Below, piece after piece: positions 1 to 64,000 of a DNA stretch of 64,000 nt. Below the pieces are notes generated by a model. It worked only from the letters and a program-made list of their open reading frames with translations. It ran no database searches and was not told the DNA's origin. A program made the position numbers and the translations under genes. The stretch is from assembly GCA_965223505.1 (NCBI GenBank), contig CBDCWP010000007.1:32001-96000 (forward strand), read 5' to 3'. Position 1 is the first letter of the stretch. Each line of letters opens with the position of its first letter. This DNA is from Planctomycetota bacterium. Its GTDB lineage: Bacteria > Planctomycetota > PLA2 > JAEUHO01.

Positions 1-459
1 GACCTCAGAGAGGTCGCGGATGCCGCGTACGCGAGGGGCGACTGGCACGAGGCCTACGAGGCGTATCACGACGCCTACGCGTTGGAGGATCCGGTCGAGG
101 AACGGCGTGCCCATCGCGCGTTCCTTGCGTTTCGCGTTGCTCGCTGTCTCGTCCGCTCGACGATCGAGCACGCCGACTCGCCCGACGTCTCGAGCCGGCG
201 CATCGAGTTCATGTGTGACGATGCGCTGCTCTGGCTCGCCGAGACCGCGGCGCTCGACGAGAACGAATACTGGGTCTGGTTCGAGCGCGGGTTGATCTTT
301 GACCGTGTGGGCCCGTGCCGCGATCTGCGCCTTGCGCGCGAGGCGTACGAGACGTTCTTGCGCATTCACGACGAGCGCACGGATCCGCCGGTGCCGCCGG
401 CGGAAGAGATGAGCGGCGTGAAGACCGCCCGCGATCGGTTGAAGGAGCTGGGTGGGTAG
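1..459 (+). CDS. TPR-like hypothetical protein, 5'-partial
   Basis: Frame is open from base 1 (DLREVADAAYARGDWHEAYEAY...) to TAG at 459; TPR-like helices (YWVWFERGLIF...AREAYETFL). Confidence 0.6.
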   Translation, partial: DLREVADAAYARGDWHEAYEAYHDAYALEDPVEERRAHRAFLAFRVARCLVRSTIEHADSPDVSSRRIEFMCDDALLWLAETAALDENEYWVWFERGLIFDRVGPCRDLRLAREAYETFLRIHDERTDPPVPPAEEMSGVKTARDRLKELGG

Positions 460-923
460 GGCGATGCTCGTGGTCGCACAGGTTCGGTGGCGCCACGTGG
501 ACGGGTGGGGATGTAGGGGCGACCCTCGTGGTCGCCCAATTGGGCAGCCACAAGGGCTGCCCCTACACGCGACGCCCGTTCAGCCGTTGGTCGCCCGCGA
601 GTGACTTGGTGACGGGAATCGTGATCGAGATCGTGATCGTGAGGACGTCGCAGCTCGTCAATGATCACCTCCTCGCCCGCCGTTGGAGACTTGCCGGTCC
701 GGATCAGCACGTCAACCGATTCCGCGGCCCCTTCCGGCCTCATCGACCCACGCTCCCGATCACGATCACCATCGCGATCCCGTCTCGCCGGTGAGCCACG
801 TCCATGTCCCCGAGCCGTCCCCTACATGCGACGCCCGTTCAAGGGGCGACCCTCGGAGTCGCCCAACTGGTAGGGGCGACCCTCGTGGTCGCCCAATTGG
901 GCAGCCACAAGGGCTGCCCCTAC
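456..923. repeat. REP/REPIN cluster (GTAG family)
   Basis: Identical GTAGGGGCGACCCTCGTGGTCGCCCAATTGGGCAGCCACAAGGGCTGCCCCTAC at 513-566 and 870-923; degenerate half copies at ~456 and ~842; lies between convergent genes. Confidence 0.85.
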
Positions 924-925
924 GT

Positions 926-3631
926 CTACGGTCGCTCGCGTTTGGGAAGCACGATCGCGCCGTGATGGACGTCGTCGTCCGTGATCGCCCACGCCTTCAC
1001 CACCAATCCCTTCGTCTTGCCGGCGAGCGGGAACTCGACGCGTGCAGCGCCGTCCTGGACGACCGCCTCCCGGCGATCGATCACCCAGTCGTTCGAGCGA
1101 CGGTGGTTTTCCCGAATCGTCGGAAACTGGGCGGGATCCAGCACGTTCGACACGGGCTCGGGCGTGTGCGCATTGCGGCTGCGCGAGTGTTCGAGCGTGA
1201 AGTGAAGCTCTGTGCCGTTCGGGAGCTTCGCGGCGGCGTCCACCACGATCGCCAGCTGCGTCTCGTCGAACGTCGACGTGAGCTCGATGGTGCGGCGCGG
1301 GAACGCGATCTTCAGTGCCGGATCGCCGAGGAGCGCGTAGAGCCAGACGCCTTCGAGCGCGAGGCGGTCCATCTCCTCTTGTGTCTTCAGGCCCGCGAGC
1401 ATGCGCGCGATCATGCGCAGCGACTTGAAGCCGATGTCGTCCTTCTTGGGACGAATCGTGTACGTGCCGGCCTTGGCCAGGATCTGGCCGAGCCGCAGCT
1501 CGCCCTCCTGCTTGGCCATGAACTGCGCGATCGAACGGCCGAGCAGGGCGTTGCCCGCCGGATGGCAGATGCGCGTCGCGCCCCAGTAGGCCACCGGACC
1601 GTTGGGCTGCTTCATGATCGCTTCGCCGACGCCGTCCTGATGGGGGAGGTCGAAGATCGCGGTCGTACACGCCACGACCAGCAGCGCCGGCGGCGTGCCC
1701 TTGATGTCGATGCGCGGGACGTCCTTGATCGTGAGGATCGGGTAGCGATGCCGCCCGGCCCGCAGGGCGTCGAACCCGAGCGCGAACCCGTGGCCCATGT
1801 ACGTGTAGAAGAGCGCGCCTTCGTTCAAGGCGTCGATCACCTTGTCGTTGAACTCGGGCGGCGGCCACAGGAACGACGACGCGACGCTGGCGAACGTGAT
1901 CTCGATGTCGAACGCGGGCGAGAGCTCCGTGGAGATCAGGTTCCGGAAGAGCCGCTCGATCCGCGCGTCGATGAGCTCGCCGAAGCGCCCTTCGCTCGTC
2001 ACGAAGCGCATCATGCGCCGTGACGCATGGTTCGGCGGAGCGGTCTCGTACCGGATCAACCGGTCGATGTAGGCCTTCATCGGCGCCGCGTCGCGGAACG
2101 GCAGGCGCCCGATGGCGGGCATGGGGACGTCGAGGTCCGCCGGCGGCTCGACGTAGAGCACGTCCGACGGCGTGGCGCCGTTGTACATCGTGCGCGACAT
2201 GACGGTGGGAATCGTGTCGATGTCGACCAGGTCCGTGCGGTCGTACGTCGCGTCTCCGGCAAGCAGCACGTAATCGAGCGGCACGTCCCCGCGCCGCATG
2301 CGCTTGATCAGGAACTCGCGGATCGCGCCGGGTGTCTTCTCACCGTGTCCGAACGACATGTAGATGTCGTTGTCCGGAATGACCACCGACGAGATGCCCT
2401 GGCTCTTTCGATGCGCCGCCAGGCGCTCGCACTCGTCGATGAGGGCCGGGACCGCGATGATGACGTGGCGCGCCAGACGTGCGTACGACAGGGGGTTGGT
2501 GAGCGTCGTGACGCGTTCGATCGTCGCATCCGTCACCTTGGTCGACGCGTAGAGCCGACAGCACGCATCGACGTTGCCGAACCGCACGACGAGCTGCCCC
2601 TCTCGGTCGCCAGGAGCCCAAGGCGCGGTCCACAGCGGAACGTGATCGCCTGCAGGGCCCACCATGCAAAGAAGAGGGCGCCGCGCCGTCTCGCTGTTGG
2701 TGACCCGGAACCGATGGAGATCATTCGGACACGCGTCGAAGACACGGAGCTTTTCGTCGATCCGCGCTTCGACTTCACCGGCCAGGGAGATCGACTCGAC
2801 CCAGATCGAGCCGCGACCGTCGGAGACGTCGTTACGGGGCGGCTTCGGAGGATCGACGGAGACGTCTCGTAGGGTCAACATCCCCGAGCCGTCGGGCATC
2901 GCGGCCGCGGGCACCTTCCACCGGAACTTGGCGCCGCCGGCGGCGTTGTCGATGCGCTCGACCGCGCTCGTGCCGAGCTCCTTGCCGCCGTAGCTCGCGC
3001 TGAGCGCCACGCTGCCCAGGCGCGTGCCGTAGGCGTGCACCTCGAGCGTCTGGTCGGCGCCCTTCGCCGCGCCGGAGGCATGCAGCGGAACCGTGAAGGA
3101 TTGACCGGCCGGGACTTTTCCGAAGAACCAGTGGGGGACGTCCTCGCCGTCGTACACGCGAACGTTGACGGCCGGATCCCTGCTCTTGTCCTCTTCGACG
3201 GCGGCGGCGAGCGGACCGAAGATCTGATCGCGATCGCTGCGTCGCGTCGATGTGACCGGCTGAAACGCGCCGTTCTCCGAGTCGGGCTCGACGCGGCGAA
3301 TCTGTCTGGCCGGACCGGAGATCAGCTCGTAGACCGCCGAGCGGCTGTGCGACGCCGCGACATCGTGCGCCAGGAACACGACGTCGCCCTTCGCTCCGTG
3401 CGTGACCATCGGCACCGGGACACCGCCGCGGCGCACGTGCAGTCCATGACCCTTCATGAGCTGAATGCGGGCCAGGAACGAGCCCGGAATCCGATAGAAC
3501 CCCGGCTCGGAAACCTTGATGCGCCCGACGACGTGCGGGTCGTCGGGGCTGGGGAGAGGACGGTCCTCTGCGACGGCCGGCGTGCACCACGGGAGCGCGA
3601 CGAGCAGGATCAGCGGAAGGGCGAAACGCAT
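926..3631 (-). CDS. C25 family (gingipain-like) cysteine peptidase domain protein, secreted
   Basis: Signal peptide; YVLLAGD, IGRLP, YMGHG (His), VVAC (Cys), LLGDP motifs. Confidence 0.8.
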   Translation of the reverse strand: MRFALPLILLVALPWCTPAVAEDRPLPSPDDPHVVGRIKVSEPGFYRIPGSFLARIQLMKGHGLHVRRGGVPVPMVTHGAKGDVVFLAHDVAASHSRSAVYELISGPARQIRRVEPDSENGAFQPVTSTRRSDRDQIFGPLAAAVEEDKSRDPAVNVRVYDGEDVPHWFFGKVPAGQSFTVPLHASGAAKGADQTLEVHAYGTRLGSVALSASYGGKELGTSAVERIDNAAGGAKFRWKVPAAAMPDGSGMLTLRDVSVDPPKPPRNDVSDGRGSIWVESISLAGEVEARIDEKLRVFDACPNDLHRFRVTNSETARRPLLCMVGPAGDHVPLWTAPWAPGDREGQLVVRFGNVDACCRLYASTKVTDATIERVTTLTNPLSYARLARHVIIAVPALIDECERLAAHRKSQGISSVVIPDNDIYMSFGHGEKTPGAIREFLIKRMRRGDVPLDYVLLAGDATYDRTDLVDIDTIPTVMSRTMYNGATPSDVLYVEPPADLDVPMPAIGRLPFRDAAPMKAYIDRLIRYETAPPNHASRRMMRFVTSEGRFGELIDARIERLFRNLISTELSPAFDIEITFASVASSFLWPPPEFNDKVIDALNEGALFYTYMGHGFALGFDALRAGRHRYPILTIKDVPRIDIKGTPPALLVVACTTAIFDLPHQDGVGEAIMKQPNGPVAYWGATRICHPAGNALLGRSIAQFMAKQEGELRLGQILAKAGTYTIRPKKDDIGFKSLRMIARMLAGLKTQEEMDRLALEGVWLYALLGDPALKIAFPRRTIELTSTFDETQLAIVVDAAAKLPNGTELHFTLEHSRSRNAHTPEPVSNVLDPAQFPTIRENHRRSNDWVIDRREAVVQDGAARVEFPLAGKTKGLVVKAWAITDDDVHHGAIVLPKRERP

Positions 3632-3656
3632 CGCCGCATCGTACGGGAACGGGCGG

Positions 3657-5054
3657 CTAGCGTATGCGGCCGATGGCGCGCAAGAGCTTCATCTGCGCCT
3701 TGTTGAACCCGATGACGGATTGCAGGTAGTCGATGCGCGCCTGGGTCAGCGTCTCTTCGGCCGTGATCGTGTCGAGCGGCACGCCGACGCCCTGGCGCAA
3801 GCGCTCCTGATAGAGGTCCAAAGACTCCTGCGCTTCCGCCGCGCCGACCTCGGACACCTCGATCGCCCCGCCGCGTGCGCGCACCTCGGTGTGCGCCGCC
3901 GACACCTCGCGAACGATGCGACCCTTGACCTTGCGGCCTTCGAGGATCGCGCGCCGATAGCGCGCCGCCGCCGAGGCCTGACGCGCCGTGTCGCCGATGC
4001 CGCCGGGACCGACCGTCCACGACAGCCCGACACGCGTGTCACTCGTGCCGCCCAGGTCGTCGAAGAAGCTACCGAACCAACCCGGCTCGTAGCCGACATG
4101 CACGTCCGGGAAAAACTCGCCCGTGACGGTGCCCTTTTTCTCCGCGTCCGCCGCGGCGGCGAGCATGCGCGCCTCACGCAGCTCCGGCCGGCCCAGGAAC
4201 GCCTTGCGAACGAGCGACGGCTCGGTTTCGTCCGGACCGATCAGCTCGAGCTTCACCGGCTGCGGGTCGCTCGCGTACAGCTCTACGCTGTTCGGCAGGT
4301 CGAGCACCTCGCGCAACGTCGCGGACGCGACGCCGATGGCCTCGATGGCCTGCTGGCGTTGCACCTTCGCGTGCGAGAGCCGCGCTCGCGCGCCCAACAC
4401 GTCGCCGCGGAATCCTGCTCCCGCCTTCACCGCCGCTTCCGCCTCGCCGGCCAGGTCCTCGTAGAGCGCGACCGAGGCGTCCGCGATCTCGAGGAACGCC
4501 TGGCCGTACATCAGGTCGAAGTAGGCGAGTGCCGCTTCCAGTGCGCGGTCGTTCATCTCGGCGTAGCCGGCCTGGCACGCGGCGCCACGGCGTTGTTTGG
4601 CGGCGAGCTGATCGTAGATCGCGTCGCCCAGCTCCCAGTCTGCGTACACCGATGCGCCGAGGAATACGTTGTCCTTCGTCACGTCGACGATGCGTCCCTC
4701 GGTCGCCTGCACGTTGCCGTCGACGTGCTGATAGCGGATCGGCAGTCGCACGGTCGGCAGGATCCACTGGCCGGCGCGCACCATTTCGGCATGCGCCTCC
4801 CGCGCCGTCTCCTTGACGATGCGTACGTCGAGGTTGCGGCCGACCGCCAGCTTCAGCACGGTGGGAAGATCGACCGGCATGCGCCCTTCCGCGGCCTGAG
4901 CGACGCCGACCGCCGGCGCGTCGTCGTTCACGGCCGGCGCCTGCGAAGCGACACCGCCGCGTGCGAGCGAAGCCGGAATCGGCACGGACGTGGTGTGCGA
5001 CGACGAGCATGCGCACAGCGTCGCAAGTAACGCCGCTACGGCGATCCGGCTCAT
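3657..5054 (-). CDS. TolC-family outer membrane efflux lipoprotein
   Basis: Lipobox LCAC; two OEP-like repeats; follows MFP with ATGA overlap. Confidence 0.85.
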   Translation of the reverse strand: MSRIAVAALLATLCACSSSHTTSVPIPASLARGGVASQAPAVNDDAPAVGVAQAAEGRMPVDLPTVLKLAVGRNLDVRIVKETAREAHAEMVRAGQWILPTVRLPIRYQHVDGNVQATEGRIVDVTKDNVFLGASVYADWELGDAIYDQLAAKQRRGAACQAGYAEMNDRALEAALAYFDLMYGQAFLEIADASVALYEDLAGEAEAAVKAGAGFRGDVLGARARLSHAKVQRQQAIEAIGVASATLREVLDLPNSVELYASDPQPVKLELIGPDETEPSLVRKAFLGRPELREARMLAAAADAEKKGTVTGEFFPDVHVGYEPGWFGSFFDDLGGTSDTRVGLSWTVGPGGIGDTARQASAAARYRRAILEGRKVKGRIVREVSAAHTEVRARGGAIEVSEVGAAEAQESLDLYQERLRQGVGVPLDTITAEETLTQARIDYLQSVIGFNKAQMKLLRAIGRIR

Positions 5055-6481
5055 TCCGATGCCTCCTTCATGACGGGCTCCGCGCGCTCGCCGTCGGCGA
5101 CCTTCGGCCCACCGCCGTAGATCACCTGCGAGTCCTCGCCGACTCCGTCGAGGATCTGAATCTTGTGGCCGTCGTCCACGCCGATCACGACCTTGGTCTT
5201 CTCGACCACGCCCTTTTCGTTGACGACCAGCACCGTGCTCTTGCGCTTCTTGGTCGTGACGCAGCGGGCCGGCAGTACGAGCGCGTCTTCATACGACTCC
5301 AGCGACACCTCGACCCGCGCGAACATGTGGGCGCGCAGCTTGCCGGCGCTGTTGTCGAGTTCGGCCTCGACCTCCATGGTGCGGGTCTTCGGGTCCAGCG
5401 CGTCGGCGATGCGCGCGACCCGCGCGTCGAACGACTCGTCGCCGAGCTCGTCGATGCGCACCTTGATGAGGCTGCCGACCTCGCAGTGCGGCGCATCGGG
5501 CGGCGCCAGGAAGAAGCGGATTCGCATCTTCGAGTCGTCCACCACCCGGAAGAGCGCCGTCGCGCCGCTGTTGCGCGTCGCGTCCTTCACCAACGTGCCC
5601 GTGTCGACCATGCGCTCCGAGACCACGCCCTTGAAGGGCGCGTGAATGGTGCCGAAGCCTTGCAGCGTCTCGGCCTCGCTCTTCTGGGCCTTGGCGAGGA
5701 GCTCGCCGGCCAACGCCGCGCCGACCGCCGCCTCGGCGGCGGCAATGCGCGCATCGGCGGCGGCGACCTGGGCCTGGGCGACGACGACGTTGTCCTCGGC
5801 CTCCTTGATGCCGACGCGGGCCACCTCGACGTCCGCTTGGGCGACCTCGTAGTCCCCGCGCGCTTCGTCGAGCTTGTCGCGCGCGACGGCGCGCGGCGCG
5901 TCCTTGATGACGGTGGTGAGGCGGTTGTAGACGATCTCCCGGTGGCGCAGGTTGGCCTCGGCCTTGGTGAGCAACGCCTTCGCCGCGTGGATGGCGCCGC
6001 GGGCCTGGCGCTCGTGGGCCTCGGCTTTGGCCTTGTCCTGGCCGGCCTCGAGCGCGGCCGCCTTCGCCTCGGCGATCGCCGCGGTCGCGCGCGCCACGCG
6101 GCTGTCCGCGGTCGCGACGGCCGCGTCGAGCTCCGGCACGGCGATGCGCAATAACACGGCTTCGCCGTCTCGGCCCTTGGGATCGACGCGCGTTCCGACC
6201 TCGACCGGTGGGCCGGCGTACCCGGCGACCTTGCCGTAGATCATCGCCTCGCGGTACGGCTTGACCTCGGCGGCCAACCGCACGACGCGCGTGATGGTCT
6301 CGACCGTGGGATTCACGACGAGCACCCTCGGGACCTCCCTGCGATGGACCGTCCCGTTCTCCGGCGCCGCCTCGGCGGTGCGCGTCACCGCGACGCTCGA
6401 TAGGCGATAGAGAATCGCGCCGCTGACACTGCCGACGATGACGAATGCGGCAACCAGCTGGATCTTCCGCTCGCGGGTCAT
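5051..6481 (-). CDS. RND efflux periplasmic adaptor (MFP)
   Basis: N-terminal TM, long coiled coil, IHAPFKGVV lipoyl-like motif, DPKTRT. Confidence 0.9.
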   Translation of the reverse strand: MTRERKIQLVAAFVIVGSVSGAILYRLSSVAVTRTAEAAPENGTVHRREVPRVLVVNPTVETITRVVRLAAEVKPYREAMIYGKVAGYAGPPVEVGTRVDPKGRDGEAVLLRIAVPELDAAVATADSRVARATAAIAEAKAAALEAGQDKAKAEAHERQARGAIHAAKALLTKAEANLRHREIVYNRLTTVIKDAPRAVARDKLDEARGDYEVAQADVEVARVGIKEAEDNVVVAQAQVAAADARIAAAEAAVGAALAGELLAKAQKSEAETLQGFGTIHAPFKGVVSERMVDTGTLVKDATRNSGATALFRVVDDSKMRIRFFLAPPDAPHCEVGSLIKVRIDELGDESFDARVARIADALDPKTRTMEVEAELDNSAGKLRAHMFARVEVSLESYEDALVLPARCVTTKKRKSTVLVVNEKGVVEKTKVVIGVDDGHKIQILDGVGEDSQVIYGGGPKVADGERAEPVMKEASE

Positions 6482-9400
6482 TCGGTTTCCTCCCGGAACT
6501 CCATGGCCAGGCGGCCTCGGAACAAGACGTAGAGAATCGGCACGACGAAGAGCGTCAGCACCATCGCGGTGAACACGCCGCCGATGACGGCGCGCGCCAG
6601 CGGGATGTTCGCGCCGCCGTAGAGCGCCATGGGCAACAGGCCCAGCATGGCTGCGAACGCGGTCATGAGAATCGGACGTAGACGGGCGACCGCCGCTTCC
6701 GTGACGGCCTCGGTGATGCTGCGGCCGCGCGCCCGCAGCTGGTTGGCGAACTCCACCAGCAGGATGGAGAACGCCACCACGATGCCCACCATCATGATGA
6801 CGCCCATGATCGACTGGATGTTGAGCGTGTCCCCGGTCAACAGCAGCGTGAGCACGACGCCGACAAATCCCAGCGGCACGGCGAACATCACGATGAACGG
6901 GTCCACGAACGACCGGAATTGCACCACCATCACCAGATAGACGAGCGCGGCCGCCATGATCAACCCGAATGCCAGACCGCCGAACGAATCACGCATGATC
7001 TGGGTCTCACCGCGGTTGTGAATCGCATACCCTTTCGGGATCTTTCCGGCCGCGCGCATGTCGTCGAGGATCACGTCGACCTCCGCGGCGACCGCGCCGG
7101 CATCGCGGCCTTCGACGTTCGCGAAGACGTCCGTCACACGCGTGATGTTGAGATGCGTGACCTCGGAGGGGGCCATGTCGCGCTCGATGGTGGCAACCGA
7201 CTTGAGCTGAATCGGGCGTCGGCCGTCATTGGGGTTGATGACGGCCTCCTCGAGCGCCTGGCGCATGTCCATGTCCTTGACCTTGTACTGTGCGCCGACG
7301 AAGTAGTGGTTGCCGTTGTTCGGATCGAGCCAGAACGACTTCTCGAACGAGATCGACGAGCGGAAGGCCGTCACGACGTTCTTCACGATGTCGCCGGCGT
7401 CCATGCCGAGCATGTACGCCTTCTCGCGGTCGATCTCGATCTTGTAGGTCGGCGTGTCGAGGCGCTGCTGGATGCGCACGTCCTTCGCGCCGGGAATGTT
7501 CCCGACGCGCGCGCGCACCTCCTCGGCGATCTCGTGCGCGACATCGAGGCTCTTGCCGTCGATCTGGACGTTGATGGGGTGCGCGACACCGTTGTTGACC
7601 GCGGCGGACAGAATGCCGGCCGTGTCGAACGAGAATTCGAGGCCCGGGAACTGCTTGTTGAGCTTGGGACGCAGCTCCGCCACGTACTCGAAAACGGACT
7701 TGCGTTCGATTCCCTCCCTGAGCTGGATGCTGACGAACGCGTCGCCGGACCCCGAGTTCGGCGTGTAGGCCGCCGGCCACTCGTTGAGCACGCCGATGTT
7801 GGTGATCATCTTTTGCAGGATCTCTTCGGGGATCGTGCGCTGGATGGTCTTCTCGACCTCGGCGAGAGTCTTCTCCGTTTCGACCGGCGTCGTGCCGGAG
7901 GTCTCGCGAACGCGAATCATGAACTGCCCCGCGTCCACGGGCGGGAACAGCTCCTGGCCCAGTGCCGGGAGCAACGCGACGAAGGTGAACGCCATCACGC
8001 CGCCGACGATCGCCAGCACGAGCCAGCGGGCTTTCAGGGCCGCGCCGAGCATGCCGCGATAGGCGCTCTGCAGCTTCTCGAGCATCCCTTTCAGCGCGCC
8101 GGCGATGCCGCGCTCCTCCTCGTGCTCCTTCAAGAACCTGGAAGCGAGCAGCGGTAGAAACGTCATCGTCAGGACGTAGGAGGAGAACATGGCAAAGGCC
8201 ACCGAGATCGCCATCGGGACGAACAGGAACTTGCCGATGCCGGCGAGGAAGATCACCGGGAAGAACACCACCGTGACGGTGAACATGATGAGCAGTCGCG
8301 GCCGCGCCATCTCGCGCATGCCGTCGAGCGCGGCGTCCATTCGACTCTTACCCATTTCGAGGTGGCGTGCGATGTTCTCGATCGACACGATGCCCTCGTC
8401 CAGGATCATGCCGGTGACGAGCGCGAGGCCTCCGAGCGTCATGATGTTGATCGACTGTCCGGCCGCATAGAGGCCGACGAACGCCGCGACGACCGTCAGC
8501 GGCAGCTGGATGAGGATGAAGACCGTCGTCCGGACGCTGCGCAGGAAGACGAGAATCATCAGCGCGGCGAGCAGCCCGCCGATGAGCATCTCCAGCACGA
8601 GGTTGTTGACGGCCTTCCGGACGAACAGCGACTGATCGAAGATGACGTCGAGGTTCACACCGTCGGGCAGGCGCGCTTTGATGGGCTCCAGCTTCTCCTT
8701 GACCGTATCGACGATCTGGATCGTGTTGGCGCCGGGTTGACGGTAGATCGGGATGTAGGCCTGCCGCGCGCCGTCGATGCGAACGATATTGCTCTGAATC
8801 TCGGCCGAGTCTTGTACGTCGGCGACGTCCTTGATCCGCACCATCCGATCGCCGTCGAGCTTGACCGGATAGTCGTTCATCTCCTCGACGTCGTGGGGGA
8901 GCGCGTTCGATTCGAGCAGGTAGTCGATGCCGCCGATGCGCGCCGCGCCGACGGGAATGAAGATGTTGTTGTTGTTGAGCGCGTCGACCACGTTCATGTT
9001 CGACAGCCCGCGGGCTTCGAGGGCGCGCGGATCGATGTAGGCCAGAATGCGGCGCAACTTGCCGCCGTAGACGGCGGGCGCAACCACGCCCGAGATGCTC
9101 TGCATCTTGTTGCGTAGCTCGAAGTACGCGATGTCGTAGAGAGCCGTCTCGTCGTAGATCAGCTGGCCTGCAGCGTCGCGCTCGCTGGAAACGGCGAGCA
9201 GGCACAGCGGGAACGTCGCCGTCGGGTCGAACGGCATCATCATCGGCGACCACGTGCCGGGGGGCAGGTAGTAGAGGTCGGAGATCGCGTACGCCGAGAC
9301 CTGCGCCATCGCGGCGTCGGGATCGATCTCCTCGTGGAAGAAGTCCTTGACGATGCTCACGCCGAGCATCGACTTCGCTTCCTGATGTTCGATGCCGACG

Positions 9401-9615
9401 GACTGGCCGGTCCAACGCTGAATACGGCTGGTGATGTCCTTCTCGACGTTCTCCGCGGGCATGCCGGGGTACATCGTCAGGATCTGCACGGCGGGCTTCT
9501 TGTAGGTCGGCAGGATGTCGGTCGCCATCAGCGGAATGACCCTGCCGCCGATCAAGATGATGGCGAGCACGAGCACGAGCACCCCGTGGGGGTACTTGAT
9601 TGCCCACTTGACCAT
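6478..9615 (-). CDS. RND efflux permease (AcrB/CusA family)
   Basis: 1045 aa; SINIMTLGGLAL..GMILDEGIVSIEN, RLRPILMT, PLARAVIGG. Confidence 0.95.
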   Translation of the reverse strand: MVKWAIKYPHGVLVLVLAIILIGGRVIPLMATDILPTYKKPAVQILTMYPGMPAENVEKDITSRIQRWTGQSVGIEHQEAKSMLGVSIVKDFFHEEIDPDAAMAQVSAYAISDLYYLPPGTWSPMMMPFDPTATFPLCLLAVSSERDAAGQLIYDETALYDIAYFELRNKMQSISGVVAPAVYGGKLRRILAYIDPRALEARGLSNMNVVDALNNNNIFIPVGAARIGGIDYLLESNALPHDVEEMNDYPVKLDGDRMVRIKDVADVQDSAEIQSNIVRIDGARQAYIPIYRQPGANTIQIVDTVKEKLEPIKARLPDGVNLDVIFDQSLFVRKAVNNLVLEMLIGGLLAALMILVFLRSVRTTVFILIQLPLTVVAAFVGLYAAGQSINIMTLGGLALVTGMILDEGIVSIENIARHLEMGKSRMDAALDGMREMARPRLLIMFTVTVVFFPVIFLAGIGKFLFVPMAISVAFAMFSSYVLTMTFLPLLASRFLKEHEEERGIAGALKGMLEKLQSAYRGMLGAALKARWLVLAIVGGVMAFTFVALLPALGQELFPPVDAGQFMIRVRETSGTTPVETEKTLAEVEKTIQRTIPEEILQKMITNIGVLNEWPAAYTPNSGSGDAFVSIQLREGIERKSVFEYVAELRPKLNKQFPGLEFSFDTAGILSAAVNNGVAHPINVQIDGKSLDVAHEIAEEVRARVGNIPGAKDVRIQQRLDTPTYKIEIDREKAYMLGMDAGDIVKNVVTAFRSSISFEKSFWLDPNNGNHYFVGAQYKVKDMDMRQALEEAVINPNDGRRPIQLKSVATIERDMAPSEVTHLNITRVTDVFANVEGRDAGAVAAEVDVILDDMRAAGKIPKGYAIHNRGETQIMRDSFGGLAFGLIMAAALVYLVMVVQFRSFVDPFIVMFAVPLGFVGVVLTLLLTGDTLNIQSIMGVIMMVGIVVAFSILLVEFANQLRARGRSITEAVTEAAVARLRPILMTAFAAMLGLLPMALYGGANIPLARAVIGGVFTAMVLTLFVVPILYVLFRGRLAMEFREETE

Positions 9616-9650
9616 GTTCCCTCCCTCTATCCGTCCCTACGCGGCCGTTG

Positions 9651-10427
9651 CTACGGGTCGAGCTTCTTGCGCACGACCTCGAGATCGCGCGAGTCGTCGG
9701 CGACGAAGACCCACACGTACTCACCTCGCCCGAACATCAGCACGTCGTGTTCGCACGCGCGGTCACCGTCCCTGCATGGACGCATGAATCGCGGCGCGAG
9801 ATCGGCCGGAAGGTCGAAGTCCGCCCTCCGGATCTGTAGCAGCGTGACGGGCCCTTGGCCCTTCCACAGGCTGAACGCGACCGGGTGACCTCCCAGCTTG
9901 CAGAGCCGTCCTCCTACGACGCCCAGCCCGCCGACTTCACGCGGGATGTTGACCTCGAATGGAATGTGCGGCCGGAGCTTCGTCGCAAGCTCGTCAGCGG
10001 TCTCCGCCGTGACGTCCCAGCTGTGGGTGTTGCGGTGGTCGTTCACCGCCATCACGCCGACCGCGTTGAGCCGCTCCTCGAGCGAGCGTGTATCAACCGG
10101 CCGGAGCATCCAGATCGCGCCGACGACGATCAGGAGCAGCGCCGCGATCGCAACGAACCGTCCAGGGCCGGTGCGCGGCAGCATCGGCGGCCGCGTGTCG
10201 GCCGGGATCGCCAGCAGGCGCTCTTCGAGACCCGCCGGTGCGTCGGCCCGCGCGAGCTCGAGCCGCATGCGCTCGCCTTCCTCGAGCAGCGAGAGCCACT
10301 GGGCTTGCGCCCAGCCCCCGCGGCGCGCGACCTCGGCCTCGACCGCCTGCCGTCGCTCGTCGTCGGGCGGGAGCGCGGATGCTTCACCGAGCTTGCGCAG
10401 CCACTCGGACCGGTCGGGCGCCTTCAT
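9651..10427 (-). CDS. Putative transmembrane anti-sigma factor
   Basis: ATG overlaps the stop of the sigma C-terminal frame (ATGA); short cytoplasmic N-terminus, one TM, periplasmic GGRLC-type domain. Confidence 0.7.
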   Translation of the reverse strand: MKAPDRSEWLRKLGEASALPPDDERRQAVEAEVARRGGWAQAQWLSLLEEGERMRLELARADAPAGLEERLLAIPADTRPPMLPRTGPGRFVAIAALLLIVVGAIWMLRPVDTRSLEERLNAVGVMAVNDHRNTHSWDVTAETADELATKLRPHIPFEVNIPREVGGLGVVGGRLCKLGGHPVAFSLWKGQGPVTLLQIRRADFDLPADLAPRFMRPCRDGDRACEHDVLMFGRGEYVWVFVADDSRDLEVVRKKLDP

Positions 10428-10998
10428 GCCGACCCCCGCTCGACGTCGCGCGCTTCCCGTTCGCGCCGTTGCTCCAATCGGCGTAGATGGGCCCGCAGCT
10501 CGCCGCGGGCGCGATGAATGCGCGAGAGCACCGTGCCCAGCGGAATGCCGAGGCGCTCGGCCGCCTCCCGGCACGTCACCCCTCGAGGAACACCAGCAGG
10601 AACGCCGTGCGTCGCTCGACATCCACCTGATCCAGCGCCAGCTGGATGTCCTCGCGGCGCGCCAAGAGGTCGAGCTCCGGCTCCGGCAGCGGCGACGCGT
10701 CGAGGTTGTCGTCGAGCGGACGGTCCACCACCGGGCGTGCGCGGGCCCGCCGCAGCCGGCGCGACGCGCGGTGCATCATGATCGACACGAGCCACGAGCG
10801 GCCGGCGGCGGGCTCCCGCAGCGCCGCGCTCGAAGAGCACAGCGAGCGCCAGGCCTCGTAGTAGGTCTCCTGCGTGAGGTCCTCGGCGTCGTCGCGGTCA
10901 CCCGTGAGGCGATACCCGAGGCGCCAGATGCGCGCACTGTGCTCCCGGACCAGCTCGCGATAGAGCGCTTCCGGCCGATCAACAGGCGTGGGGGACAA
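10424..10998 (-). pseudogene. ECF sigma-70 factor with a one-base frameshift at ~10578
   Basis: Region 2 (DAEDLTQET) in 10576-10998; region 4 (TCREAAERLGIPLGTVLSRIHRAR) continues in another frame to 10424. Confidence 0.8.
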
Positions 10999-11024
10999 GT
11001 GCGAACGATCCTCCGCTCACCCCA

Positions 11025-11054
11025 CTCTGTGCCGTTTCAGCGGCTGACGATTCC
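11025..11054 (-). promoter_or_regulatory. Putative ECF promoter upstream of the sigma gene
   Basis: GGAATC-N15-GGCACAGAG; same motif and spacing at 11533-11562. Confidence 0.6.
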
Positions 11055-11078
11055 CGTTTTCTCGGATTTGCGCGCGGG

Positions 11079-11459
11079 CTACTTGCCGTCGCCTTCGGCC
11101 GCGTCGCCTTCCTCCGGCTTGGACGCGTCCTCTTCCGACCCACCATGCGCCGTGCAGGCCGTGTTCGGGTCCCAGCAGTCCTTGCAGGCGACCGCCGCCC
11201 CGTCCGTGTAGCCCTTGCTGCAGCCTTCGCACCAGACGTTCTCGCCGGTCAGGCCCTTCCAGCAGTCCTCGCAGCTCTTCTCTTCGCCGTTGAACCAGCC
11301 GTGCTTGCAGTCCGCGCACCAGACGTTCTCGCCGCCCTTGCCTTTTTCACACTCGGTGCAGGCTTCCGCCGCCTTCTCATTCCCGCTGTCGTCGCTACAG
11401 CCGCAGAGCGCGAAGCCCATCAGGCTCACTGCGAGCACCACCAACATCGCCGTACGCAT
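11079..11459 (-). CDS. Cys-rich lipoprotein with tandem CxxC repeats
   Basis: RBS AGGAG, lipobox LCGC, five CxxC motifs in a duplicated ~30-aa unit. Confidence 0.75.
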   Translation of the reverse strand: MRTAMLVVLAVSLMGFALCGCSDDSGNEKAAEACTECEKGKGGENVWCADCKHGWFNGEEKSCEDCWKGLTGENVWCEGCSKGYTDGAAVACKDCWDPNTACTAHGGSEEDASKPEEGDAAEGDGK

Positions 11460-11532
11460 CACTCTTCTCCTAGGTCCCGCGTCGCGCGCATACCCATGGA
11501 CGCGGGTCTCGAATTCGACCGGGTTCACCATT

Positions 11533-11562
11533 CTATGTGCCTGTTTTGGGCCGCCGGATTCC
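11533..11562 (-). promoter_or_regulatory. Putative ECF promoter upstream of the CxxC lipoprotein
   Basis: GGAATC-N15-GGCACATAG. Confidence 0.6.
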
Positions 11563-11626
11563 AGGGAATTCCGAAAAACGGCCGCGATGCGGCTAGGATG
11601 CCGCGCCGTTCGGTGGAAATCGTCCC

Positions 11627-11806
11627 GTGTACGGCTTTGGAAAGTTCCTGCAGGCGGTCGGCCTGGTGCTGCCGCTCTTCGGCCTGTTTCAGGCGCTCGA
11701 CCGCGGCGCGGAGCGCGGGATCCTCATGCAGGAGTTGGCGTTGCTCGCGACCGGAGCGTTCCTTTTCTTCATCGGCTACAAGATCTGCCAGAAGACCGGC
11801 GGCTGA
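11627..11806 (+). CDS. Small 59-aa two-TM membrane protein (absent from ORF track)
   Basis: GTG..TGA: MYGFGKFLQAVGLVLPLFGLFQALDRGAERGILMQELALLATGAFLFFIGYKICQKTGG; fills an otherwise empty gap. Confidence 0.6.
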   Translation: MYGFGKFLQAVGLVLPLFGLFQALDRGAERGILMQELALLATGAFLFFIGYKICQKTGG

Positions 11807-11858
11807 TCGTTTCGCGGGCGACCTCGCTGCTCGCCGCCCGGGGCGTTCCCCGTTCGCG

Positions 11859-12338
11859 TTACGCGGCGGTCTCGGCCTTCGCAGCGGCCTTCTCTTCGAT
11901 GACCGCTTGCGCGGTCTCCGAGACGCGCGGGTGCAGTTCGATCGCGTCCTTGATGCAGACCGAGACACAGAGCATGTCGCAGCCCTTGCAGATGTCGGGG
12001 TCGACCGTCGCGACGTTGTAGAAGCCGTCGTCCGCGCGCACGTACTCGATCGCGTCGAAGGGGCACACGTCGAAGCAGAAGTCGCACGCCGTGCAGCGCT
12101 CCGGCGTCACGATCGCGATCCGGTCGCTGTCCTGGCGGCGCTTGAAGCGCGTTGCGATGTTGCCGTCGAAGTCCAGGATGGCCTCCGGCGGACAGACGTA
12201 GCCGCACAGCCCGCAGTCCACGCAGATGTCCTCGTGGATGACGTGCATCTCCCCGCGCGCGCCCGCGATGGCGTTCACCGGACAGGCCTTCACGCAGGCC
12301 GTGCAGCCGATGCAGGTCTCGATGATGCTGTACGACAT
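11859..12338 (-). CDS. Polyferredoxin, four 4Fe-4S motifs
   Basis: CIGCTACVKACP, CVDCGLCGYVCP, CTACDFCFDVCP, CKGCDMLCVSVC. Confidence 0.9.
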   Translation of the reverse strand: MSYSIIETCIGCTACVKACPVNAIAGARGEMHVIHEDICVDCGLCGYVCPPEAILDFDGNIATRFKRRQDSDRIAIVTPERCTACDFCFDVCPFDAIEYVRADDGFYNVATVDPDICKGCDMLCVSVCIKDAIELHPRVSETAQAVIEEKAAAKAETAA

Positions 12339-12449
12339 GCGGCGTCCGGAACGGGGTCGCGCCCGGTGGTGGCCGAGCGGGGGGCCCGGCTAGGATACGG
12401 GACCGCCGCCCTGTCTGGGTGAGATTTCGATCGCCGGAAGGAGCCCCCG

Positions 12450-12929
12450 TTGAGGCCTGAAGTACGACTCCTGGTCGGGTATCTGGTCCGGCTGGTTCTG
12501 CTGTTTTTCGCGGGCTGGTTCCTCTTCTACGAGGGCTCGATGCCCGACGCGCACATCGTCTCGCGCATCGGCGTAGCGATCCTGTTCCTAATCTCGCAGA
12601 TCCTCGTCGGCGAGGTCACGACGGTTCGTACGCACGTCGGCCTGTTGATCGGTGCGCTGCGAGCCGTCAGCGGCGGTACACCCGCCGGACAGGTCACGGC
12701 CGCCATCGCGGATCAGGTCGGCGGCGGCGCGCCGGCGGTGCCCGACGTGCAGGCGGCGGTGGACATCCTGATCCAGAGCCTCGGTGCGAGCGATCCGGAT
12801 ACGCGTGACAAGGCGCACAAGCACCTGATGCGCATCACCGGCGAGTCCTTCCCCGCCGAGGTCGCAACGTGGGCGGACTGGTGGGCCGAGAACCGAGAGG
12901 GTTTCGAGTCCAAGCTACCGACCGACTGA
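12450..12929 (+). CDS. Hypothetical membrane protein with HEAT-like C-terminus
   Basis: Two TM segments, LxxITGxxF..W..WW ending; TGATG overlap with next gene. Confidence 0.65.
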   Translation: MRPEVRLLVGYLVRLVLLFFAGWFLFYEGSMPDAHIVSRIGVAILFLISQILVGEVTTVRTHVGLLIGALRAVSGGTPAGQVTAAIADQVGGGAPAVPDVQAAVDILIQSLGASDPDTRDKAHKHLMRITGESFPAEVATWADWWAENREGFESKLPTD

Positions 12930-13948
12930 TGAGCGACGCCAACGACCCCGCAGCCGAACCGACGACGCCGCGCGGCATCCCCGAGGTGCTGGCGCCCGTG
13001 CAGGCCGACCTCGAGCAGGTCGGGGACGCGTTCAAGTCGATCCTGCAATCCGTTTCGTTTCGCAGCCGTGACATGGTCGATCAGGGCGCGTCCTTCACCG
13101 GGAAGCGCCTTCGTCCCGCGCTCACCTGCGTGGCCGGCCGGATCGCGGGCGGCGAGATGACCGACGCGCTCGCTACGGTGGCGGCCGTCGTCGAGCTGAT
13201 TCACACCGCGACGCTGGTTCACGACGACATTCTCGACGGCGCGGTCGTGCGCCGGAAGGCAGCGACGCTCAACGCGCGTTGGGGCGAGCAGATGGCGGTC
13301 CTGGTCGGCGACGTGCTGTTCAGCAAGGCCTACCACGCCGCCGCGCACCTCGAGGACCGCTACGCGTCACAGTATCTGTCGGAGATCGTGGGCGAGGTGC
13401 TCGAAGGCGAGATTCACCAGGACGTGATGGCGCACAACGCCGAGCTGAGCGAGGACGAGTACTACAAGATCATCCGGGGCAAGACGGCGGCGCTGTACGA
13501 GGCCGCCCTCAGGGTGGGCGCGCACTACGGCGGTGGTGACGAGGGCTTGAAGACCGCGCTCGGCGACTACGGACATCATCTCGGGATGGCATTCCAGATC
13601 GTGGACGATCGGCTCGACGTGACGGGTGACGAGGCGACGGTCGGCAAGTCGCTCGGGCGCGATCTCGGCGAAGGGAAGACGACGCTGCCGGTCATCTACT
13701 GGCTCGCGGGCGTCGAGGGCCGCGAGCGCGAGACGGCGATCGCGCTCATCGAGCGCGCGTGGAACGACGAGGACGCCGCGCGAGCCGTGGGGCGGGCGTT
13801 GCGCGAGAGCGGCGCGCTCGAGAAGGCCGACGAGGCGGCGCAGTCGCACATCGATCGGGCCCTCTCGGCGCTGGCCGACGTTCCGATGGGCGCGCAGCGG
13901 CAGCTGCTCGAAACCGTCGCCCGGTTCGTCCTCAGCCGCGCGTCCTGA
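12929..13948 (+). CDS. Trans-polyprenyl diphosphate synthase (IspB/HepT-like)
   Basis: GKRLRP, HDDILD..RR, GKTA, FQIVDD motifs. Confidence 0.9.
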   Translation: MSDANDPAAEPTTPRGIPEVLAPVQADLEQVGDAFKSILQSVSFRSRDMVDQGASFTGKRLRPALTCVAGRIAGGEMTDALATVAAVVELIHTATLVHDDILDGAVVRRKAATLNARWGEQMAVLVGDVLFSKAYHAAAHLEDRYASQYLSEIVGEVLEGEIHQDVMAHNAELSEDEYYKIIRGKTAALYEAALRVGAHYGGGDEGLKTALGDYGHHLGMAFQIVDDRLDVTGDEATVGKSLGRDLGEGKTTLPVIYWLAGVEGRERETAIALIERAWNDEDAARAVGRALRESGALEKADEAAQSHIDRALSALADVPMGAQRQLLETVARFVLSRAS

Positions 13949-14142
13949 GCTCTCGATTCGGTCCTGGCGATCTTGCGCCGCACCAGCATCGGAAGCTGTG
14001 CGATCGTCGTGACGCTCGTATGACAGAGAGTGACATAAGTCATTCCATTCACGAAAGATACGTCGGTTCTTCTCTGTAAGTTCACTCTGTTGTTCGTACC
14101 ATCCGCGCCGACCTCGGCAGGGAGGTCAGGAGGACACGAACG

Positions 14143-15558
14143 ATGATCAACCGGGTCATGTGGGCGGCACTCGCGGTCGCCATCGGATGCGTCGGACTCG
14201 CCGGGCAGGCGGCGGCGGACGAAGCGGAAATGCGCGCGATGGTCGCGGAAGCCGTCAAGGCCGAGATGGCCAAGCAGGGCGGCGACGAGTTCCGCGTGTA
14301 CTGGAAGGACGGCCTGCGCCTCGAGAGCGGCGACGGCGGCAAGACCTTCAAGGGCAAGATCGGCGGCCGGATCATGCTGGACGCGTGGGTCTTCGACGAC
14401 GACGAGCTCAAGGACGACGTCATCGTACAGCCGCCCTTCGCGCCCGGCGTGCCGGGCTCGTACCAGGAGGACGGCGTCGAGTTCCGGCGCGTGCGTCTCT
14501 ACAACTCGGGCCTGATCCACGACCACGTGGAGTACAAGCTGCAACTCGACTTCGCCCACGGCGACGTGTCGTTCCGCGACGTCTACTTCGGTCTCACCCA
14601 CCTCAAGGACTGCTGGGGCTGCGCGTTCCCGTCGATTCGCGTGGGGCACCAGTTCCAGCCCATCAGCCTCGAGGCGAACACCAGCTCCAAGTACATCACC
14701 TTCATGGAGCGTTCGTTCCTGGCGAACACGTTCGGGTACGCGTCTCGTGCGACGGGTATCAAGATCCACGACTCCCTCATGGGCGATCACCTGAACTACC
14801 AGTTCGCGTTCTTCAGCCCCACGAGCAGCCCCGGAGGCGGCGGCGACTTCGACTTCGATGACGGTTGGGCCGTGGCGGGTCGCGTCACCTACGCGCCCTG
14901 GTGGGACTGCAACTGCAGCTGCAAGCGCGCGCACGTCGGCATCTCGGGCGCCTACTACGACGACCTCAAGGGCCGTCGCTTCCGCTCGCGCGCGCCGTCG
15001 CACATGACGAGCCGCTACGTGAACACCGGCACCATCTCCGACGTCGAGTCGTACACGACGCTCGGTTTCGAGGGCGCCGTGGTCTACGGGCCGTGGTCGG
15101 TGCAGGGTGAGTACCTGCTGGCCGACGTCGACTCCGACATCGCCGGCGACCCGACCTACACGGCCTGGTACGTGTACGCGAGCTACTGGCTGACGGGCGA
15201 GTGCCGCAACTACAAGCACGGCGCCTTCAGCCGCACGAAGCCGTGCTGCAACTTCCTCGACAACGACTGCTGCTGCACGGGTGGGTGGGAGCTCGCCGCG
15301 CGCTACGAGGGGATCGACCTCTCGGACGGCAACGTCGACGGCGGTGAGATGACCGCATTCACCTTCGGCGTCAACTGGCACCTGAACCCGAACGCGCGCA
15401 TCATGCTCAACTACTTCATCGCGACGATCGACGGGACGCCTGCCGGGTTCAACGTGCTGCAGGACGCCAACCCCGGCGTGGCGGCCGCCTCCGGTGTGGC
15501 GACCTTCGACGACACCACGTTCAGCGGCTTCGGCATTCGGTTCCAGGTCGACTGGTAG
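14143..15558 (+). CDS. OprO/OprP-family phosphate-selective porin
   Basis: Signal peptide; FRRVRL, FMERS, WSVQGEY, LTGE, WELAARY, GVNWHLN, C-terminal FQVDW. Confidence 0.85.
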   Translation: MINRVMWAALAVAIGCVGLAGQAAADEAEMRAMVAEAVKAEMAKQGGDEFRVYWKDGLRLESGDGGKTFKGKIGGRIMLDAWVFDDDELKDDVIVQPPFAPGVPGSYQEDGVEFRRVRLYNSGLIHDHVEYKLQLDFAHGDVSFRDVYFGLTHLKDCWGCAFPSIRVGHQFQPISLEANTSSKYITFMERSFLANTFGYASRATGIKIHDSLMGDHLNYQFAFFSPTSSPGGGGDFDFDDGWAVAGRVTYAPWWDCNCSCKRAHVGISGAYYDDLKGRRFRSRAPSHMTSRYVNTGTISDVESYTTLGFEGAVVYGPWSVQGEYLLADVDSDIAGDPTYTAWYVYASYWLTGECRNYKHGAFSRTKPCCNFLDNDCCCTGGWELAARYEGIDLSDGNVDGGEMTAFTFGVNWHLNPNARIMLNYFIATIDGTPAGFNVLQDANPGVAAASGVATFDDTTFSGFGIRFQVDW

Positions 15559-15593
15559 TTCCTGCTAGAGACAAACACCCTTCGTCTGTAGCT

Positions 15594-15632
15594 GCGAGGG
15601 CGGGAGCTTCGGTTCCCGCCCTCGTTCTCTTT
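15594..15632 (+). terminator. Rho-independent terminator
   Basis: GCGAGGGCGGGAGC-TTCG-GTTCCCGCCCTCGT hairpin followed by a T-rich tract. Confidence 0.75.
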
Positions 15633-15648
15633 CGGGCTCGACCCGCGA

Positions 15649-16557
15649 CTAGTGCACGAAGAGCGGCAGCTGGCTCGGATCGTCGCGCGGCGGCATGCCT
15701 TCGGCGGCCAACACGGTGTTGCGCATCAGGACGGCGACGGTCGCGGGTCCGACGCCGCCGGGCACCGGCGTGATCGCGCTCGCGATCTTCGCGACCGGCT
15801 CGTAGTCGACGTCGCCCACGATGCGGTTCTTGCCTTCGGCGTCTTTCACCGCGTTGATGCCGACGTCCACCACCACGGCGCCCGGCTTCACCATGTCGGC
15901 GGTGATCAGGCCCGGCTTGCCGACGGCGACGACGAGCACGTCCGCCTCGCGCGTGTGCGAGCCGAGATCCTGCGTGTGGACGTGGCACGTCGTGACCGTG
16001 GCGTCCTTTGCCAGGAGCAGGAGCCCGACGGGCTTGCCCACGATCTCGCTGTGGCCGACGACCACGGCGTTCTTCCCCTGGAGATCGATCCCCGACGACT
16101 CGACCAGCGCCATCGCGGCCAAGGCCGTGCACGGCAACAAGCCGTAGCGCCCGTAGAGGCACTCGCCGAGGTTCTCGGGATGCACGCCCTCGACGTCCTT
16201 GTCGGGATCGATGTCGTGTTGCAAGGTGCGCGCGCCCACACCGTCGGGCAGGGGGAGCGAAAGCAAGATGCCGGTGACGCCGCGGTCGGCGTTCAGCTCC
16301 TTGATGACCTTGCGAATGGCGCGTTCGTCCGACGCCGCCGGCAGGGTGCGCACCGAGAACCCGATGTCCCACTTGTCCGCGCCGCGGCGCTGTCCGCGCA
16401 GATAAGCGTCTGCGGCGCCGTCCTCGCCGACCTTGACGACGACGAGATTCGGCCGCCGACCCGAGTCGATCAGCGCCTGCACCTTGGGCTGGTAGTCGAC
16501 GCGCACCCGCTCGGCCAGGGCGCGTCCGTCGAGGATGGTCGCTTCGGCGTCGCTCAT
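15649..16557 (-). CDS. folD: Methylenetetrahydrofolate dehydrogenase/cyclohydrolase
   Basis: KDVEGVHP, PCT, GHSEIVGKP, ITPVPGGVGPAT. Confidence 0.92.
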   Translation of the reverse strand: MSDAEATILDGRALAERVRVDYQPKVQALIDSGRRPNLVVVKVGEDGAADAYLRGQRRGADKWDIGFSVRTLPAASDERAIRKVIKELNADRGVTGILLSLPLPDGVGARTLQHDIDPDKDVEGVHPENLGECLYGRYGLLPCTALAAMALVESSGIDLQGKNAVVVGHSEIVGKPVGLLLLAKDATVTTCHVHTQDLGSHTREADVLVVAVGKPGLITADMVKPGAVVVDVGINAVKDAEGKNRIVGDVDYEPVAKIASAITPVPGGVGPATVAVLMRNTVLAAEGMPPRDDPSQLPLFVH

Positions 16558-16621
16558 CGGCCTTGCTCTACCCGACCGCCGCGGTGGGCACAAGGGCGCG
16601 ACGTGGTGGTAGGCTCCGATC

Positions 16622-17488
16622 GTGGGTGTTCACAACCGCGACTACATGCGGGATCGGCCCGTCTACGAAGCCGACTGGCGCGCGTGTCGCGTCACGTGGT
16701 GGTTGATCGGCATTCAAGGCGTGTTGTTCCTGTTCGTCGGCGCCGCCGGCGGCGCCAACGCCCGCGGCTCGCCCATCGCCCCCTTCATCCACGACGAGCT
16801 CTGGCTGCACCCGTCGGCCGTGCTCTCCGAGCTGAAGGTGTGGCAGGTCTTCACGTCGCTTTGGTTCCACGACGTCGATGCCGGCGTCGGCCACGTCTTG
16901 CTGAACATGCTGCTGCTCTACGCGCTCGGCTCGCGCGCCGAAGCGGCGTTCGCGGATCGCCGCCGCTATCTCGTGCTCTACGTCGGCGGCGGCATCACGT
17001 TCGCGCTCGCGCAAGTGGCCGCCGCGGCCATCGGCGTCGAAGCGTCCGCATCTTGCGGCGCGAGCGGTTCGATCTTCGCCTTGATCGCGTACGTGCTGAT
17101 CGCGCACGGCAACGAACCTGTGCGGCTCTTCGGAGTTTGGCGCATGTCGATGCGCGCGTTCGCGTGGATTGGGCTCGGAACGTGCTTACTGTTCTACCTC
17201 GTCTCGATGCGTGTGCCGCCGGCCTGGTCCATCGGTCACGCGGTCGCGCTCGTATGGGGTTGGCACGCGGCGCGCCGTACAGCGGACGTCGCACTGGGCG
17301 CCGGCGTGACGTCGACGACCACGGCGCAACCGGAGAACGAAGCTCCCGAGGACGAAGAGAGCGACGGCGCGGATGACGTACGAGGCCGGGTCGACCGGCT
17401 GCTGGAGAAGATTTCGGACGACGGCATGGCGTCGCTGTCGGACGAGGAGCGGGCGTTTCTCGAAGACGCTTCGAAACGGTTCCAGTAG
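16622..17488 (+). CDS. Rhomboid family intramembrane protease
   Basis: HVLLNM, GASG, later His; C-terminal VDRLLEKIS..G..SLS..ER domain. Confidence 0.8.
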   Translation: MGVHNRDYMRDRPVYEADWRACRVTWWLIGIQGVLFLFVGAAGGANARGSPIAPFIHDELWLHPSAVLSELKVWQVFTSLWFHDVDAGVGHVLLNMLLLYALGSRAEAAFADRRRYLVLYVGGGITFALAQVAAAAIGVEASASCGASGSIFALIAYVLIAHGNEPVRLFGVWRMSMRAFAWIGLGTCLLFYLVSMRVPPAWSIGHAVALVWGWHAARRTADVALGAGVTSTTTAQPENEAPEDEESDGADDVRGRVDRLLEKISDDGMASLSDEERAFLEDASKRFQ

Positions 17489-17515
17489 CGTGCGTGGCCG
17501 GGTACGCTGCGCGCG

Positions 17516-17962
17516 ATGACCGGCAAGCAACCCAATCCCGTCGTGAAGGCGTTCCTGATCTGCGATCAGATCATTCATGACGCACAGACAGGGAAGAAGT
17601 CGTTGATCGGCGTTTTCCACGAGCTTCGTGCCGACCGGTTCCCCGCGACCCATCCCACGCTTTGGATCTACGCGAACCTCACGGATGCCCGTGGTCGCTA
17701 CGATTTCGAGATTCGCCTGATCGACGTGTCGCGCAATCAGGTGCTCGGCAAGGGCACGCCGCCGCCCATCGAGATCTCGGGGCCGCTGCAGACGACGGAG
17801 CTGTCGGCACAGCTTCGCAACGTGACGTTGATGCAGCCGGGCACGTACGAGTTCCAGCTGCACGCGAACGACCAGCTCGTCGCCACGAAGGCGGTGCGTG
17901 TGATGCAGGTGGAACCCTCGCAGGGCGCGCCGGAACAACAGGAGCCCGGCGAGGAGGGGTGA
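17516..17962 (+). CDS. Conserved hypothetical protein (DUF6941-like)
   Basis: A.LICD..I.D..TGK.SLIGVF, PGTY motifs. Confidence 0.7.
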   Translation: MTGKQPNPVVKAFLICDQIIHDAQTGKKSLIGVFHELRADRFPATHPTLWIYANLTDARGRYDFEIRLIDVSRNQVLGKGTPPPIEISGPLQTTELSAQLRNVTLMQPGTYEFQLHANDQLVATKAVRVMQVEPSQGAPEQQEPGEEG

Positions 17963-17965
17963 CGA

Positions 17966-18922
17966 CTACTCGTCGCCGGCTGGGATCGGCGAGATCAGCC
18001 GGAAGCCGGCGTGCGGGAGCTTCGTGTCCGGCACGAATCCGGTCCGGTGTCCAGACGCGAGCGCGCTCGGGCTGCCGCTCCAAGCCCCGCCGCGCATGAC
18101 GCGCGTAGGCGGGTCCAGCTCCTCGCCTTCGAGGTGGTCGCAGAGCTCCCAGACGTTGCCCGCCATGTCGTAGAGCCCCCACGCGTTGGGCGCGTAGCTC
18201 GCCACGTGGGCGCTCACCATGAACCCGTCGTCGCGCTGCCAGTGTCTTCGCTCGGCCGGCCACGAGGCCTTTGCGTAGCCCGAGATCCCGAAGACGGATT
18301 CCGATTTCGGATCGAGACCGTTGGCGTACTTCCAACCGTCCGCCGACACGTCGCCCCAGAAAAACCGCGTCGAGGTGCTCGCGCGACACGCTCGCTCCCA
18401 CTGGGCTTCGGTCGGCAGCCGGTAGGAACGCTTCGGGTCGCGGTCGGACACCCATCGGGCGAACACGCGTGCGTCCTGCCACGAAACGCGCACCACGGGC
18501 TGTTCGTCTTCGTCCAACGTGTATCCGTCGTGAAACGTCTTGCTGTCGTGGGTGGGGCGCATGCGCCGGAACTGGGCGTTCGTGACTTCCGTGGCCTGCA
18601 TGTAGAACGGTCGTTCGATCGTGACGTCGCGTTCGGGTGCGTCGCGACATCCGCCACCGGGATCACCCTTGGGCAGTCCCATGCGAAACGAGCCGGGAGG
18701 GATCAGGACGAAGCGCATGCCGAGGCTGTTTTCGAAGGACACGGGGACGCCGTACTGCTTGGCGGCCTCGAGCTGTGCGGGGGCCGGCTCGGGCCATGGC
18801 GGAGGGCGGGAGGGGCGCATGGCGGGCGTGGGCGGCGCGTGTCGTTGCTTCGGCTGTTCGTCGCCGCACGCTGCCAGCAGCGCGAGGAGTCCGAGGGCGG
18901 TGGCGACGCGTGTCCGGTTCAT
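17966..18922 (-). CDS. FGE/SUMF1-domain lipoprotein
   Basis: Lipobox LAAC; F.MG, EVTNAQF, RLPTEAQWE, NAWGLYDMAGNVWE, RGGAW, GFR. Confidence 0.9.
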   Translation of the reverse strand: MNRTRVATALGLLALLAACGDEQPKQRHAPPTPAMRPSRPPPWPEPAPAQLEAAKQYGVPVSFENSLGMRFVLIPPGSFRMGLPKGDPGGGCRDAPERDVTIERPFYMQATEVTNAQFRRMRPTHDSKTFHDGYTLDEDEQPVVRVSWQDARVFARWVSDRDPKRSYRLPTEAQWERACRASTSTRFFWGDVSADGWKYANGLDPKSESVFGISGYAKASWPAERRHWQRDDGFMVSAHVASYAPNAWGLYDMAGNVWELCDHLEGEELDPPTRVMRGGAWSGSPSALASGHRTGFVPDTKLPHAGFRLISPIPAGDE

Positions 18923-19009
18923 CGAGGGGGAGCATACCCTCGAGGCGGTGGCTTCTCTTGAGGGGTATTCGAACGCCTGATAGGGTCACCCGCCGCTACG
19001 GCGAAAATG

Positions 19010-19086
19010 GGGCGCATAGCTCAGCTGGCTAGAGCGCATGCTTCACACGCATGAGGTCACAGGTTCGAGTCCTGTTGCGCCCACCA
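19010..19086 (+). tRNA. tRNA-Val (CAC)
   Basis: GGGCGCA/TGCGCCC acceptor stem, CATGC-TTCACAC-GCATG anticodon arm, GGTTCGAGTCC, encoded CCA. Confidence 0.96.
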
Positions 19087-19089
19087 CGT

Positions 19090-19760
19090 TCATCGCTCGA
19101 AGAACCGGGCCCAACGGGCCTCTTGGAGTCGCCCGCAGCGCTTTTCTCTCGGCTGGTTCTGGGCAACGAAGTGCGGCGAAGAGCAGGTTCCGGACAGGAG
19201 CGGCACATCTGCGGCACGTTCCACGGCGCTGTGGAGGTCCCGCGAGCGCAAATGCGTGTAGTGCTTCATCGTCAACGAAATGTCGCTATGCCTCGCCAAC
19301 TCCTGCGCGGTCCGAGGATGCACGTCCGCCTGGGCGAGCCGCGTCACGAAGCTGTGTCGCAGCGCATGGCGATCCAGAACACGCCCTTCCTCGTCCTCGT
19401 GCGGGATCTTCGCGTAGTCGATGTCTCGTCGAAAGCACCGATGGGAAGGGAACAGGCGTGCAGGGATGACAGGATCCTTCGCGCCATCCGGGTGCCCCTG
19501 CGCCCGAGTGGCGGCGCGGTAGGCCTTGAGTGCAGCAACAAGATCAGCGCGCAGGGGAATGCGCTGCTCGCGCCGGGACTTCGCGTGTCTGGCGATGATG
19601 CGTATCCGCGACTCCATCTTCCTCAACTCGCTTGTGATACGCCTTGCTCAGACGGTAGTCACATGTCACCCCGAGCAACCTCGATAGTTTCGCGGCTCGG
19701 AGCCGCTTGCGAATGTCAACCATCAGCCTTGTCCGCAGCTCGTCCCAACGCGAAATGGAC
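19090..19760 (-). pseudogene. Tyrosine integrase, C-terminal fragment
   Basis: HALRH...LARH..ISLT.KHY in 19090-19626; degenerate LR..KL box upstream in another frame; no N-terminal domain. Confidence 0.8.
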
Positions 19761-20033
19761 GGCCCCCGGGCGGGGACAAGCATGGCGCCCTTTCCCCGGC
19801 TGATCAGGCCGGCGCGGGGCCGTCCCCTACATCTTCTCCCGGGCGGTGGACAGGCCCTGCGTTGCTTGGAAGCCCTTTGCGCTGGCCCTGGTAGCGGCCA
19901 GTTGGCTACCCTTTCAGGCCTAGATGCTGCTGTGGGAGGTGAGCGTGAGGACAGTCTGGTGCGCATTGGTGGTTGTCGTAACGCTCGTCGTGTCAGCACC
20001 GCAGGTAACGACACCACGCAAAGGAGGAACGAC

Positions 20034-20645
20034 GTGACCCACCACGAACAGCGTACGCCTTGGGGCGACGCACTGGAAGCGCTCAGCGAGAACGGGTTCG
20101 ACGGCATGGCTGAGGCGATGCGGGTGCTGGTGAACGAGGCCATGAAGGTCGAACGCAGTGCCTTCCTCGGCGCCGAGCCCCACGAACGCACGGATCAGCG
20201 CCGCGGCTACGCCAACGGCTTCAAGCGCAAGCGCGTCAGAACCCGCTTGGGCGAGATCGACGTCCAGGTGCCCCAGGTTCGCGACGTCGAGGGCGGCGAC
20301 ACGTTCTACCCCTCCAGCCTCGAACGCGGCCAGCGAAGCGAGAGAGCGCTCACGCTGGCCCTGGCGGAGATGTACGTCCAGGGCGTCTCGACGCGGCGTG
20401 TCGAGGCGATCACGAAGGTGCTTTGCAACGGCCTGGAGATCAGCTCCACGAGCGTGTCTCGAGCAGCTGCGCTGCTCGACGAGGAGCTCGAGCGCTGGCG
20501 CACACGTCCGCTCGGCGCGTTCAAGTACCTCGTACTCGACGCTCGCTACGAGAAGGTGCGCCACGGCGGATCGGTGCGCGACTGCGCTGTGCTGATCGCC
20601 ATCGGCGTCGATTCTCACGGCAAGCGCAGCGTGCTGGGAACGGCT
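20034..20645 (+). mobile_element. IS256-family transposase, N-terminal fragment
   Basis: RBS AGGAGG + GTG; RGYANG, EMYVQGVSTRRV, YLVLDARYEKVR, AIGVD; stops before the later catalytic residues. Confidence 0.85.
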
Positions 20646-21191
20646 GCAATCTCCGATGAGATCACGCTTGAGTTCGACGTTGACATCACTGAGAAGTTCG
20701 GCGGGTTCGTGGGCGGCCCTGACACCGCTACGCTCTCGATCACGTTCGACACCAGCATTGGGATCAGCATCGAATCAGACCCTGTCGGGACTCTGGCCCA
20801 GTACAAGGAGGCCGTTGCTGGAGACTCTATTGACTGGCTGATCACGTACGACGGTACGGATTACAGCCGCAATGCGACCGAACTTGCAGCGATTCAAGTT
20901 GAGAACGACAACCCGCTCGATGAGATCAAGCTGATCTCCGGAGAGGGTCTGCACATCAGCGTGAAGAACTTCGACGCCGATGCGATCAGTGGGATCGGGT
21001 TGCCTACAACGCTGGATACTGATGACTGGGCAACGACTTTCTTTGAGTTCGAACTCTTCAACGAGTCGGGCGTGGTGACGGATCGCATTCGGGGGACGCT
21101 CACCACGGTAATCCCCGAACCCACATCCCTCGCCCTCCTCGGCCTCGGCGTAGCCGGACTTGCGTGGCGGCGTGGGCGCGCGCGGGACTAG
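20646..21191 (+). pseudogene. PEP-CTERM protein fragment fused in frame to the IS256 fragment
   Basis: C-terminus VIPEPTSLALLGLGVAGLAWRRGR; no signal peptide of its own. Confidence 0.8.
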
Positions 21192-21193
21192 AC

Positions 21194-21628
21194 ATGGCGA
21201 AGCAAGGTCCGAAGGGAATCCATTTCACTTCACTGCCTCTTACTGAGCCCCCGCCTCACTTCATTCCCGATCTAGTTGGCGTGTTCAAGGCGCACCGCAG
21301 TGAGATCTCAACGGAGGAACTAGAGAAGGGACTGACCAGCGATCAGGTGCTTGCAGTCCTGGGGGACGACCTACGCGAACTCGGGTTCGAGGTAGAGCGC
21401 AGCAAGGCCAAAGCTGACAAGATCGAGCGCCCCGTCTTCTTCGGTGAGGATGGGGTGCCCACACTTCGGTACGAGATCGACGCGTATCACGCTGACTGGC
21501 AATGCGCTCTCGAGGTAGAGGCCGGCCGCGCGTGGATGGGCAACGCTGTATATCGAGACCTCATCCAGGCGGCTGTGATGGTCGGCGTGAAGCACCTGTG
21601 CATCGGCGCTTGGACCTCGAACTTCTGA
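21194..21628 (+). pseudogene. Restriction-endonuclease-fold (D..ExE) protein cut off by an IS3 remnant
   Basis: YEIDAY......LEVEAGR..N..YRD; coding sense ends at ~21607 where IS3 sequence begins. Confidence 0.5.
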
Positions 21629-22379
21629 TCGAGCGTGTTCGGCGCTATCGGCAGCGTGTGCTTCGAGTCCGTCGTTCGCCGCCAACGGCGTTTCAGGCGC
21701 GCTGAGATGCCGTTCTTGCGGATCAGGCGCGCCACGCGGTGAACGCCAACCGGCCGCTTCCGTGACTTGAGCTCGGCATGGACGCGCGGACTTCCGTACG
21801 TGCCCCGACTCTCCCTGTGGATCTCGCGGATCTCCCTCACGAGCCGCTGGTTGTCGATCGTGCGTTTGGACGGCGGCCTGGTGCGCCAGGCGTAGAAGCC
21901 GCTGGGCGAGACGCCCAGCAGCAGCTCGGATCGGCACGTTGGCCTTCCCCGCCTCGATCAGCTCGAAGGCTTCGAGCTCTCCTCCCTGGCGAAGAAGGCT
22001 GCGGCTTTTTTCAGGAAGTCCCGCTCCATCCGGAGCCGCTTCACATCCCGCTTGAGCTGCCGCACTTCGGCTTTCTCCGCGGTGGTTAGCGCCTCCGGAG
22101 GACCCTCCCCTGCATCGACCTCAGCCTGCTTGACCCAGTTCCTCAGCACGTTCGGGTGGATGTCCAGATCCCGCCCGACCCTCGCGTAGTTCCCAACGGC
22201 CTTGTAGAGCCGGACGGCCTCCGCCTTCTGCTGGGCCGTGAACGTGCGCTTCTTCCTCTGTCCCATCGGTATACTCCTCGACCAGTATCCTACTCCGCAG
22301 GGTAGGAAGGATGGGATCTCGGCATCGTGGGATCTTTCCACCCCCACGGGTAGGTGTCCACGAAACCGGGTCAACTCCA
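21605..22379 (-). mobile_element. IS3-family element, truncated
   Basis: Left end TGGAGTTGACCCGGTTTCGTGGACAC; orfA 21958-22266 (HTH, LKKAAAFFA); AAAAAAG slip site 22005-22011; orfB (YGSPRV..EL, TTDS.H....PN.L) frameshifted and lacking the DDE core. Confidence 0.9.
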
Positions 22380-22382
22380 GAA

Positions 22383-23543
22383 CTACTTGGCTCCAGTCTC
22401 AGGCCACATGCCATCGAAGTGCTTCATCGCAAACTCACGAATCACCCTCTCGACTTCCTTCGCATGACGCTCAACCACTCTCACGTTCTTTTCAGAGGCA
22501 CTCTCGCGCAAAGTAGAACCGGGCTGTAGCCACGCGTTTTCGACAGTCTTGCGAACTGCCTGTCTTGAGGGCGCCAGCGCTCGCTCGCTCTCTACGAGCT
22601 TGGCAATGTCTTCTCGAGCCGCCGGCGTATCGAAGACAGTCTGGGCAAGTCGATCGGTCGCCTCGCTCAACCGCTTGTCGCTCAATGAGCCTGCTGAGCA
22701 CTCATTGAGCAGCCCCACTCCTCGGAAGACATGCAGAGCCCTGAAGAAGCGGTCAGATTCACGAAGCTGCGGATCCAAGTCAGGCGTGGCCAGTATCGTA
22801 TTGATGCGCTCTTTCCACTCAACCTGCTCAAGTTCGACGCTCCGACGCGTGAGTGTGGTCTCAGCGCCGGTCGACTCGGACCGGGCACGGGCAGAGAAGA
22901 GAAGACCTGTCGAACGATCAAATACCAGTTCGGCTCGTTTGGAGGAGAGCACTACTCGCTTCTTTGCTTCGTCTACGCGGACTGACTTGGTCGCGAACAG
23001 CTCTCGATCGAGCCAGCGAGCTGGATGCCCTTCACCAACGCCGAGGCCCCACTCGTATGAAGTCGTATCATCGGCTGCCTCATCAATGAGAATCTGCACG
23101 TAGGTCGAGTGGCGCTCCATCTTCAATCTTGGAAGTTTCCAGTCCCTACAGATCTCGTCTAGAGTCGTTTGCACTCGCTTGACCTGCTTGTTCAACTCAT
23201 TAGGCCCTCGGCAGGAGTAGACTGCCGTGCCGTTCGCCAGGCTCACAAAGCGTGAGCCATTGCCAGCAGACCATAGGGTCGTGAGTTTGCCTTCTCCTCG
23301 CAGTCGAAGATAGGCGCCCGTGAGGTCCCCGCTCCTGAAGAGCTCTCCGAGCCCCTCCCTTGGTTCGACGAACGCCAGACTGCCCGGCGTCATCTCCAGC
23401 CTGTAGGCGATGTGCAGTTCCGCCTGTCTGTCAACACTGGCCTGCAGCTGCTTTCGTAGCACCTCGGAGCTGCGAGCGCCTTCCTCAGCATTGGCAGTAC
23501 CAGCGACAATCAACGTGAGGACTAGCAACGCTCGCCGATACAT
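22383..23543 (-). CDS. Hypothetical secreted protein (island cargo)
   Basis: Signal peptide MYRRALLVLTLIVAGTANA; atypical codon usage. Confidence 0.65.
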   Translation of the reverse strand: MYRRALLVLTLIVAGTANAEEGARSSEVLRKQLQASVDRQAELHIAYRLEMTPGSLAFVEPREGLGELFRSGDLTGAYLRLRGEGKLTTLWSAGNGSRFVSLANGTAVYSCRGPNELNKQVKRVQTTLDEICRDWKLPRLKMERHSTYVQILIDEAADDTTSYEWGLGVGEGHPARWLDRELFATKSVRVDEAKKRVVLSSKRAELVFDRSTGLLFSARARSESTGAETTLTRRSVELEQVEWKERINTILATPDLDPQLRESDRFFRALHVFRGVGLLNECSAGSLSDKRLSEATDRLAQTVFDTPAAREDIAKLVESERALAPSRQAVRKTVENAWLQPGSTLRESASEKNVRVVERHAKEVERVIREFAMKHFDGMWPETGAK

Positions 23544-23789
23544 GGCCAACATGATACTCGCGAGCAAACGCGCCCCTCAACCCGTCAACTCCGCGACTGG
23601 CTGGCGGTACTAGAGAATTGGGAGCTAGCGTCCAAGTTCGCTAGGATGGTTTGCCGAAGCATGCGCTCGGAGGGTCGTTGATCTTCGCCGGGACTGGGCT
23701 TATCCCACACGCATGAGCTTCGCGCCCGGTGCCGCCCAACCTGCGGATTCCGGCGCCGCCCCGGCTACGCTGGCGTTTGGAGACCCAGC

Positions 23790-25886
23790 GTGAAGCGCCT
23801 GATCCGATTCCTCCCCCTGCTCGCCGTCGCGGCCGTGCTCAACGTCGCGTTCGTCGGGGACTTCATGCGCTCGACGCTCCCCGAACGCAGGCCCGCGCCC
23901 GCCGCCGATGCCGACACCGTGCCTCGCGTCGTCGTGCTCGGGTTCGACGGCGTCGACGCCCGCATGCTGCAGGCGTACATCGACGCGGACCAGCTGCCCG
24001 CCCTGGCCTCGCTCGCGCGCGACGGCGCGTTCCATCCGCTCATGAGCGAGATCCCGCCGGAGTCGCCCGTGGCCTGGGCGAGCCTGATGACCGGCGTCAA
24101 CCCCGCGCGCCACGGCGTCTACGACTTCGTCACGCCCGGCCCGGGTTACGAGCCCCAGAACGGGATGGTCGACATCCGCCGCGCGCGCCTGCTCTTCGAC
24201 CGCGTCCCCTTGCGTGCACCGCGCGTGCGCTCGCGCCTCCGCGCCCCGACGTTCACCGAGCTCGTTCGCAATGCGGGCTACTCCGTTCTGGCACTACGCC
24301 AGCCCTTGCTCTTCCCGGTGCCCGATCGTCCGGGTGCGCACATGACCCCCGGACTGGGCACACCCGACGTTGCCGCATCCTCCGGATTCGGCACGCAGTA
24401 CTCCGCGGCCCTCGGGTTCACGTCCGGCGTGACGACGTTCGGCACGTATCGCGTCCCGTTGCCGGTCGCTCCCCCGGATGAGCGGTACGACACGCTGCTC
24501 TACGGACCCTACGACCCGAGCTTGGGCCGCAACGCGCGTGGCGGCCGTCGGCGCGCGTCGGTTCCGCTGCGTTTCGAGGTGCGCGCGGACGCACGCGTTC
24601 GCATCACGCTGGCCGGGGTCGTACAGGACGTACGTGTCGGCGACCGCAGCGACGTCTTCTCCGTTCGCTTCGAGCTCGGGTTGATTCCGAGTCGATCGGT
24701 CGACGGCGTCGTGCGATTCGAGGTGAAGAGCGTCGATCCCCTGAAGGTGCTCGCCGATCCCGTCAACTTCGATCCGCGCAACGCCCCCTTCCCGCTCTCG
24801 ACACCCGACGACTACGGCGCGAAGCTCTGGAACACCTACGGGCCCTACGAGACGGTCGGTTGGCAAGAGCAGACGATGCCGCTGAACGACCGCTTTCAGA
24901 GCGACGAAGACTTCCTGCGCGACCTGCTCGAGGACATGGACCGCGGCGGCGGCATCCTGATGGGGGAACTGGCGCGCAATGACCGCTGCGTGTTCGCCTG
25001 CTTCACCGCGACCGACCGGGCGTGCCACGGTTTCTATCGCTACCGCGACTTTGGTCATCGCCTCCACGACGACCGAAGCAAGAGTCTCGACGATCCCATC
25101 CTGCAGGTCTTCCGGAAGATGGACACGATCGTCGGCGCCGTGAGAGCACGACTCGACAAGGACGACCTGCTGTTGATCGTCTCCGATCACGGCTTCCAGA
25201 CGTGGCGCTGGGCGGTCAACATCAACCAGTGGCTCGTCGACGAGGGCTACATGGTGTTGAAAAGCGACGCCGAGGAGAAGGGACTGGCGCCGTTCTTCGG
25301 CGGCGAGACCGGCGTCGACGTCGTCGACTGGTCGAAGACGCGGGCGTACGGCCTCGGTCTCGGGCAGATCTACCTGAACCTACGCGGCCGCGAAGAGCAG
25401 GGCATCGTGGATCCCGAAGACGCCCGCGCTCTCTCCGCGGAGATCCGCGACAAGCTTCTCGCGATTCGCAACCCCTACGTCGATGACGCCCGTCCGGTCG
25501 AGGGCGCCGACACGCCCGTCACGTCGCGCGCGGTCGAGACCGTGACGCTGCTGGCCGACGTCTACGACGGACCCTTCGCGAGCGAAGCGGCCGAGATCCA
25601 GGTCGGGTTCGCGCCCGGCTATCGTGTGTCGTGGCAGACCGCGCTGCTCGGGGGCATGGCCAAGAGCGGCGACGTGTTCGAGTACAACGACGTGGCATGG
25701 TCCGGCGATCACTGCAGCACGTCGCGCGACCGGGTTCCCGGTGTCTTGCTCGTCAATCGCAAGGTCGCGCGGCCTCGCGACGACCGGCCGTATCACGTAC
25801 GTGACGTCGCCGCGACGGTGCTTCGCCACTTCGGCCTTCCGACGGGTGAGCTCGACGGTGTGCCGGTGACCTTCCCGGCGGACTGA
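23790..25886 (+). CDS. Alkaline-phosphatase-superfamily phosphodiesterase/nucleotide pyrophosphatase
   Basis: VLGFDG, PPESPVAWASLMTG.NP..HG.YDF, IVSDHGF, WSGDH. Confidence 0.85.
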   Translation: MKRLIRFLPLLAVAAVLNVAFVGDFMRSTLPERRPAPAADADTVPRVVVLGFDGVDARMLQAYIDADQLPALASLARDGAFHPLMSEIPPESPVAWASLMTGVNPARHGVYDFVTPGPGYEPQNGMVDIRRARLLFDRVPLRAPRVRSRLRAPTFTELVRNAGYSVLALRQPLLFPVPDRPGAHMTPGLGTPDVAASSGFGTQYSAALGFTSGVTTFGTYRVPLPVAPPDERYDTLLYGPYDPSLGRNARGGRRRASVPLRFEVRADARVRITLAGVVQDVRVGDRSDVFSVRFELGLIPSRSVDGVVRFEVKSVDPLKVLADPVNFDPRNAPFPLSTPDDYGAKLWNTYGPYETVGWQEQTMPLNDRFQSDEDFLRDLLEDMDRGGGILMGELARNDRCVFACFTATDRACHGFYRYRDFGHRLHDDRSKSLDDPILQVFRKMDTIVGAVRARLDKDDLLLIVSDHGFQTWRWAVNINQWLVDEGYMVLKSDAEEKGLAPFFGGETGVDVVDWSKTRAYGLGLGQIYLNLRGREEQGIVDPEDARALSAEIRDKLLAIRNPYVDDARPVEGADTPVTSRAVETVTLLADVYDGPFASEAAEIQVGFAPGYRVSWQTALLGGMAKSGDVFEYNDVAWSGDHCSTSRDRVPGVLLVNRKVARPRDDRPYHVRDVAATVLRHFGLPTGELDGVPVTFPAD

Positions 25887-26051
25887 GCCTCGCTGGATAC
25901 CTGTTTTCCATTCACTCCGCGTGCATACTTCGTTGCCGGGACGACCGTCCTCAACCAGGCCGCGGAGCCCATACTTTGGGGCGCTCGGCGGAGTTCGCGA
26001 TGTCAGTCTACGCCTGTGGAAGACGCCGATCTCGGCGATCGCGAGGTCCGC

Positions 26052-27596
26052 ATGCACGCGACGAACAGGCCCGAGCTGCGTCGGTTTCGCCTGTTGGTCG
26101 TCTGGGCGTTGCTGGCCGCCGCCATGGTTGCTTGCGGCGACGAGCGGTCGCCGGAGTCGGACGTCCGGCGCGCATTCGACCGCACGCGACCGAACCTCGT
26201 CGTCATCTGCATCGACACGCTTCGCGGCGACGCGCTCGAGGCGACCGCCGCCGGTGAGCCCCGGATGCCCTTCACCGCGTCGCTCGCAAGGGACGGCGTT
26301 CGTTTCGACCAGGCGGCGGCACCGGCGCCGTGGACGGTTCCCTCGGTCGTCAGTCTGCTGACCGGGCTGTGGCCGAGCGAGCACGGCTGCAATCGGCCTT
26401 TGGAAGATCCTTACCTGCTCGATCCCGTGCAGACCTACGCGGAGACGCTTCGGGACGAACACGGCTATCAAACCGCCGCCTTCGTGGGCGGCCCTTGGTG
26501 GTCGAAGTCGTTCAACCTGTTCCAGGGATTCGACGACGGCACGACGGACTTCGGGTTGCAGGGCACGGACGAGGTCGTCTTGCCGTGGGCGGAGCGGCGC
26601 GAGGCCGCACGGCCGTTCTTCCTCTACCTGCACACCTACGAAGCGCACGATCCGTACGGTCGTCACAATCATCCGTTCCCGGACAACCCTGCCAACATCA
26701 GGACGAAGCGAAGGGTCGACGTCGACGAGCTCGACGAGGCCCACGAGATCGCACGTGCGTTCATGCTCGACCACGCGGCGCGAAGCGCTTTGGCGAAGCG
26801 GTATCGCGGGGGCCTTCAGCACATCGTGGCGAAGTACTTCCACTCGGGCTACCGAGACGACCCTCGACCCGAGCTCGCCGCGGAGCTCGAGCGCGAGTAC
26901 TGGAAGGGCGTCGCCTGGGTCGACTCGCTGATCGAGAGCACCGTCGCGTCCCTCGAGGCGGCCGGGCTCATGGAGAACACGCTGTTGGTGGTGACCAGCG
27001 ATCATGGCGAGGCGTTCGGCGAGCACGGAACGCTGATGCACGGCCGGGTTCTCTACGACGAGCTCGTTCACGTGCCGTTGGTGATGGTCGGTCCGAAGCC
27101 GTTCGACCGGGGCGCCGTCGTCTCGTCCAGCGTGGGCCTGATCGACGTCATGCCGACGTTCTTCGATTGGGCGGGCTTCGATCAGCTGCGCGATGCGCGG
27201 GGCGTGTCGATGCTGCCGCTGCTCGCGGAGAAGCGTGAGCCCCGCCCGGTTCTGTCCGAGGAGCTGCTGACCTACCTCAACACGACCGAAGATCGGCAGG
27301 ACTTCCTCGTATCGCTGCGCTCCGAACGCTGGAAGTACGTCGCCACGTTCGACGCCCTGAACAACACCCATCGCGAAGAGCTCTACGATCTCGCGGCCGA
27401 CCCTGGTGAGAGCAACAACCTGACCGTCAACTGGCGCGTGCCCGTCGCCACGGAGCTGAACGTCGACTTCTGCCTCGGGATCGCCAAGGCACGGCGGCAC
27501 CTGTGGAAATGGGCGTCCGGCCGGGTGACCCCGCCCGAAGGAGGGGCCGGGACGCATCCCGTCCGGCCGCTTTCGTGCGAATCCGAGAATCGCTGA
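26052..27596 (+). CDS. Sulfatase-like lipoprotein (Thr at nucleophile position)
   Basis: IDTLR.D, WTVPS..SLLTG, H.YEAH.PY, TSDHGE.FGEH, ELYDL..DPGE. Confidence 0.85.
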   Translation: MHATNRPELRRFRLLVVWALLAAAMVACGDERSPESDVRRAFDRTRPNLVVICIDTLRGDALEATAAGEPRMPFTASLARDGVRFDQAAAPAPWTVPSVVSLLTGLWPSEHGCNRPLEDPYLLDPVQTYAETLRDEHGYQTAAFVGGPWWSKSFNLFQGFDDGTTDFGLQGTDEVVLPWAERREAARPFFLYLHTYEAHDPYGRHNHPFPDNPANIRTKRRVDVDELDEAHEIARAFMLDHAARSALAKRYRGGLQHIVAKYFHSGYRDDPRPELAAELEREYWKGVAWVDSLIESTVASLEAAGLMENTLLVVTSDHGEAFGEHGTLMHGRVLYDELVHVPLVMVGPKPFDRGAVVSSSVGLIDVMPTFFDWAGFDQLRDARGVSMLPLLAEKREPRPVLSEELLTYLNTTEDRQDFLVSLRSERWKYVATFDALNNTHREELYDLAADPGESNNLTVNWRVPVATELNVDFCLGIAKARRHLWKWASGRVTPPEGGAGTHPVRPLSCESENR

Positions 27597-29086
27597 TCCT
27601 CGTACTGCTGCTCTTGGCGGCTTGCGCCGAAGACGAGCAGCCGCGAGCACCCGTGCGCGCTTACGACAGCGACGGTGCGCTGCTGATCGACCCGCCGACG
27701 ACGCGGCGTCCCAGTCTCGTCGTCTTCGTCCTCGAGGGCGTCCGCGCCGACGCGGTGCACGGCGACATGTGGCTGGCCGCCGATGGCGACGTCTCGAGCG
27801 CCGCGCTGCGCTGCGAGAACGCGGCGGCGCCGTCGCCGCGCGCCGTGCCGTCGTGGGTCAGTCTGTTGACCGGCCTGCTGCCGAGCGCGCATGGATGCGA
27901 TGCGCCCGGTCGCCACGCGTCGATGCCGGCCGCGGTGACGACGTATCCCGAGGCGCTCGCGAAGGGGTTCGGCTACGAGACCGTCGCGCTCACTACAGGC
28001 CGCTGGCCTCCGGGGTTCGACACCGTGCTCCAGGGCTTCGAGACGATCATCGACGGGCGCGACCGCGCGATCGCCGAGCTCGGAGAATGGCTCGCAGGTC
28101 GCGACGCCACGCGACCGTACTTGCTCGTCTTGCGCATCGACGCGGCCAACGGGACCTACGACGCGCGGCGACTCCAGCCCGACCGCTCGCTTCCGAGGCC
28201 CGCGGTTCCCGACACGCTGCCGACCGATCGGGAGCTCGCGGCCATCGACGCGTTGGACCTCGCCCAACGCGATTCGTACCGATCCCGATTCGGCTACCGC
28301 TACGAACGCGCGGTCCGCCGCTACCGATTCGAAGGGTTCGCCCGGGCGCCGGACGCGCCGCTGTCCAAACGGCTGCGCGACGCGTACGACCGTCAGGTTG
28401 GGCGGGTGGACGATCTCGCACGGGCGATGCACGGGCTCCTCTTCACCGACGGCGGGGACGACACCTTCTTCGTCGTGACGTCGTCGAACGGCCAGGCGTT
28501 CGGCGAGCGCGGCACGCTGGGCGAGGGGCTTGGTCTTCGCGACGAACACATCCACGTGCCTCTGGTCGTTCTGGCGCCGAGGGTCCTGCCGCGTGCGCGT
28601 TGGCGCGGAAGCGTCGGCGTGATCGACGTCTTCCCGACGCTGTTCGACTGCGCAGGCTTCACGCCGCTTCAGGGCGTTCACGGACGTTCGTTTCGCGAGG
28701 ACGCGCTCCGTTCCGGAGACGGGCGTCCGGTGTTCAGTGAGGAGCGGCTCGGGCGCGACAACACCGGCGTCGACGTGATGCGCATTCTCACCAGCGTTCG
28801 ATCGACGCGCTTCAAGTACGTCATCACGTTCGATCGCTTGGCGGGAACCGTCCTCGAGTCGACCTTCGACCTCGACGCCGATCCGGAGGAGCGTCTCGAC
28901 CTTGCGAAGCAAGGACGTATCGAGGGCCTCGTGTTCGATGCCGCGTTCTGCGACGCGGTCGAGGCCGCGCGCGATCGAATCTGGGGCGCCGCCGAGGGCG
29001 TGAAGCGGCGCGAGCACACGCCGTACGGCGCCGGCGAGGCGCAGGTGACTTCGAAGCGTCCGGCGTCGTGCGCCCCGACACGCTGA
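27575..29086 (+). CDS. Degenerate sulfatase-like lipoprotein, paralog of upstream gene
   Basis: Lipobox LAAC; LEGVRAD, AVPSW.SLLTG, TSSNGQAFGE. Confidence 0.75.
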   Translation: MRIRESLILVLLLLAACAEDEQPRAPVRAYDSDGALLIDPPTTRRPSLVVFVLEGVRADAVHGDMWLAADGDVSSAALRCENAAAPSPRAVPSWVSLLTGLLPSAHGCDAPGRHASMPAAVTTYPEALAKGFGYETVALTTGRWPPGFDTVLQGFETIIDGRDRAIAELGEWLAGRDATRPYLLVLRIDAANGTYDARRLQPDRSLPRPAVPDTLPTDRELAAIDALDLAQRDSYRSRFGYRYERAVRRYRFEGFARAPDAPLSKRLRDAYDRQVGRVDDLARAMHGLLFTDGGDDTFFVVTSSNGQAFGERGTLGEGLGLRDEHIHVPLVVLAPRVLPRARWRGSVGVIDVFPTLFDCAGFTPLQGVHGRSFREDALRSGDGRPVFSEERLGRDNTGVDVMRILTSVRSTRFKYVITFDRLAGTVLESTFDLDADPEERLDLAKQGRIEGLVFDAAFCDAVEAARDRIWGAAEGVKRREHTPYGAGEAQVTSKRPASCAPTR

Positions 29087-29103
29087 ACGTCACAAGGACG
29101 TCG

Positions 29104-29976
29104 CTACGCCAGCTCGCGCAACTGCTCGTACAGCGCCTTCTGCGCGTCCGTCGGCTTCGCGGGGACGTCGACCATCACCGTTGCCAGCAGATCGCCGCCG
29201 CGGATTCCCTGGCCTTTGAGCCGCATGACCTGGCCCGACGAGGTGCCCGCAGGGATCTTCACCTGGGCTTCGCCGCGCAGCGTGCGTACCGTCGCGCTTC
29301 CGCCCAGCACCGCGGTGTGCGCAGGCGTGTGCAGCGCCACGTGAATGTCGTTGCCGTCGCGTCGCATGGACGGATCGGGCGCAACGCGGATGCGCAGCAG
29401 CAGGTCGCCGGGCGGTCCGCCGCGCATGCCCGCCTGACCGAGCCCGTTCAGACGCAGCTTGGCGCCGTCCGACGTGCCCTCCGGAATCGTGACCGTCACT
29501 TTGCGCATCGCTCCGCCGGCGCCGCCCAGCGACGGCGCGCGCAGCGTGACCTCGACCTTGCCGCCGAGCGCGGCGGTGCGGAAGTCGACGCGTAGCTCCG
29601 CTTCCATGTCGCGGCCGCGCTGCTGCACGTTGCGTGCATGGAACGGCACCCCGAAGCCGCCGAACAAATCGCCGTAGCGGCCGAGGATGTCCTCGATGGA
29701 GATCGACTGGAAGTCGCCGCCGAACATGTCGCCGAGGTCGCCGATCCCTCCGCCGAATCCGCCCCGAAGGCGCGCGTCGTAGGCCTTGCGCTTCTGCGCG
29801 TTCGACAGCACGTCGTACGCCTGGGAGAGCTCCTTGAAGCGCTCTTCGGCCTGCTTGTTCCCCGGGTTCTTGTCCGGGTGGTACTTGATCGCGGCCTTCC
29901 GATAGGCCTTGCGGATCTGGTCGTCGGAGGCGTCCTCGGGCACGCCCAGCACTTCGTAGAGATTCTTGGCGCTCAC
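29104..29976 (-). CDS. DnaJ-class chaperone lacking the Zn finger (CbpA-like)
   Basis: J domain with HPD, G/F region, C-terminal domain. Confidence 0.9.
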
Positions 29977-30014
29977 GGCGAGCAAGGTACCTCCAATCGG
30001 GCCGTGACGAACCT

Positions 30015-30339
30015 ATGCTGGCCCCGATGCCCACTCGTTCGGCCGAGGCGCCCGTTCGCGATCTCCCCGTGGAAGGAATGCACTGCGGCGGTTGCGCGGC
30101 GAGTGTCGAGAAGCTCGTCGCCGGCCGCCGATCGCTCGGTCGCAGGCCGGCTGGGCATCGACGCGTCGAGGCGGAGATCGATCCGCTGGGGAAGGCGGCG
30201 CGCGTCAAGGCGCGGCGCGAACGAGGCGTCGTCGCGATGGTCGGCGACGGCGTGAACGATGCGCCCGCGCTCGCGGAGGCCGACGTCCAGTGTGTCCGTG
30301 GTGACCAACTCGCTGCGGCTGCGGCGGGTGCGGCTCTAA
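30015..30339 (+). pseudogene. Collapsed relic of a P1B heavy-metal ATPase (CopA-like)
   Basis: GMHCGGC, MVGDGVNDAPALAEADV and SSVSVVTNSLRL within ~320 bp. Confidence 0.8.
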
Positions 30340-30351
30340 GATGACCTCCTG

Positions 30352-31146
30352 ATGAAGGCCCCCGCGCACCACCGCCTGCCGCCGATCGCGGACCTCCCGC
30401 CGATGGCGACACCGGTTCACGTGGTGGGGGACGTTCATCTATGCCCCGAGGAGCCGGAGGTCGTTCAGCGCTTCTTGGCGTATCTCGACAGCGTCGCCGC
30501 GCGCGGCGGCACGCTGGTCCTGCTCGGCGACGTCTTCGACTACTGGGTCGGCCGCCCGCAGGCGCGCGACGCGTTCTCGCAACCGATCCTGGCGAAGCTG
30601 AAGGCGGTGGCGGAGGCGGGGGTCGAGATCGCGTTCCAACCCGGCAATCGCGACTACCCCTTCGACGGCAGCGAGGAGATGCCGATCACCGTTTGGCCCG
30701 ACGTCGTGCGCACCCTTTGGGGCGACCGCACGGTGCTTCTGACGCACGGCGATCTTCTGTGCACGTCGGACCACGGCTACTTGAAGTACCGCAACGCGAC
30801 CCGGACCGCGAACGGCAAGCAGCGGCTCTGGAGCCGGCTGATTCCCTATTCGGTCGCGAGCTATCTCGCGCGCGGCCTGCGCAACGTGTCCATGCGCGAG
30901 ACGAAGCGCAAGTCCCCGTCGATGATGGGCATCGACTATGCCGTCGCGCGCTCGTGGCTCGAGACGGCCGACGCCGACGTGCTCGTCGCGGGGCACGTGC
31001 ACACCGGTGTGCACCATTACCTGCCCGAAGATCCCGATGCGAGCTCGCGACGCGACGTGTTCGTCCTGCTCGACTGGGAGCACGGCGGCGGCGTCGTCGA
31101 GTTCGACGGGTCGTCGATCCGCCTGGTGCGACCGGAGGGGGCATGA
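30352..31146 (+). CDS. lpxH: UDP-2,3-diacylglucosamine diphosphatase (start may be 30403)
   Basis: DVHL, LGDVFDYW.G, GNRD, HGD..CT.D..Y, GHVH, DW. Confidence 0.8.
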   Translation: MKAPAHHRLPPIADLPPMATPVHVVGDVHLCPEEPEVVQRFLAYLDSVAARGGTLVLLGDVFDYWVGRPQARDAFSQPILAKLKAVAEAGVEIAFQPGNRDYPFDGSEEMPITVWPDVVRTLWGDRTVLLTHGDLLCTSDHGYLKYRNATRTANGKQRLWSRLIPYSVASYLARGLRNVSMRETKRKSPSMMGIDYAVARSWLETADADVLVAGHVHTGVHHYLPEDPDASSRRDVFVLLDWEHGGGVVEFDGSSIRLVRPEGA

Positions 31147-32012
31147 GGTACCGCGACCCCGTCTACCGGCCGCCGTCGGAGGCCAACTCGTACCTGTTGC
31201 ACGTGACCTACGGCTGCAGCCACAACGAGTGCACGTACTGCGCGATGTATCGCTCCAAGCGGTTCGAGGTCCGGCCGGTCGCCGAGGTCCTGGAGGACAT
31301 CGAGACCGCCGCACAGCTCATGCCCGAGACGCGCCGCGTGTTCCTCCTCGACGGCGACGCGCTGACGCTCTCGGCCAAAAAGCTGATCCCGATCCTGGAG
31401 GCGCTGCGCGTCCACTTTCCGAACCTGCAGCGCGTGACCGCCTACGCCAACGCGATCTCGGTCAACAACAAGACGGACGAGGAGCTGGTCCGGCTCCGGG
31501 AGCTCGGCTTCGCGATCGGCTACATCGGCCTCGAGACCGGCGACGAGATCGTCAACGAGCGCATCGTGAAGGGCGCGACGATCGAAGAGCAGGTGCGCGC
31601 GGTGCGGCGCGCCCAGGCCGCCGGCATCAAGATGAGCGTGATGACGCTACTCGGGATGGGGGGGCGGGACCGCAGTCGCGAGCACGCCGTCGCGACGGGC
31701 AGGGTTCTGTCCGAGATGGATCCGCGCTTCATCTCGTGCCTGTGCGTGACGCCGGTGCCGGGGACACCGCTCTACGACGACGTCGAGGCGGGTCGCTTCG
31801 AGGTGATCACGCCGGAGGAGACGCTCGACGAGCTCTACGCGTTGGTCGAGAACACGCATGTCTCGGGCGCCGTCTTCCGCAGCAACCACGCGAGCAACTA
31901 CCTGCCGTTGGGCGGCCGGTTACCGGCGGACCGGGAGCGGCTCTTGGAGGCCATCGACGCGGCCCGCCGCGGCGAGGTCGCGCTGAAGCCGGAGGCATTC
32001 CGCGGACTCTGA
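31143..32012 (+). CDS. Radical SAM protein
   Basis: YRPPSEA, GCSHNECTYC.MY, FRSNHASNY; ATGA overlap with lpxH. Confidence 0.9.
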   Translation: MRYRDPVYRPPSEANSYLLHVTYGCSHNECTYCAMYRSKRFEVRPVAEVLEDIETAAQLMPETRRVFLLDGDALTLSAKKLIPILEALRVHFPNLQRVTAYANAISVNNKTDEELVRLRELGFAIGYIGLETGDEIVNERIVKGATIEEQVRAVRRAQAAGIKMSVMTLLGMGGRDRSREHAVATGRVLSEMDPRFISCLCVTPVPGTPLYDDVEAGRFEVITPEETLDELYALVENTHVSGAVFRSNHASNYLPLGGRLPADRERLLEAIDAARRGEVALKPEAFRGL

Positions 32013-32070
32013 CCGCGCGGCGTTTCAGCGCGGGCCTTCAGTGGCCGACCCACCAAGTAGAGTCGTCAGT

Positions 32071-33549
32071 GTGGATCCCGTGCGTACGTTCCGTTCCTCC
32101 CTCCTCCTCGTCGTCGCCGTCGCCCTCGGTCTGCCGGCCGCCCTGCCCGCCGCCAAGGCGGAAGCGTCCCGGTCCACGGCCCTGGAGCGGCGGATCGCCG
32201 CGATCCTCAAGAAGCACGGGATCGCGCAGGACCGCGCGGGCATCGCCGTCCTCGAACGCGCGCCCCGCGGACGCGTCGTCGCCGCCCTGGGCCAGACCCA
32301 GCCGCTGATTCCCGCCTCCGTCGCCAAGGTGCTCACGGCCGCTTCCGCGCTGGACCACCTCGGCCCCGGGTACGAGTTCACGACGCGCGTCACGGCGCGC
32401 GGACAGATCACCGGCGGGGCGCTGCACGGCGACCTCGTCGTCCACGGCAGCGGCGATCCCAACCTGTCCGGACGCCTCTACGACGGCAACCGCACCCACG
32501 TGCTCACGACGCTCGCCAAGTCCGTGCGCCGCGCGGGCATCCAGAAGGTGCGCGGCGCGCTCGTCCTGGACGACACCGTCTTCGACCGTGACTTCACGCA
32601 CGCGGGCTGGACGTCGAAGGACAAGCAGCATCACTACGGCGCCGGCGTCGGCGGCCTCGCGTTCAACGAGAGCTGCCTCGTCGTGCGGGCGGTCGGGTCC
32701 GACCGCACCGGCGCGCGCGCGACGCTCGAGTTTCCGGCCACCCGCGCGGGCCTGAAGATCGTCAACGCGACGAAGACGCGCGCCGGCAAGGCCGGCGTCG
32801 TCGGCGGCATCTGGTCCAACGCCGGCCGGTCGCTGCGCATCCAGGGCAAGATCGGCGCCCGCCAGGAGGTCGAGGCGCGGCTGCCGGTGCCGGATCCGGT
32901 CGACTTCTTCGGCGAAGCGTTCGCCTCCGTGCTCGCATGGAACGGGGTCGAGGTGGTGGGCGGCATCCGCGTCGCCGAGCACGCGTCGGATCGCCGCGCC
33001 GGCAAGCTGGTCGCCGAGCACCGCACGGACCTGGCGTCCTCGCTCGCGGTGATGAACACCTACAGCCACAACTTCTACGCATCGATGATCTTCAAGGCCT
33101 GCGGCGCCGCGGCGCTCGGGACCGGCTCGTGGAACAGCGGCTCGCAGGCCGTGTTCGTCATGGCCAAGCGCCGTCACGTCGATGACGGGGGCCGCACGCG
33201 GGTCGTGGACGGATCGGGCTTGAGTCCCGACAGCCGCGTCACGGCGGGGTTGCTCGCGCAGGTTCTGCACGCATTCGACCAGGATCTGCTGCGCGGCCCT
33301 GTCCTGCTGGAGACGCTGCCGGTCTCGGGCGAGTCCGGGACGCTTCGCCGGCGGCTGCGGGCGAAGGGCTTGAAGGGCCGGATCCACGCCAAGACGGGCA
33401 CCCTGAACGACGTCAGGGTCCGCTCGTTGGCCGGCTACGTGGACGGCCGGGGCGGCAAGCCGGGGTACGTCTTTGCCATCCTATTGAATGGGCGCGGCGC
33501 CAATCACGGCGTCATCGACGAGATCGTCACGGAGATCGCGCGGCGGTAG
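32071..33549 (+). CDS. dacB: D-Ala-D-Ala carboxypeptidase/endopeptidase (PBP4, S13)
   Basis: PASVAK, SHN, DGSGLS, KTGT. Confidence 0.9.
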   Translation: MDPVRTFRSSLLLVVAVALGLPAALPAAKAEASRSTALERRIAAILKKHGIAQDRAGIAVLERAPRGRVVAALGQTQPLIPASVAKVLTAASALDHLGPGYEFTTRVTARGQITGGALHGDLVVHGSGDPNLSGRLYDGNRTHVLTTLAKSVRRAGIQKVRGALVLDDTVFDRDFTHAGWTSKDKQHHYGAGVGGLAFNESCLVVRAVGSDRTGARATLEFPATRAGLKIVNATKTRAGKAGVVGGIWSNAGRSLRIQGKIGARQEVEARLPVPDPVDFFGEAFASVLAWNGVEVVGGIRVAEHASDRRAGKLVAEHRTDLASSLAVMNTYSHNFYASMIFKACGAAALGTGSWNSGSQAVFVMAKRRHVDDGGRTRVVDGSGLSPDSRVTAGLLAQVLHAFDQDLLRGPVLLETLPVSGESGTLRRRLRAKGLKGRIHAKTGTLNDVRVRSLAGYVDGRGGKPGYVFAILLNGRGANHGVIDEIVTEIARR

Positions 33550-33588
33550 CCGGACGCTCCGCGCGAACGAAGCGAGTCGAAGAACCCC

Positions 33589-34890
33589 ATGATCGAGCTG
33601 CCTCTATCGCACGCACCGCTGGCCGACCGCATGCGGCCGGCTGCGCCCGAGGACGTCCGTGGACAGGACCACGTGCTCGCGGAGGGCTCGTTGCTGCGCA
33701 CCGCGTTCGAGGGCGGCAGCGTGCCGAGCCTCGTCTTCTGGGGCCCGCCGGGCACCGGAAAGACCACGCTCGCGCGCGTGCTCGCCGACCGAAGCGCGAT
33801 GGCGTTCGAAGCCCTGTCCGCCGTCACCTCCGGCGTGAAGGACGTGCGCGCCGTGATCGCGCGCGCCAAGGAGCGCCAGACCGAGGGCCGGCGCACGTTG
33901 CTCTTCGTCGACGAGATCCATCGCTTCAACAAGGCGCAGCAGGACGCGTTCTTGCCCCACATCGAGGACGGCACCATCGTGCTCGTGGGGGCGACGACCG
34001 AGAACCCGGGCTTCGCCCTGATCGGGGCGCTTCTGTCGCGGCTGCGTGTCGTCACCTTGAATCCGATCGACGACGACGCGCTGTCCACCATCGTCGACCG
34101 CGCGCTTGCGGACGAGCGAGGCCTCGGCAACCGGCTCGCGCTGGGTGAGGACGGGCGCAGGGCGTTGCTGGCGTTGGCGGGCGGCGATGCGCGCCGCGCG
34201 CTGAACGTGCTGGAGTCGGCGGCCGCGTTGGCCCGTGCGAAGGACGCCGCCACGATCGATGCCGAGGAGATTCGCGAGGCGGCGCAGTCCCGGCTGACCG
34301 CGTACGACAAGTCCGGCGACGACCGCTACGACCTGCTCTCGGCGATTCACAAGTCGCTGCGCGGCAGCGACGTCGACGCTTCGCTGTTCTGGATGGGCCG
34401 CATGCTGGAGGGCGGTGAGGATCCGCTCGTCATCGCCCGGCGCCTGGTCGCCATGGCGTCGGAGGACGTCGGGCTGGCGGATCCACAGGCGCTTCGCATC
34501 GCACTCGACGCGAAGGAGGCCGTCGCGTTCCTCGGCCTCCCGGAAGGGGCCCTGCCGCTCACGCAAGCCGTCATCTACCTGGCCACCGCGCCCAAGTCGA
34601 ACAGCGTCGTCCGGAGCCTGAACGCCGCGAAGGACGCAGCGCGGGAGCACGTCGAGCTTCCGGTCCCGACCCACATCCGCAATGCCCCGACGCGCCTGGC
34701 CAAGTCGCTCGGCCACGGCGAGGGGTACCGATATCCGCACGCGTTCGAGCACGCGTACGTCGCGCAGGCGTACCTGCCCGATGCGCTTGCCGACCTCTCG
34801 CTCTACGCGCCCACGGAGGTCGGGGACGAGCGCGAGACGGCGAAGCGTTGGGCCTGGTGGCGCAAGTTGCGCGAACAGGGCGGCGAATGA
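33589..34890 (+). CDS. rarA: Replication-associated recombination protein A
   Basis: PLADRMRP, GPPGTGKTT, DEIHRFNKAQQD, GATTENP, SEDVGLAD. Confidence 0.95.
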   Translation: MIELPLSHAPLADRMRPAAPEDVRGQDHVLAEGSLLRTAFEGGSVPSLVFWGPPGTGKTTLARVLADRSAMAFEALSAVTSGVKDVRAVIARAKERQTEGRRTLLFVDEIHRFNKAQQDAFLPHIEDGTIVLVGATTENPGFALIGALLSRLRVVTLNPIDDDALSTIVDRALADERGLGNRLALGEDGRRALLALAGGDARRALNVLESAAALARAKDAATIDAEEIREAAQSRLTAYDKSGDDRYDLLSAIHKSLRGSDVDASLFWMGRMLEGGEDPLVIARRLVAMASEDVGLADPQALRIALDAKEAVAFLGLPEGALPLTQAVIYLATAPKSNSVVRSLNAAKDAAREHVELPVPTHIRNAPTRLAKSLGHGEGYRYPHAFEHAYVAQAYLPDALADLSLYAPTEVGDERETAKRWAWWRKLREQGGE

Positions 34891-34995
34891 AGGTCGGTGC
34901 GATCGCTGATGTACACGTTCGGTGCGCTGGGACCGCTCTACATCGCGGTGTACACCTGGCTTGCCCGCAAGACGGAGCGCGTCCGAAGCGTCGAG

Positions 34996-36198
34996 CTAGG
35001 TTCCGGCGACCGTCTTGCGAAAGCGGCGCACGAACTCGTCCACGTTGAGCTCTTCGTCGAGCGCTCGCTGGCCCGCCGCCACCGCCGCGTCGTACGGAGC
35101 GGAGTCTTCGACCAGGGACGTGAGCGCGCTCCGGATCTTGCCGGTCTCCAACGAGTGACACGCAACGCCCGCCGGATAGCGCGCGAGGAACTCCGACGGC
35201 GACGACACCTCGGGTCCGTGGAAGAAGATCGGACGCCCGGATGCGAGATAGGTGGTCATCTTGTTCGGGAAGCAGAGCCGAACCGAGACCGCGCGATCCC
35301 GGTCGAACCAGTACGGCAGGTACGCAACGTGCGACGACGCCATCAGGTCCGCCGCTTCCTCCGGCGTGCGCCAACCCATGCACTCGACGTAGCCCTCGGC
35401 GAACTCCGGCAGCTTCGGCTCGCGCCCGATGTGACGCACGCGCACGTCGCGGCCGGCGATCGTCCAATCGGCCTCGTCGAGGGCGCGTAGCAGCGCGTCC
35501 CACTCCGACCGCGCGTACAAGCTGCCGGCGAAGCCGATCACCAGCGGCTCGTCCGGTGCGGGATAGGCGCCGGGTGGGCGCCGTTCCTCCGGCGTCACGC
35601 CCATGATGAGCACCTCGGACTCGCGGCCGAACCGCTCGCGGTACGCGGCGCGCATCGGTTCCGACGCGGTGCCGAGTCCGTGGCACGAGCGAATGCACCG
35701 CTCGAACGCGCGGTACATGCGACGCGCGACGAGGCGGTGCATGCGCAGGTCCTTCGCGAACGACTCCGGCGGGTCGTTCACGGTCACGATGAGCGGCACC
35801 CCGAGCAGGCGCGCCGTCTCCTCGGCCATGTAGATCAACGTCGGGCGGTGGAGCACGACCCAGACGGCCTCGACGCCCTGAGCACGGGCGAAGTCCGCCG
35901 CCTGTCGGGCGAGCGCCGGCGCCTGCACGCGCCGGATGCGGTCGTGGATCCAGAAGGAGGTCAGCGGCCGCAACGATCGCCACATGCCGCCGACCTTCTC
36001 GCGGGGACGAAGTCCCGCCATGACGGTCAGTCCCTGCCAGGTCGTGACCTCACCCGGCGTGGCCTTGCCGTCGACGCTGAAACGCACGAGACGACCCTCG
36101 GGATACCCGACACAGAGTCGTTGCAGGAAGACCGCGCCGGCGTGCGGCGCGTCCGGCGCCCCGTGAGCGACGAGCAGCAGCTTGGGCGCCGTCTCCAT
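34996..36198 (-). CDS. GT-B (GT4-like) glycosyltransferase
   Basis: FAGSLY, FPNKMTTYLASGRPI. Confidence 0.75.
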   Translation of the reverse strand: METAPKLLLVAHGAPDAPHAGAVFLQRLCVGYPEGRLVRFSVDGKATPGEVTTWQGLTVMAGLRPREKVGGMWRSLRPLTSFWIHDRIRRVQAPALARQAADFARAQGVEAVWVVLHRPTLIYMAEETARLLGVPLIVTVNDPPESFAKDLRMHRLVARRMYRAFERCIRSCHGLGTASEPMRAAYRERFGRESEVLIMGVTPEERRPPGAYPAPDEPLVIGFAGSLYARSEWDALLRALDEADWTIAGRDVRVRHIGREPKLPEFAEGYVECMGWRTPEEAADLMASSHVAYLPYWFDRDRAVSVRLCFPNKMTTYLASGRPIFFHGPEVSSPSEFLARYPAGVACHSLETGKIRSALTSLVEDSAPYDAAVAAGQRALDEELNVDEFVRRFRKTVAGT

Positions 36199-36201
36199 GG
36201 A

Positions 36202-37290
36202 CTACTCGCCGTGACGGTGGCTCATCAGGATGCCGCGCACCGTATCGCTGACGTTCTCGACGAGGTATTCGGGGGGCGGCGTCCAGTGGCCGCCCCGAAC
36301 CAGCGCGGCGCCGACGCAACGCTCGATCGTGTCGGGGTCGGCGCCCGCCAGGAGATTGCTGCCGCACTCGAGCGTCTCGGGCCGCTCGGTCACGTCGCGA
36401 ATCGTCACGTTCGGCACGCCGAAGATGCAGCACTCCTCCTGCACGGTGCCGCTGTCGCTCAAGACGCAGCGCGCGTTGCGCTCCAGATGAACGAAGTCGA
36501 AGAACGAGAACGGCGGCAGGAACCGCACTTCGCCTCCGGCGGCGTCCACGCCGTGGTGCGTCATGCGGTCCTTGGTGCGCGGATGCGTGCTCACGACGAC
36601 GGGCACCCCGTGCGCCTTCGCGAGCCGACGAAGGGCCGTCGTGAGCGCGCGCAGGCGCGGCTCGACGTCGACGTTCTCCGCACGGTGCATCGTGACGACG
36701 AAGTACGCGCCGTCTTCGAGGCCCAGCTCGTCGCGGATCGTGGACGCTTCGATCGAGGGCGCGTGGTGGTTCAGCACCTCGAGGATCGGATTGCCGGTGA
36801 CGATGACCCGTTGGCCTTCGAAGCCTTCGCGCAGCAGGTTCATCCGGCTGCGCTCCGTGTAGGGCATCAGCACGTCGCTCGAGTGATCGATGACGCGGCG
36901 ATTGACCTCTTCGGGCACGCGATCGTCGAAGCAGCGGTTGCCGGCTTCCATGTGGTAGACGGGGATCCCCATGCGCTTCGCGACGACGGCCGACAAGCCG
37001 CTGTTGGTGTCCCCCAGGATCAGCAGCCGGTCCGGTCGCTCCTCGTCCAGAACGCGCTCGCTCTCGGCCAGGATGTTGCCGATCTGCCGGCCGAACCCGT
37101 CGGCGCGAACGTCGAGCCGGTGATCGGGCGCGCGCACGCCGAGCTGATCGAAGAACACGTCCGAAAGCGCGGGGTCGTGGTTCTGCCCCGTGTGTACCAG
37201 CACGTGGTCGCAGGACTTGTCGAGCTTGTCGATCACGAGCGACAACCGGATGATCTCGGGGCGCGTGCCGAGGATGGTGACGATCTTCAT
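36202..37290 (-). CDS. UDP-N-acetylhexosamine 2-epimerase (FnlC/WbjD/WecB family)
   Basis: GTRPEII, HTGQ, GDTNS, HMEAGNR, DSGTVQEE, TERPE. Confidence 0.9.
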   Translation of the reverse strand: MKIVTILGTRPEIIRLSLVIDKLDKSCDHVLVHTGQNHDPALSDVFFDQLGVRAPDHRLDVRADGFGRQIGNILAESERVLDEERPDRLLILGDTNSGLSAVVAKRMGIPVYHMEAGNRCFDDRVPEEVNRRVIDHSSDVLMPYTERSRMNLLREGFEGQRVIVTGNPILEVLNHHAPSIEASTIRDELGLEDGAYFVVTMHRAENVDVEPRLRALTTALRRLAKAHGVPVVVSTHPRTKDRMTHHGVDAAGGEVRFLPPFSFFDFVHLERNARCVLSDSGTVQEECCIFGVPNVTIRDVTERPETLECGSNLLAGADPDTIERCVGAALVRGGHWTPPPEYLVENVSDTVRGILMSHRHGE

Positions 37291-38351
37291 GCCAGCAGCT
37301 CGTCCGTCTCTTCCGCGCGATCGTCGACGTGGAGCCGGTGCTTCGCGAGCAGCGCGTCGAGCTCGTCGCGGGTCATGAGGAAGTCGCCGGAGCTGTACTC
37401 CTTCGTCAGCGCGGGCTCGATGCCGTCGGCCTGCGCGAGCTCCGGAAGGATCGGCCTGACGACGTAGTAGTCGCCGCGCTCGACCGTGCGATGCACCTCT
37501 TCCTCGGACACGAGGATCTCGTGCACCTTCTCGCCCGGCCGAATGCCGATGACCTTCGTCTCGATCGGCCGGTCGCCGATCAGCGCGGCGGCCAGGTCGG
37601 TCACCCCGGCGGCCGGCACGCGCGGGATGTACATGTCGCCGCGCTCGCCGCCCGTCAACGCCGCGAAGACGGTGTCGACGGCCTGGTCGAGGCTCAGGAG
37701 GAAGCGCGTCATCTCCGCGGTCGTGATCGTCACGGGACCGCCGGCGCGAATCTGCTCGTGGAAGAGCGGGATGACCGAGCCGCGCGAGCTCAGGACGTTG
37801 CCGTAACGAACGCAGACGAAGCGCGTGTTGGGCGCGTCGAGGTTCGCCTTGATGAAGATGCGCTCCTGGATCGCCTTGGTCATGCCCATGACGTTGACGG
37901 GCTTGCAAGCCTTGTCGGTGCTGATGCCGATGACGGTGTCCACCGGGAGCTGGTGATTGCGGATCGCCTTGACGATGTTCGACGCGCCGCCGACGTTCGT
38001 GTCGGTCGCCTGGCTCGGGAAATACTCGCAGGTGGGCACCTGCTTGAGCGCGGCCGCGTTGAACACGACGTCCGACTCGCGCAGCGCCGCCGTCACGTCG
38101 TTGATGTCGCGAACGTCGCCGATCCGGAAGTGGAGGGCGTCGGCGGCCGTCTGGTAGATGACCTCGTCGGTCGCCGCGCGGCGCTTGTGGTAGTGCAGCC
38201 GCATCTCGTGCTGCTTGGCTTCGTCGCGCGAGAGCACGGTGATGCGCGCGGGCGCGCCCAGCTCGCCCGACAACAGCCGCCGCACGAGCACCTTGCCGAG
38301 CGAGCCCGTGCCGCCGGTCACGAGCACGCGCTTGTTCTCAAGTACGGACAC
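37287..38351 (-). CDS. UDP-GlcNAc 4,6-dehydratase/epimerase (FnlA/CapE/WbjB family)
   Basis: TGGTGSLG, SRDEAKQ, AALKQVP.CE, STDKA, RYGNV..SRGSVIP, GIRPGEK.HE. Confidence 0.9.
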   Translation of the reverse strand: MSVLENKRVLVTGGTGSLGKVLVRRLLSGELGAPARITVLSRDEAKQHEMRLHYHKRRAATDEVIYQTAADALHFRIGDVRDINDVTAALRESDVVFNAAALKQVPTCEYFPSQATDTNVGGASNIVKAIRNHQLPVDTVIGISTDKACKPVNVMGMTKAIQERIFIKANLDAPNTRFVCVRYGNVLSSRGSVIPLFHEQIRAGGPVTITTAEMTRFLLSLDQAVDTVFAALTGGERGDMYIPRVPAAGVTDLAAALIGDRPIETKVIGIRPGEKVHEILVSEEEVHRTVERGDYYVVRPILPELAQADGIEPALTKEYSSGDFLMTRDELDALLAKHRLHVDDRAEETDELLA

Positions 38352-39213
38352 GCCGGATCTCCTCGTAGGGGGTCGGGTCGGCCGCCATGCGCTCCACGAG
38401 CGCCGGCCACGCCGGGAACGATAGCCCGGTTGCCGTTCGGAAGCGCGAGCCATCGAGGCTGCGGTCGATCACGACGGATTCGTCGGGCTCGACCGAGACG
38501 CCTGCGCCGTAGGCGGCGTCGATCAGGCGCAGCAGCTCGAGCTTGTCGATGGGGTCCGCTGCGACGTGGTAGATGCCCTCGAGCTTCGGGTGGTGCTCGG
38601 CGATCTGCTCGACGGCCTGCGCCAGCTCGAGCGTGGGCACGCCGCTGAAGACGGCCTTCGCGTAGCCCTTCACCGCGCCGCCGCGGTTGGACAGGAACCA
38701 CTCGACGAGCCCCTGCGTGCTCGCCAGCTCCCGGCCGATGATCGACGTGCGAAGCGTGAGACACCCCGGTCCCTCGACCTCGCCCAGGCGCTTCGAGCGA
38801 CCGTACAGATCGTCCGCGTCCGGCGTGTCCGACTCGCGGTAGCCGCCCTTCGCGCCGCGGAACACGCAGTCGGTGCTGAAGTGGATCAAGCGCGCGTTCG
38901 CAGCCCGGCACGCGTCGGCCAACCGGTGGGGGAGCGCGGTGTTGATCGCGGCCGCCTCGTCGGGATCGAGCTCGCGTTGCTTGACGAGGCCGATCGCGTT
39001 GAGCACCAGCGTCGGCTCCACGCGAGAGAGGAGCCGCCGCAGCTCGTCATCGTCGCGCGCATCGATCCCCGCCGCGATCTCGGCTTCCGGTGCGAGCTGC
39101 CGCAGAAGCTCGACCTGCGACGCCGAACGGACCGTACCGACGGCGCGGGGCCCGAAGCGCTGCAGCAGCTTGTGGCCGAGCATGCCTGCAGCGCCCAGGA
39201 CCAGAACCCGCAT
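38338..39213 (-). CDS. RmlD-like NDP-4-keto-6-deoxyhexose reductase
   Basis: GAAGMLG, STDCVF, YGRSK, RTSIIG. Confidence 0.85.
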   Translation of the reverse strand: MRVLVLGAAGMLGHKLLQRFGPRAVGTVRSASQVELLRQLAPEAEIAAGIDARDDDELRRLLSRVEPTLVLNAIGLVKQRELDPDEAAAINTALPHRLADACRAANARLIHFSTDCVFRGAKGGYRESDTPDADDLYGRSKRLGEVEGPGCLTLRTSIIGRELASTQGLVEWFLSNRGGAVKGYAKAVFSGVPTLELAQAVEQIAEHHPKLEGIYHVAADPIDKLELLRLIDAAYGAGVSVEPDESVVIDRSLDGSRFRTATGLSFPAWPALVERMAADPTPYEEIRRVRT

Positions 39214-39228
39214 TCGCGCCGAGCCTCC

Positions 39229-39891
39229 CTACCACTTCTCGAACCAGCGCACCATGCGCTTGGCGAATCGGCCGCGCATCCCGCCGGCGGCGCCGCGGTC
39301 CGGCTCTCCGTCGAAGTTGCGAAACGCCCAGATGGCGCCGAACGGGTCGTCGACGGGGTTGCCGTCATCGTCTTTCGTGTGGAACGCCTTGCAGCAGACG
39401 AGCTCCCAGCCGTCACCGAAGTCCTCGGGATCCCAGCCGGAGCGATGCGTCTGCCAGTACGCGCCGTCCATGCCCCAGCGGTCTTCGGCGCCCTCGTGCT
39501 CGTACGACTGCGGGAAGAACCCCAGCGGCGTGAAGATCATGACCTGTTGCCGGGCGACGCGTTCCGCCTCGGCCAGGAACTTGACGCCGTCCTCCTTCTC
39601 CATGTGCTCGACGACGTCGAGCGCAAAGACGCTGTCGACGGCGTCGTCGGGCAGGAGCGGTAGGACCTGGTCCCAGGTGCCGTTCAGCGGCACGAAGCGG
39701 CGCGGGTCCTTCTGGCCGGCCAGCATGGTCTCGATGTACGGCTTGTGCGGCTCGACGACGAGGTGGGTTCGCGCGCGAAAGTAGTCCATGGGCCGGATGC
39801 CCGCGCCGACGTCCAACACGACGTCCGTACGCCGCACGCGCGCGCGCACCGCGTCCTTGGCTTCCTTGCGTTCGACCCACGTGACCGACAT
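39229..39891 (-). CDS. Class I SAM-dependent methyltransferase
   Basis: VLDVGAG, DVVEH. Confidence 0.75.
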   Translation of the reverse strand: MSVTWVERKEAKDAVRARVRRTDVVLDVGAGIRPMDYFRARTHLVVEPHKPYIETMLAGQKDPRRFVPLNGTWDQVLPLLPDDAVDSVFALDVVEHMEKEDGVKFLAEAERVARQQVMIFTPLGFFPQSYEHEGAEDRWGMDGAYWQTHRSGWDPEDFGDGWELVCCKAFHTKDDDGNPVDDPFGAIWAFRNFDGEPDRGAAGGMRGRFAKRMVRWFEKW

Positions 39892-39973
39892 GTCTCTCCT
39901 TCGCGCCGGGGGACAAGCATAGGCGCGCGAACGTACGGGCAAACCTCGGCCCGAGACGAGGGCCGGGGCGATC

Positions 39974-40771
39974 ATGCTCCGCATGATCGACGTCGCACGC
40001 AAGGTCGCGGAGGAAGCCGGTGCGCTGCTCATGGAGCGATTCGGTCGGCTATCGGGTCCCGAGATCGAACGCCATGGCCGGCGCGACGTCGTCACCGCCG
40101 CGGACCGCGCGGCGGAGGACCTCATCCGCCGCCGGCTCGAGGGCTACGACGCGGGCATCCCCGTCTTGAGCGAAGAGGACGCGCGCGACGCCGCGCCCGA
40201 CCGCTCCGGCGGTGCACAGTGGATCGTCGATCCGCTGGACGGGACCGTGAACTTCATCCAGGGCATCCCCGTCTTCGCGGTGAGCATCGGGCTCGTCGAG
40301 GACGGGCAGCCGCAGCTGGGCGTGATTCACGCGCCGGCCCTCGGGCAGACGTTCTGGGGCGCGCCGGGCGCGGGCGTGTTCGACGGCAAGCGGCCCGTTT
40401 CGGTCAGCGCCACACCGCTGCTCGAGGAGGCGATCGTCGCGACGGGGTTCGCCTACGGCCGCAACGAGCTCGAGGACGACAACTTCGAGAACGTGCGCCG
40501 CATCGGCCTGACGGCGCGCGGGTTGCGGCGCATGGGGGCGGCCGCCGTGGACCTGGCGTACGTCGCCTCCGGGCGACTCGACGGGTTCTGGGAGCTGCAT
40601 CTCAAACCGTGGGACGTGGCGGCGGGGGCGGCCCTGATTCGAGCCGCCGGCGGCCGTGTGTCGGACGCGCGCGGCGGCGAGGATTGGCTCTTTGGAGGGC
40701 ATGTCGTGGCCACCAACGGCCTGCTTCACGAGCCGCTTCGCACGGCCCTCGCCCCGCTGAAGGCGCTCTAG
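39974..40771 (+). CDS. suhB: Inositol monophosphatase family protein
   Basis: SEE, WIVDPLDGTVNF, WDVAAG. Confidence 0.85.
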   Translation: MLRMIDVARKVAEEAGALLMERFGRLSGPEIERHGRRDVVTAADRAAEDLIRRRLEGYDAGIPVLSEEDARDAAPDRSGGAQWIVDPLDGTVNFIQGIPVFAVSIGLVEDGQPQLGVIHAPALGQTFWGAPGAGVFDGKRPVSVSATPLLEEAIVATGFAYGRNELEDDNFENVRRIGLTARGLRRMGAAAVDLAYVASGRLDGFWELHLKPWDVAAGAALIRAAGGRVSDARGGEDWLFGGHVVATNGLLHEPLRTALAPLKAL

Positions 40772-40902
40772 CGAAACGAGCGGGTCCCGACTCCCAGCTT
40801 GACGCGCGACCGCGGAGGCGTAACGTCGACGCCTTCCGTCCCTGGTTTTCGCACACAGACGGAATCACCCGTACAGGCCGAGTTTTTGGGCTTCCGAGGC
40901 GA

Positions 40903-42597
40903 ATGGCACCCTCCTCAGACCGTCCCCTCATCGTTCAAAGCGATCGCTCGCTCCTTCTCGAGGTCGATGCCTCGGGCTACGCGCCCTGCCGGGACGCGAT
41001 CGCGCCGTTCTGTGAGCTGCTCAAGTCGCCCGAGCACGTGCACACGTATCGGTTGACGCCGCTCTCGATCTGGAACGCCGCGGCCTCCGGCATGTCGGCG
41101 CAAGAGATGGAAGACGCGCTCCAGCGCTTCAGCCGCTTCGACGTCCCGTCCAACGTGCTGCGGGACATCCGGGATCTCCATCGTCGCTACGGGCGGCTAC
41201 GGCTCGAAGAGGGCGACGACGGCGAGCTGCGCCTGTCGGCGGACGAGGCCGAGCTTCTCGACCAGGTGCAGTCGAGCGCGCTCACCAAGGAACTCGTCGG
41301 CGCGCGCAACAACGGCCATCTCAGCGTGGCGCGTCACCACCGCGGCGAGGTGAAGCGCATGCTCATCAAGCTCGGCTGGCCCGTCGAGGACGTCGCCGGA
41401 TACGTCGACGGCGGACCGCTCGAGATCAGACTCGCGGGGCAGACCAACGGCTCGCCCTTCGGCCTGCGCGACTACCAGGGCGACGCGGTGGACATCTTCT
41501 ACCGCGACGGAACCGTCGAAGGCGGCTCGGGCGTGATCGTGCTGCCCTGCGGCGCCGGCAAGACGGTCGTCGGCATGGGCGTGATGTCGCGCGTCGGACG
41601 CAAGACGCTCATTCTCACGACCAACCACACGGCCGTGAAGCAGTGGCGCGAAGAGCTGCTCGACAAGACCGAGCTGACCGACGACGACATCGGCGAGTAC
41701 ACGGGCGTCGCGAAGGAGGTGCGGCCGGTCACGATCAGCACCTACCAGATCCTCACGTACCGTCGTCGCAAGACGGACCCGTTCGTGCACTTCGATCTCT
41801 TCCAGCAGAACGACTGGGGGCTGATCATCTACGACGAGGTGCACCTGCTGCCCGCCCCGGTGTTTCGCGCGACCGCCGACATCCAGGCCACGCGGCGCCT
41901 CGGCCTCACCGCGACGCTGGTGCGCGAGGACGGACACGAAGAAGACGTGTTCACGCTCATCGGGCCGAAGCGATTCGACCTGCCGTGGAAGGTCCTCGAG
42001 CGCCAGGGCTGGATCGCCGAGGCGCACTGCCGCGAGGTGCGCGTTCCGATGGACGCCGAGCTGCGCAAGCGCTACGTGCTCGCGGGCCAACGCGCGCAGT
42101 TTCGCATCGCCGCCGAGAACCCGGCGAAGATCGATCTGCTCCAGTCGATCCTCGCGCGTCACGAGAACGATCTCGTCATCGTGATCGGCCAGTACCTCGA
42201 TCAGCTCGATCAGGTAGCGCGCCGCATTCGCGCGCCGTTGATCACCGGCAAGACGCCGAAAGAAGATCGCATCGAGCTCTACCGCAAGTTCCGCGAGGGC
42301 GAAGACACCGTGCTGATCGTCAGCAAGGTCGGCAACTTCGCCGTCGACCTGCCCGAAGCCAGCGTCATCGTGCAGATGTCGGGGACGTTCGGATCGCGCC
42401 AGGAAGAAGCGCAGCGCCTCGGTCGCGTGCTGCGCCCGAAGTCGGACGGCCGCGGCGCGCGGTTCTACACGCTCGTCAGCGACGAGACGGTCGAACAGGA
42501 CTTCGCACAGCATCGCCAGCTGTTCCTGACGGAGCAGGGATACGCGTACGAGATCATCGATGCATCCAGCGTGCTACAGGACGGCGGTCCTGCATGA
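40903..42597 (+). CDS. XPB/Rad25-like SF2 DNA helicase
   Basis: PLIVQSD, LPCGAGKT, DEVH, GLTAT, GSRQEEAQRLGR. Confidence 0.92.
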   Translation: MAPSSDRPLIVQSDRSLLLEVDASGYAPCRDAIAPFCELLKSPEHVHTYRLTPLSIWNAAASGMSAQEMEDALQRFSRFDVPSNVLRDIRDLHRRYGRLRLEEGDDGELRLSADEAELLDQVQSSALTKELVGARNNGHLSVARHHRGEVKRMLIKLGWPVEDVAGYVDGGPLEIRLAGQTNGSPFGLRDYQGDAVDIFYRDGTVEGGSGVIVLPCGAGKTVVGMGVMSRVGRKTLILTTNHTAVKQWREELLDKTELTDDDIGEYTGVAKEVRPVTISTYQILTYRRRKTDPFVHFDLFQQNDWGLIIYDEVHLLPAPVFRATADIQATRRLGLTATLVREDGHEEDVFTLIGPKRFDLPWKVLERQGWIAEAHCREVRVPMDAELRKRYVLAGQRAQFRIAAENPAKIDLLQSILARHENDLVIVIGQYLDQLDQVARRIRAPLITGKTPKEDRIELYRKFREGEDTVLIVSKVGNFAVDLPEASVIVQMSGTFGSRQEEAQRLGRVLRPKSDGRGARFYTLVSDETVEQDFAQHRQLFLTEQGYAYEIIDASSVLQDGGPA

Positions 42598-44645
42598 GCG
42601 CACGCAACGGGAGAGGCATCGCGCTCAAGAAGCACCTCGAGAAGACGAAGGTCGCCGACTTGAAGGGCGTCTACGCGTTCTGGTCGGGCGACGACGCGCC
42701 TCCGGGACAGAAGAAGCAGCTCGTGAGCTCGCTCGCGGCGCTCATGGAGGAAGAGGGCACCGTCTACCGCCGGGTGCGCACGCTCACGCGCAAGGTGCTC
42801 GACGTGCTGCTGTTGCTGCTGCGACGCGACCACTACGCATCCGATCTGCCCGGGTTGTTCCAGCGGCTGCCCGGCGAGGACGCGATCGATCTCGAGTTCC
42901 ACGAGGCCGAGGCCGGCCTGAAGGCGCTCTCGCGCCGGGGTTTCCTTGCCGAGGTCTCCGAGAGCGCGACGAACGGCCGCGTCGTGTACACGGTGCCGCA
43001 GGAGCTCGGCACACTGCTCACCTCGCTGTTCCGCGAAGAGACGAGGACCGTGGCCAGCGTGTTCTCGCTGCGGGAGCACGCGGCGACGATCACGGCGACC
43101 GAGCGCGAACGGCTTCGCAAGTCGTTCCCGAAGCTCAACGGCGCCCCGCACGCGGAGGACGTCGAGCGCATTTTCGGCGCGGACGGCGCGCCCGCGTTGC
43201 TCGACCGGCTGACACCGGAGCTGCGCGACGTCTTCGAGCACGCGCGTCGCCGGTACGGCGGGGTCGCGCTTCGATCGCAGTGGAGCGCACGAAGCGAGCT
43301 CAAGAACGTCAGGTGGGATCGCAAGTCGTGGGCGGCGGCCCTCGAGTCGGCGGCGCTCGGTACCGTCGCCCGACTCGCGCTCAACTCGTACGGCATCGCC
43401 TGCGACGACGAGGCGCTCGTCATCTTCACCGAGGTGATCGAAGACCTGATCGCGCGCGAGAGCGAGGATGCGTTCGAGCACGACGAGGTGCTGCGCTCGG
43501 GCTGCGACCTCATCGCCGACATGGGCCACTATCTCGAGTACGTCCGCCGCAACCCGGTCAAGGTCAGCCGCAAGGGCGAGGTCTACAAGGCGGGCAAGAG
43601 GAAGATCCAGAACGGCTTCGTGTTCCGCGCGTGTTTCCTGGCCGACGCGAGCCGGATCTGGGACGAGGTTCACCACGCGGCGGACCATCTCGCGCTGGTG
43701 GCGACGGGCGGCGACGGGTTCCTCGAGCTTCGTCCCGAGGCGGAGGCGTTCCTGAAGCACCCGCTCGAAGAGAAGGTGATGGAGCTCTATCGGGTCGCGC
43801 TCGAGCAGCCCGGCTCCAAGGGCCGCAGCCTGCATCAACACGAGCTTCGCACGGTCGTGGCGCAGCTTCTCCGCGAGCATCCGCAGCGTTGGTGGCGCGG
43901 TCGTTCGCTCGCCATGCTCGCGCGGCACCGCTACTTCGCCACGCTCGACGAGCGGGGCATCAAGGACCGACACCGCGACCGCTTCTTCTCGGCGTATTTC
44001 TCCGGCCGCGAGACACCGGCGGATCTGCTGCACGAGCTCGATCGGGAGTGGTTGCCGCGGTTGTTCATCCAGGGGCTGACCGAGGCCGCCGTCAAGGACG
44101 ACCAGGTCGTCGCTTGGCGGCTCACGGCGCTCGGCGCGCGCGTCTTCGGCGCGGAGATCCCGGAGCTCGAGACCGGCTTGCAGCCGGTCGTCGTGAACCC
44201 GGACTTCGAGGTCATGGTGCTGCCGGACGGCGACGTGAGCGACGTCGTGCACACGCTCGACGCGTTCGCGCGTCGCGAGAAGTCCGGGGACGTCGTCCAC
44301 TTCCGTCTGACCAAGGAGGCCATCGAGGCCGCGGTCGGCGCCGGGCGCTCCGTGCGCGAGCTGATCGACTTCCTCGAGGCGCGCTCCAAGGGGCAGGTTC
44401 CGCAGAACGTGATCTACACGCTCAACTCGTGGGCCGGATCCGTGACGTTCGCCACGCTGGAGCATGGGTTCGTCCTGACCGCCGATGACGAAGCTGCGCT
44501 CGATCGGATCTTGGCCTTCGAGGAGATTTCCGCACTCGTGAAGCGCCGCCTGAGCCCGTCCGAGGCGCTGTTGCGGGAGGCGCCTTCGGACCGCAAGCTG
44601 CTCGCGACGTTGCGCGAGCGCGGCATCGAGCTCAAAGGCCCCTAA
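42594..44645 (+). CDS. XPB-associated protein with Helicase_C_3-like domain
   Basis: VVNPDFEV..L....I..A...G....L..FL......VPQNV..L..W; ATGA overlap with the helicase. Confidence 0.75.
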   Translation: MSARNGRGIALKKHLEKTKVADLKGVYAFWSGDDAPPGQKKQLVSSLAALMEEEGTVYRRVRTLTRKVLDVLLLLLRRDHYASDLPGLFQRLPGEDAIDLEFHEAEAGLKALSRRGFLAEVSESATNGRVVYTVPQELGTLLTSLFREETRTVASVFSLREHAATITATERERLRKSFPKLNGAPHAEDVERIFGADGAPALLDRLTPELRDVFEHARRRYGGVALRSQWSARSELKNVRWDRKSWAAALESAALGTVARLALNSYGIACDDEALVIFTEVIEDLIARESEDAFEHDEVLRSGCDLIADMGHYLEYVRRNPVKVSRKGEVYKAGKRKIQNGFVFRACFLADASRIWDEVHHAADHLALVATGGDGFLELRPEAEAFLKHPLEEKVMELYRVALEQPGSKGRSLHQHELRTVVAQLLREHPQRWWRGRSLAMLARHRYFATLDERGIKDRHRDRFFSAYFSGRETPADLLHELDREWLPRLFIQGLTEAAVKDDQVVAWRLTALGARVFGAEIPELETGLQPVVVNPDFEVMVLPDGDVSDVVHTLDAFARREKSGDVVHFRLTKEAIEAAVGAGRSVRELIDFLEARSKGQVPQNVIYTLNSWAGSVTFATLEHGFVLTADDEAALDRILAFEEISALVKRRLSPSEALLREAPSDRKLLATLRERGIELKGP

Positions 44646-44932
44646 ACGGCGGGCGATCGGGGCCGAGCGGATGCGCACGGCCGCAAGACGGCTTGACGCT
44701 GTGCGCAAGCGAACGCGATTGCGTCTTCCGCGTCTAAGTTCTTTTTTGAAAGCGTGTTACGTGCCGGGCACCGATGGTTGGCGCTCGGAATGTCATTTGC
44801 GCACGCTTCCGTCAGACGAGAGTTCCGCTTCTCGTCGCCGCAGGGGTGGGCTGTGGCGTTGATAAGACAAGGCGAGGGCGGCGGCGGTACGGCGCGGCCT
44901 GATCCCGGCGACGCCGTCGGGGGGAGAGATCG

Positions 44933-47167
44933 ATGATGCGGTTTGGATCGAGCAAGCTCACGACGCTTGCGGTGCTTCTGTTGCTGGTGGCCGGATCGAG
45001 TTTCATGACGTCGTGCAGCGGCGGAGGCGTCGGGGCCAGGGAGATGGTGCTCATCGAATTCCTGATCGTGGACCGCAGCCTCAAGCCGGTCGCACCCACC
45101 GGTACCGAGAGCCTGCCCCGCAACGCACAGCTGATGATGGTGTTCTCCGAGCTGGTGAACCCCCAGACCGTGACCGACCAGACCATCCAGGTGCGATTCG
45201 GTCCGGCGTTCCAGAGCGTGCCGACCGGCTCCCTCAACGTGAATGCCAACACGGTCGTCTTCGATCCCACGGTCACGGCTCAGGGCGAGCCCAACCCGTT
45301 CGGATTCCTGCCGCTGACGCAATACCAGGTCGACATCCCGAACTTCGAGGAGCAGCAGCAGGTCGTCGAGAACGCGGACTTCGATCCCGTGACCACCACG
45401 TTCTTCACCACCTTCATCACGGCCAAGGGCTTCCTGCGCGAGCTCATTCCGCCGGAGGTGCTGAACGTCTTCTTCGTGCCGGATCCCGATCCGCTGACGA
45501 AGAACATCCCGGGGAACGGCTTGCTCGCCGTCGAGTTCAACGAAGCGATGGATCCGAGCTCCTTCACGCTCGGCCCGTTCGGCGGTCCGGACCTGAACAC
45601 GACCTTCGACGTGCGCTACACGAACGACACGATCAATGTCGACAACCTGATCAACTTCAACCCGATTCCCGGCACCTTCACGCACGACGCCGCGGCGAAG
45701 ATCTTCTTCTTCAAGCCGCTGTTCTCGTTCGGCGAGAAGAAGTACGTCTTCACGCTGCAGCTCTTCCAGGGGCTTCAGGACCTGTCGGGCAACCTGCTGA
45801 TCAACCCGCAGAGCTACGGCCCGTTCACCTGCGACGGCAACGGCATCCCGTTGGGGCGGACGCTCATCGAGGACTTCAACACGACGAACGACCGCGACAC
45901 CGGGCCGACCGACGCAGATTGGGGCTTGAACGAGCCCGGTGCGTTGAACGGCGCGCCGATCACGTCGCGGCAGGCGTACATGTACACGTACACGCTCACG
46001 ACGGACCCCGACACGGGCCAGTCGAGCCGCGGACACGCGTACGGCGACTTCGACATGCTCACCGGCGCCGCGCTCAACCAGTTCAACACCAACGTCGTGC
46101 CGCCGACGTCCGAGGGTCGCCGGGTCATCTTCACCTACAGCGATACCGAGATCGGCGCCGACGGCGCGATCACGGCGGCGGCGTGGGGCCCGGACAGCAA
46201 CCAGACGCGCGCCGCGTACTACCCGAACGTGATCCTGCGCGCGGGGTTCCAGGCCGACGACTCGCTCAGCATCGCGCCGAACTTCCTGGCGAACTACGAG
46301 GGCCTCGCGCCGACCGTGCTGTACGACGGCGACTACTCGGTGGCGCAGAACAGCAACATCGGCAATACGCCGGGCCACCCGTCGTTCCCGCACACGCCGC
46401 CGGACCAGGTGCCGCCGGGGTACTCGACGGGCGTCGGCGGTCCCGGCACAGTTTGTTGGCCGACCGGTGGTCAGCCGGATCTGTGGTGGAACCACGTCCT
46501 GTTCGACTTCACCGGTTGGTATCCCTGGCCGGAGTTCACGTCGTTCTTCGAGTGGACGCAGGGCGATCCCGCGGTCGAGAACGATCGCGTCATGGTCTTC
46601 GACATCAGCTCGCAGGAGGGCGATACCTGGCAGACGGTGCGCACGTGGCAGGCGATCACGTTCCCGTGCTCGGGCGTTCTCATCGACGGCCACCCGACGC
46701 GCACGATGTGGGGCACCTACGAAGGCTCCGTGCCGAATCCGCCGGAGTGCCTCGCGTGCGTCAACCAGGTCATCAACCCGGACATCGTCGTCTGTGACAT
46801 GTGTTTCACGGTCACGAAGCGGCGCAGCGTCGCGCAGTCGTTGTTCTACTACCCGGTCGGCGACCCGAATGTCGCCTTCGGTGGTGCGACGTACGGCGAC
46901 ACGAGCAACTACGGCACGCCGTTGCTGAGCCCGCAGGTTCAGGAGCCCGGCGTCCAGGCGATCATCGAGTTCCAGGGCGCGCAGATCGTCGACGACGACC
47001 GCAAGACGATCAACGCCGCCGGCCTGGCGACCGGATGGACGCAGGACATCAACGACTGCGACGGCTTCCCCTGCATTCGCTGGCGCGTGACGTTGGTCTC
47101 CAACCTGGAGACCGGGGACCGCGCCCGGCTGGTGAACGTCATCATTCCGATCACGGACGACTTCTAA
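44933..47167 (+). CDS. Large Ig-like (Big_5-type) domain lipoprotein
   Basis: Lipoprotein-like N-terminus (SC); FSE.V.P.TV, FNEAMDP, DLSGN.L. Confidence 0.7.
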   Translation: MMRFGSSKLTTLAVLLLLVAGSSFMTSCSGGGVGAREMVLIEFLIVDRSLKPVAPTGTESLPRNAQLMMVFSELVNPQTVTDQTIQVRFGPAFQSVPTGSLNVNANTVVFDPTVTAQGEPNPFGFLPLTQYQVDIPNFEEQQQVVENADFDPVTTTFFTTFITAKGFLRELIPPEVLNVFFVPDPDPLTKNIPGNGLLAVEFNEAMDPSSFTLGPFGGPDLNTTFDVRYTNDTINVDNLINFNPIPGTFTHDAAAKIFFFKPLFSFGEKKYVFTLQLFQGLQDLSGNLLINPQSYGPFTCDGNGIPLGRTLIEDFNTTNDRDTGPTDADWGLNEPGALNGAPITSRQAYMYTYTLTTDPDTGQSSRGHAYGDFDMLTGAALNQFNTNVVPPTSEGRRVIFTYSDTEIGADGAITAAAWGPDSNQTRAAYYPNVILRAGFQADDSLSIAPNFLANYEGLAPTVLYDGDYSVAQNSNIGNTPGHPSFPHTPPDQVPPGYSTGVGGPGTVCWPTGGQPDLWWNHVLFDFTGWYPWPEFTSFFEWTQGDPAVENDRVMVFDISSQEGDTWQTVRTWQAITFPCSGVLIDGHPTRTMWGTYEGSVPNPPECLACVNQVINPDIVVCDMCFTVTKRRSVAQSLFYYPVGDPNVAFGGATYGDTSNYGTPLLSPQVQEPGVQAIIEFQGAQIVDDDRKTINAAGLATGWTQDINDCDGFPCIRWRVTLVSNLETGDRARLVNVIIPITDDF

Positions 47168-47912
47168 TCGAGACGCCGAGCGCTTCGTAGAACCGGACCG
47201 TACGTTCGAGCTTGTGCGCGATGCCGGCGTAGCGCGCGGCCAGCTCGTACAGCGTCTCCGGATCCGTGAAGAGATACCCGGCGAAGCTGTTGAAGTCGTT
47301 CTCGACGGTCGACATGGCGTACTCGTAGAGGAAGCCCTGCTTCAGCGTCCAGTGATTCGGGCGGATGTCGTCGAGGCCGCGGCGCACCGCCGCGTGGCTA
47401 CTGGTCCCGTATCGGAAGCCGGCGATGTTCGCCGCCGCCCAATCGCGCGCGTCGAAACGCCCGCGGTGCGCGCGCAGCAGGACGCTCGAGAGCTCGGCGT
47501 GGAACAGGCGGCGCCATTGCCGTTCGCGGTCGGCCGGCGCAGCCCGCGGCTCGGCGACGTAGACCCGCCGGCGCGAGTTGGTGCCGCCCGCGCGAATGCC
47601 TGCAAACGTCAGGTCGCGCACGAGATAGATCCGTGTCACGTGGGAGGCGACCAAGCCGGACGGGTAGCGCGCGATCGCACGCTCGACGGCGGCGCGGGCC
47701 TGCGCGCGGCGGTGCGGCGGCAAGGGCGTCGCGCGCGCGCGAATGCCCGGTCGCGACCACGCGCGCGGAAACATGTCGTCGTGCAGCACGGTGTGGACGC
47801 GCACCGTGGCGTCGCCGCTCGCGGATCCCGATACGCGTGGGGACGAGGCGCAGCCCCAAGCGGCCGCGGCGAACAGCAGCACGAACGATGTCACCGGGAG
47901 TCTCGCGCCCAT
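47151..47912 (-). CDS. Hypothetical lipoprotein, zincin-like
   Basis: Lipobox AWGC; FHAELSS and GF..EYAMS..ENDF. Confidence 0.6.
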   Translation of the reverse strand: MGARLPVTSFVLLFAAAAWGCASSPRVSGSASGDATVRVHTVLHDDMFPRAWSRPGIRARATPLPPHRRAQARAAVERAIARYPSGLVASHVTRIYLVRDLTFAGIRAGGTNSRRRVYVAEPRAAPADRERQWRRLFHAELSSVLLRAHRGRFDARDWAAANIAGFRYGTSSHAAVRRGLDDIRPNHWTLKQGFLYEYAMSTVENDFNSFAGYLFTDPETLYELAARYAGIAHKLERTVRFYEALGVSIRSRP

Positions 47913-47978
47913 GGCCGCATCGTAGCCCCCGGGAAGGGAGCGAAACGCGCTGGAGGCGGCGCGGTTTAGGATGTCACG

Positions 47979-49697
47979 GTGAGCCTTGGCAGCCTCGAGC
48001 GTCGAATCGTCCTGGCCGGAGCACTGCTGCTGCTTGCCGGCGGGCCCGCGCAGGCCGACGACGACGTGACCGCGGGCCTCCTGCATCCGCTCGAGGCGCA
48101 CCGGCGTGCCGCCGAGCAGGCACTGGCGGAGCGCGACGATGCCGGGCCGATCCTCGAGACGCTCATCGCGGCCGAGAACCCCCGTTTGCGCGCGACGGGC
48201 TGGCGCGTGATCGCGAAACGTGAGGCGGCCCGATTCACCGCGCGCGCGATCGAGTCGCTTTCCGACCCGTCGGCGTCCGTCGGGGTCGAGGCCGGCCGCG
48301 CGCTGTTGAAGATCCTGGCGTCCGAGACGCACTACACAGCGCCGCGCGTGCCTTCCGGCGAGCTCGACACGGCGGCGCGAACGGCGCTCGCGCACGGTCT
48401 GGCGGAGGTGCTCGAGGACGCGCCGGCGACGGAGCTGCCGACGGTCGTCTACCGGGTGGGGGACGGCGTCCTGCCGTGCCTGCACGAGATCGCAGGCGGC
48501 GCTCACTTTCGGACCGGCGCGCGCCGGTCGGCGCTCGAGCTGATCGCGCGCATCGGCGGCGAGGCGGCGCGTGAAGCGCTCGTCGATCTCGTCGAGCCCG
48601 ATTGGGACGAGCTCACACCCGACGTCTTGCGCGCACTGACGGAGGTCGGGTTCGGCGCGTACGGCGATCACCTGTACTGGACGCTGCGCGGTGGATCGGA
48701 CACCGAGCTTCCCATCAGCTGGCGCGACTTTCTGCGTATGCGCTTTCGTGAGCGCGGGATCGTGCTGCGCTGCATCGTGCATGCGCCGCCTCGCGACGCA
48801 GGTGGGTTGCGCGACCACCTGCGCGCATTGATCGAGCGACGCCGCTACCACCCGAGCCGGCTGGTCGAGATCGTGCGGGCCCTGCTGGCGCTCGGTCCGC
48901 CGACCGACGACGACCTCGTGATGATCGTCGAAGCCGTCGGCTCCACGCGAAGCCGCCGGCATCCGCGTTCCGCGGAGATGGGCTACGCGCTGGCCGCGCT
49001 GCTGCCGTTCAAGGACCGCGTGGCGCTTCAGGACACCGCCCGCAGCCTGCTCGAGCGCAGGGACCTGCTGGACGAGTCGCGGTTTTGGCAGACGAGCCTG
49101 CCCGAAACGGTGGAGGCGTGGTGTCAGTTCTACATTCACGGAACCGCCGACGAGCCGACCGCACGAGACGTGTGCGATATGGCGACACACCTCATCCGCG
49201 GCGACGGTGAGGTGCCGACGTACGCGAGCCGCCGTTTGGGCGTCCGGCTCTGGAGCGCGATGGCGAAGCATGCACAACCGTCGCGCGGCCTCGTCACCTC
49301 GCTGCTTCGCGACGACGACAGCTGGGTGCAGCGACATGCCTTGCGTTGGTTGGACCGGGTCGAGCCGGACGAGGCCTCGGCCGCGGTGTCGAACGGGCTG
49401 CGCGCCACGGAGATCGACAGCGTGCTCGCCGCCGCGGAGACCGACGTGGTGCCGCTGAGCGCGGCGGTCCAGAGCCGGCTGTTGGCGCTCTCCGTCGAAG
49501 GCCATCGGTGGCAGCGGGCCCGCGCGTGGCGCGTGCTCCGCTCGTGCGTGGCGGACGCGGGCGACGACGCGGTGTCGGCGACGGCGCCCGTGACGCTCGA
49601 CGAGCGCCTGCGCGCAGCAGCCGAGCTCTACGTCGCGCTGGATCTGGCGCTCTTGGAAGCTTCGGACGAGGGCTTGCGCAAACCGGCCGGACGGTGA
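47979..49697 (+). CDS. HEAT/ARM-repeat secreted protein
   Basis: Signal peptide; repeated L.D....V...A helices. Confidence 0.65.
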   Translation: MSLGSLERRIVLAGALLLLAGGPAQADDDVTAGLLHPLEAHRRAAEQALAERDDAGPILETLIAAENPRLRATGWRVIAKREAARFTARAIESLSDPSASVGVEAGRALLKILASETHYTAPRVPSGELDTAARTALAHGLAEVLEDAPATELPTVVYRVGDGVLPCLHEIAGGAHFRTGARRSALELIARIGGEAAREALVDLVEPDWDELTPDVLRALTEVGFGAYGDHLYWTLRGGSDTELPISWRDFLRMRFRERGIVLRCIVHAPPRDAGGLRDHLRALIERRRYHPSRLVEIVRALLALGPPTDDDLVMIVEAVGSTRSRRHPRSAEMGYALAALLPFKDRVALQDTARSLLERRDLLDESRFWQTSLPETVEAWCQFYIHGTADEPTARDVCDMATHLIRGDGEVPTYASRRLGVRLWSAMAKHAQPSRGLVTSLLRDDDSWVQRHALRWLDRVEPDEASAAVSNGLRATEIDSVLAAAETDVVPLSAAVQSRLLALSVEGHRWQRARAWRVLRSCVADAGDDAVSATAPVTLDERLRAAAELYVALDLALLEASDEGLRKPAGR

Positions 49698-49739
49698 GAA
49701 TCCCTGGTCCGCGCCGCTGACGGCGCGCGAGGAGATTCC

Positions 49740-49955
49740 ATGGCTGGCAAGGGTGGTCACAAGCATCGACGCGTGAAGCTCAATCGGAAGCGCATGCGCG
49801 CGGTGCAGAAGGCCAAGGAGAACATTGCGCGGGTGCGCAAGCAGTTCGAGGACCGTGGCCAGGCGTGGGATCCGCAGAACAACTCCGCGCAGATGGCAGC
49901 GCTGTCGCACGAAGGCCGGCGCGTGCTCGCGCGGACCACGTACGACCTGCTGTAG
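49740..49955 (+). CDS. Small basic protein (71 aa)
   Basis: RBS GAGGAG; K/R-rich N-terminus; host-like codon use. Confidence 0.7.
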   Translation: MAGKGGHKHRRVKLNRKRMRAVQKAKENIARVRKQFEDRGQAWDPQNNSAQMAALSHEGRRVLARTTYDLL

Positions 49956-50333
49956 TCGTAGCGTCTTGCGGCTCTCGGGCCTGAATCAGGGCTCCGGGGC
50001 TGTTCGTCCGGCGTACGCCTAACGCTCTGTCGGCGCCGCCGACACAGGATCCTTTGTTCCCGGGCGCCCCGTGGCAGACTCTGCAACCCATGGGAGGGAC
50101 CCCGGCCATCTCACGCGTTCACGCGCGCACCTGGAATTGGGTCGCGCTGCGTGGGTTGCGTAGCGACATGCACGTGATGGCGCGGCGCCTGGACCGCGTT
50201 GCGCGGCTGCTGCCACGAGACGATGCGCCCGACGCGGGGCACAGCCGCCGAGTGCGCGGCGACGTTCCCTTGCGCCTGCTTCCGTAGTTCAATCGAGAGC
50301 GTGGGCAAGCGGCATTTCGGTATCGGGCGCGAC

Positions 50334-50816
50334 ATGTTGGTGTCGCCGCTGCTGCTGGTGGGGATCGGCGTGGTCATCGTGCTGGCTCTTCTTGCTTCGA
50401 CGCTGATGCTCTCGTCGACGCCGACCGGTCCGACATTCGACGAGTCGATCGCGATGCTGCAGTCGATCGAGAAGCCGGAACGCGAGCGCGCCGTTCAGCG
50501 TCTTGTTGAGCTGCGCGACGTGGACGGGTTGATCGTGGCGCTGGGGCACGTCCATCGAAACGTGCGTGAGGGTGCGGCGACGGCGTTGGGCAGGCTCGGT
50601 CCCGACGCGGCGCCGGCGGTGCCGGCGTTGATCGAGGCGTTCGAGGATCCGGACGACTACGTGCGCTGGAAGGCGGCGGAGGCGTTGGGGGAGATCGGGC
50701 CGGCGGCGAAGGATGCGTTGCCGATGCTGGACGCGGCGGCGAACGCGAAGCAGATCGACGTGATCACGCAAGCGGCGGCGAGAAAGGCGGTGCAGCAGAT
50801 TCGGGGGGGACGATGA
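50334..50816 (+). CDS. Membrane-anchored HEAT-repeat protein
   Basis: N-terminal TM; VR..AA.ALG..GP.A..A.PAL twice. Confidence 0.75.
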   Translation: MLVSPLLLVGIGVVIVLALLASTLMLSSTPTGPTFDESIAMLQSIEKPERERAVQRLVELRDVDGLIVALGHVHRNVREGAATALGRLGPDAAPAVPALIEAFEDPDDYVRWKAAEALGEIGPAAKDALPMLDAAANAKQIDVITQAAARKAVQQIRGGR

Positions 50817-51163
50817 GCACGGCGTGCCCGGCTTGCGGATTCCAGACCTTCGACGAGGGCAACTACGGAACCTTCGGGATCTGCGACGTTTGCGGCTGGG
50901 AGGACGACGGCGTGCAACTGGCGAATCCGGCCTGTTGGGGCGGCGCCAACGCCGCATCGTTGATCGAGGCGCAGGCGGCGGCGTTGGCGGAGCATCCGTT
51001 GACCAAGATGGAGCTCGATGGCGTTTCGCGCGATCCGTTGTGGCGGCCGCTGAACCCGGCGGAGATCGTGGCGGCAAAGGCGGAGCGCGAGGCGAAGTAC
51101 TGGAAGAACAAGGCGGTCCTCGACATCAAGGACGCGTACTGGATTCGTGGACAGGAGTGTTGA
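50813..51163 (+). CDS. CPCC-type cysteine-rich protein
   Basis: CPACG..T......ICDVCGWEDDG.......GGAN..SL.EA. Confidence 0.8.
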   Translation: MSTACPACGFQTFDEGNYGTFGICDVCGWEDDGVQLANPACWGGANAASLIEAQAAALAEHPLTKMELDGVSRDPLWRPLNPAEIVAAKAEREAKYWKNKAVLDIKDAYWIRGQEC

Positions 51164-51234
51164 TGGGGCTCGGGCAGGCGGGCCGATAGCGCGGGACCTC
51201 GATCCCGCAAGCGCGATTCGCCCCCACTTCCCAC

Positions 51235-51259
51235 GGGCGACCACGAGGGTCGCCTCTAC
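51235..51259 (-). repeat. Single REP copy
   Basis: Reverse complement GTAGAGGCGACCCTCGTGGTCGCCC. Confidence 0.75.
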
Positions 51260-51262
51260 GTT

Positions 51263-52819
51263 CTACTCGTTGGGACCGAACGACTTCTCGAGCGTTCCCT
51301 TGAAGCCCTGCAGCGCGCAGCGCTGCATGTAGAACCCGCACCCGCGCAAGCCGCCCAGCTCCTCGCCGCCTCCCGCGCGACCGGGACCGCCGTGAATCAT
51401 CGCCGGCAACACCATCCCCGGCGGCAACGACTGCTCCGCCATCTTGTCACTGCCGACCCACAGGCGCCCGTGCCACGGCGCCATCTCCAGCACCGCCTGC
51501 TCCTGCCACGACGGATCGTTCGCGTACACGCTGCTCACCAGTCCACCCTGGCCCAACGCGACGATTCGCGCGGCGTCGGCCGCGTCACCGCTGTACGGCA
51601 ACACCGTCGCAACCGGACCGAACACCTCCTCCTCGTGGAAGACGTCCGCCCCCGCGTCGTTGGCCATCACCAACGTCGGCGCGACGAAGTACCCCCGGTC
51701 CGCGATCGGACCCGCGCCGCCCGTCACGATCGATCCCGCACCCGCGAGCTTCTCGATCCCCGCCCGTACGTCGCGCAGCTGCGCCGCGCTCGCCAGCGGA
51801 CCCATCGTCGTGTCCGCCGAAGACGGATCGCCCGTCGCAATCGCCTCGAGCTCGGCGACGAGCTCGTCGCGGACCCCGTTCACACGGTCCTGCGGCACCA
51901 GGATGCGGCGCACGGCCGTGCACTTCTGCCCCGTCTTCTGCCGCATGTCGAGCACGACGTTCTTGATGAACAGTCGATACGTCTCGCTGTCCGGATCCAC
52001 GTCCGGCGCGAGCACCGCCGCGTTCAGCGAGTCGGCCTCGACGTTGAACCGGACGCTGTTGCGCAGGATGTTCTCGTTCGACCGCAGCTTGAACGCCGTC
52101 CATGCCGACCCCGTGAAGGCCACGCTGTCCTGCGGGCCCAGACGATCGAGCAGATCTCCGGGCATCCCCGCGACGAACTGGAACGCGCCTTCCGGCAGGA
52201 TGCCGCTCTCGATCGCGATCTGCGCGATCCGCCATGCGACCAGCGCGGTGGGGGTGCCCGGCTTCTCGATGACCGGCACGCCCGCGAGCAACGCGCACGC
52301 CGCCTTCTCCATCATGTTCCATGCCGGAAAGTTGAACGCGTTGATGTGCACCGCCGCGCCGCGCAAGGGCGCCAGGATGTGCCGGCCCCAGAAACGCGCG
52401 GTGCGGCCGAGCTGGACGCCCTCGCCGTCCGTGAGGAAGTTGCGCTCTCCGACCGACTTCCCGAAGTAGGCGTAGGCCGCCAGCGTGCCCGTCGCGCCGT
52501 CGATGTCGAACTTCCCGTCCTTGCGCGTCGTCCCCGTATTGCTGACGGACAGGTCCAGCAACTCCTCCCGATGCTCGAAGATCACGCCCGAGAGCGCCTT
52601 CAGCATCTCGCCCCGGGAAGCGAAGGTCATCGCGCGCAGCGCCGGGCTCCCGACGGTGTGCGCGTGGGCGAGCACCGCGCCCCAGTCGATGCCGTCCGTG
52701 TTGCACTCGGCCATCTGCTCTTCAGTCGTGGCGTTGTGAAGCGGCGTGGGCTCGCCGGTGCCCGTGTGCCACGTGCCGGCCACGTAGCTCGTCAACGTCT
52801 GTGTCATCGTGGTGCTCAT
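51263..52819 (-). CDS. PaaZ/BoxD-type aldehyde dehydrogenase (no MaoC domain)
   Basis: INAFNFP, FTGS, EADSLN, GQKCTA.RR, HGGPGRAGGGEELGG. Confidence 0.85.
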   Translation of the reverse strand: MSTTMTQTLTSYVAGTWHTGTGEPTPLHNATTEEQMAECNTDGIDWGAVLAHAHTVGSPALRAMTFASRGEMLKALSGVIFEHREELLDLSVSNTGTTRKDGKFDIDGATGTLAAYAYFGKSVGERNFLTDGEGVQLGRTARFWGRHILAPLRGAAVHINAFNFPAWNMMEKAACALLAGVPVIEKPGTPTALVAWRIAQIAIESGILPEGAFQFVAGMPGDLLDRLGPQDSVAFTGSAWTAFKLRSNENILRNSVRFNVEADSLNAAVLAPDVDPDSETYRLFIKNVVLDMRQKTGQKCTAVRRILVPQDRVNGVRDELVAELEAIATGDPSSADTTMGPLASAAQLRDVRAGIEKLAGAGSIVTGGAGPIADRGYFVAPTLVMANDAGADVFHEEEVFGPVATVLPYSGDAADAARIVALGQGGLVSSVYANDPSWQEQAVLEMAPWHGRLWVGSDKMAEQSLPPGMVLPAMIHGGPGRAGGGEELGGLRGCGFYMQRCALQGFKGTLEKSFGPNE

Positions 52820-52902
52820 CCGGGAATCGCTCCGAGGTGGGGGGGCCTACTCTAGCGACCCCGGAGCCGCCGCCGCAGCCTTGGCCGACCCCGGGCGGAC
52901 CT

Positions 52903-54129
52903 ATGCTCGGGGTCGTGAACCGATCCGTCCTCCACGTCGACATGGACGCCTTCTTCGCGTCGATCGAGCAGCGCGATCGGCCCGTGCTGCGGGGCCTGCC
53001 CGTGCTCGTCGGCGGCGACGGGCCGCGCGGCGTCGTTGCGACCGCGTCCTACGAGGCGCGCAAGTTCGGCTGTCACTCGGCGCAACCCATCGCCGTCGCC
53101 AAGCGTCTGTGTCCCGAGGCCGTGATCGTGCGCCCGCGCGGGGGCGCGTACCGCGAAGCCTCCGAGAAGGTGTTCGAGATCTTTCACGAGTTCACGCCCC
53201 TGGTGCAGCCACTCAGCGTGGACGAGGCGTTCCTCGACGTCAGCGGGTGCGAGCGGCTGCACGGCCCGCCGCTTCAGATCGCGCGCGCGATCCAACAGCG
53301 GATCGCCGAACGTGTCGCGCTCACGGCGTCCATCGGGGTCGCGCCCAACAAGTTCCTCGCCAAGCTCGGCTCGGAGCTCGACAAGCCCGCCGGCATCACC
53401 GTCATCGACGCGTCCAACGTCGACACGATCCTGCCGCCGCTCTCGATCCGGGCGATTCCCGGCATCGGCCCTGCCGCGGAGAAGCGTCTCGAAGCGCTGG
53501 GCATCCGCAAGATCGCGGACGTGCGACAGATGGGCAAGCGGCGGCTCGTCGAGCGCCTCGGCGACCACGGCGCGCGCTTGTTCGAGCTCGCGCACGGACG
53601 CGACGGGCGCGCCGTCGTTCCGGACCGGCGTGCGAAGAGCATCAGTCAGGAGTGCACGTTTCCCGTCGACGTGGCGGATCCGGAGAACGTCTGGGACGTG
53701 CTGCGCGCCCACGTGGAGTCCGTCGCCCGGCGCCTGCGCCGCAGCGGCGTCAAGGGCGCGACCGCGACCGTGAAGATTCGCTACGGCGCCTTCGAGACGA
53801 TCACGCGTTCGCACACGCTCCCGGAGCCGACCGACGGCACGCGAGAGCTCATGCTGGCGGCTCGGAGGCTGTTCCGAACGTGGGCGCGTCGCGGGTTCGA
53901 GCCGGTGCGCCTCATCGGTTTCGGGGTGTCGCACTTTCGATCGGATCGCACCCGGCAGCTGGGGCTGTTTCCCGACGCGGTGCGCGAGCGCGACGGTCGC
54001 CTCGACCGGGCGCTGGACGACATCCAGGAGCGCTTCGGCGGCAGGGCGATCGGGCGCGGGACCCGCCGGCACTCGACGCGCCGGCTCGACGAGGGCGCCG
54101 AACGCGAGGTCGATCGACCCTCTTCGTAG
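52903..54129 (+). CDS. dinB: DNA polymerase IV
   Basis: HVDMDAFFASIEQ, SYEAR, SVDEAFLD, NKFLAK. Confidence 0.93.
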   Translation: MLGVVNRSVLHVDMDAFFASIEQRDRPVLRGLPVLVGGDGPRGVVATASYEARKFGCHSAQPIAVAKRLCPEAVIVRPRGGAYREASEKVFEIFHEFTPLVQPLSVDEAFLDVSGCERLHGPPLQIARAIQQRIAERVALTASIGVAPNKFLAKLGSELDKPAGITVIDASNVDTILPPLSIRAIPGIGPAAEKRLEALGIRKIADVRQMGKRRLVERLGDHGARLFELAHGRDGRAVVPDRRAKSISQECTFPVDVADPENVWDVLRAHVESVARRLRRSGVKGATATVKIRYGAFETITRSHTLPEPTDGTRELMLAARRLFRTWARRGFEPVRLIGFGVSHFRSDRTRQLGLFPDAVRERDGRLDRALDDIQERFGGRAIGRGTRRHSTRRLDEGAEREVDRPSS

Positions 54130-54185
54130 TTCGGCGGGTTCGGTGAGCGTTCGCCGTCGGTCTCCGCCCCAGGTACGCTCCCGGC

Positions 54186-55577
54186 ATGAGCGACGTGGCG
54201 TTCCTTCGCGGACTTCTGGCTTTCCAGAGCCTGACCGAGGAGGACGCGGAGCGTCTGCTGGCGAGCAGCCGCAAGGAGACGTTTCCCCCCGACACCAAGA
54301 TCCTCCAGTTCGGAGAGTCGGGGGACACGATGTACGTCATCGTGGAGGGAGAGGTGGAGGTCAGCGTCCCCGATCAGAAGGGGCGGGCGACCTTCCGGGT
54401 GTTTCTCGACCGCGGCTGCATCTTCGGCGAGATGGCGCTGCTGACCGGCGATCCGCGCAACGCCGACGTGATGGTGCACGGCGACCGGCCGTGCGTGTGC
54501 CTCGTCCTCGAGAAGGCCGCGGTGCTGTCGCTGATCGCGGAGCACCACGACATCGCGCAGTTCCTGACCGAGATCTTGGACAAGCGCCTGCGCGGGGCCG
54601 ACTCGGTGCAGCGCATCGGCCGGTACCAGGTGTTGTCCGTGCTGGGGCGCGGCGGGATGGCGACGGTCTTCGAGGCCTTCCATCCGATCCTGCACCAGAC
54701 CGTCGCGATCAAGCTGCTCGCGCATCGGCTCGTCCACCAGCCCGGCTTCTCGGCGCAGTTCCAGGAAGAGGCGAAGCTCATGGCGTCGCTTCGCCATCCC
54801 AACATCGTGCGCGTCTACGACGCGGCGGCGGGGTACGGCACCTACTACATCGTGATGGAGCGCCTCGACGGGGACGACCTCGACAATCTCGTCAAGTTGC
54901 AGGGGCCCATGGGCATCGGCCAGGCGCGGCGCGCGCTGCTGGCCGCGTGCCGCGCGCTTCATTACGCACATGAACGGGGTGTCGTGCATCGCGACGTCAA
55001 GCCGGCCAACATGTTCCGCGAGGCCAACGGTCACATGAAGCTCGTGGACTTCGGCGTTGCCGCCGCCGGCGTCGTCAGCCGGTGCAATCCCGACCTCCCG
55101 ATTCTCGGCTCGCCGGAGTATGCCGCGCCCGAGCTGTTGCAGGGGCAGCCCGTCGATCGCCGCGCGGACATCTACTCGCTCGGCATCACGGCGTTCCATC
55201 TGCTCACCGGCAAGCTCCCGTTTCCGGCCGCGCCGATCACCGAAGCGATCGCGGCGCAGATCGGGCACGACCTTCCGGATCCGCGCGCGCTGCGTCCCGA
55301 GCTGCCGGACGACTTGCTCACGTTCATCACCCGCGCGACGGCGAAGGATGCCGCCGAGCGCTTCCAGACCTGCGTCGAGGCGGAGAAAGTCCTTCTGGAG
55401 GGGCTGCGCGGCGACGATACCGGCCAGCTCAGGGCCCGCAGCGTGAAGCTGTTCTTCGAGAAGGGCGACGAGGAGCACGCGGACTTCGTTTGCGAGCGCA
55501 TTCGCGAGATCGTGGACGAGACCGCGCGTGTCACCGCGGACATGGACGGCGCGGATTCCGTGAGTCCCGACGAATGA
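54186..55577 (+). CDS. cNMP-binding domain + Ser/Thr protein kinase
   Basis: FGEMAL....R.A; GRGGMA, AIK, HRDVKPAN, DFG, APE. Confidence 0.9.
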   Translation: MSDVAFLRGLLAFQSLTEEDAERLLASSRKETFPPDTKILQFGESGDTMYVIVEGEVEVSVPDQKGRATFRVFLDRGCIFGEMALLTGDPRNADVMVHGDRPCVCLVLEKAAVLSLIAEHHDIAQFLTEILDKRLRGADSVQRIGRYQVLSVLGRGGMATVFEAFHPILHQTVAIKLLAHRLVHQPGFSAQFQEEAKLMASLRHPNIVRVYDAAAGYGTYYIVMERLDGDDLDNLVKLQGPMGIGQARRALLAACRALHYAHERGVVHRDVKPANMFREANGHMKLVDFGVAAAGVVSRCNPDLPILGSPEYAAPELLQGQPVDRRADIYSLGITAFHLLTGKLPFPAAPITEAIAAQIGHDLPDPRALRPELPDDLLTFITRATAKDAAERFQTCVEAEKVLLEGLRGDDTGQLRARSVKLFFEKGDEEHADFVCERIREIVDETARVTADMDGADSVSPDE

Positions 55578-55651
55578 GAATCGCGCTCAGAGAGAGCTTT
55601 CCGTCGACTCGCGTCGCGCTACCCGCCGGACCACGAGGGGTTCCAACACAC

Positions 55652-56689
55652 ATGAGACTCGCCACCGTTCTGTTCCTGTTGCTCCTGTTCCCCGGCCTTC
55701 CGGCGATTGCCGAAGAAGGCGACGAAGAGGAGAAGCCCAAGGGCGAAGAGGGGGAGCGGCCGGGCGGTCCCGGCGGCCGGCGCGGCGGTCCGGGCGCGGG
55801 GCGCGGCGGCATGGGCCGCGGCGGCTCGATGTGGGACCGCGTTCGTCGCTTCGACAAGGACGGCGACGGCAAGGTCACGGCCGAGGAATTCACGGGCCCG
55901 CAGCGCTTCTTCGACCGGATGGACACCGACGGCGACGGCTGCATCACCAAGGACGAGGCCGAGGCGATGCGCGGCGGCCGCGGTCAGGGCGGCGGTGGCC
56001 GCGCGGGCGGTCTGAGCCCCACTGCGATCGACACCGACAAGGACGGCAAGGTCTCGCAGGCCGAGTGGACGGCGTGGTTCGAGAAGGCCGACAAGAACGG
56101 CGACGGCGAGGTGGACACCCACGAGTGGGCCGCGGCCTCGACGGGGCGGGCGCTTCGCGATCCCGCGCCGAAGGTCGGCGACGCCGCGCCCAAGGTCGAA
56201 GTCGAGTCGCTGAAGACCCGCAAGCTCGTCGACTTGAGCGCGCCGAAGCGCACCACGGTGCTGATCTTCGGCTCCCACACCTGAGGGCCGTTCACGAAGC
56301 AGGCGGATCGTCTGCAATCGGTCTACGAGGCATACAAGGACAAGGCCGATTTCTATCTCGTCTACATCCGTGAAGCGCACGCGAGCGACGGCTGGCGACC
56401 TGCCTCGCACGTCGACATTCCGCAGCCGACGTCGTTCGACGAGCGCTCGGGCGTTGCGGGCAGCTGCTCCGAGGCGCTGAAGCTCACGATGGAGTTCCTC
56501 GTCGACGACATGAAGGACACGGTCGCCAAGGCGTACAACGCCCATCCCGACCGGTTGTTCATCCTCGGCGCGGATGCCAAGGTCGCGTACCGCGGCGACC
56601 GTGGTCCGCGCGGCTTCAAGGTCGACGAGATGGAAGCCGCGTTGAAGAAGATCGTCGCGGCGTCCGAGACGACCGAGTCGAACGGCTAG
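55652..56689 (+). CDS. Secreted EF-hand + iodothyronine-deiodinase-like selenoprotein (Sec at TGA 56282-56284)
   Basis: Four EF-hand loops; FGSHT-TGA-GPF then in-frame YLVYIREAHASDGW, VDDM...V..AY.AHPDRLF, G.RGP.GF to TAG 56689. Confidence 0.88.
56299..56315 (+). promoter_or_regulatory. Candidate bacterial SECIS hairpin
   Basis: GCAGGCG-GAT-CGTCTGC stem-loop starting 14 nt after the UGA; G at the start of the loop. Confidence 0.6.
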
Positions 56690-57026
56690 GTAGGGGGGTG
56701 ACCCTCGTGGTCGCCCAACCGTTCGTCGATCGTGCACGGAGGCATGGCCGGTTGGGCAGCCACAAGGGCTGCCCCTACATGCGATTCGTCACGTGATCGT
56801 GCACGACACCTGTAGGGGGGGGGACGACCCTCGTGGTCGCCCACCGTTCGTCGATCAGGCACGGAGGCATGGCCGGTTGGGCAGCCACAAGGGCTGCCCC
56901 TACATGCGATTCGTCACGTGATCGTGCACGACACCTGTAGGGGGGGACGACCCTAGTGGTCGCCCACCGTTCGTCGATCAGGCACGGAGGCATGACCAGT
57001 TGGGCAGCCACAAGGGCTGCCCCTAC
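56690..57026. repeat. Tandem array of three REP doublets (BIME/REPIN-like), period 122-125 bp
   Basis: Units start with GTAG at 56690, 56812, 56937; each ends GGGCAGCCACAAGGGCTGCCCCTAC; identical linkers. Confidence 0.9.
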
Positions 57027-57027
57027 G

Positions 57028-57933
57028 CTACAGCCAATCCCGCGGCCGCAGGAACTCCGCGTACAGCCGCGCCTCCTCGGAGCCTTTCTCCGGCGACCAG
57101 TCGTAGCGCCACGTCGCGACCGGGGGAAGCGACGCCAGGATCGACTCCGTGCGGCCGCCTGACTGCAGCCCGTAGCGCGTCCCGCGGTCGTAGAGCAGGT
57201 TGAACTCGACGTAGCGGCCGCGGCGGTACGCCTGGAACGCGCGTTCGCGCTCGCCGTACCGCGCGTCCTTGCGACGCCGCAGGATCGGCAGGTAGGCCGG
57301 CAGAAACGCGTCGCCGACGCTTCGCCAGTAGGCGAACGATCTGTCGAACCCGCCTTCGGTGAAGTCGTCGAAGAACAACCCACCGATGCCGCGCGGTTCG
57401 TCGCGGTGGGGCAGGAAGAAGTACTCGTCGCAAGCGCGCTTGTGGCGCGCGTAGAGATCCTCGCCGAACGACGCACAGGCTTCGTGGGCCGTTCGATGCC
57501 AGTGCCGCGCATCTTCCTCGAAGCCGTAGTACGGCGTGAGGTCGAACCCGCCGCCGAACCACCAGTCGTCGACGGCGCCGTCACCGATGAGGAACGCGCG
57601 GAAGTTGGCGTGGGTCGTCGGCGCGAAGGGGTTGCGCGGATGCACGATGACGGAGACCGACAGCGCCTGGAAGGGCTTGCCCGCCAGCTTCGGCCTGCGC
57701 GCCGTCGCGGCCGGCGCCAGCGACGCGCCGAGCGCATGGGAGAAGTTCACTGCGGCGCGTTCGAGAACGTCACCGCCGCTCAGGATGCGCGGGCGCGCGA
57801 ATCCGCCGCGCTCTCCCGGCAGCTCGTCGCGCCGAAACGCGGCCGAGGGCTCTTCCTCCTCGAGGGCCGCGCAGACACGGTCCTGAAGATCCAGCAGGTA
57901 CTCGCGAATGGCGTCCGGGTCGGGCGCGGTCAT
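57028..57933 (-). CDS. hemF: Oxygen-dependent coproporphyrinogen III oxidase
   Basis: [47 protein letters not shown]. Confidence 0.95.
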
Positions 57934-58619
57934 GCCGGGGATTGTCCCGAGAGCTTCGCTCGCAACCAAGCGCCGATGCGTTGCAGCTCCTCGCCGCAGA
58001 CCTCGTGCTGCATGGGATACGCGTGCCACTCGACGTCGTAGCCGGCGGCCCGCAGCGCCTGGCACGTGCTCTCTCCGCGCTCGAACACGACCATCGGGTC
58101 GAAGTGCCCGTGGCACTGCAGGATCGGGATCGAGAGGTTCGCGTCGGAGCGTTCGCTCTCGAGCGTCTCTCCGGCGACCAGGTAGGTCGAGAGCGCCACG
58201 ATCCCGGCCAGCGGCTCCAGGTGCCGCAGCCCGAGGTGAAGCGCAACCGCGCCGCCCTGCGAGAAACCGGCGAGCACGATGCGCCGCGCATCGATGCCGT
58301 TCGCGCGCTCGCGCGCCACCAGCTTTTCCACCGCGGCGGCGGATGCGCGCAGTCCGGACTCGTCGTGACGGTTGGCGAGGTCCTCGTCGCGGATGTCGTA
58401 CCAGGCCGGCATCACGAAACCGGCGTTGAGCGTGACCGGGATCGACGGCGCGGTCGGGAAGACGAACCGCACGGTGTGATCGGCCGGCAGTCCCAAGTAG
58501 GGCAGCGCAGGCACGAAGTCGTTGCCGTCCGCTCCCAGTCCGTGCAGCCAGATCACGGTCGCGTCGGCGGCGGCCGGCGGATCGACCTCCACACACGGCA
58601 GCAGGCTCGTGTCGTTCAT
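57930..58619 (-). CDS. Phospholipase/carboxylesterase (alpha/beta hydrolase)
   Basis: HGLGADG, AWYDI, GFSQGG, HG..D, H. Confidence 0.9.
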
Positions 58620-58655
58620 CGGCGCAACGGTACGGGAACCACTAGACTGAGCGGC

Positions 58656-59837
58656 ATGGATCCCGAGTACCGCAGCGACATCAACCGCGACGTCGCGCCC
58701 GCCGGCGCGGACGAGTTCGACCCGCTGCAGATCGGGCCGCTCGAGGTCTGGCCGCCGGTCGTCCTCGCACCGATGGCCGGCGTGACCAACTACCCCTTCC
58801 GCAAGCTCTGCAAGGAATACGGCGCAGGGCTCTACGTGAGCGAGATGATCACGGCGCGCGGGATCGTCAACGAGCATCCCAAGTCGCTCAAGCTCGCCGA
58901 CTTCGGACCGGACGAGTCGCCGCGCTCGCTGCAACTCTACGGCGTCGAGCCGGTTTCGATGCGCGAGGCCGCGCGCCGGCTCGCGTCGGACGGGCGCGTC
59001 GATCACATCGACCTCAACTTCGGCTGTCCGGTGCGCAAGGTGACCTCGAAGGGCGGGGGCAGCGCGATCCCCGCCAAGCCGAAGCTGCTCGCCAAGCTGG
59101 TCGGCGCGACGGTCGAAGGCGCGCGCGACGTACCGGTCACGATCAAGTTCCGCATGGGCATCGACGAAGACCTGATGACCTACCTCGACGCCGGCCGTGT
59201 CGGCGAGGAGCAAGGGTGCGCGTCGGTCGGGCTGCACGCCCGCACGGCGGCGCAGCTCTACGACGGCGAAGCGCGCTGGGAGGCGATCGCCGAGCTCAAG
59301 CAGGCCGTGACGTCGATTCCGGTGCTCGGCAACGGGGACATCTGGGAGGCGCAGGACGCGTTGCGCATGATGCGCACGACCGGCTGCGACGGCGTGATCG
59401 TCGGTCGCGGATGCCTCGGCCGGCCCTGGCTCTTCCGCGATCTCGCGGACGTCTTCGACGGGCGGGAGCCCCGAAATCCCCCCAACTTCGGCGAGGTGGC
59501 GCAGATCCTGCTGCGTCACGCGCACTTGATGAGCGATTGGTTCGGCGCATGGCGCGGCATGCTGATGATGCGCAAGTTCGTCGCGTGGTACACGAAGAGC
59601 TTCCCCGGCGGCGCCGCGCTCCGACACCGGCTCGTGAAGGTCGAGTCGATCGAGGAGCTGGAGAAGGGGTTGAAGGAGATCGATCCGGAAACGCCGTTTC
59701 CGCCGGCCGGCATGCGCGTGCGACGCGGGAAGACCTCGGGCACGCAGAAGGTGCACCTACCCGACGGGTACCTCGACGACCTCGATGACGACACGCCGCC
59801 GGGCCGAGCCGCGGAAGCACTGGTGTCGGGCGGGTAG
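58656..59837 (+). CDS. dusB: tRNA-dihydrouridine synthase B
   Basis: LAPMAG, NFGCP, HART, GNGDI, GRG.LG.PW. Confidence 0.9.
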   Translation: MDPEYRSDINRDVAPAGADEFDPLQIGPLEVWPPVVLAPMAGVTNYPFRKLCKEYGAGLYVSEMITARGIVNEHPKSLKLADFGPDESPRSLQLYGVEPVSMREAARRLASDGRVDHIDLNFGCPVRKVTSKGGGSAIPAKPKLLAKLVGATVEGARDVPVTIKFRMGIDEDLMTYLDAGRVGEEQGCASVGLHARTAAQLYDGEARWEAIAELKQAVTSIPVLGNGDIWEAQDALRMMRTTGCDGVIVGRGCLGRPWLFRDLADVFDGREPRNPPNFGEVAQILLRHAHLMSDWFGAWRGMLMMRKFVAWYTKSFPGGAALRHRLVKVESIEELEKGLKEIDPETPFPPAGMRVRRGKTSGTQKVHLPDGYLDDLDDDTPPGRAAEALVSGG

Positions 59838-59839
59838 CG

Positions 59840-60706
59840 TCACTTTCCGAACCGGCGCTTGCGCTGCTGGTACGCGCGCACGATGCGCAGCAGATCGAGC
59901 TTACGAAACGACGGGAAGTGCACGTCCGTGAAGAACAGCTCCGAGTACGCGGCCTGGTACAGCAGGAAGTTGCTCAGGCGCGATTCGCCGCCCGTACGGA
60001 TGATCAGGTCGGGATCGTCGCCGCCGGTGTACAGGTGACGGCCGAGCATCTCCTCGTCGATCGAGTCGCGGTCCACCTCGCCGTTCTCGATCTTGGTCAG
60101 GAGCGACTTGAACGCGTCGATGATCTCCTGGCGGCCGCCGTAGGCGATGCAGAAGTTCAGCCGATAGGCGTCGAAGTCCTTCGTGGCCGTGTCAACAAGG
60201 TCGATCGCGTCGAGCACGTCCTGGGGGAGCAACTCGGTGCGGCCGAGGACGCGAACGCGCACGCGATTGCCGAGGATGCGCGGGTCCTCCGCCATCGCTG
60301 CCAGCTTGTGGGCGAAGAGCTCCATGAGCATCGCGACCTCGCGGTCCGACCGGTCGAAGTTCTCGGTCGAGAACGCGTACAGCGTCATCGTCTTGATGCC
60401 GACCTCGCGGCCCCAGTCGACGAGCGCCTCGACGGTGTGTGAGCCGAGCTCGTGTCCCTCCCAGGGGAGGCGTCCGTGCGCCTTCGCGTGGCGGCGGTTG
60501 CCGTCCATGATGAAGCCGACGTGCTCCGGAACGGGCAGCTTCTCGATCTCCCGGCTCAGGCGCCGCTCGTACATGCGGTAGGCGGCGCGCTTCACGAGTC
60601 CGGGGATCTGCCAGGCCAATCGACTCCTCCGCGCAGATTCAACCCCGGAAGCGGCGAAAGGGGCACTCAAGACCGCGGCGAACCGGCGCGCCGCCGTGAC
60701 CGTCAC
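59840..60706 (-). CDS. uppS: cis-isoprenyl (undecaprenyl) diphosphate synthase
   Basis: IMDGNRR, FSTENF.R, YGGR.EI, IRTGGE.RLSNFL. Confidence 0.88.
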   Translation of the reverse strand: MTVTAARRFAAVLSAPFAASGVESARRSRLAWQIPGLVKRAAYRMYERRLSREIEKLPVPEHVGFIMDGNRRHAKAHGRLPWEGHELGSHTVEALVDWGREVGIKTMTLYAFSTENFDRSDREVAMLMELFAHKLAAMAEDPRILGNRVRVRVLGRTELLPQDVLDAIDLVDTATKDFDAYRLNFCIAYGGRQEIIDAFKSLLTKIENGEVDRDSIDEEMLGRHLYTGGDDPDLIIRTGGESRLSNFLLYQAAYSELFFTDVHFPSFRKLDLLRIVRAYQQRKRRFGK

Positions 60707-60778
60707 GACGCGGAACTCCTCTCCATGAGCCGGCAGGACTCGAGCATTTGGACCCGGGCGGTTCGACCGCCCGGGTCC

Positions 60779-62653
60779 TCACCGCAGCACGCCCACCTCG
60801 AGGTGGCTCGGGTGGGCCTTGGAGCGGTGAATCGTGTTCGTGACCGTGATGAAGTCCTCCTCGTTCGCCTCGAAGATGTTCGGGACGTACTTCTGGGGAT
60901 TGCGGTCGATGAACGGAAACCAGGTGCTCTGCACCTGGATCATCACGCGGTGCCCACGCTTGAACGTGTGCAGCACGTCCTGCAGCTCGAACGAGATCTT
61001 CGCGACCTCGTTCGGCGTGAACGGCTTCGGGGTCTCGTAGCTCTCGCGGAAACGTCCCCGGATCACGTCGGCGCGAACGAGGGTCTGCTGCCCCCCGCGA
61101 TTGGGCCCCTTGGACTTCTCGTCGTAGCCCGGGATCTTGTCGGGGTAGACGTCGATGACCTTGACGACGAAGTCCGACGCCGTGCCCGTCGTCGAGACCC
61201 ACAGGTTCGCCATGATCGGGCCGGCCAGCGTCAGGTCGTCCTCGAGCACCTCGGTCTGGTAGACGAGCACGTCCGGACGGCGCGCGGCAAAGCGCTGATC
61301 CTCCGCCATGTAGTCCTTCGACCACCCGCGCGTGATGTCGGCCGTGTACGGAACGGGTTTCGACGGGTCGCTGATGTACGTGTCCGCGCCCTCTGCGGAC
61401 GGCGCTTCGAAGGACAGCCCGCCGTCGGGGCCGAGATGGAGCCTCTTTGTCTCGCGCGCCTTCGGCGGCCAGGCGTCGAAGTTGCGCCAGCGGTTCGCGC
61501 CCGTCTCGAACATGAGCGCCTTGCGCTCGATCTTGGGGTGATCCCCGTCCTTCAGATGGTGCGTGAAGAACGGCAGCTCGATGTTCTCGCGGAAGTAGTC
61601 GCCCGTCTTGAAGCCGAAGTCGGCGTCGCCGAGCTTGCGTCCGTCGCCGCGCCACGCGCCGTGCGACCACGGCCCCATCACAAGGTGGCTGTGGATGCCC
61701 GGGTTCAGCCGCTCGATCGAGGCGAACGTCTTGAGCGGTCCGTACAGATCCTCGGTGTCGTACCACCCGCCCACGACCATGACCGCCGCCTTGATGTTCT
61801 TCAGGTGCGGGAGGATGTTGCGCGACTGCCAGAACGCGTCGTAGTTCGGGTGTTTCGTCATCTGCGTCCAGAACGGGATCTCGCCCTTCAGGTACTTCTC
61901 GCCGTTGGCGTTCTTCAGCGGCCCCATGTCGAGGAAGAACTGGTAGCCGTCCGGCGTTCCGAGGTCGAAGCCCTCCTCCCACTCGGTGGTGAGCTCCTTG
62001 CGCACCTTGCCGAACGACGAGAAGAAGATGAACGAGAGCGGCAGGACGAACGCGCCGTGATGGTGCATGTCGTCCCAGAACCAGTCGGCGATGGGGGCCT
62101 GGGGCGAGACCGCTTTGAGGGCGGGGTGCGAGTCGATCATGCCGGCGGAGCAGTAGAAGCCCGGGTACGAGACGCCCCATTGCCCCACCTTGCCGTTGTG
62201 ATTCTTCACGTTCTTCAGCAGCCAGGCGATCGTGTCGTAGGTGTCCGTGCTCTCGTCGACCTGCGTGCCCGTCTTGCCCTCGATGTGCGGGCGCATGTTG
62301 ACGAACGCACCTTCGGACATGAACCGGCCGCGCACGTCCTGCGCGACGAAGATAAAGCCCTCCTCTTCGTACTTCTTGCTCGGCCCGAGACGCTCGCGGT
62401 ATCGATCGGCGCCGTACGGACCGATGCTGTAGGGCGTTCGGTACATCAGAAAGGGATACGTCTTCGACGTGTCGTTCGGAACGTAGACGGACGTGAACAG
62501 CCGTACGCCGTCCCGCATGGGCACGCGAACCTCGTACTTGCTGTAGTGCGAGCGGATGTACTCGCCGCGGGTGAGCTTCTCCTTCGCCGCCGCCGTCGCG
62601 CCGAGCGAAGTCGACGCGAGCAGCAGGGCACCGAGGAACAACAGACGACGCAT
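60779..62653 (-). CDS. CocE/NonD family hydrolase (alpha-amino acid ester hydrolase-like)
   Basis: Signal peptide; PMRDGV.L, RTPY, QDVRG, GVSYPG, GPWSH. Confidence 0.9.
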   Translation of the reverse strand: MRRLLFLGALLLASTSLGATAAAKEKLTRGEYIRSHYSKYEVRVPMRDGVRLFTSVYVPNDTSKTYPFLMYRTPYSIGPYGADRYRERLGPSKKYEEEGFIFVAQDVRGRFMSEGAFVNMRPHIEGKTGTQVDESTDTYDTIAWLLKNVKNHNGKVGQWGVSYPGFYCSAGMIDSHPALKAVSPQAPIADWFWDDMHHHGAFVLPLSFIFFSSFGKVRKELTTEWEEGFDLGTPDGYQFFLDMGPLKNANGEKYLKGEIPFWTQMTKHPNYDAFWQSRNILPHLKNIKAAVMVVGGWYDTEDLYGPLKTFASIERLNPGIHSHLVMGPWSHGAWRGDGRKLGDADFGFKTGDYFRENIELPFFTHHLKDGDHPKIERKALMFETGANRWRNFDAWPPKARETKRLHLGPDGGLSFEAPSAEGADTYISDPSKPVPYTADITRGWSKDYMAEDQRFAARRPDVLVYQTEVLEDDLTLAGPIMANLWVSTTGTASDFVVKVIDVYPDKIPGYDEKSKGPNRGGQQTLVRADVIRGRFRESYETPKPFTPNEVAKISFELQDVLHTFKRGHRVMIQVQSTWFPFIDRNPQKYVPNIFEANEEDFITVTNTIHRSKAHPSHLEVGVLR

Positions 62654-62718
62654 GACGACCTCCCGTGGGCGCGAGACGCTACATGGCGTCGTTGCCGGGC
62701 GTCAATCGCGGTGTCGGC

Positions 62719-63651
62719 TCAGAAGCGACGCCGCCTGCGCCGTCGCCGCCGTCGCCGCGGCACGGGCGCCCCCGCGGCAGACGGCGGCGTGCGCAGTGCC
62801 TTCAGGCCCGGAGAGGGCGGCGTACGCAGCAGGGCGTCCAGCGCGTCGCCGATCTCCTTGGCGGAGGCGTATCGGTCGACGGCGTCCTTCGCCAAGGCGC
62901 GATTCACGACGGCTTCGATCTCCGGCGAGACCGTCTCGACGAACGAGTGCAGCGGCGGGGGCGTGGCGTAGAGCTGGCGCCCCAGCACGACCTGCGTGTC
63001 CTCACCGTCGAACACCGGCCGACCGGCCAGCATGTGGAACAGCGTCGCGCCGAGCCCGTAGACGTCGGTCTCGGGTCCGAGCTCCTTGGATCCGGCCTGC
63101 TCGGGACTGGCGTACTCGGCCAGGCCGCGGTGCAGCGTCTGTCCGTTGCCGAGCAGCAGCTCGAGCCGCGTGAGGCCGAGTCCGCCCAGCTTGGCCGGGC
63201 CGTCGTCGGTGATCACGATGCAGCCGGGATGGACCCGCCCGTGGATCACGCCGAGGTCGTGCAGGTAGGTCAGACCGGCGGCGACGTCCCGCGCCACGCG
63301 CACGGCCAGCTCTTCGGTGAGCGCTCCGCGTTCGAGGAGCGTTCTGACGTCGCGGCCCTCCGGGCGCTCGAACACGACGTAGCAGAAGCCGTCGTCTTCG
63401 CCGACGTCGAGCCCCGACACGATCCGGGGATGCCGGAGCTTGGCGACGTCACGCGCGTAGCGAAAGAACCGTTCCCGGCCGGCGGGATCGCGGGCCTGGT
63501 CCGGCGCGAGGACCTTGAGCGTCACGAGGCGGTCGAGGGACTCCTGACGCGCCGTGTAGACCGGCCCCGTCGCGCAGCGCTCCACGAGCTCGATCGGGCT
63601 GTAGCCGCCGACGCGGCGTCGCCGCGGTTGCTGTCCTTCGTCGGTCGACAT
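62719..63651 (-). CDS. Ser/Thr kinase-like protein, probable pseudokinase
   Basis: Kinase fold (TLK, SPEQ, DVYGLG) but HGRVHP replaces HRD and GGLG replaces DFG; poly-Arg tail. Confidence 0.8.
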   Translation of the reverse strand: MSTDEGQQPRRRRVGGYSPIELVERCATGPVYTARQESLDRLVTLKVLAPDQARDPAGRERFFRYARDVAKLRHPRIVSGLDVGEDDGFCYVVFERPEGRDVRTLLERGALTEELAVRVARDVAAGLTYLHDLGVIHGRVHPGCIVITDDGPAKLGGLGLTRLELLLGNGQTLHRGLAEYASPEQAGSKELGPETDVYGLGATLFHMLAGRPVFDGEDTQVVLGRQLYATPPPLHSFVETVSPEIEAVVNRALAKDAVDRYASAKEIGDALDALLRTPPSPGLKALRTPPSAAGAPVPRRRRRRRRRRRF

Positions 63652-63724
63652 CCCCGCTCCCGTTGGAATCCCACCTGGGGACTCACGTTGCAACGAGCAT
63701 GCCGCGCGACACCGCGGCGGCGAT

Positions 63725-64000
63725 TCACGGCGATCGACGCGTGGCGCGGCGCTTTGCGCGGGTACCACGTGTCCGGCGGGCGTAGCTTCGTTTGACAGCG
63801 TGCAGATTCGCACGGCCCGCGACGGCGGCTCGCGGCGCGAGACCGGGAGGCGCTCCGACAGGCTCCGGAGGCCATTCGTCGAGCCGCCGCGCGACGGCGC
63901 GCATCCACAGGAGGCAGAGTAGCGCGAGCGCCGGCACGGTGATCAGGAACGCGAGTGGGACGAACAGTGCGACGACCGCGTGGACGACGCCAGTGGCGGC
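63725..64000 (-). CDS. Membrane protein C-terminal end, 5'-partial
   Basis: Hydrophobic stretch VVALFVPLAFLITVPALALLCLLW open to the window edge. Confidence 0.4.
   Translation of the reverse strand, partial: AATGVVHAVVALFVPLAFLITVPALALLCLLWMRAVARRLDEWPPEPVGAPPGLAPRAAVAGRANLHAVKRSYARRTRGTRAKRRATRRSP

What the first reader, a model, noticed from the sequence alone, without database searches (positions are those of the whole stretch)
55652..56689. Hidden selenoprotein: secreted EF-hand / deiodinase-like enzyme read through an in-frame UGA
Seen: the ORF track stops at TGA 56282-56284, but the same frame continues with no stop to TAG 56689 and takes in the 66-aa ORF at 56489. The joined 345-aa protein has a signal peptide, a Gly/Arg linker, four EF-hand loops (DKDGDGKV, DTDGDGCI, DTDKDGKV, DKNGDGEV) and FGSHT-[UGA]-GPF...VYIREAHASDGW...VDDM...AHPDRLF. 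Established: iodothyronine deiodinases have FGSxT-U-PPF and YIxEAHxxDGW, with Sec at exactly this position, and bacterial deiodinase-like selenoproteins have been reported. Inference: an exported, possibly Ca2+-regulated selenoenzyme (reductive dehalogenase or redoxin) with a non-canonical U-G-P-F active site, which standard annotation would split or call a pseudogene.
Basis: partly seen in the sequence, partly recalled or inferred. Interest (0 to 1): 0.9.

Follow-up and report, generated by a model that had tools for sequence, protein, structure and literature searches.

The report
Exported EF-hand deiodinase-like selenoprotein gene
This is one gene for an exported calcium-binding redox enzyme of the deiodinase family whose in-frame UGA almost certainly encodes selenocysteine; gene callers cut it in two, but bacterial selenoproteins of this family have been known since 2005.

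Summary
ATG 55652 to TGA 56282-56284 continues in frame to TAG 56687-56689, giving 345 aa: a signal peptide, four canonical EF-hands and a T4_deiodinase domain (112 bits against a cutoff of 27).

The UGA is very likely selenocysteine:
- In 31 of 31 loci (30 other PVC-group genomes plus the window), TGA follows TVL[IV]FGS[HW]T.
- The post-UGA frame shows coding-type divergence.
- 118 of 125 relatives covering that column have Cys.
- A hairpin 21 nt downstream shows compensatory changes and fits the published bacterial SECIS model.

Mouse Dio2 and Dio3 are the best structural matches.

Not shown: Sec machinery (none in the 64-kb window; the rest of the genome was out of reach), selenium incorporation, substrate, and any calcium effect.

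"U-G-P-F" is not unusual, because C-G-P-F is common in Cys relatives. EF-hand fusion is also common: 34 of 48 long relatives carry it, and NCBIfam NF038285 covers such proteins.

Most likely this is a periplasmic selenol oxidoreductase with a peroxiredoxin-like cycle (U211 plus conserved C272). It is a new member of a known family, of moderate interest.

The parts
55652..56689 (+). Whole selenoprotein gene: 345 codons plus the TAG stop, with Sec at codon 211
   Evidence: translation with TGA=U. M1 aligns with the N-termini of 25 homologs.
55652..55711 (+). Predicted Sec-type signal peptide, residues 1-20 (MRLATVLFLLLLFPGLPAIA, probable cleavage after AIA, no lipobox Cys)
   Evidence: Read from the sequence. 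An equivalent N-terminal hydrophobic segment is present in the 30 of 31 loci whose N-terminus lies inside the contig (L011 is cut at the contig start). No signal-peptide predictor was available, so this is an inference.
55712..55828 (+). Acidic then Gly/Arg-rich low-complexity linker, residues 21-59
   Evidence: AlphaFold pLDDT is below 50 for residues 14-56.
55853..55888 (+). EF-hand loop 1, D68-E79 (DKDGDGKVTAEE)
   Evidence: Pfam EF-hand_1/5/6/7 above cutoffs with four stretches. Loop positions 1, 3, 5, 6, 8 and 12 are canonical, read.
55922..55957 (+). EF-hand loop 2, D91-E102 (DTDGDGCITKDE)
56030..56065 (+). EF-hand loop 3, D127-E138 (DTDKDGKVSQAE)
56090..56125 (+). EF-hand loop 4, D147-E158 (DKNGDGEVDTHE)
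56171..56650 (+). Deiodinase-like thioredoxin-fold catalytic domain, residues 174-333
   Evidence: PF00837 at 112 bits. 4TR3 at E=3.9e-21. Foldseek top hits 9H48 and 4TR3 at about 1e-13. pLDDT is mostly above 90.
56282..56284 (+). In-frame UGA, predicted selenocysteine U211, in FGSHT-U-GPF
   Evidence: TGA at this column in 31 of 31 loci. Cys in 118 of 125 relatives. It aligns with Sec170 of Dio3.
56299..56315 (+). Candidate bacterial SECIS hairpin GCAGGCG-GAU-CGUCUGC: 7-bp stem, 3-nt loop starting with G, loop 21 nt after the UGA, -10.1 kcal/mol
   Evidence: Covariation across 31 loci. Compared with the bSECIS constraints in the Fig. 2 legend of PMC13188914.
56465..56467 (+). Codon of C272, candidate resolving cysteine
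   Evidence: At least 90% conserved in the Sec clade. Cys in 114 of 148 relatives. It lies in helix 262-276 of the model. The role is inferred.
56687..57069 (+). Three tandem copies (period about 125 nt) of a hairpin-forming repeat, starting at the stop codon. Not part of the coding sequence; possibly a transcript end or stabiliser.
   Evidence: No intrinsic terminator was found by the consensus scan.

Best explanation
The region 55652-56689 is a single gene for an exported, calcium-binding selenoprotein of the bacterial deiodinase-like family (PF00837). The window's closest relatives are from Planctomycetota.

Supported by comparative evidence:
- The UGA at 56282-56284 is not a stop. It is decoded as selenocysteine, with a short hairpin 15-33 nt downstream (56299-56315) acting as the bacterial SECIS.

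Inferred from sequence:
- A Sec-type signal peptide sends the protein to the periplasm or outside the cell.
- There the four canonical EF-hands are probably always loaded with Ca2+. They would then serve as a structural or positioning module rather than a switch.

Inferred mechanism:
- U211 sits at the N-terminus of the first helix of the thioredoxin fold. It attacks an electrophilic atom of a small substrate.
- The resulting Se-OH or Se-X intermediate is resolved by the conserved C272 to a selenenylsulfide.
- An extracytoplasmic thiol system then reduces that bond. This is the peroxiredoxin-like cycle proposed for animal deiodinases.

The substrate is unknown. My pick is a hydroperoxide or similar oxidant (about 0.4), ahead of a halogenated phenolic (about 0.25).

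My odds for the layers are: Sec decoding about 0.9, the U211/C272 redox pair about 0.6.
For: Recoding:
- All 25 short homologs fetched end in FGSHT or FGSWT. I picked them for their length of 189-216 aa.
- In genome DNA, 30 of 45 loci found with a pattern that did not specify the next codon carry the motif. All 30, plus the window, have TGA next, followed by GPF...YIxEAH. The other 15 loci are EF-hand-only matches.
- 27 of 31 have 125-144 open codons after the TGA.
- Divergence after the UGA is 0.26/0.22/0.54 at codon positions 1/2/3, against 0.37/0.31/0.64 before it. Synonymous to non-synonymous codon differences are 4775:5761 in frame and 1144:9803 in the +1 frame control (30 loci).
- Of the 150 best of 2683 relatives, 125 cover the column: C 118, W 2, S 2, L 1, A 1, G 1. 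The other 25 start just after it.
- TGA is otherwise a normal stop here. 25 of 46 coding-like ORFs end in TGA. One is an RND permease whose match runs to profile position 1007 of 1009.

SECIS:
- For the named helix, 83.9% of cells are paired, against 20-52% when the partner is slid.
- 16 cells have changes on both sides, against 1-5 in slid controls.
- The covariation score is 0.298, against at most 0.076 in slid controls. 0 of 500 shuffles reach it.
- Folded alone, the segment forms the hairpin in 31 of 31 loci. 19 of 31, including the window, meet all five published constraints.

Family and fold.

Residues:
- Dio3 Ser167, Thr169, Sec170, Tyr197, Glu200, His202, Trp207 and Arg275 correspond to S208, T210, U211, Y238, E241, H243, W248 and R317 (residue names from PMC11592359).
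- C272 is conserved.

Redox context: some relatives are fused to CMD/AhpD-like or AhpC/TSA domains.

Sec use in the phylum: selA, selB and selD are reported in several Planctomycetes (PMC4807772, passages).
Against: - No selA, selB or selD among the 38 window ORFs scanned. No tRNA-Sec in the window or in the 30 loci.
- RNAalifold did not recover the hairpin as its consensus. It proposed a 4-bp helix at the UGA instead.
- With the MFE fold of a 39-nt piece, only 12 of 31 loci meet all five SECIS constraints. With the fixed segment, 12 of 31 miss the energy limit, at -5.1 to -7.4 kcal/mol.
- The hairpin overlaps conserved codons (QAGRLQ), so part of its conservation could be at the protein level. 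No Cys-form DNA was in hand as a control.
- Rfam at gathering thresholds gave only tRNA-Val.
- The locus set was seeded from proteins already cut at the UGA, so Cys forms with another upstream motif were not sampled.
- L017 has a frame change and L030 a second in-frame stop.
- Mechanism: Dio3 His219 of the proton relay is Pro259 here. The Dio3 proximal Cys168 and distal Cys239 are His209 and Met280.
- No reductant or partner gene is conserved nearby.
- The distance between U211 and C272 in the model could not be measured, because no coordinates were available.
- AhpC/TSA is matched only marginally, 26.4 bits against a cutoff of 26.
Confidence: 0.7

Rival explanations
1. It is the same selenoprotein, but its job is reductive dehalogenation. 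U211 removes iodine or bromine from halogenated phenolic compounds, such as those made by marine algae, as animal deiodinases do with thyroid hormones.
For: - Dio2 and Dio3 are the best structural matches, about five orders of magnitude ahead of generic thioredoxin-fold proteins.
- The Dio-specific loop segment EAHxxDGW and the Arg275 equivalent R317 are retained (roles from PMC11592359).
- Two sulfatase genes lie elsewhere in the window, which fits a polysaccharide-degrading lifestyle.
Against: - The proton-relay His219 is Pro in this protein and in 123 of 149 relatives.
- The 2005 paper itself expected a different, redox function for the bacterial forms (PMC1088965).
- No bacterial member with shown dehalogenase activity turned up in my searches (titles and abstracts of the listed papers only).
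- Domain fusions in relatives point to peroxiredoxin-type partners.
Confidence: 0.2
2. It is the same selenoprotein, but it acts as a periplasmic thiol-disulfide oxidoreductase on protein substrates, like ResA, TlpA or DsbE. It would not act on small molecules.
For: - After Dio2 and Dio3, the next structural matches are ResA, StoA, SdbA and DsbE-like proteins.
- It is exported (signal peptide).
- There are weak Redoxin and Thioredoxin_8 hits.
Against: - There is no CxxC or UxxC motif. Position +3 is Phe.
- The Redoxin and Thioredoxin_8 matches are below their cutoffs.
- The conserved second Cys is 61 residues away, which fits a peroxiredoxin-type resolving Cys better than a thioredoxin-type one.
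Confidence: 0.15
3. The UGA is read through, but not as selenocysteine. A near-cognate tRNA would insert Trp, Cys or Arg, either because the organism lacks Sec machinery or because the hairpin only slows termination.
For: - Sec machinery was not found in the window.
- Two representatives have W and one has G at the column.
Against: - Cys, the usual counterpart of Sec, holds the column in 118 of 125 relatives.
- The position is the catalytic Sec of Dio2 and Dio3.
- The hairpin fits the bSECIS model in loop size, loop G and spacing in 31 of 31 loci.
- The W and G cases are more simply gene calls made under code 4 or code 25. This is an inference and was not checked.
- Sec machinery exists in the phylum (PMC4807772).
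Confidence: 0.05
4. The UGA is a true stop. The gene encodes a 210-aa secreted EF-hand protein, and the downstream deiodinase-like part is a decaying remnant or a separate small ORF.
For: This is how gene callers annotate it (P0002 and P0005). A 66-aa ORF with its own ATG exists at 56489.
Against: - A truncated product would end in the middle of a thioredoxin-fold domain, one residue before its nucleophile.
- The post-UGA frame is kept open and under coding-type selection in 27 of 31 genomes of two phyla.
- The Pfam match runs across the UGA.
Confidence: 0.03

Closest known systems
Prokaryotic deiodinase-like selenoproteins (PF00837), first reported from the Sargasso Sea metagenome (Zhang, Fomenko and Gladyshev 2005, PMC1088965) and listed in the 2022 and 2026 reviews (PMC9312934, PMC13188914)
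   Same: A bacterial T4_deiodinase-domain protein with an in-frame UGA at the catalytic position, Cys-containing homologs, and a bacterial SECIS directly downstream. The function is unknown and presumed to be redox.
   Different: - The reviews' tables give the motif as UxxC. This clade has U-G-P-F with the conserved Cys 61 residues downstream.
- Neither an N-terminal EF-hand module nor PVC-group hosts are mentioned in the passages I read. 'EF-hand', 'Planctomyc' and 'Verrucomicrob' have 0 occurrences in PMC13188914.
NCBIfam NF038285 'deiodinase family protein' (hypothetical equivalog, 347 positions)
   Same: The catalytic half is the same (profile positions 174-341, 211 bits). 9 of the 10 long Cys-form relatives tested match the model end to end at 364-492 bits, and most carry EF-hands.
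   Different: The window protein and its Sec-clade relatives match only the C-terminal half and stay below the 250-bit cutoff. They have Sec instead of Cys, and their N-terminal EF-hand module is a different one.
Mouse iodothyronine deiodinases Dio3 (4TR3/4TR4) and Dio2 (9H48), catalytic cores
   Same: The fold, including the Dio insertion. Sec is at the same position after Ser-x-Thr. Tyr, Glu, His202, Trp207 and Arg275 equivalents are retained.
   Different: - There is no N-terminal membrane anchor. It has a cleavable signal peptide plus EF-hands instead.
- His219 is Pro, the proximal Cys168 is His, and the distal Cys239 is Met.
- A different conserved Cys (C272) is present.
- It uses a bacterial SECIS inside the coding region rather than one in the 3' UTR.
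SELENON (selenoprotein N) of animals
   Same: By analogy only: an extracytoplasmic (ER-luminal) protein that combines an EF-hand with a Sec-containing thioredoxin-type domain. Ca2+ binding tunes its redox action (PMC10650576, passages).
   Different: The domain family is unrelated. SELENON has a single atypical EF-hand and is a membrane protein. No homology was detected, and Ca2+ control has not been shown for the bacterial protein.
Peroxiredoxins (AhpC/TSA; 2-Cys and Ahp1 types)
   Same: A thioredoxin fold with an N-terminal beta module. The nucleophile lies at the helix N-terminus after a Ser/Thr, and a separate resolving Cys is expected. There is a marginal PF00578 match (26.4 bits against a cutoff of 26). 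Bcp structures appear among the fold hits.
   Different: Sequence similarity is weak, with no peroxiredoxin in the PDB sequence search at E up to 1. The usual PxxxTxxC motif (recalled) is absent. Peroxidase activity is untested.

Membership tests
Prokaryotic deiodinase-like selenoprotein (PF00837) | T4_deiodinase domain above Pfam's gathering score | tested here: met
   112 bits against 27, residues 174-333.
Prokaryotic deiodinase-like selenoprotein (PF00837) | In-frame UGA at the catalytic position, aligned with Cys in homologs and with Sec in Dio | tested here: met
   Cys in 118 of 125 relatives. Aligns with Sec170 of Dio3. TGA in 31 of 31 loci.
Prokaryotic deiodinase-like selenoprotein (PF00837) | Bacterial SECIS directly downstream: loop 3-9 nt, stem at least 4 bp, G in the first two loop positions, 16-37 nt from the UGA, MFE at most -7.5 kcal/mol (PMC13188914, Fig. 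2 legend) | tested here: met
   The window has a 7-bp stem, loop GAU, 21 nt spacing and -10.1 kcal/mol. 19 of 31 loci meet all five constraints and 12 of 31 fail on energy only. RNAalifold did not recover the hairpin.
Prokaryotic deiodinase-like selenoprotein (PF00837) | Sec machinery (selA, selB, selC, selD) in the same genome | not testable with these tools
   None in the 64-kb window. The machinery is reported in other Planctomycetes (PMC4807772).
Prokaryotic deiodinase-like selenoprotein (PF00837) | Redox motif UxxC, as tabulated for the family's representative in the reviews | tested here: not met
   The motif is U-G-P-F. This is a descriptor of one representative rather than a definition. 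CGPF is the commonest form among the Cys relatives.
Animal iodothyronine deiodinases (Dio1-3) | Thioredoxin fold with the Dio-specific insertion | tested here: met
   9H48 and 4TR3 are the top Foldseek hits, TM 0.73 on the target. The sequence alignment is continuous through the insertion.
Animal iodothyronine deiodinases (Dio1-3) | Complete proton relay: Ser, Thr, Tyr, Glu, His202 and His219 (PMC11592359) | tested here: not met
   Five of the six are kept. His219 aligns with Pro259. The position is Pro in 123 of 149 relatives and His in 9.
Animal iodothyronine deiodinases (Dio1-3) | N-terminal transmembrane anchor | tested here: not met
   The N-terminus is a signal-peptide-like segment followed by a linker and EF-hands. 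This was read from the sequence; no topology predictor was used.
Animal iodothyronine deiodinases (Dio1-3) | Deiodination of iodothyronines | not testable with these tools
   Needs an enzyme assay.
NCBIfam NF038285 deiodinase family protein | Whole-protein score at or above the curated cutoff of 250 bits | tested here: not met
   211 bits, on profile positions 174-341 only. Full-length Cys forms score 364-492 bits.
EF-hand calcium-binding domain | Pfam EF-hand models above cutoff, and 12-residue loops with D/N at positions 1, 3 and 5, G at 6, a hydrophobic residue at 8 and E at 12 | tested here: met
   EF-hand_1 67 bits, EF-hand_5 68.6, EF-hand_6 60.2 and EF-hand_7 44.7. All four loops are canonical by inspection. 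Ca2+ binding itself is untested.
Peroxiredoxin (AhpC/TSA, PF00578) | Match above the gathering score, and the peroxidatic motif | tested here: inconclusive
   26.4 bits against 26. No peroxiredoxin in the PDB sequence search. The motif comparison rests on recall.
Lanmodulin (NF053806) | Score at or above the cutoff of 135 bits | tested here: not met
   30.9 bits.

The most novel reading that the evidence does not exclude
The EF-hand module is a real switch. On this reading the protein is a bacterial counterpart of SELENON: an extracytoplasmic selenoenzyme whose activity or oligomeric state follows external Ca2+. It would be used by surface-attached PVC bacteria to detoxify algal halogenated phenols or oxidants. 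The Verrucomicrobial branch, which lacks EF-hands, would be the unregulated form.
Probability: 0.1. Interest if true: 0.7.

Novelty: new member of a known kind. Interest (0 to 1): 0.35.

Why it matters
It gives a concrete, well-supported case of a selenoprotein that current gene callers cut in two. At least one NCBI record names the N-terminal half simply 'EF-hand domain-containing protein'.

It also defines a coherent Sec clade in Planctomycetota and Verrucomicrobiota, with a conserved SECIS that could be used to correct those annotations.

The family has had no assigned function for twenty years. An exported form with Sec, a conserved second Cys and a Ca2+-binding module is a convenient entry point for biochemistry. 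The finding does not open a new kind of system.

Tried and rejected
- RNAalifold on the 31 aligned post-UGA segments did not return the hairpin. I therefore tested a helix I named myself, which weakens that test somewhat.
- My first SECIS script judged only the MFE fold of a 39-nt piece and undercounted, giving 12 of 31. It was replaced by folding the fixed segment. Both numbers are reported.
- Rfam at gathering thresholds gave nothing but tRNA-Val.
- Neighbourhood clustering of 324 ORFs from 31 loci found no conserved partner. A PaaZ-like aldehyde dehydrogenase recurs in only 4 loci, at varying distances.
- tRNA-Sec scans of the window and of 30 loci were empty. This says little, given flanks of at most 10 kb.
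- A search for Cys-form paralog DNA among the loci, to serve as a hairpin control, found none.
- The PDB sequence search with the catalytic domain alone gave no peroxiredoxin alignment. The idea that R301 equals the peroxiredoxin catalytic Arg stays unsupported and is not used.
- A reassigned genetic code (TGA as Trp or Gly) was rejected because 25 of 46 coding-like ORFs end in TGA.
- Lanmodulin and XopAW were rejected on score.
- No sigma-70 promoter or intrinsic terminator was found.
Full report
**Observation.** The sequence is as described.
- ATG is at 55652 and TGA at 56282-56284.
- The same frame stays open for another 134 codons to TAG 56687-56689.
- Read with TGA=U, the product is 345 aa. 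Its parts, in order:
  - a hydrophobic N-terminus ending in AIA;
  - an acidic then Gly/Arg-rich linker;
  - four EF-hand loops that are canonical at positions 1, 3, 5, 6, 8 and 12;
  - FGSHT-U-GPF ... VYIREAHASDGW ... VDDM ... PDRLF.
- A whole-window scan for TGA codons with coding-like open frames on both sides found only this site and one transposase-like junction.

**Family.**
- Pfam gives T4_deiodinase at 112 bits (cutoff 27) over residues 174-333, across the UGA. The four EF-hand models also score above their cutoffs.
- NCBIfam's NF038285 'deiodinase family protein' matches only with its C-terminal half, at 211 bits against a cutoff of 250.
- By sequence, the only solved relatives of the catalytic part are mouse Dio3 (4TR3, E=3.9e-21) and Dio2 (9H48).
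- An AlphaFold model built on 24 family rows has mean pLDDT 81.8, with the catalytic domain mostly above 90.
- Its best Foldseek matches are 9H48 and 4TR3 at about 1e-13. ResA-, Bcp- and DsbE-type thioredoxin folds follow at about 1e-7 or weaker.

**Is the UGA decoded? Protein evidence.**
- The word-indexed protein search returned many relatives of 189-216 aa that cover only the first 61% of the query.
- I fetched 25 of them, chosen for that length. All 25 end in FGSHT or FGSWT, as does the window's own call P0002.
- A Cys-form relative (P0041) reads FGSYTCPPF at that point.
- I searched 1.84 billion representatives with the catalytic part and found 2683 relatives. Of the best 150, 125 cover the column: Cys 118, Trp 2, Ser 2, Leu 1, Ala 1, Gly 1.
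- The other 25 begin a few residues after the column, as post-UGA fragments would.

**Is the UGA decoded? DNA evidence.**
- A scan of one genome per species used patterns from the N-terminal halves. The pattern did not fix the following codon. It gave 45 loci.
- 30 of them carry TVL[IV]FGS[WH]T. In all 30, and in the window, the next codon is TGA and the frame goes on with GPF...YIxEAH.
- The other 15 loci are EF-hand-only matches.
- 27 of 31 have 125-144 open codons after the TGA. L004 and L028 run off their contigs. L017 changes frame and L030 has a second in-frame stop.
- Across 30 loci, divergence in the 36 codons after the UGA is 0.26/0.22/0.54 at codon positions 1/2/3. In the 36 codons before it the values are 0.37/0.31/0.64.
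- Synonymous differences are 45% of differing codons in frame and 10% in the +1 frame control.
- TGA is an ordinary stop in this genome. 25 of 46 coding-like ORFs end in it, including genes with end-to-end family matches.

**SECIS.**
- The 48 nt from the UGA align without gaps in all 31 loci.
- I named a helix pairing columns 18-23 with 29-34, which is 56299-56304 with 56310-56315 in the window.
  - 83.9% of cells are paired, against 20-52% when the partner is slid.
  - 16 cells changed on both sides, against 1-5 in slid controls.
  - The covariation score is 0.298, against at most 0.076 in slid controls. 0 of 500 shuffles reach it.
- Stems such as CAGGC/GCCUG, CAGAC/GUCUG, CAAGC/GCUUG, GUUGC/GCAAC and GAUGC/GCAUC replace one another.
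- The published bacterial SECIS model asks for five things (PMC13188914, Fig. 2 legend):
  - a 3-9 nt loop;
  - a stem of at least 4 bp;
  - a G in the first two loop positions;
  - 16-37 nt between the UGA and the loop;
  - an MFE of at most -7.5 kcal/mol.
- Folded alone, the segment forms the hairpin in 31 of 31 loci, with a 3-5 nt loop, the G, and 20-21 nt spacing.
- 19 of 31 also pass the energy limit, including the window (7 bp, loop GAU, -10.1 kcal/mol). The other 12 reach only -5.1 to -7.4 kcal/mol.

**SECIS, evidence against.**
- RNAalifold did not return this helix.
- The MFE fold of a longer 39-nt piece passes all five constraints in only 12 of 31 loci.
- Rfam found nothing.
- The hairpin lies in conserved codons, and I had no Cys-form DNA as a control.

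**What could not be shown.**
- The window holds no selA, selB or selD among 38 scanned ORFs and no tRNA-Sec. The loci flanks hold no tRNA-Sec either.
- Sec machinery is reported for several Planctomycetes (PMC4807772, passages). That paper's S9 table of selenoprotein candidates, read whole, lists no deiodinase-like gene.

**Shape of the family.**
- The 26 complete Sec forms make one clade in a FastTree of 133 catalytic domains over 180 columns, rooted at the midpoint. Support is 0.93 and no Cys form lies inside.
- Two Cys forms are its sisters.
- I left out L004, L011, L017, L028 and L030, and also representatives that did not span the domain.
- Twelve members carry EF-hands: the window, L001 and L003-L011 from Planctomycetota, and L002, which is labelled Verrucomicrobiota.
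- Nineteen members from Akkermansiaceae and other Verrucomicrobiales are signal peptide plus catalytic domain only, mostly 191-199 aa.
- EF-hand fusion is not special to the Sec clade. Of the 48 longer relatives I scanned, 34 combine EF-hand and T4_deiodinase.
- 9 of 10 such proteins match NF038285 end to end.
- Other relatives are fused to CMD/AhpD-like, AhpC/TSA plus HEAT, TPR, or ceramidase-like domains.
- No neighbouring gene is conserved. In the window the neighbours are a cNMP-binding Ser/Thr kinase upstream and DusB downstream.

**Active site.** Residue roles are taken from passages of PMC11592359.
- Retained: Dio3 Ser167, Thr169, Sec170, Tyr197, Glu200, His202, Trp207 and Arg275 correspond to S208, T210, U211, Y238, E241, H243, W248 and R317.
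- Not retained: His219, the proximal Cys168 and the distal Cys239 are P259, H209 and M280.
- Y, E and H are nearly universal in the 150 relatives. Pro at the His219 position is the rule, in 123 of 149.
- A cysteine at C272 is present in 114 of 148 relatives and in at least 90% of the Sec clade.
- C272 lies in helix 262-276, and U211 lies at the start of helix 212-228.
- G and P are about equally common at position +1 (55 and 53 of 125).

**Mechanism (inferred).**
- The protein is exported.
- U211 attacks an electrophilic oxygen or halogen.
- C272 resolves the Se-OH or Se-X intermediate to a selenenylsulfide.
- An extracytoplasmic thiol system regenerates the enzyme.
- I favour an oxidant such as a hydroperoxide over a halophenol. 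My reasons are the peroxiredoxin-type fusions in relatives, the missing relay histidine, and the remote resolving Cys. The odds are close.
- Outside the cell Ca2+ is rarely limiting. The EF-hands are therefore more likely structural than regulatory. SELENON shows that the regulatory alternative is possible (PMC10650576).

**Novelty.**
- Bacterial Sec and Cys deiodinase-like proteins with bacterial SECIS elements were described in 2005 (PMC1088965, passages). They are listed in the 2022 and 2026 reviews.
- I found no paper on an EF-hand-fused or PVC-group Sec form in four full-text searches. I saw only titles, abstracts and the passages named. Subscription journals are not covered.
- This is a new member of a known family.

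Noticed in passing
window 56687-57069: Three tandem copies (period about 125 nt; 107-nt core at 100%, 97% and 64% identity) of a GC-rich element with 27-nt inverted arms. They start exactly at the gene's stop codon and look like REP- or MITE-type repeats.
   Followed up: partly
window, minus strand, around 21958: The only other in-frame TGA between two coding-like frames. The flanking peptides look like an IS3-type transposase orfA/orfB junction, which is a frameshift site rather than a selenoprotein. The family name is from recall.
   Followed up: no
L017:10025-10541 and L030:3247-3750: The copy in the Roseibacillus persicicus isolate (L017) changes frame inside the catalytic domain. L030 has a second in-frame TGA 37 codons after the first. 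These could be pseudogenes, sequencing errors, or a second recoding event.
   Followed up: partly
L010:6216-6389: A second, partial copy of the catalytic-domain sequence lies at the contig end, about 1.6 kb downstream of the first.
   Followed up: no
proteins P0192, P0268 (W) and P0237 (G): These representatives have Trp or Gly at the Sec column, in an otherwise typical FGSxT-x-GPF motif. They are probably UGA read under genetic code 4 or 25 by a gene caller, so further Sec forms may exist outside the clade studied.
   Followed up: no
proteins P0190, P0227, P0177, P0233, P0246, P0149: Some relatives fuse the deiodinase-like domain to other domains: CMD/AhpD-like, AhpC/TSA plus HEAT, TPR, or a ceramidase-like domain. 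P0177, P0189 and P0227 start just after the Sec column, so they are post-UGA pieces with extra C-terminal domains.
   Followed up: partly
window 51263-52819 (minus strand); also L007, L030, L031: A PaaZ-like aldehyde dehydrogenase lies within a few kb of the gene in 4 of 31 loci, at varying distance and orientation. This is probably coincidence.
   Followed up: partly
window 57942-59837: The DusB match covers only residues 264-581 of the 631-aa ORF. The true start is probably far downstream of the first start codon, which leaves a long non-coding stretch after the repeats.
   Followed up: no
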